A DNA stretch of 64,000 nucleotides from Harriotta raleighana (taxonomy: Eukaryota). Positions 1 through 64,000 of this stretch are shown here, piece by piece (position 1 is the first letter of the stretch; every line of letters starts with the position of its first letter). The notes below the pieces were generated by a model. The model saw nothing but the letters and a program-made list of their open reading frames with translations. It was not told where the DNA came from and made no database searches. The position numbers and the translations under genes are program-made. The stretch spans positions 3,447,377 through 3,511,376 of the forward strand of contig JBNZDD010013687.1 in the NCBI GenBank assembly GCA_050575255.1, written 5' to 3'.

Positions 1-14720: not shown

Positions 14721-17700
14721 ACTGCAGCATCATACATCAAGCTGTAAACCCCCAGTAAACTGAAACCTAGAATCCGCTTTGGAGTTTATGCTCCTGCAAC
14801 TCTGACCTCATAGCCCAATGAAAGATTGACATTAGAAGGGTGAGTTTTCAGCTCAGGATGAGATTAGTGTGACCAATTCAGTAGTGTCATGTGGCATTTC
14901 TTCTACTTTAAGCTTTACAGTATATACAAGGAACATTTGTGTCCTTCTTAGCTCCATGCTGAAAGACAAATGTAGCAACTGATTTGTGGAAGAAGATTAA
15001 GCACACTTGGTATTTTCTAAAGCTTGTCTAGTGGCACATGCTTTTTAATGTATTCTCTTGCGTACTGTAAATCTATATTATAAATCTTTACCAAATGTTA
15101 AGGAGAAAATATATTACTTTGGGAGCTGGGGGTTACATGGAACATACATCAAAATTATTACAAAGGGAAATCCACATGGAAAGTATTCATCTTGCTACTT
15201 TTAAAGGGCATTTTGTTGTTGTTCTGAAGTGTTGTCTGATGAGCCTTTGAAAACTCCAAAATGCTTTTAAATGCTATTTGTTCACTGGCAAAGAAATTAA
15301 GACAAATCTGTGGTAGATTTGTGAGAAAAAATTGTTTAAAGGGCAAAGTGGTAGAAGATAAGATGTTATTTTGCTTATTTTTGCCTGTCTGAATATATCA
15401 CTCCAAATAGGATTTGAATAGCAAGAAATGTTGATTCTGATTGGGTTAAATAGTCCCATTTTAATAAGGATATTTGTAAGACAGTATCCATAACAGCTCT
15501 CAAAAGTCTTTTCAGACATAAAACAGTCACATCTGGAATGTTGACGTTCAAAATATAATTGGAGACAGAGGAAAGTCTAAACATAATATCCCAGGAAAAA
15601 AACGTGCAGTCCCTGATCTTAGAAAGATTAAAAGAATCATCAAGGATGGAGAAAGGACAATGGAAACCATGACATGTCCATCAGTTCATTGTGTCAATTT
15701 CTACAAAAATAAATTTAGGAGATACAAGCACAGCTGTCAGATTTTAAGAAGAAAACAGAAGGTCTGTGAAAATCTGTGTTTTTTAGGTTAAGTATTTGCA
15801 TGTTCCATGAGGCAGATAGATACAGATGCAGAAAATGTGGGTGATGTTGAATTCATTAAGTTTTGGATGATGTCAATAATGCCAAGAGAATAGATTTCTA
15901 TTGCTATAGAACAAGGGGAAATTTAAGTTTGAGAGGAGAAACCACTATCTGGGCCAAGCTGACTATATGAAAGTCAGATGCATGATTTTTAAAGCAAGTT
16001 TGGTATTCCAACAAAAACTGCAAAGAGCTGGAGAGAGAGAAAAAAAGAATTAACCAATAAGTGATTTGATTTTAATGGTACATAGCTTGCAAGAAGAAGG
16101 GATTGAGGGAGTTCCAGTCTAAATCATAGGGATCTCTGAATTCTTGTTAGCTTGTTTGTAGAGTAAATTTGTTACTGAAAAAATCTTAACATTCTGATAG
16201 AAGTAATGAATATTAATTCAGCTAATTCAGGAATATAAATCTGTAGCATATTCATTTCCATTTATATTTAAATTATTTCACGAGGATTTCACAGAACCCA
16301 CTAAGCTTGCCTGAGAGAATGAGAAGCATACAGCTCTCATTCATATATGTAACTTTCATAATACAGTAACAAACTTGTTACACTACTATGTTGTACTATA
16401 AAAAGTATTATAGAAACAAACTTGTTTTAGATAAGAGTTTCAAAACATTGATGCTTTTTGGTTTTTAGGCAGCTACTGCAACAGAAACCAAAAGCAATCT
16501 GCAAGTGATAATAACTTCTTAGTACAAATTAAAGCTTTTAAAGTCCAGTGATACATATGTGAAATATAAATGGTTCAGTTCAAGTTTTTTTTAAAATTAG
16601 TTGCAAAACTTTAGCAAAACTAAGATCTTGTACCACTGGTCTGTAATGCAGTAAAAACCTTTGTAGTTTTTATTAAAAGAATAATGATTCAAAAAAGGTC
16701 ATTATTGAGAAATTGTTACAAATTATTTCCTGCATCTTAACATTTAAATTGGCTACAGGCTTGTAAATAAGATGCTTAGGTTGATATAGTGCAGCTGATA
16801 TAAAGAAAATGACATGACCAATATTGAGCACAACTACCCACTTTACGGCATATTTGCAATCAAAAAATAAATCTTTATTAAGAAGATTAGGAAAATTATA
16901 ATTCTAAGTGCCTTTTAATGTCAGAATGAATGGTATCCATCACAGCAATTGAGATGAGGTATATTTCAGTACCACAGTACAGTACATCTATTAATGAAAG
17001 ATGGCTATCTTAGCATAACAGAGTACACAACTGAAAATGCATTGCGTCAATGTGTTTTTAAAATCCCTTCAATAAAACTGTCTTCATTCTTTGTACTTAA
17101 CTCAGAAAAAATGATTTCCTCACTTATAGTGCATTTTCTCCTTCCTCACTAATGTATTTGCTTAGCCTTCTTACTAGGTTTTCAATCCTGGGTGACTTAC
17201 TTAAAGCTTATACAGCATCACGTGTAATGTTCAGCTAACAAAACTATTATTTTTCATTAAACTAACAGAATGCAGCAATACAGATATTGAGGCAGTATTT
17301 ATGACGTGATTATCAGTATAGAAAATCCCCTCAGCCTCCATTAGTAAGTCTTGCATAGTTTATATTTAAATAACTTGAGAAATACTTTCGAGCACAACAG
17401 TATGTTTCTTTCACTAATGCAGTGAAGCCAAAAATAAATGGCAAGAAGATAAATGGGCCGGTTTGGAGAAAATTAGAAATGCTTTCTCTCTTGACGCACA
17501 ATATATTATCCATTATTGGCCATATCAGTGCTCCTGTCCATTTTCTTATTAGCAGCTGTTTTGACAGATAGATTTTAAAACAATATTGATCTGACTTTTT
17601 GGTGCCTTGACGTGACAGGAAAAAATGTGTAATTGTGAATAACAATAATGCATTGAATCAATTTTCCCTATACCTACACCATTTTATAAACAGCTGTTGG

Positions 17701-17869
17701 CATTGCCTTCACAGTAAAGCAGAGGACTGAGATGTTTCAGTTTTACTGTTGTACAGATTTTAACATTTGTCATTTCTTGATCTCATGATTAATCCAGGCA
17801 GGGGGCGAAACCTTGGGCAAGTTTCCATATTCCACATGCCTAATAATAATCCTTCAAAAAAACAATAAT

Positions 17870-18043
17870 AAATTGGTCATTTCAATCCATGACTGTTTGT
17901 GAAACATTGCTGTGCACAATTGGCTGCCACATTTCGCCCACAAATATATACAGTCAATTCATTCTCTGTATACTCTGTAAACTGCTTTGAGACACCTAGA
18001 AGACGTGAAAAGCACTATATCAAATGCAAGGATTATTATTATT
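17870..18043 (+). mobile_element. SINE 3' part with (TTA)n tail
   Basis: gctgtgcacaattggctgcc...cagtcaattca...gacgtgaaaagcactatatcaaatgcaaggattattattatta. Confidence 0.75.
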
Positions 18044-18384
18044 AAGAACTCAAAGTATATTCCTGTATTATTTAAATTACATTATTTCATATTATATGCA
18101 CACACGTTTAGTTCTTTTTCATCATCCAGCTCATCTTTTGTTAGATTACTAATGTATTACTTTTAAATATAGATTTTTTTAGTATAAGTACAGTAAAATT
18201 TGGTTCATATCAGATAATAGTATAATTTGGGTTTTTGAATAGAATTTAGAAATCTAAAATCATTTGCAAGCTGAATGTAAGAATATAGAATGGCTAATTG
18301 AAAGGTGAAAAATTGGGTTTATCAAATAATTTATTGGTATAAAACTAAGTCTGAATAAAGGGATAGTCCCAAATTACAACCTTC

Positions 18385-18517
18385 TGTGTGCAATTGGCTA
18401 TATGTTTTACCCACAAAATATATAGTCAATTCACTTTCAAGTATATGCTGTGAAGCGCTTTGGGACATCTTGAAGACATGATATGGTGCTACATCAAATG
18501 CAAGGACTATTATTATT
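18385..18517 (+). mobile_element. SINE 3' part with (TTA)n tail
   Basis: tgtgaagcgctttgggacatcttgaagac...atcaaatgcaaggactattattatt, same family as 17870-18043. Confidence 0.75.
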
Positions 18518-18653
18518 CTACAGTAAAGCGTCCTCTTCTCCTCCATCCCTCCATCGCCTCATTCCCCAGAGAGGCCGCTGGCAATTAGTCAGTTAGCTTT
18601 GTGTGAGTGAGGATGTGTCTGATTAGAGAATTTCCATTCTTGTGAACTAAGCG

Positions 18654-19383
18654 ATTAAGATTACTAACAGAAATCTTTTGTTTTGAGGATCTGAGAAGGA
18701 CACATTACATTTTAAATTGCGAGATACATGTCATATCCCATGCTTGCTGTGGAGGGATAATGTCTCCTTAGAGGCTGCCTGGCTTAAGCTCCGGGAGCTG
18801 GGTTTCCTCTTCCGTTTCGTCTGGTTAAATGAATAGTTTGGTTAATTGAATAATTTTCGTTGTCAAACTGAGTATTCAACTAACAGGATTTCACTGGACT
18901 TTAAAACCACAAAAAAGTCACTTTCATCAATTTATGTTGATAATAGACACTTTATCCATTTTGTTTCTTAAGCAAAATACCTTTTTCTCATGGATAAATG
19001 CATCTTGTAATGTGGCATTGAGCCATACTGTTTAGGAAGCTCTCGGGTTTAATCCTTGGTTGGAATGACCAAATATGAACTAGAATTGCTGCGGAAATGT
19101 TGCAATTGGCCTCAGTTTCCCCGAGCTGGGGTTAGCGATGGGAGAGAATTCTTGTTCTCAATTGCTATCTAGTAGTCCTTACATAGAAGACATCTCCGAG
19201 ATAACTTGTCTTGTCAACAAGCAGATAAGAAGTTGAGTGATTAATAAATAAGACCCACATCATTTTTGCAGGCAATTAAGACTACTTACAGAAATGTGTT
19301 GTTTTGAGGACCAGAGATGTACTCATTATATTTTAAGATGCAAGATACATTTTAGATTCTATGGTTGTTGTGGTGGGATTATG
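18654..19383 (+). repeat. 109-bp direct repeat pair (18654-18762 and 19275-19383)
   Basis: Gapless manual alignment, 87/109 identical. Confidence 0.85.
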
Positions 19384-22300
19384 CTGCAATTGTCCTGTTG
19401 TGGAAACGCCATCACATAATAGGAGAAAAGGAGTTCACAATGGTTTTACTGGTATAACTACTTCAAATCAAAAGTATGATGCATTTTCTACACATCTCTT
19501 TTATTGCAACAAGCCTTTTAGTACAAACAACATGTAGTTGGAGATTTTGAAATTCTGTTGAATGATATTTTACTTTTATTCTGTATTTAGGGAAAAGCTA
19601 AAGTATGTTTCTTAACTGCAAAATATGCACCCCTTTCAGTGTCAGTGCTAAAGATATTCTTTTTCTGGTTGTAAAGATTGTAAACTGTAAAAGGTACATT
19701 TTCCTTTACCCCTATTCTACTAAACTTTGCTTTCCACTTTAGTTACCATGGATGAGAAGGGAAAGAGCAGAATAATAATAAGTATACCAAGCCTATTTTT
19801 GCTGCTAGCAGTCTCTGATTCTTATAATATTCTAATTAAAATAAATCATTTATTCTCTTTTATTAAGCTTTTTTTGCAGCTACATTGCTTTAGTTCTTAC
19901 CAAAGCACAGAATGATTATGCACAAATAATTGCAGATTCCCAAAATACATAAAACTGAAAATTAACTACTAAATAGTAATATACTGTAAATTGTATTGCG
20001 CATCTTTAAATCTAAAATGATTTGCAGTAACAATGTTTCAAAACAAATCCTATTTCCAAGCAGCTTTCAAGAATAGTCTTGTAGGTTACTGTTGGCTGAG
20101 CATACATGGCTGAAAATTTTAAAACAGCAATTCCATACAGCAGGGATGATTAAAGACAGGTGCCAGGCAGAAGTAATTTAAAAGGCCTTAGTTTTAAATA
20201 CCTGAATAAAAAGGATGGTTTAATATTTGGAACTTATTTAAAGTAAGATTTTTTTTCTATTTAAAAACCAGAATTTTTTAAAGAAGACTTCTGGGTAAGG
20301 AATGCCAAATGTATTCCTACATCTGTACATACCTATGCAAAGAAAAGAATGGATACTTTTGACGGAGTTGTTGACAAAGCTTAACTTTTTGTGCGGACGA
20401 GAATATAATAAAATTGTCTTGCAAAGGAAAAGCTCTTTGTAACTGTAGATAGAACTGCTTTTGCCCGTGTTGTGGAGATATCTAACATGCACAAAGATAT
20501 GTGTGTGTGTATGTATGTGTAATGAAGATGCGATAAGTGCAGAGACTGACCGAAGATAAGGATAATAATGTAAATGAAGCAAGTGATGAGATGTGAAGCA
20601 CAGAAGCATTTGTGCAGGTACTGAAAGAGCATGAGGAAACTCAACAAACTAATATATTCTGTTGGTGGTGAAGATCAAGTTAATTAAGTCATTGAGCAAG
20701 TCAATATGTGAGTTAGAAAAGGATGACAAGATACAGTCTCAGGGTGGGAAATAGTACAGAAAGTGGATGGTCAGGATACAGAAGGGTAAATTATGGTAAT
20801 GGAGAGACAATAGTCAGATTTGCGGACTGTGAATTATACAGATATTTTAACATTAAACTGGCCATTTCCAGCATTCCAAAGGATAAGGGAGGGATACTAA
20901 GGAAGGTTCAATGGCATAACATTTGTGTGTGGGTGTGGGGTGGGGGTGTAGGATGGGTGGTTAATTCAGTTGGGGGTATTGCATTTGAAATAAATAATGT
21001 GACAAAGGGCCTGAGGAACTTTAGATAATTATGCATGGTTCGTGTGCAGGTTTAAGCCAAAAAATGAAAAGTGTGATTGCATGGAAAGAATGAGGAGGAC
21101 AACTGACTTCAAGCAGTGTTTCCTAAAAGATGTGTGCAGGAGGAAATTCAATTTTGGGATAAGTGGGAAACTATTTTAGATAGAAATAACTTTTGCAGAA
21201 AGATTGGTTTTCAAATAACCAAATGAGGAGCTTAGCTGTTGGCAAGAATATCAATATAAAGTATCAATTCTGATTCGTTTAAACTGGATTTGGGATAAGT
21301 GAGAATATTTTGGTATATAAGAATGAACTGAAGCCTGTAGATAGTCAGGAGGAGATGGAAGAGGTTGTTAACAGTGGAAAAAGGAAATTAAAAATACATG
21401 CAGTATTAAAAATAAAGATACACGCAGCCAGTGAAATTATTGACATTTAAAACAGGAGTCATAAAAAGCACTAGAAATAAAAGACAAGCAGAGGGAAGTG
21501 AAAATCCTCTAGCGATTTCATAAAGATTTCTTCAGTGATTTTTTAATACAGTAAATAAGGCAGAATACTAGAGCAGAAGCTATATTAGATTTAGTGGTTA
21601 GAAGCATTAGCACTGATTACTTTCACGGAAGTGGCTGAACTCTTAAGACTTCAGTGATCGGTGTACAGTTAAACTAGATACTGCATTAAAGAGCAAGACC
21701 AATATAAAAATATAAAGATGCATAACTTCAAGAATCCAATCTTTGGAACTACGTGAAGTGCTCTAGTAATGATAAAGGGGAAAGAGAACCTCAATATATA
21801 AGACATCAAATAAGAAATGTGGAAAATGAAACACATTTATATGGGAGAAGAATAGAAACCTAGCACGATCAAAACCACAATGGCTGGATAAAGAGGTCAA
21901 ACGTAACCTAAAGGTCAAATTGAAATATCTTAAAAGAAAAAAAATGTTAGTACTGGAGACATATCATTCTGCATTTATACAGGGCTCTGTGCAATGATTC
22001 AACAAAGAAGTGGAGCATAAATGCTGTTTGAGGTCACATGCCAAAACTATCTTGAGGAGGTGATTTTGTCAGGAAATCAATTCACTGCAATCCAAATGTA
22101 GTCAGTGCAAATTGATTCAGTCCCCTTTCAAATATGCTCTTTTTTAAGTTCTTAGACAGTTCTAAGGACTTAAATAGGCTTTATTTAATATTATTAAAGA
22201 ACTGGATGCAAAAAGGAATATAAGAGGAAGTGAGAAGGAAATAGAAAGCATTATGTAGTGATTAGCATTCCAAAATATATTTCAACTATGTTCGAAGTGG

Positions 22301-23045
22301 ATTATGTGTGTTAGATAGATCCTTTTAAGGTATAAGTCAGCAAGAGGTAAAAAGATGCAGAGAAGATGCATGTTATATAGATTTGTTTTTACAAATTAAG
22401 ACTGGTTAAATTCCAGTCCCAGTTATTTTAGTTTTCAGTAATTTTTAACACAGGTGGATATTTCTACAACTTGTTTAGGCGGTATTCATGTAAAATAGCA
22501 ACTCTATTTTACTCAAGTCTAGGAATCTTCATATTTCATACAAAATTCATTAAAAGATAATTCTAAACTCTCTTATAAAAGGAGAAAACACTTGTGAGAA
22601 AATACTGGATACACAGTTTTTAGCAAAGTACAGTACTATAATACAATATAGTAGCTTGGATAGCTAAAATAAGCTTTTTGTGTCATGCTGTTGTTCTATA
22701 ACATAGATGAAAGTCAAAAGAAGTTCATGCAATCACCTTCCACCATCCTGTTAGTCACGACATATTGTATCACTGAGATATTATTTTCTAACATAAATCT
22801 GTCTAATTTGTTCTTGAAACAAACAACACTTTCTGCTTCCACATTCTACAATTGGATGCATTTGTTTTATATGCTTATTTGGTTTAATTTATAAGATACA
22901 ATACAAAATGCAAAATGCTCACTTTATTGCTTTATCAAATGCTGCGTGATTCAGTGGCAAAAAAAGCCCTAGTATGCCCTGGTGCAAGAATAATACAGTA
23001 TTGGGGCTCAATTCCCGATTAGAAAATCAAAACAGATAAAGTACA

Positions 23046-23454
23046 TGTAAGAATATGTGTGTTTAAAGTTGGACACACAAAGAGTATCCAATCCAATAGA
23101 TAAGAGTTTAGAGACCCCACACCAAGCAAACCAGTGACCTCCAGGATTCAACGACACCTCAGGCCGAGACCATCTTGTGACAAGCTTAGGTTTGTGACCC
23201 CGGCTTCTGAAGTTTGAGTATCACACCCACGTTTTCCAACCAACACATCAGTAGATAGATCAATCAGTTATGGACCCCAGCACACCACACTTTCCCCCCC
23301 AACCAACCCAGATCATTCACAGACTTCAGAAATCCCCTCTCACTGATTTGCACATCCCAGGATCACCATCCCAATCATCTGCAAGATACCCACCCGACCA
23401 AATTCATTGGCCTTGGGTGGCGTAGAAATAAGAATGTTTTGATTTATTCTTACA
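23046..23454. mobile_element. Solo-LTR-like element
   Basis: Begins TGTAAGAATA and ends TATTCTTACA (perfect 10-bp inverted termini, TG...CA). 409 bp, more GC-rich than its flanks. No clear target-site duplication. Confidence 0.45.
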
Positions 23455-24284
23455 ATAAGGCTGCTTGCTGTGCAAAGAGGTATTCACCCTCAGGTAAGTT
23501 AGGTGGGCTGATAGTAGTCAACAATGTTTTGATGCTCCTCACACACTCATTCCCTTGCACTCTCCAATGGTTTGGGCCCCTAACCTTGTGGGCCATGGTA
23601 CCACTGCAGCAGTGGTACCACTCTTAATATTTAAGAATTTTTATTGTAAGCCTTCATAATAATTGGAATTTTAAAAATCAATAGGTCATCTTGAGTAAAT
23701 AGTCTTTTTTTATATAATGACCTTTCATACTTTTTAAGCGTATCCCTTAATGACACTTTTCAATAAAGGATCTGCTTCTTTCATTCAAAACAGAACTCAG
23801 TGAAAATATTGGATGTTGTTGTCCCCAATGTCAAAGGGAAATACAAATTGATTCTTATATAAAAAAACTGACAAACAGATTTTAAAACATTATAGTACAC
23901 TGAAACTCATTTTTGACTAAATCTGAATTACAAGAAACATTGAATACACAATGTAGGTGTGAATGTGCATATTTGTTGCAATGGAATGGTAATTTTTAAA
24001 AAAAGTAGCTATGTGCTATAGCATGAAAATGAATTTCAGCAAAAAGGAGTTCTGTGTTCTCTACCATCTTTTTACATTAAGAAATACTTTTCAATACTTT
24101 GCTTGAAAAAGTTTCTCAACATTTTGGCTTTAACATATGTTTTACCATGGGAACATAATATTTCCTCATATCTGTATTGGAACTTTTTTTGTTCTGTCAC
24201 AGAAGTCTGAGCAATATCTTACAAAATCATACAATTACTTATTTAGTGAACATAAAGTTGGTTAGGGGCAATCCACAGGGCTGC

Positions 24285-24698
24285 ACAATAGTTAACCTGG
24301 TTCGGTTTGAAGCGCTTTTGCCTCTGAGTGACTGGGTTCAAGTTCCATTGGGACTTTGAGCTCTTAATCCAGGCTGAACTGCAATGCAGTGCTTGAGAGA
24401 GTTGCAACAACAACACCAAAATTATATTTGTAATGTGCCTTTCACATCTGGAGGACATCCCAAGGCACTGTCAGTGTTGCATTGTCAGTGTTGCTGTCCT
24501 TCGGATGAGACATTAAACTGAGGTCATGCTTGCCTGCAGAGGTTAACAGCAAAGATCGCAAAACTTTTTGTGGAATGTTGCTGGGTGCAAATTGGCTGTT
24601 GGTTTAGCCTACAAATACACAGTCACTTCACTTTACAGAAATTCACGTGAAGCGCTTTGAGACATCTCAATCACATGATCAGGCAAGAATTATTAATA
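24285..24698 (+). mobile_element. tRNA-derived SINE with Deu-like central domain, interrupted by an antisense LINE tail
   Basis: Head 'ggttcggtttgaagcgcttttgcctctgagtgactgggttcaagt', core 'gtccttcggatgagacattaaactgagg', tail 'gtgaagcgctttgagacatc'. Confidence 0.7.
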
Positions 24699-26187
24699 AC
24701 CTTAATTTACTGCAGGTAGGAGGCTATGTTCTAGGCTAGATTTATTTACAGGACAGCAGTACATGGATCAAAGTTCAAGGCAGGTGACTGTTGGTTAAAA
24801 TGTACACATCTGAAACTTTAAAATAAATAAGAGTTCCCCTTTAAGAAAAGTAGAAGTAGATGGAAATGCATTGCTGCCATAAATTGATTAATACAAGGCC
24901 ATATTTGATAATAAATAGATGTAGGATTTATCATCCATCTTATTTAAAATTCAGAAATGTTAAAGGTATTCTATTCTCTTATTATAGAAATAATGGAATT
25001 CTACCTATTACAGACTTATGGTAATTTAAAATATTGAAAAAATGCAATATATCAACAAATACAATATCTCTATAAAATGTCTTCCTGCTGATGTATAACT
25101 TAATACATTTTGCAAAGGAATCAAGTAATCGTTTTGTAAGCCTTCATTTTGCAGCTGGCTTATGTGGATTGAGAGTTAGTTACCAGGATAATTCTTTGCA
25201 CACTGCAGCCAATAATCCAAATACATACTGCTGATTGAGCTTCCTTGCTTTAGTCCTATCATATAAAACATTGTGTGATCTATTAATTTTATTTTACATA
25301 AACATCGTGCATGTGCATTGAATTTGGTGATTGTTTCACTCTCAGTACTGATACTCAGTTCATTTCTCGTCCAGTGACCTTATCTGAATGATGATTGAAG
25401 TGTTGTACTTTAAATTTGCAATCCAATCATGATTGTGCTTGTAGATTATTTTAGTTATAAAACCTAGTGTAACTTGATTTTCAAAAGGTATCTGCATAAT
25501 TTTTTTAGTCTCAGTTTACCTTAACAAAATTAGGCCGATTTTATTTCTAATAACAAATTGGCTGCATCTTTTGTTTTAAGAAATACGAAAGGACTCATAG
25601 TTGTTTCAATAATAGTTGTGACAATTTCAAATAATCAATTTTAAGGGATATTTGGAAGAAATGTAACAATTCAATTAGCAATGAATGATGTATTTGACTA
25701 CTTCGATAGAGTTACAATTCAACCAACTGAAAATAAACACAACCCATGCCTTTGAATTTTTTTTTTGACAGTTGACAGCTGAATACAGCATTCTAAAACT
25801 CATTGAAAGACTGGCAGAGATAATTTCTCTCCCTGTGTGGAATCACAAACCAATCGTAATAAGTGCTGGTCATTCTTTTATTCCAGAGAAATAATGTGTT
25901 CTTGATTTAACAGAATAAAGTTATTATGCAGAAACTTTTCAAGGAACTCTCACATTCTGATTCATTTACTGGAGCAATAAAATGTTATCAATTAAATTAG
26001 TATGCCTCCATTGGTTTGATTAACCCTGAAACAGGCCCAATGATAACAATTGTGTATGCTTTATTTGGTGAGTTGGCATCATGTATTTGTAGAAGCGTTC
26101 ATTTTTATTATGCCAAATTGTTTTAAGCATATGGGACTGAATTATACAAGATTTTAATTGTCACTAATTTTTATTATTTTCCTTTAG

Positions 26188-26403
26188 TCACTGTGTTCTG
26201 AAATTAAACAACGACGGCGTGGGATAATATCCGTACTGCGTTTATGCCAACGCCTCCTTGATGATACAGATGCCTGCTGTTTGGATGCTGATCGCCAGTC
26301 AATGCAACTTATTATTGTGAACCTGGAGAGAAGATGGGAAGCGATTATCATGCAAGCAGTGCAATGGCAGAACAGACTGCAAAGGCAACTTGGGAAAGAA
26401 AAG
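26188..26403 (+). CDS. AKAP6: AKAP6 internal coding exon (216 nt, phase 0/0), end of the last spectrin-like repeat
   Basis: ttttcctttag|TCA CTG TGT ... GAA AAG|gtaata. Translates SLCSEIKQRRRGIISVLRLCQRLLDD...MQLIIVNLERRWEAIIMQAVQWQNRLQRQLGKEK. Confidence 0.96.
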
Positions 26404-28754
26404 GTAATAATTCACCGTATAACAACAGAGTGTAACAAATGCACCCAAAGTTTGTTTTCCTTTTTTCCCCTCACCAATATGACCGATTCATATATGACCC
26501 ACGCTGCTGTTGGGAGGAGTATGTGTGTGCACCTATGTGTGTGTGTGTTTGGGGGGTGGGTGGGAATTATACCTGGACTAAATCTTTTCCTCATCTGACA
26601 ACTGCATACACCAACCGACCTTCCAGCAGTGGTCACTGGATAACAATTGGTACCTGAGGTTCTGGCCAATTTTCCACTCATTGAAGCCAGTTGTAGATGT
26701 GACTTATTTTTAAAGTCATGCTTCTAGTTCTGCTTTAATGATCAAAGTTAAATGGCAAGCTTACATATTCAATATAAATTCTAAAATAAATAGTAATAGA
26801 AATAATTAAAATAGAAATAAAAATAGAAATTATCAATTTTTGTTGTTAAAAAATGCCTTCCAACTTTTTTTTCCCCATGAGATCAGGTTTATTGTGTAAA
26901 ATTGTCCTCATAGAAGAGCTCTGAGATGTCACCAAATCAAATTTCTCCATTCAGAGCAGCTTTCAGGAACTTGCATTTCATTTATACGATCCACACCTGC
27001 TGCCAAATGATTAACCTGGTGGTACAGCACAAACCTGTCAATTCCTCCAAACAGATGGGTCATTAAAGCCTTCTACCTGCTTAACACATTCCAGTGGTTT
27101 TACTAGTTTCTGTGTAGACTATTGGGTCAGATGCCAAAAAGCATTTTGCTCTCTTCAGACCCCGAGGATATCTTTAAGGATCTTTTCAAGGGCATTGCTA
27201 CTTGTCCACGTTACCAGACCCCATTGTCTTTCTTTTCATACATGAAAACATTCACCATTACTGAAGAGGGAGAAGAGCCAGAAGTGTTTCCAGCGATATC
27301 ATCAGAAAATCAATACAGTTATTTGCAGTACAATGTTTTTTGTTGTGAATTGCATTATCATCTGTGTTTTTGACAAACAAATAAAAAATAAGTTTTTGGA
27401 ACACACATTCTTTTGTTCAGACATCTTTAAAAGATGTAACCAGCATACTCAGACATTTTTTTGAAAAGACTCTAGAGTTTAGATCCAGGTTTATCTTTTT
27501 GTGGTTTGAAAGCACCCGTGTACTAATGCGCCAATGTGAAATCATATCTGTGATCTCAATTTCACCCAATGGAGATTTTGATGGTGCTGAATAGCCTGTC
27601 ACCACAATTAGGGACAATCGTTTTTTTCTAAGCTACGGCTGTCTAAAGGGACTTATTTGATATATTCATTTCAATTTAACTTCTGTTTTTTTCAAAGGAC
27701 AAATACGTGGATGTTTGATGATAACTTCAGACACACAACATTACAAATAATATCACTCTTTGATCTTTTTTGCAGTGGGTCTATTTAAACAATTAATCTC
27801 TAAACACTTACAATTTCTAACATCTGATAGCACATATAGATGTGCAAAATAATTATTATAGTATTATTTTTCATATTTTCTTACAGCAATCTATTCCTTG
27901 CTCTTTAAAACATCCAACTTATGTAAATAGCTGCAGTAGTTACATTATTTATTGTTTGTTTCACACAGAATGCAAGGTCAGCAGGAACATTGTAGAAAAA
28001 AAGTAATGTTTTATTTGATTAAACTGATTGATTGAACTAACAGTTGTGCCTTTTATCATGCAGTAACAAACCAAGTTAGTCATTACTGTTTCCTTTATCA
28101 GCATGCAAATAATAAAACTCAATCTAATAAAAATTCATTAAGGTAGATGTAGAACATACCTAAGCAATTGTTAAATTCTCTTTTCTATTAGATTTACTGT
28201 CTTCACATGGTCATGAGTAGATCTTTTTGCTGTGAATAAACTGAAAAATCAAATAAGCCACTTAATTACTTCCCTAACCATTCTTTCAGAAATACTAGAA
28301 TTTTGTTGTATTTTCCAGAATTAAAATAAGTTGCCTATTAATATTAATCCTGAATGTTAACTTTATCCCAGGGCCCATATTTATTTATTGTGAACTCATA
28401 TTGTATTGCATTACAAAATAATGTTATTTTGTATTTCAATTTATTCAACTATCTTTTTTTTCCAACAATTTCATTCTAATCATACATTAAGTGAGTCAGT
28501 CAGGATTGCAGAGATGTTTAATTCTCTTTGAGTATACTTACTCTATTGGGATGGAAATATTTCTGTTATTAATTGGTCCTTCAATATTTTTTATTAATCA
28601 TATTTCCCTCCAGTCCCCTCCAAACCACCGATGCATTGTTGTGTTATAGTTCCACAAGTGCTGAGTATTCTCTCATACTTCATCTAAGCAGCGAACAGTC
28701 ATGGATTGAGTGACCAAATTCTTCTTACAGTATTTTAAAAAATTATTTATTATT

Positions 28755-28923
28755 TTGAAGGGATCTTTATTCCCAGAAAAGTGATCCACCAATCGACTAA
28801 TAAGCCAGGTCCTACTTACTGCTAGGTAAACAGAGGCGTGTGGAGTTAGGAAACTTGCCCATGGTTTTGCCCTGCCCAGGATTCAAACCCCGGTCCTCTC
28901 TCTTGTGAGGCAAGTGCTCTACT
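28755..28923 (-). mobile_element. tRNA-derived SINE fragment just upstream of the large AKAP6 exon
   Basis: Reverse strand reads agtagagcacttgcctcacaagagagaggaccggggtttgaatcctgggca (tRNA-like head with B box) followed by 'atgggcaagtttcctaac'. Confidence 0.6.
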
Positions 28924-28986
28924 CCATATAGTAAAGGAATACAACAATTTCATCAACTTTAAATATGAATTTTTGATCTTTTATAG

Positions 28987-31900
28987 ATCTCTTTAAGCTG
29001 CATTGAACCTGGTTCAATGGATTTAAACGTCTTTGGCGAAGATTCGCTGGAATGGGATGAGACTGACATGAGTAATAACCTAATTGGTATCCAAGATGAG
29101 CTACCTGACCTTGCATGTGAACAAAATAGCACACCACAATTATCACCTGAACCTTTGGAAAGTATTACTGATGAATTCATGCTTGATCGATATAGCAGTG
29201 GCCCTGGTGAATCACTGTATAGTCCTGGTGAAGCTCCTTTCTCATTAGGTGCACGCTTCTATCAAACCTACAATCTGCAGAATGTGCAGTTCTATGGAAG
29301 AGATCGGATGACATGTTTCAAAAATATCCCCACCTCAAAGTATCCAAACAGTTTAGTCAGGAGTAAAAGTAAAGATTCATCATTCTCATCCACCGACTCG
29401 TTACCAGATCTGTTAGGGGGCTTGACACCAGCCAAAGAAGACAAACCAACATCACAAGGGCCTTCTGAGAATGAGAGTGGAATTGTCAGTGAGGGTGATA
29501 CAGAAACTGCAGCAAACTCTGAAACCTCTCTTCCAAATCAAGTTGATCAATCTCAGATTCACAGCACTCCTAAACCTCTGCACCCCCTGATAGAGTTAAA
29601 ACATAAGGATTGTCTGATTAGATCGTGCATTTGTAAAAGACAGGGTTCTGTCGAAAAAAAGGAAGGAACGAATTCAGCAACAAAACAAAGAACAAAGAAT
29701 GAAGTTGAATCAACAAAAAATCTTCAGTCACTGTCTATGAGTAATGAAGGAAATTTACAGCCCTTTGATATTAATAAAATCACTCCAAAGGGTATTTCAA
29801 ATGATCTGGAGGCACAATATGATGTATTTACATTTTATGACTATTCTTATCTGCAGGGCCCTGAGCTTGAGTTAACTATGACTATAACTCACTCACCTGA
29901 AGAAAAAGCTACAGATGGCAGCATGTCCTCCAAGCCACATTCTGCTGAATATATTTGTAAAAATAAACTAACAGCTCCAGAATCTAAACCAGACTATAGC
30001 AAACCAGAAAAGAGTGCACCAGCGGTATCGGCAGGCAATCCTAAAACCTATTATAGTAAAGTACCTGATGTCAGAGTATCTCTAGATGTTACAAATGATA
30101 AAGAATTTACATTTTTGTCTCAGGGGTCATCAGTGGAATCGTTCTCCATTGCTGGTGATATATTCCAACTTGGACCCAGCAGCTATAAAAATGAATGTCT
30201 TCAACGCAGTGCTTCCTTAGAAAGCTGGTCCATTCCATATAAAGGCACAGAAGAGTTATTCAGCCATCATGGGTCAGGAGACATCAGTATGGGTAGTGAT
30301 TCCGTAGGGGAGCTAAGTAAGAGGACATTAGATCTTTTGAAACGATTAGAAAACATCCAAACTCCAGTAAGTCCAAAAATGAAACGCAGCATTTCTGACA
30401 TCACACTACAGAGTAACTCCCAAAAAATGTCGTTCACTGGCCAGCTGTCACTTGATGCAGCATCATCTGTCAATGAAGATTCTGCTGCTTCCCTGACAGA
30501 ACTAAGCAGCAGTGATGAGCTCTCTTTGTGTTCTGAAGACATAGTTGTTCATAAAAATGAAATTTCAGATTCCAATGCATTGTTCAAAAAACATACCAAT
30601 CACTCGGTGACTGACGAAGCTGATGTCAATATAAGTATGATTGTCAATGTGTCCTGTACTTCTGCTTGTACAGATGAAGAAGATGATAGTGATTTGCTTT
30701 CCAGTTCAACCCTTACACTAACTGAGGAAGAACTGCACATCAAAGATGATGATGACTCCAGCCTTGCCACAGATGATGAGATTACTGAAGAAAGTAATAA
30801 CATTTTAGACGGAAACTATATGAGGAGTGAATTTCATCAGTGGCTTAAACCAAACTTTTCTATCACAAAGGAAAAGAAAAAATTGGATCCAGGTGAAAGA
30901 GTTCAGTGCAGGAAAGAGTCAAGTACTGGGTTATCCACTCTCAAACATATTTCGAGTCTTTATCCATTTTTAAACAATTCTGGACTGATGCTGCCAGAGT
31001 GTAAAGAAAAGGCAAAGAGCACCTCACTCTGTCACAGAGAGAAACATTTTAAACAAACCAGTATGGTCCCTGTGAAACATTTCTGTACTGACAATTTAAG
31101 TGATGATGTAGAGAATGGCAATGTGGCAAAATGTCCACTAAAGAGCAAGAAAGAACTAAGAGTTTTGGACAGCAAAAGATTTTATGAAAAGGAAGAATAT
31201 ACTAGCAATACTCAGAATACAAAATCCTCGAAATTTGAATTCTCTAGTCGACCAGGGCAACAAAAAACAGATATTTCTACCACCTCATACATTCCAGCCC
31301 AGTTTCCCACACAATCTCCACAAAGGAATGAATGTCATGCATGTTTTGAAGACAGCGGGAGTGTGAAGAAAGTTTTACCTTCCCTTGCTTTTGATTCTGA
31401 TGATGAGATTATTTTCTCAGAGAAGCCTGTAAAATATGATGTTGGTGTGTTAAATGGGAAAATAGCTCCAACGTGTGAAAATAAGCGAAAATGCCAACAT
31501 CACGACACAAGTGCAGAATTACTGTATAATTGCCAAGGTGATGAATATATTACCAATGAAGTTTCAGCTGAAAAATCTGATGCTATTTTGTGCTCATCTC
31601 ATCGTAATTGTGAAAATAAACAGTTGGAAGAAGCTAACAAAGATGATACAAAGATTTTTTCAAGTTGTATCTGCCATTCTGATATGTCTCAGAGTATCGA
31701 TGGCGAAGAAGACAGTTCAGTTCACAATTTTGTGATGGAGATAATTGATATGGCATCATCAGCTCTGAAAAACATCTCGCTGCATGACTCTGACATCACC
31801 AGCCCAACATCAGTGGCTCAGATTAAGGAAAAAGTGTTAGAACATTCTCACCGACCGTTGCAGCTTCGAAAAGGGGACTTTTATTCTTATTTGTCCATCT

Positions 31901-32739
31901 CATCACATGACAGTGACTGTGGTGAGGTGAACACTTGTATGGATGAGAAAAGCACCACTCCACTTCCTTTGGATTTCAGTGATGAGTTCAAACCAGATAA
32001 CAGTGCTGAGGATGAAGCCTTTCTTGATGAAGATTTTGAAGAAAAATGTACTGATCATCCTTGTGTATTTAGTTTTGCACTTCAAAAAGAGACAGTTTTA
32101 GATAGAATTCCATACTCTTTGTCCAAACCCGTATCATTTCCTGACAGGAAACCATTGTCACTGCCAAATGATAGACTGGAGGTAATAGTGCCAAAAGTTA
32201 TTCATGCAACACCAAATGATCAGAAGATATTATGTGAAGGAAATCTAATTAAAACAAACAAAATTAGTCGTAACATAAAAACACTTTTAGGCCTCACTGG
32301 TCAAGTAGATCATAAATCTGAAGACAGTATTGCTCCCTCTCTAGAGTGCCATATTGAGGCTCCGTACATTAATCCTTTGCTGCTTAAAAATCAGATGGAC
32401 AATACTGAGTGTTCATCAGATGATGAATCAATTTTTTCTACATGTAAAATTGAAATGCCTGAACCCAACTATACTCAATTAAATATTGAAGAAGCTGAAA
32501 ACCGTAAGTCAGTGAAACAGCCTCACGAAATGAGAAGTAATCTAGTGAAGAACACACAGCCAAATGACAGTCATTTTGAAAAAACTGGAGACAATCTGTT
32601 TATTAGCACTAAAATCCAATTCCCACAACATGGATATCCTGAGTATGAAAATTGCCAAGATATGGAATATGAAATGGAAGACACGCTTTACAAGAAAGAG
32701 AATAATGGCGATTGCGGGTTTGACTTGTCTCAAGAAGAG
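28987..32739 (+). CDS. AKAP6: AKAP6 large coding exon (3753 nt, phase 0/0). Without splicing it reads through to TAG at 32758-32760.
   Basis: ttttatag|ATC TCT TTA, in frame with ORF 29017..32760. Contains AKAP6 motifs SKDSSFSSTDSLPDLLGG, ESGIVSEGDTET, DVFTFYDYSYLQG, SVGELSKRTLDLLKRLENIQ and KEKVLEHSHRPLQLRKGDFYSYLS. Consensus donor GAG|gtaagt at 32740. Confidence 0.95.
31720..31770 (+). other. AKAP6: PKA RII-binding amphipathic helix of mAKAP
   Basis: VHNFVMEIIDMASSALK, matching the mammalian mAKAP RII-binding segment VHNFVKEIIDMASTALK as recalled. Confidence 0.85.
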
Positions 32740-32838
32740 GTAAGTTATATGATCTATTAGATCCACCATTCAGAAATGGCTATACGCTAATTCTCTATTG
32801 TGCATCTGTCTTTGCCATAACTAAAATGGAAATAGTAG

Positions 32839-32844
32839 AATAAA
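32839..32844 (+). terminator. Candidate polyadenylation signal for the unspliced, KASH-less AKAP6 end
   Basis: AATAAA about 80 nt after the read-through stop at 32760. The context is AT-rich, so it may be chance. Confidence 0.35.
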
Positions 32845-33598
32845 AATAATTATTTTAAATTGGTACCACATCAAAGCTTAAATTGGAGAATGCCTCAAAT
32901 TAGTCTTTTTCAAACAATATATTTATTCTTAATTGTGATTGTTATAGAATATGAAATGGGATAATATTAATATCCGATGATCTAATGCGTCATTTCTAAA
33001 GACCATATAGTTAAGTATTGCTTTAAAACACAAGCATGTTTTGTTTGTCCAAGCAGAATGAATGTTTGAATGAAGTTAGCATTTTAATCCCATATTTCAT
33101 GTAAAGGCATAGCTAGCATGAACCTTTGTAAAAATTTAAGATGTCACTTGACAGTTCCTATCTGTTTCTTTCTCTTGTTGTCTCTAAGAACTGGTCATTT
33201 CTAGAATTACTCTCTTAACATTCACAAAGTGCAGATAACAGTAAAAGTCCACACCTACAAAACAATGACATCACTAAAACAATTCACAATGAATTTAAAG
33301 GATTAAGATGCTTGACATTTTGTAGTCTATTAAAAGACTTAACACGGATTAGCAGCATTGTGTATTTAATAAAAAGATTATGGATATTCCCCGTGAATGC
33401 TATGATAGTAAGACATTCAAAAGTACGGTCAAAGAATACGAGTTATGTGTATAAAGAAGATTTACTATGATGGCTTTTATGATGCTGTATAGCTTAACTA
33501 AGTGTTATTGAAACTAAAGTTGTGTTTATGTTTCACTTTTTATTATGCCATTGGTGGAATCAGAGTAATAAATAGTAATACACTTTTCTGATTTTCAG

Positions 33599-33739
33599 AT
33601 TCCTAGCTCTTCAAAATTTATAAAAGGGAAACCCAAGAAAGCTAAGAACAATAGAACCACTGGTGATAACCTTACTGTTTGTGCTTTCCATCATAACGAA
33701 TCTCTGCATGACTCTCATGCTGCAAGATCTGTGCCCAAG
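33599..33739 (+). CDS. AKAP6: Candidate AKAP6 cassette exon (141 nt, phase 0/0)
   Basis: Strong acceptor cttttctgattttcag|ATT, open frame IPSSSKFIKGKPKKAKNNRTTGDNLTVCAFHHNESLHDSHAARSVPK, donor AAG|gtatag. A second donor gtgagt at 33748 lies past an in-frame TAG. Confidence 0.55.
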
Positions 33740-34463
33740 GTATAGATGTGAGTTGAACAAACATTCTTTCTAAAAATGTGAATATTCAATTGATTAAGAA
33801 ATCTTGGCACAATTGTCAGATGAGTTAGACATTCTCTAGGGAATCAATGCGCTTTGGAATCAGAAAATAGCTCTTTTTTCACCATGATTGTAAAAGCCTA
33901 AAATAGCAGTCTACATGGTGGCATGATTGATTTATAATCTAGCCTAGGTAAAACTACATTGTTAATATACAAATTTCCAGAATAGATGGTTAGATTAAAT
34001 AACTAGTACTGTAAAAATTATTACTGGCGGTTGGCTTTTTTTTCTGATGCAACTGCCTTAGCATCCCACAGTTTGAAGATAATATGATTAGGGGAAAGGA
34101 ATGTCAGCACTCCCAATTTCTCCTTTCCAACAAGCTGCCTTGAAAAACAAGAATGAATTTGTATCTGGTGTAAAACAATAAGCCTTTAGTTGTTGTCGCC
34201 TTGCAAAATTGCCAGTGGACAATGGAAATCTATCTCATTATGACCAGTATGTACACTATTCTGCTTGTGTATTAAGTTTTTAAAAATATATAATTCACAA
34301 ATTCCCTTATAAATAGTTGATCGTTGCATAATTAAGCCAAAATCTATTTAATACATAGAGTAATCTTTATAATTTACTTCCTGTTCTGCTTTGTTGCTTT
34401 CTGGATTCATTGCTTACAGCTCTTCCTTTACTTTTATATGTCATTTTTTTTATATAAATGTAG

Positions 34464-34498
34464 AGGTCAGTAGCAGCAAAACAAGATCAAAGGCAAAG
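34464..34498 (+). CDS. AKAP6: Candidate AKAP6 35-nt micro-exon (phase 0 to 2) bridging to the KASH exon
   Basis: Long pyrimidine-rich tract, then tag|AGG TCA GTA GCA GCA AAA CAA GAT CAA AGG CAA AG|gtaact. It supplies exactly the phase shift needed to enter the exon at 35370 in frame. Confidence 0.65.
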
Positions 34499-35369
34499 GT
34501 AACTAGCTAGATCCAGATATTTCTGCCTAATTTGGAAGGCGAATACATGCATGTCTGGAGTGCTTCCTAGAAGCTGTAGAAGAGATGTACTTTGCGTTAA
34601 TCTCTTCGGCTGCATTCTGACAGTCATTTCTTCATAATCCTCATCACAAGCTCCTGCACTTTGCTGCATGGTTTAATTATCCCAGACTGACTCCTCACTG
34701 TGGAAATCAAACCCTATGGCTGGCCAGATGTTATTGCTTTCTTGCTCCCAGATATAGAAAAAACCTGAAGTTTAACATATAAATATATACAGAGTGGATA
34801 TGAAAGAAATTAATTTGGAAGTGTCTATAATAAATATACAGTATTTGATTGCTACATTTAGGTCACTTACTTTATAAATAGTTTTAATGACTTCAGGTTT
34901 TTATAATCATTTGGGGCCCAATGATTGCTGCTTTATGTATCCACTATCACTGGGCTTGCTTCAATCAATGTTGTTTTCATATTGACATATGTATCTGAGG
35001 GTGTTGTCTGCATATTGAAGCTCATAGATGAGGATGAATGCAGGAAGGTCACACGTGACAGATTACTAACTTCCCTAGTGAAGTTATTATTAAAAATTGA
35101 TAAAGCCCTGAACAATAATTCAATACTATTATAATTTATTTTTCCAAACACTTTTACTGTCATTTCTACTTTCGAATATAATGTTTTGGGCACATGCTTA
35201 TAAATAGCTCAAGTAGTTGTTTACTGGTAATCCTAGAATTCTGCTAAATAATGCAATCATGTTTTTTAAATATTTGTAATATTACCGATATAGAATGGTG
35301 ACAAAGTAATGGTTTATAATTCTGTATTGTCCCTGACTACAACATGAATTTGTCTTTCTTTCCCTTCAG

Positions 35370-35649
35370 AAATCTGGCTGTATCCTTGCTCCATTTTTGT
35401 CCACCTATTCCCAAGGTAGCCTCTAATCATATTCAGTCAACCTCTTCCTCACTGATATCCAAGTCAAGCTCTTTCCAAATGCGAGTTTTTCATGCAGGTG
35501 TGATAATCTGGTTGCTTCTGCTGATCCTTTGTATGGCAATTGCTATAACTCCCTTGTTTGTAATACCATCAGATTGCAGCAAAGTTCGGCTGTTTTCTTC
35601 TTCATGGACTCCTGTCCTAAGCTACCTCCAAGGACCCCCTCCATTCTGA
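35370..35649 (+). CDS. AKAP6: Terminal exon encoding a KASH domain (35473-35646), most likely the last coding exon of AKAP6
   Basis: Strong acceptor tctttctttcccttcag|A (phase 2). Ends FQMRVFHAGVIIWLLLLILCMAIAITPLFVIPSDCSKVRLFSSSWTPVLSYLQGPPPF-TGA: a hydrophobic TM segment plus a luminal tail with PPPX at the C-terminus. The KASH call is strong; assignment to AKAP6 is inferred from splicing. Confidence 0.85.
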
Positions 35650-35847
35650 TTTAAAGTTTATTAAATGTCCTGCTTTTTGTGGCAATAGGCATTTTTTGAT
35701 ATCTAAAGGAATATTATAGCATTTGCATTTACAATACCAAGATGTAATTTTGTTTAAATTTCTGTAATGGCATTTGATATGAATGCATTTGGAATATATC
35801 AGAGTAATATGGTACTTGGAAATTATTGGGGCAATGTGTCAACTTGA

Positions 35848-35853
35848 AATAAA
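35848..35853 (+). terminator. Candidate polyadenylation signal after the KASH exon
   Basis: First AATAAA about 200 nt after the TGA at 35649. Others occur at 36485 and 36506. Confidence 0.35.
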
Positions 35854-38049
35854 ACAACTGTTTATCATGCATACACATGCATATGCAAACAAAAGATGTT
35901 GGCCAAGTTGTGTTAACTGTGCTTCATCTGTCAAGCGGAACCCTGGATTTTATTCAATAATTTACCTTTAGTTATTAAAATATGGCAAGTAACATATTAC
36001 TTAAAAGAAAAATCTGAAGTTTATATTGAGTAACAATTATAATATATTGATACAAACATGTAAGCAAAGTTAAAACAATATCAACATAGAATTCACAGAT
36101 CGAATCTATGCAATACTGAAACTCTAAAAAAAAGTAATTGAAAAAATTGTTCTACATTGAAATTATAGGCATTTCATTTGGTTCAGTACCATCATTTTCT
36201 TATTTGCTCTTAAAGGGAAAAAGAAAGAAATGTTTTAACAATGTGTGCCTTGCTGTATTTCTTATACCTTTTGTTAAAAAGCTGCATTTCCCTGAAGAAG
36301 TTGGTTTAAAGATATGGTATAGCAAGATTAGGCTGTGTGTATAATTTCTGTACATATGTAGAAGAAAATGCTAACATTGATGTATATGATATACAATGCT
36401 TTCTTGTTTTGTGTTAACTTGTCCAGTGGTGTAGAAATATTAAGCCTTAAACTGTTAGATTGCATGGGTAAATTAAAGTTGGCAAATAAAAATAATTTAT
36501 CAGACAATAAAGTGGACTGAGTTATTGGTTTTCAAAGATACAGTAACATTTTCTAAAGAAGAGAAGCTAACAGTGGTCTACGCTTTTGGTATTTAATACT
36601 TTGTGTTAAAGGGAGAAAATAACATAAAATATTCAATGATATAATTGTTGTGAAACATCAACAGTGTTCAAGATGACACTGATCTCCCCTTCTCCTTCGA
36701 CCTAATCAACATAAACATTACAGTATTTCTTACACTGCTTTTTAGCACTCGGGAGGCCAAGCTGTGACATCACAAAGAGATCGAGATATTCTACAGTTGG
36801 AAATCCCATTAAGTGAACATACCCACTGTAAATCAGCACTAAAATTGTTCTTTATTAGTAAAAAGAATTACCAACATAATTTGAATGTTTAATTTCATAA
36901 CAATCTAACAGCGAAGAATTAAAGAAGATTACAAGAAGATTAAATCTGAAGACAAATAGGTAAGATAATTTTTTTTATAAAGGTATTAGAAGAGATTTAA
37001 TACAGATGCAGAAAATGAATGATTTTTAGATCTAGGCAGAATAAATGATTAATAAGATTAATAATAAAAATGAACACAACACCCATCCTTGCAGTTGATG
37101 TTAGGAGGATGTCTCAAAACCATTTACAGGAATTACGGCAAAGTGTAGTGACTGCATATTACGTAAGTAGATTGGCATAATGTTATAAAAGAAAATTGGG
37201 AGTTGGGAGGAAAAAAATGTAATTGAAATTACAGCTAAGATTTTAAAAAAATCATTCATAAAGGAAATGTTTAAACAATTAATTGACAAAAGATAAAAAC
37301 TAGAGAGAAATTGTAATGTATAGTAAAAAAAATTGGGAAGATTAGTTATAGTTTAATTTATGCTGATTATTTATGAGGTTATTTGAATTGATTCTTCATA
37401 AGGAATTGTGGGATCATTACACAATGATGATTTGGGTATTGAAAGAATGTGTAGAGAAGATATTTGATTATTAAGTAAAATTACCTATGTAAAAACTATT
37501 GCTATATTTAAGGCACTATTTAGAATTTGTTACAGTTAGATTGTATTCAAATTTGTGCGAGAAATAGCCTTATCTTTGTTATAATGTTTTTTGTGTTTAG
37601 TTGAGGTCAGGTTCACAATTGCAAATAAGTATGACCAATAATAGTAATGTGCGGAATTACACAAACAACCAAACAAAATTACCTTTATAGAGTGCCTTTC
37701 ACATCAAGAGGAAGTCCCAACACGCCGATATCAAGAATGTATTGGAATCTGAAGTTCAGATGAATGATTTATTATTTTAAATTAAAGAATATTCATGATC
37801 CCTACAAAAACAATCATTGTAACAGATCTACTTCTTTTGGCAATTCATCCAAAAGATGGAATTTAGGAACAGTAGAATACAGAGATTGTCCTATTTAAAC
37901 CCCTGCCTAACATTTCCATTGTTGCTTTGGTACATTTGTAAAACTTCACTGCCATCATATGCTACAATTTCAGTTTACAGTATTTAGAGTTTTTGGAGCA
38001 CACTAAATGTTAATGCTCTAATCTTTTAATCTTCTAATATTGGATGCAT

Positions 38050-38900
38050 TGTGGAGGTCACCCAGGGATGTAATATCATGTAATAAGGAAGTAAAATGTA
38101 AGTAGGAAAGTTTGCTTGGAAATGTTATATTCTCATCTAGGATTAGGCAGATATCTGAGGAATTGGAATGAAAAGCCTGACCGTGGGAATTCTAGGTTAA
38201 TTTCTTTGACTCACAAATTGATTTTTTAAAGGCTTTCGCCAAATTAATAGATGAGATAATTTCATTTGCCTTCTGACTTTCAAACTACTGTATTTGACAA
38301 AATATATTTTGAGGACGAATATCAAATGATAATGCAGAGTAAGCATGAAAATGGGATTCGATTGGCAATTTGAGGGGAAAAAAACAACAGCACAGATTTG
38401 ATGGACAATTGGCCTCATTCAGTACAGTAACATCGTACTAATAGATTGTTTAAAAAGGAAGAGTTTATGGAATTAGGATGCATCAGTAAAGTGCACCAAG
38501 AACTTCATAATCAATATCAAGCGGAGAATAATTATAAATGCACATAATTCAAACTGGCAATAGTGACTGGTAATAATCTTCAGGGATCATACTGTTACTT
38601 TTCTCAGTCAACAACCTACATGCGGAAGATCAAAAGCACAATTTTCAAGTGGCCCGATAATACAAAATTGTGCATGGTATCAAAATCTGTGTATAAAGAA
38701 GCAGATACTCAAATGGATCGTGGAAGTCTCAGAGATTTTCTTAATAATTGACAAATAGTTTTTATCAAGGATGCAAACTAATTGTGAGGCTGATAAATAT
38801 CATTATTTTTTATTACAAGATTAATAGTTGTAGTCTAAATCAAACAGAGTAAACAGATTTAGGACTTGGTATTACAACAGTATTCAGTCAATTGGTATTA
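38050..38900 (+). mobile_element. Highly degraded CR1-type LINE reverse transcriptase relic
   Basis: ORF 38563 reads (V)TGNNLQGS...IKSTIFKWPDNTKL...TQMDRGSL, a decayed version of CR1 VTSGVPQGS...ISKFADDTKL...LQxDLDRL. Confidence 0.5.
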
Positions 38901-40461
38901 TGACATGCATAGGCAATGTGACAACACTATAAACCAGACAAGAGGAATCAGAGCATTCATTTTTGGAAGCTTGAAAAGCATTCTGTTGAATTCCAATGAT
39001 GTTATTTTACTTTTCTATAGATGTTAGTGTTGCAGCGCTAATCTACTCCACAGAATGAGTTTTGTGCACTGAATAACCTTTTCTAGTTGCATGGACTCTT
39101 AATCATGTCACTCTCCATAGAAAGTTGCCCTGACTGTAAATATTAAAGAAATGTTGGTTTAAATTCAAGAAAACAGCATCTATATTTTATTAAAGCCTGT
39201 GCTATAAAGGGAATACTTGATAGCAAACAGCTGTGTACAAGATTTCTGCCACTTCATTCATGGAATAAAAACCATTCACAGCCCTTCTCTATCAGATAAC
39301 CTTGATACATCTCAAAGGGCACGAAACTTGTCCATAAGGGATTATAAATTAACTGCCTCCATCAATTAGTATGAAGTAAATAACATTTTGATACTGTATC
39401 TAGAAGGTATAAGCCACACTAAATATTATCTAACTATAAGAATGTATTATATTAATGACTGTCAATTTGAGTTCTAATCCAATGCCCCAAAATCTTTTTA
39501 GATATGAAACACACCTTATTCTAACAGTTGACATTTTAAAGTCAAACATTTAGTTATTCCTATTGAAGATTAATTTCTCAAACATAAATACAATACACAG
39601 TGAATGACAAGCTATCCAGATAATTCATTTCAAGGAATATATTGATACGAATTATGGAGCAACTCCTGTAAGATATGAAATTTTCCTTATCCATGCGATA
39701 TGATTGTCTGTTTATTACACAATCACCAATGTGATTCTTCTATTTACAGTATTATACTGTAGTTATGCTACTCAATTTGCATTTAATATTTTTTTACAGC
39801 AAATCAACGGAAACAGTGTGGTATAAGTCTAGTTTAGTGGATCCAATTCTAAGGTACTTAGGAAGTTGTTTTGTATCACTTCTCTTTGAATTTACTGTAA
39901 AATAACTCCTCCCTGATTGCAATGGATGTGGAAGATGACTTTAAATTCATAAACCGTACGCATAACAGTTACTGATAATCTTGAAGCTTTTTAACATTAT
40001 TAGAAAGTCAACCACACACACATGGCTCCTTAATAACATTAAAAATTAACCAGCATCGGGTATCGATTTGCAGAGCTCCACATATATCCTTGGGTATGCA
40101 TGGCTTTTTAAAAAAAAACTTAGACATATCCCCAGGTGAGAGGAATTTGGAGCTGGTAATATAACTCTGCCAGCTCCAAACCATTCCATTTCAGGCACTG
40201 CATCAAATTGGTATCTGCAGTGTACCACGGCATTTAAAGAGTAAGAGTTGACTATTTGACCTTTTTTTCAAAAAAAAGTTAATCTAAGGGTAGATAGTTA
40301 TAAAGTGTAACTTCACAATTTTGTTTTGCTTTCTCCATGTCAGTCAGCCATTTAGATTTCTTTGTTTATTGAGTGCTCCTGACATCACCAACAATACTGG
40401 CTTGGAAGAATTGTAGATTCCAGCAGGGCCAGTGAATTTACATAAAGAGTTGATAACTGGA

Positions 40462-41270
40462 CATTTAGTCTAGTCCAATGTCCAATTCATTAAACTACAC
40501 CTCAGTGAAACCATCACATGGTATCATATTATTTGTAAAATACTGTATAGCATTTTAGTCTATCCATAGGATGGTTCATTTAGAACTAATGATTGTATCT
40601 CCAGTGCTGTCAATTCAATACCCTGAAGATGTTGCCCTTAGTAACTAATCTGAATTAATACTCCTGATGCTGCATCAGAACTCAAGATCTGAACAAATAT
40701 AATAATCATTGCATTTAATATCAACGTAGCACTTTGGTGAAACATCTCAATATATTTGTAGATATCAATTTGCATGCAACAGTGTCCCACAAAAAAACCA
40801 TCATGTGAATGACTAGTTTTTAATCAGGAGGGATCTTTAACATGCACATAAACAGCAGTTTAACATCTCATCCAAATGACAACATGTCAGACACTGACAT
40901 GCTCTCCAGTACTGTACTGAATGTTAGAACTAACTGAGCTCACAGTCCTGACATTGTGCTTGAACTCACAACTTTCTGACTCGGAGGTGAAAGTGTTATC
41001 AACTGAACCAGACTGACACTGTTAAAGTATTAAAATGTTTTAAGAAGTATTGAAAGCCAAAAAAAATCTTATGTGCAATTCTTCACGAATTCCTTTTTTA
41101 AATAGTGTATAAGAATATACACCATTAAGAATATATCTCTCGACTGTTTATCATTTAGTCTAGTCCAACGTGGAATTCATTAAACTACTCCTCAGTGAAA
41201 CCATCACATGCTATCATATTATTTGTAAAATACTGTATAGCATTTTAGTCTATTCATAGGATGGTTCATT
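40462..41270 (+). repeat. 119-bp direct repeat pair (40462-40580 and 41152-41270)
   Basis: Gapless manual alignment with 6 mismatches. Confidence 0.92.
40701..41019 (-). mobile_element. tRNA-derived SINE with Deu-like domain
   Basis: Reverse strand starts gtgtcagtctggttcagttgataacactttcacctccgagtcagaaagttgtgagttcaagc (A/B boxes) and contains 'ttggatgagatgttaaactg'. Confidence 0.7.
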
Positions 41271-44019
41271 CTAATTATTATTTATTCTATATTTGATGAG
41301 ATACATGGGCAAATCATTGGGTGGTAGAACAACCTTGTTCAATATTGAAACACGTTTAAAAGTCAAAGTGCAACATTGAACTAATTTATCCCTGAAACTT
41401 GATGCCACTAATATTAATATTGTGAAGATGGGGACTACAAATTATTAAATAATCATGTGTAGAGTTTTGTTATTTAAAGGAAACGTGTAGTGCAACCCAG
41501 GTCATTTTTGGAGAAGAGTTACAAATCAGAATTGCTTACCGAAGCTGTCCTTTATTGTATTGCCACACCAACTTCTCATCTTCTATCCCACTCGCTCTGC
41601 AAACAAGGAAACGATGAGAGTTTTATTGGAAGTACAGTACTGTTTTGCTGGATCACAATCGCTCTTTGGAGAATATTTAATTACATTCAGAAATACATTG
41701 TATCGTGACTACTAAGAAGTGTGAAAGAACCATTTTCATGAAACTAAAACAATGTAGCGAGAATTGAAGATCAGGGATCAGTTTGTACCCGATTATCTTC
41801 TACCACAAATGAAATAATAAAGAGATAATTCCAAATGGCCCACATTCTCGGAACTTTTGTGTTAATAAAACATGGGGCGCGCAGGTAGGTTTTTTGTGCT
41901 TTGGTGTAAAATCATAATTTCAAATGGGTTCGTTGCTCTACATACATAACACAAAACTGCGTTGACTCCCCACACCCCAATATTTCAGTTTTATTATCTT
42001 CATTTCTTTGCTCCTGTCGTTTCGAACCTTTTGAATGTTCTGCTGTCCTGCCAGTGTGTCATTATACAAATCCTATTTTTTGTGTTAAAAGACGTCAAAA
42101 GACGCATTTTCTCCGGCAGATTCAAACCTCTCTGTCTTATTCCTTGTGTTAATGGAAGTTCTGCACAAATAATTTAACGTTTAACGTTCGCCTTTGAACA
42201 TTAATAAATGTGTTGCTAAATTGATACTGGAGCGCATAATATTCTCGGAATTGAATAAAAAAAACTATTCCCAAAGGTGTCACACATAATTGACTAGGTA
42301 GTGAAATTATTTCAGGTGATAGGTTGTGAGATATTGATATTATTGTACATTTAGTAACAGATTTCCCTTCCGACACAAATATTTACTATTGGAATTAAAA
42401 TCTGAAGAGCAAAAAGGTAAAAATTAACATTATCTGCAGGCACTCCGAATTTACGAGAAAAAAAGACTTCTGGTACAGTATAAAGTAAATAAATGGTATT
42501 TACAGCTGGCTGTTTGCAGATGAATCAAAATGCAAATTAAGTGCAAGTTACTCTGTGATATTTTACCGAACTTTCAATGCTGCCCTTGGCACTATATATA
42601 AAAGGAATTATTATTCTTACGAATTGATCTCTCTGGAACAAAAACTTTTTCTGCTGTATTAAATTGCCCAGTATCCTCAGTGTCGTTCGTGTCCCTTATA
42701 CGCACTCTGAAACAAATGGAACTCACTCCCCGTTTGGTTTTGGATACTCTTAAACATGGTGATTGATTTCAGGATGTGTCCTCCCATCACTAGATAGCTG
42801 ACTATCCCCTCCCCCCAAAAAAAACTGGACCAAGAAACATTCACCATGCGTGAGAAACAAAATACAGCCCACCATTGAATGGTAAATCAATCCCTTGATA
42901 TTTGCCTGATCCCGATTCCTTCTAACACACATTACTAGGAATGCAATCGCGCATGAGCCGAGGACAAATGGGATGTGCAATATGTGATGCACAGCAGTCA
43001 GTGAGTGAGTGAGCGGTGGACGAAGTGACAACCAGCACCAAACTTTGTGGTAACATCAATCAAGAACTGGGCACGGGCGCTGCACGCGCCAGATGACACT
43101 CCCATGACAGTTACATCTCCAAACCCACAAACCAACCACCTTCTTAAACACCAAGCTCATCCGCTCATTCCCTGCAGGATTTCTTTTAAATACAAAAAAA
43201 TGTTTAACTGCCTGAAAAGCGGGGCCGGTTGCACATTGAAACGCGCAGAGTAACAGTCACATAGTTTATAAACTGCTTGTCGGGTTACTTTAAACCACAA
43301 ATCATCAAACAATCCCCCCCTCACCACATACACAGGGGGAAAAACACGGCGGTTCTTCTCACTCATATTTCTGCACTAACCATTGGCCAGTTAGCTTACG
43401 GGAGATCCACACTCTGCAGAAAGAAAAGCATGTTTGTTGTTGAAAATGTTTATAAGGCGGCTCTCACAGGTGGCCACATGAACGCGTCGGCGGTCGGACA
43501 CGCGCGCCGCCAGCCACAGCTACAAAAGCAAGCCAGCCCACGGTTACTTTTTTTAAAAAAAAACCTGCTGAGGACAAGTCGAGGCAGCCAAGACCGGTTG
43601 CTGTGCGGCGTCTAAACCAAGTTATTTAATGTATAATAAATACCTCGAGCATTGGAGCCGTTTGTTTTCTTTTTCAAACAAAAATATAATTCCCCTTTTA
43701 TATCACTATTTTTATTTCTCATTTATATACAGTACAGAAGAGATAGAGAGAGAGACTGGTGTCGTCCCCCCACACCAGGGGAACGGATTCTCTTGACACT
43801 CGAGGGTATGACAGAGAAGACACCAGTCTTGACCCGGACCAGAAATTAAAAACACATTTACTGTAAAGTCAACCAGAGTATTAGCACCCCCCACATATAC
43901 ATTACACATACAAAGTAGCTCAATATTATACCTTGACTACTTTGAGGTAGCAGAGCAGCCGATTTAGGGTTCTGTGCCTTTGAAATTCTGTATGGCAAAG
44001 GGTCCTCAAAATGAAGGAA

Positions 44020-44402
44020 GAGGCGGGGGGCGGAAACAACAGTTTTTGCCGGTTTAATAAAAAAAATTAAAAATCGACTTTTTGCGAGCGCGCTCGTCCA
44101 ATAAAAACACGCCTCATTGGGCTTGATTGGGCGTAAAGCCGCCCAATCTTCAACTCTCTCTGCTCTTCGCCCCCACCCGCCCCATTCAAAAAACGTTCAG
44201 ATCCCAACGGTCGGGAAAGTCGTGCGCGTGCACGACGTGACGTACCCCCAGCCCCCCACGCGCGCGCGCACACACTCACACGTGAGGTGGCGGAGCGGAG
44301 CATCACGATTGGCTGCCAAAGCGCCGAGCGCCAGAATTGCTGTTAAGCGTGAACGAACCGGCAGCGAGTTATAGCTCGAGCTCGTCAGCTTCCAGTCCCA
44401 GG
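44020..44402 (+). promoter_or_regulatory. NPAS3: CpG-island promoter of NPAS3 (upstream start)
   Basis: Sharp CpG enrichment in a CpG-depleted background. GC box GGGCGG at 44028; CCAAT/ATTGG at 44098, 44116, 44126, 44143 and 44308; CACGTG at 44279; TGACGTA at 44238. Lies directly upstream of an NPAS3 first coding exon. Confidence 0.8.
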
Positions 44403-44729
44403 GTAAGTTGGGAGAGGGGGGCTTCACTTTCTCCAGCCAAATTGCAGCAAGTTTGAAAACCGTCTTCCAATCCTTTTTCCTCCTTCACCGGATCGACATG
44501 TCATTTTCCACCGTTTAAGCTGCGTGCATCACAGTTACCGAATAGACATACCTCTCTCGTTCTCTCTCTCGCTCTCTCTCTCTATATATAAAGAAAATAA
44601 AGGTAAGCCCACCCTCACGGAGTGGAAGTTATCACTAATGGGATTGAAGTTCAACTTGATACTCAAGAGAAAACCGCAGTTCACTAAGACGCAACCGTGG
44701 AGCTGGCCATTGGTGATCCTAGCGCGGGG

Positions 44730-44884
44730 ATGATCAGGATTTTCCCGGATTTCAGTGTGCAAGTAACGGCAGCAACTGGTGGAGGAGGCGCCGCGGTTAC
44801 TGCTGCACCTGGAGTGGGGAGACCCGCCGCCGCAGCTGCTAATGGGACGCCCCAGAACGTGGGGCTCACATCTTACCAACAACG
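44730..44884 (+). CDS. NPAS3: NPAS3 upstream alternative first coding exon (155 nt, ends phase 2)
   Basis: MIRIFPDFSVQVTAATGGGGAAVTAAPGVGRPAAAAANGTPQNVGLTSYQQ(R), then CG|gtaagt. Matches the recalled NPAS3 N-terminus 'GRAGAAANGTPQNVQGITSYQQR'. Confidence 0.88.
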
Positions 44885-45618
44885 GTAAGTGTCTCTGATA
44901 AGAATATTCTGTCATATTCTCGCCGCACTTGGTAAATCCTCAGATTGCATGCACTCAACGGGGATTTTCTTAATTCCCTTCTAGCCCCCCCCCTCCCACA
45001 CACACACCTCAATATTTGGCATCTGCTTTTCCAAACAAACAAAAAAATTAAATTTTATATTAATTTGCGTAGCGCAATGGGTTTTAGTTGAATTGGTACC
45101 AATTGCCACATGTTACCAATAAGTTATGCACGAAAGTTAATTTAGAAATATTACTACCAACATGTGGCAGAAACGCATTAAACATCCTTGCAGCTTGTCT
45201 CAGCGGCTTGGGAGAAACGCGGTGCCTTCTACAAATATTAAATATTTGACAAAAACTCTCCTATTAAGAGGGGGGAGAGGAAGCTGTAAATATACCAGAG
45301 TGCAGGAAGGGAAGATGAGGAGCAAACATATAGGCAGATGCGCTAAACGAAACGCTCCTTAACTCAAGGCCCAGTTCTTATAACCCAAATAATTTTATCC
45401 GCTCCTTGTAATCCATTAGTTTAAAAAACAGAAATCTTGATGAAACTATCATTGACTGTTTATTTCTGCGTCTACTGTGCTTGCTATAAGCAATACCCTT
45501 GTGGTATCTGCCAAATTCGAATCTAAAGATCAAAGTTATTTATATGCGTGTATTTTGAGATATTCCCCCAAAAAATTCAGTGTTGCTATTTTCGGGGGGG
45601 GGGGGGGGGGGGGGGGGG

Positions 45619-45751
45619 NNNNNNNNNNNNNNNNNNNNNNNNNNNNNNNNNNNNNNNNNNNNNNNNNNNNNNNNNNNNNNNNNNNNNNNNNNNNNNNNNN
45701 NNNNNNNNNNNNNNNNNNNNNNNNNNNNNNNNNNNNNNNNNNNNNNNNNNN
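45619..45751. other. Assembly gap next to a poly-G run
   Basis: Run of N preceded by a long G homopolymer. Confidence 1.
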
Positions 45752-47559
45752 NTGTTGTGTGTGGGGGAGCGGAGATGATTGCTTTTAAACGGTGCTACTT
45801 TAAATCTTATTAGGCAGGACTAAGTTAAATGTTTCTTTTCCTTAAACAGGTTCTTTTGAAATGTAACTTTCTTTGCTATGTAATATACAAAATAAATGTT
45901 ATACTCACAACAACATAAACAAATTAGTCGGTTTTGTAAACTAACCACGGGGCAAACATGTAGCCATTGATGTATTGAAATAAAATAGAAACAATGAAAA
46001 TGTAAACAATAAAACTATGTAGATAACGGTCTCAAAATATGAAATATCTAACTAGGATAGTGGAATTTGAAGACCAATAAGTTTTTCTGAACTCGTAAGT
46101 GAGATATTTTAGGTATTTCCGCGATTTGTGGATAAAGAGTATTTAATATACTTTTACAATTCCAAAAGTATCCAACATTTTTGAAAATGTTATGTGGTTA
46201 CGAGACCGATTGAACAAAATAAGTATCTCCACTGTAATTCTTTTTAACCAACACAGTGTAGAGTACAATAATTATAACCTCGAGAATACTTTTAGTAGGA
46301 GTAAAGTGGGTGCTATTTCGGCAACGCCTAGGAAACAATCACAATATGAATGGAATTGTTTTCGCATTTTATGGAGCTAGTTTATTGTGATTTGTAACTA
46401 ACGCCAACTATGATATTTCATTACATAGTTCTCGATTTTTTAAATGAAGAGAAAGTTACCAAAATGATTAGTGCGTATCATTGACAAATTCTTAACATTC
46501 ATTGTGCAAGCATAATGTGCCCAGCAAAATATGAGGTTCTTGCGCTAGAACAAATACCTTATCGCAACTTAGTGTTGCAATGAGTACCAGACCAACCCAA
46601 ATAAGTTACTACACTTCTCAAAATTGGATCAAGATGTTGCGTTTCTTATTTGCATTGAAAAATACTATTTTTGAATGGAAAGAAAAATACATGACATTGT
46701 ATACTATTTTTGTATACTTTTTTAAAAAAAGTTAGCATTTTTCCAACTCTCAGACCACGTATCAGCTGAATAACCTGTTACTTCATGGCCAAGGATTTGT
46801 CATGTTTTTCTACAATTTATTTTTGGATTTCGCCAAATGCCCATCTATGGTTTTGTAACAATGAGTTTTAATTAGATTGCCACATTTTGTATAATTGCAC
46901 GTGATTTGAAAACTGCACTTCAAAGTACCTGTCACACTTTAAATCAAAATGAAACGTCCTCGCTTTGCGCGAGTGACTGTAACATTTAGGTGACACACTT
47001 GAAACACGCTTCAGTTTTATTGATGGAGTTTTAAGTTGATTGCTTGCAGAATATTTTGCCAAAACATTCAAAGGAAGTTGCAAAACACGGAACATCTTTA
47101 GATAAATATTTTATAAAACATGTAATTGCTACTGTGATCAGCAGGACACCATTCATCCTGTGGTATCTGGCTTGCGGATGCTTTAGTAAATCATTGACGA
47201 AAGGAAATCTAGATTTTAATAATAATCACAACAATCATTTTGCCAGGAAGTATGTTTTTAAGGAAACCCTACAATAATTACTGGGACATATGCCAGGAGG
47301 CTTGGGTGACATTTACAAATGGAATAGGGTTTACATTAGACCAAACCACACAGCATTTTTTTTTCTAAATAAGATCATTTGTGTTTTGAATGTCACGTAT
47401 CTCTTTAATATTATGCAATAAAGTCGAAGCCTTTAAATCCGGTTGCTTAGATCCCATCTATAATGTGGTATTATATCAAATCTCAGCTATGCTTTATAAA
47501 GTGAATAAAATAACAACTGAGTGGCGTAGTTGCGCCAGTTACAGTAATGTGTCCCTGGA

Positions 47560-48042
47560 AAGAGAGAGGGAGGGAGAGAGCGAGCGAGCAGCTAGAAAGA
47601 GACTCACACACACACATACGCATAGATACAGCGAGCGGAACATCGGCATTGAAAATGTACTAAGACTTTCTCCGGCAAAGGGAATCGAAGCTCTCCGCGA
47701 AAGTGTGCAGCGGTATGATGGTGTTGGTCGCTGTTTGCCGGCTTGCACTTGCAGCTTCAACACCGTGCTATGTTTCTCGGATTATTTGAGGTGCAGCCAA
47801 GGCTCTCTTTACTTTTCTTGGCATGCTGGTTGGCCCTGACTCGTGCTTTCTACACAGCGCTTCTCACTTCTCCTCTCTGATGGCTGGTAATTCCGGAGCC
47901 AGACAGTTAGACTGGACTTAACCGTAACTCCGCAATGGCTTTCCTCAAATAGTACTCGAGCCGTTCCACCGCACCATCTTAGGAAAAAAATAAAACAAAA
48001 AAATACAAACAAAAAAAAGCAAAGTAACGGCTGACGAGAAAA
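47560..48042 (+). promoter_or_regulatory. NPAS3: Second NPAS3 promoter / long CpG-rich 5' leader
   Basis: GA- and CA-repeat tracts followed by CpG-rich sequence leading to the ATG at 48043. Confidence 0.55.
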
Positions 48043-48092
48043 ATGGCGCCCACCAAGCAAGGCTTCCAGCACGATCCTTCAAGACGTGAACG
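48043..48092 (+). CDS. NPAS3: NPAS3 canonical first coding exon (50 nt, ends phase 2)
   Basis: aaaATGG start context; MAPTKQGFQHDPSRRE(R), then CG|gtaacg. Human NPAS3 begins MAPTKPSFQQDPSRRER as recalled. Confidence 0.93.
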
Positions 48093-48215
48093 GTAACGAC
48101 AGCTGTTTTGGGATGTGATTCTGCATATTTGTGTGTTGCCATGGTACTTTGTTCGGAGTTTGGCTTGACCTGCCAGCTACCGAGTGCCGCCGCAACCCCT
48201 TTTTCTCCCCCTCCC

Positions 48216-48245
48216 NNNNNNNNNNNNNNNNNNNNNNNNNNNNNN
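48216..48245. other. Assembly gap next to a poly-C run
   Basis: Run of N flanked by C tracts. Confidence 1.
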
Positions 48246-51200
48246 TCCCCCCCCCCCCCCCCCCCCCCCTCCCCGTCCAGGAGCCGGGTAAATAGACGGC
48301 CATTCGCCCGCTCGTCCCTGCCGGGATCCGCCGTTGCGAAGAGCCACATTTTTCATTCATAGCTTTACCTGTCCCACCTTCATTTGCAAAAGAATGCATG
48401 CCCATTCTTTGATTTTTCTAAGTATTTCTTTTCATTGCATTGCAGAAACAGGGCCTATGACACTAATTTGAGAGGCCACCATTGCTCTACTGTTCGGTGT
48501 ACACTAGGCCGAACTGGAGAGAAGCTTTCCTTGACAGGAGCCTGCTATTGTAATAAAGCGGTATGAGGTTAGGATTACAAATTTGCATAAAATAACAGAA
48601 AATAGTTGCGGACTAAAAATGAACTAAACAAATACATGTAAAATGAAAACCTCAAATAACATTGATAAACCTACAGAAATATACAGTATTAAGTTTTTAA
48701 GCATTCTTAATTTAAATATGATTAAACTTTCTAAAAGATTTCTGTTCCCAATGCTTTACTTGGTGCAGGTAAAGTTTAAACATTGAAGTTAACATAAACT
48801 AAATATTGGTCTTGCAGTGCACAAAATATAAAAACTGGGCCTTGACATTAAAACAAATGCAATTTTGATCTAGATAAACCGCTAAATTATATGCTTCAAT
48901 TTCTTCCTTTAGCTGTGTGCAGTCTGAGGCAGAGCTACCTTATTTGGGTATACTGGTTGATTATTGTTGCTGAACAAAATCAGCCATGCAATAAATTTCA
49001 AGAGGAAGGCAGTGTATGTGGGTTAATCTTCACATTTTAAAAATTTTAAGTGTCATACATTATCATGCATTCAGCAGTAGCCCTTCTGAAGAACTCAAAA
49101 GTTTTTCTGTTAATTTTTTCTGCTTTATTCAGAGGACCTTCATTCTGCTACCAAGCCTCAGTCATGCCAAGGTATGAAATGTATAGTTATTAGAGGATTT
49201 GCTTAAAACAGTTATCAGCATCACAACAATGAAATATGCCAGTTTCTTAAAGGCTTACATTTTGTATTGGTGTGTGTTTGTATATGTATACTGTATATTT
49301 AATAATGGAATTTCAGAAATATTAATGTACCCTGAAATAGGGTTGCCATAATGTGACCAAATAAGAATAACTATTTTGACAAATTAGATACTGCTTAATC
49401 ATATTTAATTGTGGTCCTAACCTGAAATGGTCACCAAAAGTCTAAAAATAAGTTCATTTACCGCCAAATTAAGTGAAGAATCAGAAAATAATTCAATTAA
49501 TACGGCAAAAAATATTATGATTCAGTGACAATTTACTATTTATTAAAATCAGAATCGAACTCTGAGAAAAAAATGGTTGCAGTAAATTATATATTTGTTA
49601 TTTAATGTTCAATTTAGATTTGCAAAAGCTCCGTATGACAGGGAAGCTCATTCCAAGTGTGCCTTTTTCTTCTGCTGAAGTAGTATTATAGTAAGTGCAT
49701 TCATGGTAAGGCAGCATTACTAATCTTCCTGGCTGAGCATAGGAGTATATTTTCATGCCATTCTGGGAATTTATCAGAGATCAGAATCTTCAAGATGGAA
49801 TTAATTTAGAGGAGAAACTTCATAGCTTGTGCATAAGTGCTTTCTTTATCACCTGTCTCCATTTGGCATTCTGAGAGGGTAAATCAAAGTGTGTGATTTG
49901 TTATTCTGCTCCACTTGAGAGTGGAACTAAATAACACTTGGTCAAAATTTCTGATAGAAGTTGTAGGAAGATATATTTAATTTGATGCTTCTTAATAGGT
50001 TCTTCTTTCTTTGCAGTGATGCTGTCATTTTGAAAGCTGGTGTGAATGAATTTGCTCATCAGGCAGGGAAGAAGTAATTATTCAAAATGAAATGGGGCTT
50101 GACTGGGATCACGGAGTTGTTAGTAGCCGTAGACTTTATTTGAATTGTGGTTTAGTGCTCATAGGTGAAAAAAGGACGAAGTGACTATTTTCATTCTTTA
50201 CTTTTTCAGCGTTTGTAACTTAATTTGGGATATTCTTGAACTTGGCTCACCTGGCTAGGGAGGTCATTGTATTACAAGTCTTATAAGTGTGCAATCTATT
50301 TAAATAAAATGTTCATAATATCCATCAAGAATGTGCAGTTATACAAGTTTTGAAGTACAAAACATTTCACATTTTCTAATGAATCTTCATTTATCTTGTT
50401 TTGAAATGAAATAACTGAAAGTAAATTGTGACGATTTAAATGAATGTTTTTGTTTTGAATGTAGAATGTTTCTTTTGTTTACCATGGAAATTGACAGCGA
50501 TTGGATCAAATTGTTTTCTGAGAAATGCTGTTATAGAATGTCTTAGAATTGAATTCTCGAGATACTCAAACCATCCCAATTGTTCATTGATTCTACACAT
50601 TCCTCAAGTATGATTTGTAGTTTTAAAAACAGGTGCACCAGGACTGCATTTGTCACATGCTGAAAAATGTAATTGTTGATCCTGTCTGAATTGCAGTCAT
50701 GTCTGTGACATTTTACAGGGTGTATCTTTCTATCAAAAGGTTTGTTTTAAACAAAATAGACTGAAAAAAATGAAACTTCAGTTTTTTTACACTGCAGTTT
50801 TTTTAAAAAAAAAGTCACTTGAAGTGGGTGATATCTGTTTTGTGCTTTACATTAAAGAGCACTGATACTGCAGCAAACTTGTTTACAAATCCTTGGCAGC
50901 AAAAAAAAGTGGTGCATGTTTGACTGTGACTCCCAGTGAGCTGCACTTTCTGATCAACCTAGGATCTACCCTTTATTTTCTAAAAGTTTCTGAAGTGAAG
51001 CTGCAGATATTGGAAGAATTGTGCATTGCTTGTTTGTCATTGTTTTTGAGTGACTTCTTGTACACCAGAATATCTCAAACCACAACTCCTCTAAAGTTTC
51101 AGTACCCTTGTCCTCAAGTTGCTAACTGTTGCTCTTGGGTTGTTTCATATTGGAGTTAGCATTGGTGAACTCCAAACTGAGTTATTCTCTATGTGAGTGA

Positions 51201-51589
51201 GAGGCAAGCATGATTTCCTTAGCGCTTAACTGGTTCCAATATGACATATTTGCCGACATATTTGGCAACACATTGTCTGAATCCAGCCAACCCTCTGTGG
51301 TGGTCTTGGTAATCTAGTTCCTGAGCCAGATAAGTCCACAGGACTCCAGGTCACTGCTGATGACTGCACAGCCAGCCTGGCTCATCAGTAGGTCTTGGAA
51401 AGGCAGATCAGTCAATGATGGCAGGTATTTTTGTTACTTGTCTCCCATTTACCCAGCATGCCAAAACTTTATTGGTTAGGGTGGTCCTAGCTGAATAAGT
51501 AGCAGGAAAGCTTGCCAGAATGTGCTTTCAATGCAAACTATGCATTTTAAAATTAATTGGACTCCAACAGAACCACATCGCATACTCTA

Positions 51590-51918
51590 TGGTCCACAAG
51601 ACTCGGCTCTTGCCAAACTGCACCGATTACCGTATCTTCTCCCGCACTTGGCTCTGTGACCATATCACCCCCACCCTCACATGACTCCACTGGCTTCCCT
51701 CCACTGAATTATATCCACATATAGGATACAGTTCAAGATTCTGGTCCGCCCCTTCAAAGCCCCCCATAGCCTTGCACCCCGCTACCATTGCAACCTCCTA
51801 ACCCCCTACCAACCTGTCTGCTCCTGCTCAGCGGGCTTGGATCCAGAATAGTCTGTCCAGTGCCTTGGGACGTCCTCCTGATGTGAAAGGTGCTGTACAG
51901 ATGTAATTTTGTTGTTGT
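51590..51918 (+). mobile_element. L2 LINE 3' fragment
   Basis: Decayed DHITPTLT*LHWLP...RIQFKIL coding, then tail gtgccttgggacgtcctcctgatgtgaaaggtgctgtacagatgtaattttgttgttgt. Confidence 0.75.
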
Positions 51919-52547
51919 AATACTATCCAGAAATTGGATAAGCAGCATGCAATCCTCCACTAATAAATATCTTTGCGAAATTGTCCATGTTTAGTTGGAA
52001 TGCGTTGAACTCTGTTTGGTTTGGATACTCTTGAGCATGGTAATGGTTTTCCATATATGTCAGACACCAAAAAAAAGCATTTGGTTCAGATTTAATCATC
52101 ATTTATTGTGTTGTAATGGATTAGATGTTCCTATCTATCAACATTGCTTCACTTTGATCAGTGCTTTTGAAATTTAATTGGACTTCATACTGAATACTTC
52201 ATTCTGTACATGTACCACTTAAGATATGCCTTCTTGTACCATGATAACTTTAGAATGAGTTCACTATCTGCAATAAAATCTTTGTGCTCTACAAGCATGT
52301 AGGTAATTTCTTCTATGACCTCTACATAAACTACTTGTGATCCAGCTGGGAGGTGGATGAGTTCAGCTTGGAATCTCATGGTTTCTGGCTTTTTTTTGTT
52401 CATTTGGGAATTATCTGAGTACCTCCTGTCAGCAGCATGTCTTGAGATAGGAATTTTATCACATAGGGAAAATTGCTAAAATGAATAATACTTACCAATC
52501 CATGACTGTGTGCATGTACAAGTATATAAATTATTTTGATAGAACAA

Positions 52548-52790
52548 AGTGTCAGTTTGGCTAACTTAGTGGCACTCTTGCCCCTGGATCAGAAGGTTGT
52601 TGGTTTCACATCAAGGCTTGAGATCAGAAAGTGGCAGTCTTCAACCTTGCAGACACTTGACATCACAGACCAGGATAAAATTTCAATGCAATACTGGGAG
52701 GGTGTAACATCGTCAGAGAAGCTTTTCTTTGGCTCAGATGTTAAATTGAGGTCCTACATAGCTGTTCAGGTGGATTTTGTAATTCCCATG
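52548..52790 (+). mobile_element. tRNA-derived SINE, 5' part
   Basis: gtgtcagtttggctaacttagtggcactcttgcccctggatcagaaggttgttggttt head and 'cagatgttaaattgaggtcc' core. Confidence 0.6.
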
Positions 52791-52849
52791 ACACTTCGTC
52801 CTTCAGATGTCCTTCGTCCAGAACATTTGATTATACATGTCAACAGTAT

Positions 52850-53900
52850 GCAACAGTTACAATGCAAAATTACATTTGTATAGCATCTTTCATGTCAGGT
52901 GGGGTGGGACTTCCCAAGGCACTATATAGTCAGGGATTTGGACCTGGGGTGGGAGGTTGGCTGAAGGCACAGTTTGAGAGGAGGATCTTGTGAGATGTGC
53001 TGTGAAGGAGGTAAGGGAGGAGGGACTAAGGAGAAGAGAATGTGGGATCAAGGTGGGGAGGGCAGGGGTTGTGGAGCAGGCTGGAGACTACTGTGCGGAG
53101 GGAGCAGACTGGTTGATAACGGTTACCAGGTCACAAAGATAGGAAGCGGCTGCGGAGGGCCTTGAGGATGAGGATTTTGAACTGTATCCTCCGAGGGATG
53201 GCGAACCAGTGGAATCTGGCATAGATGGGGCAGATTGGGTCACGGAGCTTGGTGCAGGAGAAAACACAAGCTTCAGAGATCTGGATGATCTGCAGCTTGT
53301 GGAGGGAAGAGTTGGGAAGGCCAACAAGCAGGGAGTTGGCATAATCAAGCCTAGATATGATGAACGAGGATTTTGGTGGCCTGAGTGGGTGAGATAGTCT
53401 TGCAGAGATGGGGAAGTGCAGAGTAGGTCATGCCATGGATGTGGAGGAGAAAAAGCATTTGAGGGGAGAACAAGATGCCCAAGTTCCTGATTGGCTAGGT
53501 GAGGTGGAGTGGCATCCATGGATTGTGATGCTGCCAGTGCCTGAAGTGTGGAGGTGCTGACAGAAGCCAATCAGTATGGCCTTGGTCTTGTTGGCGCTCA
53601 ACTGAAGAAAATTAGCTCTTGTTCAAGACTTGATGTCTGATAGACATTCTGTCAGGACAGCAGTGGTCCTGGAATTGAGAGTGGAGGCAGAGAGATAGAG
53701 TTGGATGTTATCTGTGTACATGTAGAAGCAGATGATATGACCAAGGACAGAGCCCTGAGGAATACTGCGTGATTCAGAGTGGGTGCTGGAGGGGAAGTTC
53801 TTTGTGAAGACAAAGTGAAATAAGTATGAGGGGTAGGATCTGAACCATTCAAGGACAGAACCGTGAAGTTTGATAGGAGAGGAGGATAGAATAGTCAACT
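52850..53900 (-). mobile_element. 5'-truncated L2 LINE with degenerate reverse transcriptase
   Basis: Minus strand gives LHGSVLEWFRSY...SIPQGSVLG...YTDNIQLYLS...LTECLSDIKS, then RLDYANSLLVGLPNSSLHKLQIIQ and FHWFAIPRRIQFKILIL, ending in the family tail at ~52860. Confidence 0.88.
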
Positions 53901-55071
53901 GTAAGTTACTATTTGTGACCTTGTGCTCCAAATACAGCCGTTACATTTAACAGCAATTACCTGCAAAACATGTTGAGATATTTTGATGTTACTGATGCTG
54001 AATCAATTTCAAGAATTTTTAAAGTTTATAATGATAGAGGAATCTAATTGTAGGCCTTTATTCCTGTAGTGTTCACGAATACTGGGAAATATGTTTAAAT
54101 TTGGCACTTTTAGGGAAAAGAGGGACATGTTTCTCTTATTAATACTCATATTAACTATTGGGTAGATAGGACATAACCATAATATTTTCAAATACAAATA
54201 GATGTTTAATATTGTGTGTAATATTAATGCAACCTTTTTAAATTGACAAAAGTTTATATTAATGAAAAGGATTATCTATTTTTAAAAATACATGGCAGTG
54301 TTAAAGCTTTGGTGAACTTCAAAAGTCTCATAATTTACAGTCATTGATGCTCTTAGTAAAATATGAAATGGATGAAGTGAAAAGGTAAGGGAACAAAAAT
54401 TAACACAACATTGTAGTTTAATAAACTTGAAGAAAAACAGGGGACCAGGAGATCAATACTTTACCTCCAGGACTAATAATGAACTTACAATATTTTATTC
54501 TAATTAGCAATTATAATACATTATAACATTATAATAATGTTCCACCTCTGCTTTTTCTTATTGATGCTTTGCTTGTATATTCTCTAGGTTTACACTTTTT
54601 TTTCTTTCCCCTGTGACCTTGAGCAATTCCATCTGCAGTAATCGGAAAGAAAATACTGTAATTTATTGAATGAATGGAAGAAAGATTAGGCCTACTGAAC
54701 TCAAAAGTGGTTCCAAACAGTGTACATTTTTATTAACGTCAAATAGATTTTGGGCTTCTCCTTGAAGATGAAAGTAATTTTCCGAGAAGGGAAGAAATGC
54801 TTCCTGTTGAAAGTAATCACCTCTATGTTAGGTACAAAAATAAACATTTAGTGCAGCCTAGGGTTCCATCTCCTAAGATGCTTGGTGCTCTGGTGGCAAA
54901 TATTATGGGGAAGATTTGGGTGCATGGTTGAGTTACTCCATCCAGTTTATATTGTGCTGACCTGAACTAACATGGGAATTTATCTGGAGCCACCCAATAA
55001 AATAGTGAGGACAGTCATGGCAAATACAAGTGGTATACAATCCCTAGTTATCTCACCCAAATTATATATGT

Positions 55072-55605
55072 AAACAACAACAAGTTGCATTTACATACAG
55101 TCCTTTGTGCGAGTAGGATCGTGAAGCACTTGATGGCGTGGCTTGACACTGAGTTGTAAAGGGAGGAAGGGTAAGTGATGAAGGAGTGATAGAAGAGGAA
55201 GGTGTTCAGGTGTGATCTGAATACAGGCAAAAAAAGGTAAGATGGAAGGATTGAAGCAAGTAGTTTGAGTGGCTGAAAGTCTGGCCTCAAGTTGTGGAAC
55301 AGCGGGGACAAGGGATTTGCTGAATGCTTGAGTCAGGTGAGTGAAGGATATAGGTAGAAGAGTGGGTGATGACCAGATTGGAGATTAGGGAGTTACTAGG
55401 GCATGCAGAAATTTGAAAGAGAGATTGAAGATCATACACTCAATCCATTTTGCAATAACTGGCAAAATCTGGGGTGATGTGGGTATGGGGATTACTATGG
55501 TTTTGATTATGGGCAGAGTTAGACCAATTTGGTTCAGAGTTTTGAATCATTTGGACCTTATTAAGAGTGGATGTGAGGAGACCAATGATGGTTGCATTGG
55601 AATAC
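55072..55605 (-). mobile_element. Degenerate L2-type LINE 3' fragment
   Basis: (CAA)n tail 'aacaacaacaagttgcatttacatacag..gtgaagcac' followed by a purine-rich body. Confidence 0.55.
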
Positions 55606-56524
55606 ATGCACATTCTGGAAATTTGGAAACATTTTCCAATTATAAGAAGAAATGGGACATTGAGAAAAATACACTTGAATCCTTAACTGGTTCAAGTATG
55701 TGGTGGGTTAGCTTCTGCTGTCAGATCACAATCATGTTTCAGCATTAAATTTATGATTTGAATGACAATTATAAAATTGTCATCTTTGACAAAAAATTGA
55801 CATCTTTGATTTTGTTAAATTTTGGTGAAACTTTATATGTTCAGTAACTACTGTATGAAGCTAATGACTATTGTTGCCAGTATTAACTGATCCTTGTGCT
55901 CAATTGCACTGATGATACTGATTTGGAATCCATTTCAATATATAAAACAACTACATTTGTAAAGTACCTTTTTTTAAAAAAAAATGACATTCATCTATGC
56001 CTTCTTTCAAGTGCGATAAAACCTTGAAAAAGTGTCATCACAGCTATATTATCTATAGAAACTTGCATATAAATCTTAAGGAGTGTCACATACTTATCTA
56101 ATAACTCCAGTTTTAAAAAACACTCAGTAAATTTGACCATAAACTAGAAATTAATAATTCTTCCATTGTTTATTGCTGTCTGATTCTGTCTGAAAGACCA
56201 TATCATTCAGAATTTGGCATTGGTATCTGGGTTAAAAATTGAAAACTCAACCAAAACCAATAGTTCCAGCTGTAATGTTTCCCTTTTGATCAGTGAACTC
56301 ATAACAGACCGAAGTTTGAACCAGGTACCACCCTGCTCTGTAAGGCTCAGCTTCTCATTGGATAAACTCAATAAAACTGAACTATGGAAGGGAAAAAGTT
56401 TACTCTATTGTTTTATTAAAAAAAGTTAAAATTTACTTTGCTACTTGAATTATGCTTCTTTTATTAGTCAAAAATATGCAGGCAATAGAGTGAGATGTCT
56501 AATTATTATCACTGCTTAGTGTTG

Positions 56525-56660
56525 GAATAATGCTGTGCGTAATTAGCTCTGTGTTTTGCCCACAAATATAGTCAATTCACTTTACAGTATATTCTGTGAA
56601 GCTCTTTGAGATGTCCAAAAGACGTGAAAAGCGCTATATCAAATGCAAGATTATTATTAT
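56525..56660 (+). mobile_element. SINE 3' part with (TTA)n tail
   Basis: tagtcaattcactttacagtatattctgtgaagctctttgagatg...gacgtgaaaagcgctatatcaaatgcaagattattattat. Confidence 0.78.
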
Positions 56661-57357
56661 GAGAATATTTTGGGAGAATATTTTATGTATCATAAATGAC
56701 TTGCTGGAAAATCTAAATTCTATTGAAATACTATAATGTTTACCTTACTGAAAAAATAACTTGCAAAAGAAAGACAACTTTTATTTCAGTTATAAAAGGA
56801 AAAGTTGATGTCCTTATTTTTTGACGGACAAAGTTGGAATATTTTAATTAAAATGAAATATTACTCTGGTATCTTTGTAAATATAGATGTGACCAAACCA
56901 TTACAGTTCCATCAGAAACATTATAGAGATAATATTTCACATTTTCTTTTTAAATATGCATTTTCTGACTCGAATGCCAATCACAAAGTAAGTGTTTTTT
57001 ATTTGTCTTCTTTGTCATTGATGAATTTTATTTATGTTATGTATGTCATGCATCAATGAATTTACTATGCAGCAATTTAAGGACTATTGGTTTCCAGTTT
57101 GTAAATGCAAATGGAGAAAAATGAGAAAATATGTAAACATTTATTGCGTGTGATTTAAGATAATAATTTACTTGAAAGACATAGTTACTGAATTTACAGA
57201 ATGTGGATCAAAAGTGTCGATTGTTAATACAGAGGAATAATCCAGATCATACAACTCACCCTGTTCACTCATTGCACTGTAATTAAATTGATGAGTGAAT
57301 TATATATCTACATTAAAATAACATTGTGTGACTTCAGGGGGCAAAGTTAGCAAATAT

Positions 57358-57691
57358 ACAATAATAAAAATGGTAAGTTTTATTTGATATAGTACCTTAT
57401 CAAGTCTTGGAGACAACTCAAAGAGCTTCATTAGATGTACTGTAAAGTGGACTGACTGTATTTTTAGCAAATGCAGCAGACAATTGTACAATGTCCCACA
57501 AACAGCCAGGGAATTAATGACATTTTATTGGGAATTGTTTGACCAGGATGGCACTCTGACAATGCAATCCCCCTCCCAACACTGCGTTGGAGTGTCAGCT
57601 TGGATTATGTGATTCCCAGTCGTGATGTGAGGCTTGAAAGACAACTTTTTAACTCGGAGACAAGAGTGTGATCAGTGAGGCAGGGTGACAC
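57358..57691 (-). mobile_element. tRNA-derived SINE
   Basis: Tail 'tatttgatatagtacc...ctcaaagagcttca..tactgtaaagtggactgactg'. Head on the reverse strand: gtgtcaccctgcctcactgatcacactcttgtctccgagttaaaaagttg. Confidence 0.65.
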
Positions 57692-57742
57692 AGCAACCTA
57701 TAAATGTGCAAACTTTTGAGTTGGGTTAACAATTTGCAAATG

Positions 57743-57849
57743 CACATGAGTGCCTTCAATTATGTAATTAAGAGCCAATGTGAAGATTACAAAATCATCT
57801 ATAAACTTTAGGAATGGTGGTTAATTACATAATTGAGGGCACTTGTATG
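57743..57849. repeat. 29-bp inverted repeat with a 49-nt spacer
   Basis: cacatgagtgccttcaattatgtaattaa (57743-57771) versus ttaattacataattgagggcacttgtatg (57821-57849). Confidence 0.8.
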
Positions 57850-58144
57850 TTTTTTGACTCGATTGGTTGAGGAGCTTACAAGAGGGAAGATATTGAAATA
57901 TGGGATCTGTTCCTCTGAGGATGCCAAGATTAAAGTGTACCTGGGAAGCAGTAACAATAGAGTTAAATAAAGAATCAGAAGGGAACCGCTGGATCCTTCA
58001 TTGGGGAATAGAATTATTGAAGAAAAATAGAATTATTTTTAAAATGTGTTACTCTAGACCAAACTTATCGAATGGGAAGAAGATAGGATGGGAGGAGGAA
58101 AGAAAGCCAAGAAGTAACTTGGAACTGAGACTAATAAACCAAGT

Positions 58145-58375
58145 AAACAATAAATATAACAAGAACTACAATTGCATTTATACAGTACTTTTGAGTCTGG
58201 AGGAAATCCCAAGCCACTTGAACAGTCCAAGATTTTCACCTAAGGTGGGGGTTGGATTTGTGGGGGTGGTTGGGGGAAGATGGTCAAAGAGGAATGTCTC
58301 GAGCCAATCTTTAAAGGAGGTTAGGGAAGGGATGAGGACGAAGATGGATTTGGATTTAAGATCAGCCAAAATAGA
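58145..58375 (-). mobile_element. L2-type LINE 3' fragment
   Basis: 'aattgcatttatacagtacttttgagtctggaggaaatcccaagc...gattttcacctaaggtgggg...atggtcaaagagga', homologous to 10820-10960. Confidence 0.6.
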
Positions 58376-60330
58376 ATAGAAAATTTGATTCCAAGAGGGA
58401 TTGCATGAATGACCGTAGGGATTCAGTGTAGTTTTATGAGAAGCAAGATCTATTTAACTAATTACAATTTTAATAAGGAATGTCGCAGCTGGTGGATAAG
58501 AGAAACTGTGTGGATATGATGCATGTACTTTGATTTCAATAAGGCCATTAACAAAATGTCACTTAAGAGATAAGAAACCATTTTCTTAAGTCAGATTTGA
58601 AACAACATTTGCTATTTTCATTCGTTTCACGTTTGATACTGAGCTGAAGAGAAAGAGGAGGAGACTGAAGGCAGGGAGACTGGTTAGGAGGGGCAAATGG
58701 AAGGAATGTGGCAAGGAGTTCCCAAAGCTAGTGGAGTAGTGACGGAAGGCATGATCACTGATTGTGATGGATCAAAAAGAGCTGCATCATGTAAGAGAGG
58801 CCTTGGAAGAAAAATGTGTATTTGCTTAATGCAATTAAGGAATTATTCATGAGACAAACGTACTTTTCAAGTCCAATGAGAATTTCATTTGGCTATTTAG
58901 CCTTTTCTTATGTTTTTCAAATGATGTTAAAATATCAAAAAAATGATCTTGCAATCCCCCAACTAAGGTATTAAGTATGCTCAGCCCCTAGAGGGTAAAT
59001 GTGTAGTTAGGATCTATTAGGTGAGTCAAAGTGAAAATGGAGAATATGGAAAAGAAAAAAGGTTAGGTATTCACATAAATATAGTCATAACACAGTAAAT
59101 CCTATGAAGCACTTTCAGATAATCTGAAATGTGCCAATGTGCTATTTCAAATGCAAAGATTATTATTTGTTGTCTTGCAGTAACTGCAAGATTGCAAGAC
59201 TGCTCTCTAATTTAATCATTTTGATATCTGAAGCTTGGACTAGGTTTGCATGGATCATTAATTATTTTAACTCCGAAATTATGTTTGTATCATATAAAAC
59301 TCCAAAATATATTTAACATAATGTAATGATTGCATTTATGTGCAGTTTTATTCAGTTTGGGGTCTATTTCTGCTAGTTGCATCTGATGTACCCATGTTGT
59401 TATTCTGTGATGATCACATTAAAAACAATTGTATGAAAGTTGTCACTTCAGATTTATCAATAAATGATGTAAAGCTGATTACTGCAGGAAAATAGGATAA
59501 TGCAGTGCATTACAATGTGGTAACATTAGGGGGTCTGGGATCATGTGAGAGCAAAGATTAAGTAATTTACTGATGACATTTTAGCTCTGAGATGTGTTAA
59601 TACCTTGGAATACAATCCAGTGTGTTATTTTGAATAATATTTAGTAACTTAATCATTTCTTGTTTTATTCAGTTTCCCTTCGCTTCTGTGCCTGTCATGG
59701 TGAATGGCAACAGATGGGAGACTTCTGCAACCTAATCACGTGATCTGACAAGAAGTGATATTGTAATTTATGTGAATGATGCATAAGAATACCATAGCTT
59801 CTGTGTATTCTAAATAACTGAACCCACTCTCGCTGAACAAATTATTGAAATTTACTTCTCTTGTAACTTGATATTGTGCCAAATTATTCACCAAAGTGCA
59901 GATTAATAAAGATGGAGAAAAGGAAAACTACTGAAATAAGTGGTGGAACGAAAACAGGTAGAATTGATCTAACTAATATTTTCTTGTTAGTTGAAACTTT
60001 GAACCTCATGGATGTCGGATGTGATTTAGATAGGTAGCTGCTAAGCATATCATACATAAGTAATTTTGCACAAATTGTGGGAGCATTCTCTATGCAAGGT
60101 TCAATTTAGTACAGTAGTAAGCTCAGAATGAGTTAAGCTAAGAGACCAAACTTGATAATATGAAAATAATAATATAATATCTGTTGTATTACCTAACTTT
60201 ACACTATTAATTGGATTCTTGTCGACAGTGCCTCTTATTTGTTTCAGAATTCATTTCATCTTGGTAAAAGTTTTTGCAAAAGGAAAGTTGATTTAGAAAT
60301 TATTTTTGCCACTGTTTCACTTCTTCAAAT

Positions 60331-60445
60331 ATAATAATAATAATAATCCTTGCATTTGATATAGCGCTTTTCACATCTTATCAACGTCCCAAAGCGCTTC
60401 ACAGAATATACTGTAAAGTGAATTGACTGTATGTTTGTGGGCGGA
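60331..60445 (-). mobile_element. SINE 3' part with (TTA)n tail
   Basis: ataataataataataatccttgcatttgatatagcgcttttcaca...cgtcccaaagcgcttcacagaatatactgtaaagtgaattgactg. Confidence 0.8.
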
Positions 60446-63400
60446 TATACTGTGTTAAGAGATAATAATGATTCACAAGTTATCTTTTCTCAATCCTAGA
60501 GGGGTTTTTTTCATCAAGCAAATGATTTATGTTTTTTCTTCTAGTTATTTACTATCATTGCACTGAGATGTTTTCTTCCTCTATCTAACATTATAGATTT
60601 TTGTTGGTAGAAAAGCTTGATGGATTAAATGTATTTCAAAATAAAACCATTACTTTGTTTACAGTTTTAAACATATTTAGAATTGCCTTTTTTTACAATA
60701 GTGGAAGTGCCAAATGAAAAATGGAAGTAATAGAAAATGCAATTACAGTGCAGTTTTATCTATAAAGCCTATCTTCAACTGATGTTAGATGAGTCATATA
60801 GCAAGCCAATGGCCAATTATGAGTTCATGGCTGAAAAAATAATCTTTGCTTATTTTTTAGACTGATGCAAGGTTGTCATTTCATACTTATTTATACTCCT
60901 TTTTTTATGTACTTTTGTCTAGAATAGCAATATTTCTCTGTCAAACTGTGAAAGTTAGAGAACACAAATTGGTGGTTGTTTCCTTCTGAAGTGATGTCGC
61001 AACCACAATTGGATTTTGATGTCAGAAGATTATTGCTCTCTCAAGTATTGTTAATCTTTATAGAGTGGCAAAATGCTAGTGTAGTAAGTGAGTAAAGTTA
61101 ATAATTAAACTTGTATTTACTGCAGTAGTTTGTCCATAATTTCTAATATATTGGTCTTTGATTTCTGAAGTCCACTTGAGTGTGTAATAATGGTTTTGTC
61201 TTTGGGCATTGCACCTAAGCGTCAATATTTTAGTACTCTGGAGGAATCGATATTTGTATTCAGATATCTACTAACTCACTGCAATGAACATTTTCAACAA
61301 CATCAGCAAGTATAGAACTGGGACTTTGGCTTTTGAAGCTTTTATTTTCCTGATTGTTATCAGTCTTTCTATTAATTATCATTCAAAGAGATTATAGTGA
61401 TAAAAAACTTACTAAACTGTTCTTTATTTTTTAGTTGTTTAAAATATAGAAGCAGAGACACAAAATAGCGAGAGAAACAGAGTGTTAAACATTTTTAGAA
61501 AATGCTTATTTTTATGTTGTAGGAAAATAAACAAAATTTAATGTATCCTAATATTTACATGTAATTTTGCTTTTCTGAAGATCGCATGATATAGTTTCAT
61601 GCTCGTGTAGCCGTCTTATTTCTTTAATAATTGCTTTCATGTGAATTTGGCCTTCCCTATGAAAGTGTAGGTCAATAACAATGGGTGCATTCCAAATTTC
61701 ATGATCTGTGTAGTGGAACAAATTGAAAGCAAGGCCTGTATCAATCACGATGAAGGGAGGGTTAATTGTTGCTGCTTCACAAAGCTCTGGACAGATAAAC
61801 CTGTAATCGAATAGTTATGTCAATGTATTTTTTGGTCACTCAGGAATAAAACAATTTAAGAGATTGTATGGAAATTAAAATTGAGGGATCAAGAGACAAT
61901 GGTGTGTAAGTAAACTGAGTTCTATATTTATGTACATTATACATGTATGAAGTGCATTGTCTTTTAAATTGCATTTTGTTGAGCTTCAGTTTCCTCCTAC
62001 CAAAGTGGCAGCTTAATGGATTTTGCTTATTTACTACAACAGCAGTAACAACAAATTACATTTATATAGAACTTTTCTCGTAGAATCAATGTCTTGAAAT
62101 ACAATATGATTTTTGGAAGAGAATTCAAGAGAGCAGGGTAAAGTGTTTGAAAGTTTGGCTTCAAAAGGTTTGTGCTATTCTATGTTCATGGGCAAAATTG
62201 TAATTATGAAGTTAATGGATGTGGGTTTTCCCAAATTCCCACCAATGTTGTCAATCTTGGCCTTGCTGTAGTGAGAGATACCAAAAGGTGATTACAAATT
62301 ATCTGTGGAACATCACGAGTGGAGGCCTGAAATTAGGTTAGTTATGACCATTCTTTGAGACCGAACAATAAAGCTGACTCTTCTGTTTTAAAATACGTGT
62401 ATAAATTCTTGAATCTTGTATATTATTTGAAATTAATATTATTCAGTAATTGAATTCTGTGAATATGTCATTATTTCTGGAACTTTAATTATTTATTTTT
62501 GCATTTTAGTAAACTATATACATGGTTCGTAATGGTATACAGTATATGGATTTATTAATGGCTTTCCTTTTAAGATCTGTTCAATGTTTTTGCACAAATT
62601 AATGGCATACAAAACAGTTACTTGAAAGACAGGTAAAATGATTGTCATCAAAATGAAAAATATGTGGCCCATTTAAGTAAATGGAACTGTAAGGAAATTG
62701 GTTTTAAAAATGAGAAATGAATGCTACATTTTATTTAAAATAGTATTTCTAGGTTATTTAATTTCTGCTTGCATTGAATGTTAAATTTGTGTGGGGCAGT
62801 TGAGCATAAATATCTACAAAATGATTTGCTATAATTGTAGTATTAGGTTTGTCAGCTATCATAGCACAGTCAGTAGTTCTGAAAATTAATAAGGATGATG
62901 ATACTTTAAAGACTGTTCCAGAGTTTGCCCAAACTCATTAGGTTAGCCTATCTTTAAAATGTCTGTTAAGACTTTCTAATAGAGCAAACACTTTCCTGCT
63001 CTACCAGCATTTCCATGAATGTAAATGTATATCACTCCAAATGTGTATTGCACTGAAATCCACAAAACATCGTATTGAATCAAAATAAATCAAAGGCATC
63101 ATTATGAGTTGTGCTCTTTGAATATTTTTTACATTCATAAATTAAGAACATGTGTATATCGGTAATTCATAATTGATGTAAAACTTGAACTATCAAAAAT
63201 ATAATTGAAGAGAAAAAGTGCTAGGTAAAATATAACAAAAATAAGTTAGGAAATGCACTATAAAATGATACGTAAGTGTCTTGGAGAAAATGGTAATGTT
63301 TGGGGTGTGACCCTTTGTTGCATGGACACATACAGAACATTAAGATACAATTTGTTGTTGGTTGCTGTTTGACATAATATGCATGACCAGCTTTTTCTGT

Positions 63401-64000
63401 TTTATGTTTCTAGTAGTGTTGTTATTGCTAAATATAGCTTTTGTAGCCTTGTAGCAGTATTTTCCAACTAAATTGCATACAATTGGTTTTTAAATGTCTA
63501 CACACATTCTTTAACATTATAGATAACATGGAATAACGTAAAAAATAACTTCCAATTTTCACTCATGCATTATTTATCAAATATATCAATTTTTCAAAAT
63601 GTTTTCATTTGGAAAAGAAAGATGAGAATTTTTTACATTGGGGAAAGGAATTTCTACAAACGGTTAAATTACATTATAAATATTGTTGATCTTGGCTGCT
63701 ATGGCATTGAAGTATTAATGTTTATAACTTAATTGCAACCATTTTGATCTCCCAAGTAATTGGTAATATAATTTTTCAAACATTGCAATTAAAATTAGGC
63801 TCTTCCAGCCAGACCACTTACCTTGGTTTTACTCATTTGAAACCTAATTCATTCCTCCTGTCATTACCATTTATACCTGTCTGTCTTCATGGAATTTGCA
63901 GAAAGGAAAGGAAAAAGCAAGTGACAAAGAGCAGGACCAATAGAGGGGAAATAGAAAATTACCTTAGTACTGTATAAAGCAGAGCTTGTTTGTATCATAC

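Follow-up and report, generated by a model that had tools for sequence, protein, structure and literature searches.

A conserved 35-nt penultimate exon frames a KASH-coding last exon of AKAP6, a likely splice switch in a gene of probable nesprin descent

The window, a 64,000-nucleotide stretch of Harriotta raleighana DNA (contig JBNZDD010013687.1), carries an AKAP6 gene whose last exon encodes a KASH domain, and this domain is framed by a conserved penultimate exon of 35 nt. We consider it likely that splicing at this end of the gene toggles AKAP6, probably a former nesprin, between a protein predicted to be anchored to SUN proteins and KASH-less forms. All features given below lie on the forward strand and are numbered from the first letter of the window. 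In its large exon and spectrin region the gene is orthologous to AKAP6: it matches the C. milii protein at 92% and those of tetrapods at 40-47% over the main block, and the tree agrees.

Terminal exons and their joins

The large AKAP6 exon (28987..32739, phase 0-0) ends at a strong donor, GAG/GTAAGT at 32739. Our recomputation of the sites bears out the phases given in the earlier note: the donor is in phase 0 and, when it is read through, is followed by six sense codons and a stop; the acceptor of the last exon, at 35370, is in phase 2; the direct join of 32739 to 35370 is out of frame; and the exon at 34464..34498 (35 nt, phase 0-2, peptide RSVAAKQDQRQ), which has a weak acceptor and a good donor, restores the frame. 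The paths through this micro-exon, with the 141-nt exon (33599..33739, phase 0-0) in or out, stay open as far as the final PPPF. The coding stretch of the last exon (35370..35649) is read either in the KASH frame, for 92 aa, or as a frameshift tail of 18 aa, and the 3' UTR (35650..36516) contains AATAAA at 36485 and 36506, with contig ends of three runs at 36466-36516.

The 141-nt exon had been described as frame-neutral and as included or skipped; the first part stands, and of the second we found no sign, the exon being present in all 15 KASH models and the join 32739^33599 in 4/4 runs, so that it looks constitutive. It ends with a weak first donor, AAG/GTATAG at 33739, which the KASH path requires. 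Eight nucleotides further, a stronger second donor, GAT/GTGAGT at 33747, closes an extension (33740..33747) with an in-frame TAG at 33743-33745 and yields a KASH-less end (PKV, stop); this donor was overlooked in the first reading. A third donor at 33947 (33917..33947), deduced from a 28-letter loose end, leads into the micro-exon in a single run.

The mutual phase fit of these exons had been put forward as independent proof that the KASH exon belongs to AKAP6. It does not have this force, since 40 open AG..GT segments of 20-200 nt between the large exon and the KASH exon would fix the frame. Among these 40, the 35-nt exon ranks second by a splice-site score computed with a rough matrix; on the same rough scale, donor 33739 (0.19 bits) and the micro-exon acceptor (-3.21 bits) are both weak. 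We regard the 35-nt exon as real because it is conserved and because spliced contigs enter and leave it, and not on account of the phase fit.

The contigs come from six runs of a related species, their RNA type is a guess, and rare forms are dropped in them. They connect the large exon with the last one, and in run X4 a single contig carries the large, the 141-nt and the last exons together; the join 34498^35370 occurs in at least two of four runs. In the database, gene models of 9 species likewise join the KASH exon to AKAP6, and its attachment to this gene, as first claimed, is upheld. The almost complete contig coverage of the last two introns in two runs could be explained by unspliced or independent transcripts, and the KASH exon might then be a separate small transcript or gene behind AKAP6; against the run X4 contig and the models of 9 species, this is a most improbable reading.

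Wherever the contigs covered the end of the 141-nt exon, it was extended to donor 33747 with the TAG kept, and no other donor was seen there; the forms seen in the RNA-type contigs are the KASH-less ones made through this donor. The join 33747^35370 is a joint in at least three runs and a loose end in a fourth. The KASH-coding join 33739^34464 appears in none of the six runs among the contig joints listed, absence from contigs not being absence from reads, and because it is missing there the case for the KASH join depends on gene models from the database. In all probability the KASH form is a minor one or is confined to certain tissues.

Could the common join itself encode the KASH domain by recoding? 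It puts the KASH frame behind one UAG that would be read through or edited, its frame is that of the KASH domain save for this single stop, and its recurrence in the runs speaks for it; but a join falls in frame by chance one time in three, the loose end of run X5 keeps the TAG unchanged, no editing-type complement of the stop region does better than shuffled sequence (-25.9 kcal/mol, the shuffles averaging -25.2), and in Narcine the extension amounts to three whole codons leading into a non-KASH frame. We hold recoding to be very unlikely and retain the micro-exon as the element that frames the KASH domain.

The KASH tail and its conservation

The last exon scores 39.1 bits against the Pfam KASH domain and full-length P0001 33.4 bits, for a cut-off of 23. 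It encodes a predicted transmembrane helix (35500..35556, mean hydropathy 2.86) and a luminal KASH peptide of 30 residues (35557..35646) with Cys -23, Phe -17, Pro -11, Tyr -7 and the terminal PPPF; the cysteine, at the position usually numbered -23, aligns with those of nesprin KASH peptides. The features named for the KASH1/2 class, a cysteine, Pro -11, Tyr -7 and a PPPX end (10.1101/2020.06.19.161265), are all present, including the position of the disulfide cysteine. By hydropathy prediction, a full-length relative has a single transmembrane stretch with 30 residues behind it. A PDB search with the tail returned the KASH peptides of nesprin-1 and -2 as weak matches (E 0.25-0.82), a search of the ESM Atlas gave no useful match, and our literature search found no paper describing a KASH domain in AKAP6.

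KASH-ending AKAP6 models occur in 9 of 23 chondrichthyan species, and all 15 follow the path from the large exon through the 141-nt and 35-nt exons to the KASH exon, which supports the 35-nt exon as the frame-correcting penultimate exon. All three classes of C-terminus are found in database models, frameshift tails in 18/23 and PKV-stop ends in 15/23 of the species. Among the AKAP6 entries examined, 14 of the 23 species have no KASH model, and both small exons are missing from the models of three skates. A word-limited region search with the KASH tail among proteins of 1,469-4,675 aa, with 63 candidates, matched just 4 proteins, all of them chondrichthyan.

The KASH path might be a relic that is rarely spliced, the working AKAP6 being KASH-less as in mammals. 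The sight of donor 33747 alone at that end of the 141-nt exon in the contigs, the weak scores of donor 33739 and of the micro-exon acceptor, and the 14/23 species devoid of a KASH model all point that way. The pattern of conservation does not: compared with the window, the micro-exon peptide is identical at 10-12 of 12 positions in 8 KASH models and the luminal peptide at 20-30 of 30, against 20-26 of 47 for the neighbouring 141-nt exon in 7 sharks and rays. Moreover, two lamprey paralogues still end in KASH or KASH-like tails, and weak splice sites are to be expected in a regulated exon. We judge the relic unlikely and a regulated KASH exon the better account.

Kinship with nesprins and the lamprey genes

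The spectrin region of AKAP6 matches nesprin-1 (E 2e-17). One of its spectrin-repeat exons (26188..26412) has homologues upstream of the SYNE1 and SYNE2 KASH exons (E 2.3e-6 and 3.7e-6), and the acceptor of this exon has an aligned position and a phase common to AKAP6, SYNE1 and SYNE2. The tryptophan-acidic motif LEWD (29047..29058), present in 120/120 hits, is that of nesprin-1 and -2, in which it binds kinesin light chain. The suggestion that SYNE1 and SYNE2 also have a short penultimate exon and a phase-2 last intron proved right in this genome, clearly for SYNE1 (59 nt) and probably for SYNE2 (47 nt); an ab initio score search for these exons was uninformative, and they were found by short motifs and inspection. 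SYNE1 here ends with exons of 93 nt (0-0) and 59 nt (0-2) and a last exon (2). In a third KASH gene, which is probably SYNE3, the last acceptor is in phase 0, unlike those of AKAP6 and SYNE1/2.

In human SYNE1, according to PMC3388047, the skipping of exon 145 frameshifts the KASH domain away and takes the protein, nesprin-1 delta-KASH, off the nuclear envelope; there too the penultimate exon is a short cassette, the last exon is put out of frame when this cassette is skipped, and the 3' UTR is common to both forms. The AKAP6 exon differs in having 35 and not 59 nt and no clear sequence likeness, and its host gene adds a second off-route by way of a tandem donor that brings in a stop. Switching of the KASH domain on and off appears to predate the split between SYNE1 and AKAP6. 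With nesprin-1alpha2 and the other short C-terminal nesprins, AKAP6 has in common the order of spectrin repeats, LEWD, transmembrane helix and a KASH1/2-class peptide with Pro -11. It departs from them in two ways: the interval from LEWD to KASH, which in nesprin-1 holds additional spectrin repeats, is here some 1,250 residues that match no Pfam family, and there is a conserved amphipathic helix (31720..31767), a candidate PKA-RII-binding site. P0001 contains no calponin-homology domain, its Pfam matches being spectrin and KASH only; AKAP6 is not a giant nesprin, and the short nesprins also do without these domains.

Both AKAP6 paralogues of the lamprey have a KASH or KASH-like tail at their C-terminus. 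The micro-exon stretch recurs in CAN0400740.1 with 10 of 13 positions matching (the best of 167 other proteins reaches 7/13), and this protein has a KASH-like tail of 16.6 bits, under the Pfam cut-off, with no clear match to the conserved helix. XP_078726639.1 combines this helix with a KASH domain of 29.9 bits, its sister isoforms are KASH-less, and the micro-exon motif was not found in it. The 192 other AKAP6 entries, which come almost wholly from bony vertebrates, include no terminal transmembrane or KASH-like tail. A representative search gave seven matches: one was a lamprey AKAP6, four were KASH fragments resembling nesprin-1, and the remaining two, repeat-like proteins, were set aside. 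This search returned no shark KASH isoform and therefore cannot show absence in bony fish.

The 0/192 count would fit a secondary capture of the KASH exon from a nesprin gene by cartilaginous fishes. The lamprey tails argue against it, as does the tail tree, in which the lamprey tail tested forms a group with those of sharks to the exclusion of SYNE1/2/3 (100/100, on a long branch; lamprey branches are long in our trees and outgroups few), and so does the homology of the upstream spectrin exon to SYNE1/2, with an intron position in common. Capture is accordingly given scarcely any credence, and descent is preferred: AKAP6 likely began as a self-docking nesprin whose anchor was lost in bony vertebrates, humans included.

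Proposed mechanism

The model that we propose derives three C-termini from the same terminal exons. The use of donor 33739 with the micro-exon would give the KASH form; the use of donor 33739 with skipping of the micro-exon would give the 18-aa frameshift tail; and the use of donor 33747 would lead to a stop three codons on. The KASH form is predicted to be held in the outer nuclear membrane by SUN proteins; the KASH-less forms would depend on nesprin-1 for reaching the nucleus. The gene would descend from a C-terminal nesprin segment, with its spectrin repeats, LEWD, short 0-2 exon and KASH domain. The PKA site and the KASH domain would have stood in one protein in the ancestor of lampreys and jawed vertebrates, and the KASH-less state would have become fixed in bony vertebrates.

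Mammalian AKAP6 (mAKAP) has orthologous spectrin repeats and conserved large-exon blocks; PMC7725499 and PMC10317153 describe it as a perinuclear scaffold that reaches the envelope by the binding of its spectrin repeat 3 to nesprin-1alpha. In the protein of the chimpanzee there is neither a transmembrane stretch nor a KASH domain. In reviews the human KASH proteins number six, and AKAP6 figures as an adaptor that binds nesprin and lacks a homologue in the fly. Taken jointly, the observations incline us, by a little more than an even chance, to see in AKAP6 an unrecognised nesprin: an early-vertebrate LINC component that linked a scaffold for PKA signalling and microtubule organisation directly to SUN proteins, with an inherited splice switch to release it, of which bony vertebrates kept the released form, the mAKAP-nesprin-1alpha complex being a paralogue pairing that replaced the lost anchor.

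If AKAP6 is a nesprin minus its KASH domain, this accounts for its place at the envelope and for the pairing of its spectrin repeats with nesprin-1alpha, and LEWD, which is kept in mammalian AKAP6, is predicted to bind kinesin light chain. The shark AKAP6-KASH would be a natural nesprin-independent version of the scaffold. Does location at the envelope suffice by itself for perinuclear cAMP signalling, and for the microtubule-organising centre of the nuclear envelope? Proteins of this kind already stand in the databases: XP_007891570 (Callorhinchus milii AKAP6 X1), for example, has the same exon path and tail and a precomputed KASH hit, and such models are named just 'A-kinase anchor protein 6', with no KASH in the name.

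Terminal exons of AKAP6 and their splicing

The splice motifs, phases and coordinates that the earlier note gave for the large exon, the 141-nt exon, the 35-nt micro-exon and the KASH exon all match the sequence. The large exon (28987-32739) belongs to AKAP6, with 92% identity to the Callorhinchus milii protein and 55-68% to those of sharks and rays in the database, and the last exon, coding from 35370, matches the Pfam KASH family with 39.1 bits against a cut-off of 23. A family search of the Harriotta genome gives four KASH matches: this exon and three much stronger loci, which from their sequences we take to be SYNE1, SYNE2 and probably SYNE3. Immediately 5' of the large exon's acceptor lies a high-copy repeat (28690-28920) on which contigs pile up in thousands. 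A short reading frame at 48043, 3' of AKAP6, matches the N-terminus of NPAS3, the neighbour of human AKAP6.

The path to the KASH domain runs from the large exon through the 141-nt exon (33599-33739, phase 0-0) and the micro-exon (34464-34498, phase 0-2) to the last exon. The mutual fit of these phases had been put forward as independent support for the KASH exon being part of AKAP6; the argument is weak by itself, because the interval between the large and KASH exons holds 40 segments of 20-200 nt that are open, flanked by AG..GT and able to restore the frame. The micro-exon ranks second of these 40 on a rough position-weight splice score. On the same rough matrix, the donors score 7.82 (32739), 0.19 (33739), 3.74 (33747) and 4.11 (34498), and the micro-exon acceptor -3.21.

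Splicing was followed in assembled contigs, which drop rare forms, of six sequencing runs (X1-X6) from a related organism about 94% alike; the runs are not recorded as RNA, and splicing is inferred from the GT..AG joints that the contigs show. X1-X4 were aligned to 28500-36600, with all but 29 of the joints listed, and X1, X3, X5 and X6 to 33570-35470, where the joint table is complete; X6 covers the last exon only. The join 32739^33599 occurs in all four runs X1-X4, whose contigs continue past 33739 without a break up to 33747, 8 bases beyond the donor of the KASH path. This extension (33740-33747) contains an in-frame TAG, in agreement with database models ending in PKV-stop. The donor at 33747 is joined to 35370 in X1, X2 and X4, and as a loose end with the TAG unchanged also in X5, and is joined to 34464 in X3, while 34498^35370 is found in X1 and X3. 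The micro-exon is thus genuinely spliced, as shown by contig joints on either side. The other two proposed joins, 33739^34464 and 32739^34464, are seen neither among the joints listed for X1-X4 nor in the complete table of X1, X3, X5 and X6, and all paths visible in these contigs are KASH-less.

Nonsense-mediated decay follows a 50-55-nt rule, and the stop of the 33747 forms sits only 2 or 37 nt upstream of the last junction; these forms therefore likely escape decay. One loose end in X3, joined to the micro-exon, suggests a third donor at 33947; if the exon were continuous from 33599 to 33947, its stop would lie more than 200 nt ahead of the last junction and likely make a decay substrate. 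The common join 33747^35370 puts the KASH frame in register right after one UAG, and our search for read-through or editing of this codon found no support. In two runs the last two introns (33748-35369) are nearly fully covered by contigs and the preceding one only piecemeal, possibly reflecting retained or slowly spliced introns.

A probable nesprin-like switch

The expectation that SYNE1 and SYNE2 share a short penultimate exon and a phase-2 last intron holds in this genome, clearly for SYNE1 and probably for SYNE2. In SYNE1 the last exon, with a phase-2 acceptor, is preceded by exons of 93 nt (0-0) and 59 nt (0-2); in SYNE2 a last exon of phase 2 follows exons of 87 nt (0-0) and probably 47 nt (0-2), with a possible extra 30-nt exon; in AKAP6 a 141-nt and a 35-nt exon lead to a last exon that is likewise of phase 2. 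The third paralogue, probably SYNE3, has a phase-0 last acceptor, unlike these three. Human SYNE1 exon 145 is described as a cassette whose skipping frameshifts the KASH domain off, so that the protein leaves the envelope (PMC3388047). Without its 59-nt exon, SYNE1 of this genome would end in a 12-residue tail similar to the published human one, and a bat nesprin-1 database entry terminates in that KASH-less tail. AKAP6 is likely a gene with a KASH on/off splice switch at its penultimate exon, of the type found in SYNE1.

Further likeness lies upstream. The AKAP6 exon 26188-26412 matches, in this genome, only itself and exons 5' of the SYNE1 and SYNE2 KASH exons; its acceptor coincides with theirs in alignment position and in phase, its donor phase is different, and the AKAP6 spectrin region matches nesprin-1 (E 2e-17). 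A LEWD motif, which in nesprin-1/-2 binds kinesin light chain (PMC10317153), stands at 29047-29058 and is present in 120 of 120 AKAP6 proteins, mammals included (best 120 of 339 matches), and as an L/W-EWDE variant in 58 of 59 teleost proteins; among three papers that contain both terms, none was seen to point this out.

The model we propose combines these elements. The use of the weak donor at 33739 together with the weak micro-exon acceptor would generate a tail-anchored AKAP6, whose luminal peptide would bind SUN1/2; this peptide carries PPPX, Tyr -7, Pro -11 and the disulfide Cys, all features of KASH1/2 (10.1101/2020.06.19.161265). The skipping of the micro-exon or the use of donor 33747 would give soluble forms, which, by analogy with mammalian AKAP6, would depend on the binding of spectrin repeat 3 to nesprin-1alpha (PMC7725499). 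The anchored form is probably a minor one or confined to certain tissues. KASH-ending AKAP6 models are already in RefSeq, with a precomputed Pfam KASH hit. Full-text literature searches, judged mostly from titles and abstract starts and with most of the subscription literature, which could mention the homology, outside their reach, listed no paper that describes an AKAP6 KASH domain or treats the gene as a paralogue of the nesprins; within that scope, AKAP6 is a gene hitherto without a recognised KASH domain.

Distribution among vertebrates

Among the automatic database models of 23 chondrichthyan species, 15 AKAP6 models from nine species end in KASH, and all 15 include both small exons. A frameshift tail (the last exon read outside the KASH frame) after the 141-nt exon and the PKV-stop end are each found in 15 of the 23 species. 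Three skates have the frameshift tail in models lacking both the 141-nt exon and the micro-exon, and an independent loss of the KASH path in skates is possible; in the five skate entries, the large exon is joined directly, out of frame, to the last exon. In Narcine, with no KASH model among five entries, the tandem donor is apparently retained as a three-codon extension without a stop. In eight KASH models, identity to the window is 10-12 of 12 residues for the micro-exon peptide and 20-30 of 30 for the last residues; for the 141-nt exon it is 39/47 in C. milii and 20-26/47 in seven sharks and rays. A share of this conservation could come from splicing signals instead of protein.

In the lamprey protein CAN0400740.1 a transmembrane helix is followed at the C-terminus by a KASH-like tail (Pfam KASH 16.6 bits, below the cut-off), and the micro-exon stretch is matched in 10 of 13 positions, against 7/13 for the best of 167 other proteins; no clear match to the conserved amphipathic helix (31720-31767), a candidate PKA-binding helix, was found in it. 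When the last exon served as query in a full HMMER search, a second lamprey gene, XP_078726639.1, was the best of seven matches. It combines the conserved helix with a spectrin region and a KASH domain of 29.9 bits; two of the five members of its cluster have a KASH end and three have none, one isoform closing with KV-stop as the short form of sharks does. Lampreys thus have two AKAP6 paralogues, one with the micro-exon motif and the other with the helix and the better KASH. Both proteins cluster with AKAP6 against nesprin-1 with support 100/100, on long branches and with one outgroup family. The only lamprey tail analysed falls with those of shark AKAP6.

The survey of annotated exons, in which no entry from gar, sturgeon, bichir, lungfish, amphibians or hagfish was seen, found a terminal hydrophobic stretch in 0 of 105 non-chondrichthyan proteins (best 120 of 339 matches), 0 of 59 further, mostly teleost, proteins (second set, at least 2,425 aa) and 0 of 28 cluster members. 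Four teleost AKAP6 entries contain, about 50 residues before their end, a short stretch closing in AAKQ that resembles the N-terminal half of the micro-exon peptide (6 of 13 positions), and directly after which their isoforms split; it is possibly a remnant of the micro-exon.

Follow-up and report, generated by a model that had tools for sequence, protein, structure and literature searches.

The terminal AKAP6 exon of a holocephalan is predicted to encode, in one of its frames, a KASH tail chosen by splicing

In the window analysed here (the whole stretch of 64,000 nucleotides), AKAP6 appears to end in a KASH domain. Its terminal coding exon (35370-35649, plus strand) encodes, as judged from profile and peptide alignments, a true KASH domain in one reading frame. 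We consider it likely that the 3' end of this gene offers a splice-selected KASH C-terminus which would bind SUN proteins, and that the KASH form is older than the lamprey split. This reading starts from what was observed directly: the domain itself, the layout of the exons, splice joints between this exon and AKAP6, three classes of tail and conservation among species. A preliminary description of the same DNA had placed an exon with a strong acceptor 2.6 kb past the large AKAP6 exon on the same strand. We located the acceptor at 35369/35370 (tttctttcccttcag/A), 2.63 kb downstream of the end of the large exon at 32739 (GAG/gtaagt).

Read from 35371, the exon gives NLAVSLLHFCPPIPKVASNHIQSTSSSLISKSSSFQMRVFHAGVIIWLLLLILCMAIAITPLFVIPSDCSKVRLFSSSWTPVLSYLQGPPPF with the stop codon next, a product of 92 aa closed by TGA at 35647-35649. 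The Pfam KASH profile (PF10541) matched this product with an E-value of 6.5e-10 and 39.6 bits (curated gathering cut-off 23), aligning product residues 37-92 with profile positions 3-58 of 58. The Kyte-Doolittle mean (19-residue window) peaked at 2.86 over VIIWLLLLILCMAIAITPL, residues 44-62, and the hydrophobic stretch is followed by 27 residues and the stop, leaving a single transmembrane segment at the extreme C-terminus. Both checks agree with the KASH domain proposed earlier. SUN2-KASH structures have assigned SUN-contact roles to the PPPX end, Tyr -7, Leu -9, Pro -11 and Cys -23 of KASH peptides. Counting from its last residue, the tail presents Cys -23, Phe -17, Ser -14, Trp -13, Pro -11, Leu -9, Tyr -7 and a GPPPF end, and thus keeps every KASH position that had been listed, with Trp as the aromatic residue at -13. 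Its final 24-25 residues match the KASH peptides of nesprin-2 and nesprin-1 (PDB 4DXS, 6R15 and 4DXR) without gaps and with flush C-termini, and Cys -23, Pro -11, Leu -9 and Tyr -7 are identical in all three, with Phe -17 and PPPX also kept; the E-values of 0.25-0.82 are weak owing to the shortness of the peptides. Open-frame length was rejected as evidence, as the 64-kb window holds 31 stop-to-stop frames of at least 100 codons. What stands above chance is the HMM match together with the cross-species conservation, not the length of the ORF.

The window contains the 3' half of AKAP6 (mAKAP): residues 1069-2671 of Callorhinchus milii AKAP6 isoform X1 (P0010) map to it at 75-96% identity (tblastn), co-linear with six exons (Table 1), and the source is a holocephalan close to, yet distinct from, C. 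milii. The large exon includes a conserved stretch, VHNFVMEIIDMASSALKNI...RKGDFYSYLSISSHDSDCGE, which we take to be the PKA-binding region, and shares 57/91 identical positions with the lamprey protein P0001 (E 9e-32). One could ask whether the name AKAP6 reflects pipeline naming only, the gene being instead a paralogue of the nesprins (SYNE) or a neighbour joined in error. Spectrin repeats plus KASH are the definition of a nesprin, and the Pfam Spectrin matches of full-length relatives are weak (24.3, 26.6 and 30.8 bits against a cut-off of 29.9). We find this hardly credible, given that the conserved region of the large exon matched 564 proteins (E <= 0.001), the named ones among the 120 listed all being AKAP6 (from mammals, birds, reptiles, amphibians and fishes), and that the window exons are co-linear with C. 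milii AKAP6 and joined by RNA. That the exon belongs to the AKAP6 unit, as had been suggested, is also borne out by named AKAP6 models with the same tail. P0010, P0129 and P0023 each have Spectrin and KASH matches in Pfam, which speak to architecture only and not to descent. The Pfam scan of the large exon returned no family. An Rfam search of 33500-36700 gave one sub-threshold SNORD100 match (20.2 bits against 58), taken as chance, and a tRNA scan of the whole window gave none.

Table 1. Positions in the window of the AKAP6 exons and of the features of the terminal exon (splice junctions are marked by a slash, intron letters in lower case).
Feature	Position	Strand	Evidence
AKAP6 exon, spectrin-repeat region	10229..10375	+	P0010 residues 1069-1117, 88%; cag/GGATAC, TTAGAG/gtatgt
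AKAP6 exon, spectrin-repeat region	12805..13029	+	P0010 residues 1115-1192, 93.6%; tatcag/AAAACC, TTCAAG/gtaaca
AKAP6 exon	26188..26403	+	P0010 residues 1193-1267, 96%; cctttag/TCACTG, GAAAAG/gtaata
Large AKAP6 exon, 1251 codons	28987..32739	+	P0010 residues 1265-2521, 91.6% over 1257 residues; phase-0 donor GAG/gtaagt
141-nt exon IPSSSKF...HAARSVPK, phase 0 to 0, upstream donor AAG/gtatag	33599..33739	+	P0010 residues 2515-2567, 75%
8-nt extension GTATAGAT, downstream donor GAT/gtgagt	33740..33747	+	RNA joints; shark and ray RefSeq isoforms ending ..VPKV
35-nt micro-exon, encodes RSVAAKQDQRQ(R)	34464..34498	+	aaatgtag/AGGTCA, GCAAAG/gtaact
KASH-coding part of terminal exon, TGA included	35370..35649	+	PF10541; 93.5% to C. 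milii X1 tail, 81.7% to Heterodontus
Skip-frame reading (micro-exon absent) KSGCILAPFLSTYSQGSL, then TAA	35370..35426	+	Translation; joint 33739>35370
Transmembrane segment AGVIIWLLLLILCMAIAITPLFVI, 24 residues	35494..35565	+	Kyte-Doolittle 2.86
Luminal tail of SUN-binding type (by sequence) PSDCSKVRLFSSSWTPVLSYLQGPPPF, 27 residues, Cys -23, Tyr -7, PPPF	35566..35646	+	Alignment to nesprin KASH peptides
3' UTR	35650..36511	+	RNA coverage; AATAAA at 36485-36490 and 36506-36511

Splicing was followed in RNA runs X1, X3 and X7, from three related species that are about 3-7% diverged from the source species rather than from that species itself; joints were listed when seen in at least 3 reads or one contig, with about 27% of X7 sampled. 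Five intron joints, all GT..AG, were listed within 32739-35370. The large exon is joined to the 141-nt exon (32739>33599) in X1 and X3 contigs and 32 X7 reads. Joint 33739>35370 was found in 7 X7 reads, 33747>35370 in an X1 contig and 11 X7 reads, and 33747>34464 in an X3 contig and 3 X7 reads, while the joint from the micro-exon to the KASH exon, 34498>35370, is also present in RNA of the related species. In all X7 pairs the first mate lay on the minus strand, as is usual for plus-strand RNA. RNA thus ties the KASH exon to AKAP6 exons (33739>35370, 33747>35370, 34498>35370), with 32739>33599 leading back to the large exon. An RNA link from 32739 to 35370 through intermediate exons had been named as a check; the joints to AKAP6 exons were found, but the KASH-specific joint 33739>34464 is absent from those listed at this threshold and sampling of X7. 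That joint is suggested by conservation and by RefSeq models of nine cartilaginous fishes and the lamprey. The terminal exon runs from 35370 to about 36500: X7 depth drops from 45-65 to 5.9 and then 0.5 across 36425-36621, and contigs end at 36484 (X1) and 36466 (X3).

Three tails can be read from these exons. Donor 33739 with the micro-exon gives KASH; donor 33739 with the micro-exon skipped gives KSGC..GSL-stop, the tail of shark and ray RefSeq isoforms ending ..KKSGCNLAPFLPTYSQGSL; and donor 33747 adds Val and an in-frame TAG (33743-33745) to end in ..VPKV-stop. The KASH frame needs two choices, use of the upstream tandem donor and inclusion of the micro-exon, which makes KASH one of three possible C-termini. 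The opening 57 bases of the terminal exon (35370-35426) code in two frames. The micro-exon peptide exactly fills an 11-residue gap in the P0010 mapping, and the models of C. milii, Heterodontus, Heptranchias, S. torazame and Mustelus all carry it unchanged.

KASH-tailed AKAP6 was also found in 12 RefSeq models, all automatic predictions, from nine chondrichthyan species (C. milii X1 and eight elasmobranch species). A 1600-aa AKAP6-like model of Lampetra fluviatilis has a KASH tail as well (Pfam E 6.9e-07, 29.9 bits), although its end reads PTPV in place of PPPX and the stretch from Cys to the end is shorter by one residue. Among the relatives' models scanned, Pfam KASH was detected in 3 of 4, with E-values of 5.6e-08, 2.9e-08 and 9e-05 and scores of 33.4, 34.3 and 23.1 bits (cut-off 23), the last one, from a stingray tail, being barely above the cut-off. 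The last 32 residues are identical to C. milii (32/32) and nearly so to seven shark models (28-29/32), against identities to sharks of 63-65% in the large exon and 45-48% in the 141-nt exon. The preliminary description had left its claim to stand or fall with the ORF in related species; the KASH frame is open in all 11 aligned sequences, chimaera to lamprey, with the last 32 residues constrained. Substitutions among the tails are conservative (I/V, L/F, S/T), and every KASH-tailed model shown preserves both the 35-nt length of the micro-exon and its peptide. The signature DCS..R.FSSSW.PVL.Y is common to the window and lamprey tails and absent in nesprin-type matches.

Against these data one must weigh that the KASH frame could be a conserved, essentially untranslated AKAP6 3' UTR, or a rare by-product isoform. 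The real proteins would then end in ..PKV or ..KSGC..GSL, and maximising open frames would have produced the RefSeq KASH isoforms as artefacts. Every RNA joint listed leads to a KASH-less reading (33739>35370 in 7 reads, 33747>35370 in 11), the joints into the micro-exon come from donor 33747, past the TAG, and a 3' UTR block near 36225-36300 that matches the P0015 tail is very conserved, so conservation at the DNA level does occur locally. Untranslated DNA, however, would not hold a 92-codon frame open in eleven sequences, match a nesprin-built profile at E 6.5e-10 or end exactly in PPPX-stop, and the conservative substitutions and constant micro-exon length also argue against it. Moreover, the reads are too few to rule out 33739>34464: with 33739 used by 7 of 18 micro-exon-skipping reads (39%), chance alone would assign all 3 micro-exon reads to 33747 in about 23% of cases. 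We therefore regard an untranslated or by-product frame as unlikely, and a translated, splice-selected KASH tail as the better reading.

X7 depth was 11-28 in 33740-35369 and 40-65 in the exons, which indicates intron retention. An X3 loose end hints at an extra donor near 33949. Nesprin genes produce short KASH isoforms from internal promoters, and the exon might likewise belong to a small KASH protein of its own, produced through such a promoter or from an intron-retaining RNA, such as the 101-codon ORF from the ATG at 35344. This ATG is in the KASH frame, 26 nt upstream of the acceptor; 33864-35242 is transcribed (X7 depth 11-28), and one X1 contig is unspliced from 33718 to 35399. Yet the ATG sits in intron sequence, in a retained-intron RNA its ORF would lie far downstream of the main stop, and no read-start pile-up was reported within 33740-35369, the sole one listed being at 36465. 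In nine species, in addition, both NLAVSLLHFCPPIPKV upstream and the peptide of the micro-exon are conserved as AKAP6-joined sequence. These points make a separate protein quite improbable, and we return to the KASH exon as an ending of AKAP6.

The age of the KASH form can be approached through its distribution. We searched the 92-aa peptide against 1.84 billion protein representatives and obtained 7 matches at E <= 0.001; two of them, P0002 and P0003, were discounted as low-complexity repeats. Only 3 of the 119 AKAP6 representatives listed have a KASH tail, all from cartilaginous fishes, and no KASH tail was found among the bony-vertebrate AKAP6 proteins listed. A search with the lamprey tail matched only itself, and the clusters examined for Chiloscyllium, Hemiscyllium, Amblyraja, Leucoraja, Narcine, Mobula and Pristis held no KASH-tailed model. 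Shark KASH isoforms are masked by KASH-less cluster representatives, so a blank in the search with the 92-aa peptide says little. The tails of ray-finned fish AKAP6, K[KR]xSGxLAP, align with the skip-frame tail. Judging from the lamprey model, the KASH form predates the divergence of lampreys and gnathostomes; bony vertebrates appear to lack it, and protein models point to a loss there. The lamprey tail and the KASH-less bony-vertebrate proteins listed thus favour the earlier suggestion of an ancestral state that was later lost.

The tail had also been presented as unrecognised. This is right for the papers searched (including PMC8523159, PMC13632692, PMC3646009 and PMC4284225), in which no description of a KASH-tailed AKAP6 was found, but not for databases, since the tail already sits in RefSeq/UniRef models with a precomputed Pfam KASH match. 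The AKAP6 tail is a new addition to the KASH family that was already visible in databases.

AKAP6 and the nesprins both reside at the nuclear envelope of muscle and neurons. Nesprin-1 and nesprin-2 (SYNE1, SYNE2), and nesprin-1alpha especially, resemble AKAP6 in having a spectrin-repeat body and a C-terminal KASH, and the best Pfam and PDB matches of the AKAP6 tail are nesprin-1/2 KASH. Outside KASH, in contrast, the sequence is AKAP6 and not SYNE. In its luminal part the tail carries a distinct signature, DCS..R.FSSSW.PVL, is without the acidic EEDYSC stretch and has only 11-13 of its last 32 residues in common with nesprin-type matches. Nesprins are reported to generate KASH-less variants by splicing around KASH exons (Rajgor 2012, PMC3388047). 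The switch in AKAP6 differs from this in combining a frame-shifting 35-nt micro-exon with tandem donors. Mammalian mAKAP/AKAP6 is the orthologous gene, with matching large exon, conserved region and spectrin-repeat exons, but the mammalian, bird and reptile proteins listed end in ..ERHINMHR without a membrane segment, and the fish gene has three more exons and the KASH option. According to a 2026 review (PMC13632692), AKAP6beta is localised through binding to nesprin-1alpha in all cell types studied. Nesprin-3, nesprin-4, KASH5 and LRMP/Jaw1 were absent from the seven representative-search matches and from the four PDB matches of the tail. These four are tail-anchored outer-nuclear-membrane adaptors ending in a SUN-binding peptide, and to our knowledge none of them is a kinase-anchoring scaffold.

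The splice choice would then decide where the scaffold resides. Joining donor 33739 through the micro-exon (34464-34498) to 35370 would give AKAP6 with a KASH tail, presumably translated in the source species and tail-anchored in the outer nuclear membrane. By analogy with nesprin-1/2, its luminal tail may bind SUN1/2 trimers, including the Cys -23 disulfide, which would put the PKA scaffold directly on the nuclear envelope as part of the LINC complex. Splicing 33739 directly to 35370 would read the other frame and stop 18 residues on; with donor 33747, which carries the TAG (..PKV-stop), the remainder would be 3' UTR. Both of these proteins would be soluble and dependent on a partner, as mammalian mAKAP is on nesprin-1alpha.

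In heart muscle and neurons, mAKAP is the textbook scaffold for perinuclear signalling, and its nuclear-envelope address has, as far as we know, always been explained via nesprin-1alpha. A KASH tail on AKAP6 that is absent in mammals suggests that the protein probably started as a nesprin-like membrane anchor. We hold in even balance the broader proposal that AKAP6 originated as a fifth nesprin. On this view, the ancestral vertebrate would have possessed a PKA scaffold with spectrin repeats, its own SUN-anchoring KASH tail and a splice switch for its release; of the readings of that last exon, only those lacking KASH would have survived in bony vertebrates. The need of mAKAP for nesprin-1alpha would be a remnant of a nesprin-nesprin partnership, and the cAMP/PKA signalling of sharks and chimaeras would be coupled directly to LINC. 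The frame-shifting micro-exon is notable by itself as a splice switch that makes 57 bases dual-coding. If true, an ancestral KASH tail would explain the spectrin repeats and the nuclear-envelope location of mAKAP, and a kinase scaffold would join the short list of vertebrate KASH proteins. The KASH-on and KASH-off isoforms of one gene would then be a natural experiment on direct LINC attachment and perinuclear cAMP signalling.

Translated in the frame from 35371, the exon downstream of the large AKAP6 exon reads NLAVSLLHFCPP...FQMRVFHAGVIIWLLLLILCMAIAITPLFVIPSDCSKVRLFSSSWTPVLSYLQGPPPF, followed by TGA. Residues 37-92 of this 92-aa peptide match positions 3-58 (of 58) of the Pfam KASH profile PF10541 (E-value 6.5e-10, 39.6 bits, curated cut-off 23 bits), confirming the domain that the preliminary description had read there. 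The transmembrane stretch it had noted scores 2.86 on the Kyte-Doolittle scale (19-residue window). Regarding the extreme C-terminus, the last 24-25 residues align gap-free and flush with the nesprin-2/nesprin-1 peptides of 4DXS, 6R15 and 4DXR, all co-crystallised with SUN2; the E-values are weak (0.25-0.82) because the peptides are short. The tail keeps Cys -23, Phe -17, Pro -11, Leu -9, Tyr -7 and PPPX, as had been listed. Open-frame length was dropped as evidence, with 31 frames of at least 100 codons in the window, and the weight of the KASH call is borne by the profile match and conservation, not by frame length. On all sequence criteria tested, the tail classifies as a member of the KASH family.

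When the peptide was compared with 1.84 billion representative proteins, the best match (E-value 1.8e-07, 48% identity) fell at the C-terminal end of a protein of 1600 aa, annotated by NCBI as 'uncharacterized protein LOC144943219 isoform X1 [Lampetra fluviatilis]', itself with a Pfam KASH tail (6.9e-07). This lamprey protein shares 57 of 91 residues (E-value 9e-32) with the large exon, over a stretch that we take to be the PKA-binding region. A query with that region retrieved 564 proteins at E <= 0.001 and, among the matches listed (120 of the 564), those named by their source are A-kinase anchor protein 6, from mammals to sharks. By tblastn, residues 1069-2671 of Callorhinchus milii AKAP6 isoform X1 (XP_007891570.1, 2671 aa) are co-linear with the window. 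This mapping, at 75-96% identity, identifies the gene at the sequence level as AKAP6 of a holocephalan related to, and distinct from, C. milii, and the KASH exon as part of it.

Features of the AKAP6 locus and splice joints in RNA of related species
Feature	Position	Strand	Details
C. milii isoform X1-matching exon	10226-10375	+	88% identity
C. milii isoform X1-matching exon	12796-13029	+	94% identity
C. milii isoform X1-matching exon	26188-26412	+	96% identity
C. milii isoform X1-matching large exon	28987-32742	+	91.6% identity
C. milii isoform X1-matching exon	33581-33739	+	75% identity
C. milii isoform X1-matching terminal exon	35368-35646	+	93.5% identity
Large exon end	32739	+	phase 0, GAG/gtaagt
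141-nt exon	33599-33739	+	phase 0 to 0
Second donor, 8 bases downstream of first	33747/33748	+	GAT/gtgagt
35-nt micro-exon	34464-34498	+	aaatgtag/AGGTCA...GCAAAG/gtaact; RSVAAKQDQRQ plus two bases
Terminal coding exon	35370-35649	+	strong acceptor tttctttcccttcag/A; TGA stop
Joint	32739>33599	+	GT..AG; X1 and X3 contigs, 32 X7 reads
Joint	33739>35370	+	GT..AG; 7 X7 reads
Joint	33747>35370	+	GT..AG; X1 contig, 11 X7 reads
Joint	33747>34464	+	GT..AG; X3 contig, 3 X7 reads
Joint	34498>35370	+	GT..AG; X3 contig, 4 X7 reads

The RNA evidence comes from relatives, none of it from the species of the window, and was aligned over 31500-37400. It comprises contigs of organism A (sets X1 and X3, about 6% different) and stranded raw reads of organism C (X7, mostly 95-99% alike, of which about 27% were read); a DNA-like contig of organism B (X6) covers the whole region. 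The first mate of every X7 pair maps to the minus strand, as is usual for plus-strand RNA. The splice joints link the exon to AKAP6 exons, as had been proposed, and the KASH exon is therefore the last exon of the AKAP6 transcript. Its 3' UTR is about 0.85 kb long, with coverage dropping in 36425-36621 and AATAAA at 36485 and 36506.

The reading frame of the last exon depends on how it is joined. If 33739 is spliced directly to 35370, it reads KSGCILAPFLSTYSQGSL, with a stop at 35424-35426; inclusion of the micro-exon moves it into the KASH frame, so that its first 57 bases are coding in two frames. Use of the second donor adds GTATAGAT, which encodes Val followed by an in-frame TAG (..VPKV-stop). 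The micro-exon peptide exactly fills an 11-residue gap in the tblastn alignment and recurs without change in the models of C. milii, Heterodontus, Heptranchias, Scyliorhinus torazame and Mustelus. Counting against the KASH reading, the listed joints into the micro-exon come from the donor after TAG (33747), and the KASH-frame joint 33739>34464 is absent among the joints listed for the relatives' RNA, with about 27% of X7 covered. If donor choice is independent of the micro-exon (donor 33739 being used in 7/18, 39%), chance alone would place all three micro-exon reads at 33747 about 23% of the time; with such small counts and this share of X7, the lack of the joint is uninformative. Depth over 33740-35369 is 11-28, versus 40-65 in exons and 2-3 in the first intron, so much RNA retains the interval. 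Before 34462, one X3 contig has a loose end similar to the window sequence at about 33918-33949 (ending ..ataatctagcctag/gtaaaa), a hint that organism A joins a third donor, near 33949, to the micro-exon.

Of 64 candidates obtained with the C. milii tail as query, four cluster representatives are KASH-tailed: C. milii isoform X1, Heptranchias perlo, Heterodontus francisci and Hemitrygon akajei isoform X3. Members of ten clusters add Carcharodon carcharias (isoforms X1, X3), Cetorhinus maximus (X1, X4), Scyliorhinus canicula (X1), S. torazame (X1, X3) and Mustelus asterias (X1), bringing the total to twelve models in nine species of cartilaginous fish, with the lamprey in addition. The tail classes number three (KASH, ..KSGC..GSL of the micro-exon-skipping frame, and ..PKV); Carcharodon, Cetorhinus, both Scyliorhinus and Mustelus have models of each, and several further species have models of two. 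NCBI's pipeline generally includes alternative isoforms only where transcripts support them. Over the last 32 residues, the window is identical to C. milii at 32, to seven shark models at 28-29 and to the stingray at 22; identity to sharks elsewhere is 63-65% in the large exon and 45-48% in the 141-nt exon. The KASH frame is open in 11 of 11 aligned AKAP6-type tails, with conservative substitutions, and the pattern DCS..R.FSSSW.PVL.Y is common to lamprey and chimaera and absent from nesprin-type hits. We consider the KASH tail real, being well supported in sequence, gene structure and conservation.

Among the matches listed, and lamprey aside, 3 of 119 AKAP6 representatives show either a hydrophobic segment in the tail or a PxPx end, and these are all from cartilaginous fishes; neither feature occurs in about 91 named bony-vertebrate entries (hand count). 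The members read from Latimeria (isoforms X1, X2) and Lepisosteus (X1-X5) likewise lack a KASH tail. Amniote AKAP6 ends in ..ERHINMHR. Ray-finned fish tails (..AKRxSGxLAPPxxKPxP) align with the shark skip-frame tail, and this one alignment suggests that the last exon survives there in a KASH-less reading. The stingray tail barely passes the Pfam KASH cut-off (23.1 bits), and that of the lamprey ends in PTPV, one residue shorter. Within the clusters read, we found no KASH-tailed model in Chiloscyllium, Hemiscyllium, Amblyraja, Leucoraja, Narcine, Mobula or Pristis; Rhincodon, Pristiophorus and Rhinoraja were covered by the cluster representative only. None of the carpet-shark models read (Chiloscyllium, Hemiscyllium, Rhincodon) has the tail, which could reflect lineage-specific decay of the KASH frame or incomplete models. 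The Chiloscyllium punctatum model P0015 (chiPu_0002548) follows the last exon in the KASH frame up to FQMRVLQAA and then departs. In Narcine bancroftii AKAP6 isoforms X1 and X3-X5 (P0162-P0165), the extended donor adds an in-frame VED, not V-stop, before the skip frame (..VPKVEDNPGHILAPFLPTYSQGNI); the tandem-donor switch is therefore variable among rays.

Within the AKAP6 3' UTR, chimaera and bamboo shark seem almost identical over 36225-36300: compare ..KKCFNNVCLAVFLIPFVKKLHFP from window ORF 36138-36344 with ..KKCFNNVCLAVFLTPFVKKLLFP from the P0015 tail. This block is probably a conserved non-coding UTR element, mistranslated in the P0015 model. Further downstream, 37085-37160 is a short interspersed repeat (X6 word depth about 810 versus about 50 elsewhere), where many contigs and loose ends meet. 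Just upstream of the large-exon acceptor, 28800-28930 looks tRNA-derived or SINE-like by eye (..ggttttgccctgcccaggattcaaaccccggtcctct..); ARAGORN found no tRNA anywhere in the window. Positions of about 3504-3680 are all N, either as an assembly gap or by masking.

The KASH-tailed AKAP6 models share the architecture of nesprins, spectrin-like repeats plus KASH. Nesprin genes likewise yield KASH-less variants by splicing around KASH exons, according to the available part of PMC3388047. A 2026 review, in the portion available, has AKAP6beta localised via nesprin-1alpha in all cell types studied (PMC13632692); the accessible passages of PMC3646009 and PMC4284225 take the same view, and in these portions of the three papers mAKAP is treated only as a nesprin-1alpha partner. 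Full-text literature searches found no paper giving AKAP6 its own KASH; apparent 'shark' matches were, where checked, an author's name. The claim that the tail was undescribed thus stands for the papers searched and fails for databases, as the tail is already present in RefSeq and UniRef models, for which a Pfam KASH match has been precomputed.

Insertion of the KASH isoform would be of the tail-anchored type, with SUN1/2 retaining it in the outer nuclear membrane through its luminal tail. This would make AKAP6 itself a LINC component bearing PKA and its remaining partners. Both isoforms without KASH would be soluble; switching between the forms would depend on which of two donors, 8 bases apart, is used and on the frame-shifting 35-nt exon. 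For biologists working on the LINC complex or on AKAPs, the AKAP6 KASH tail holds solid interest.
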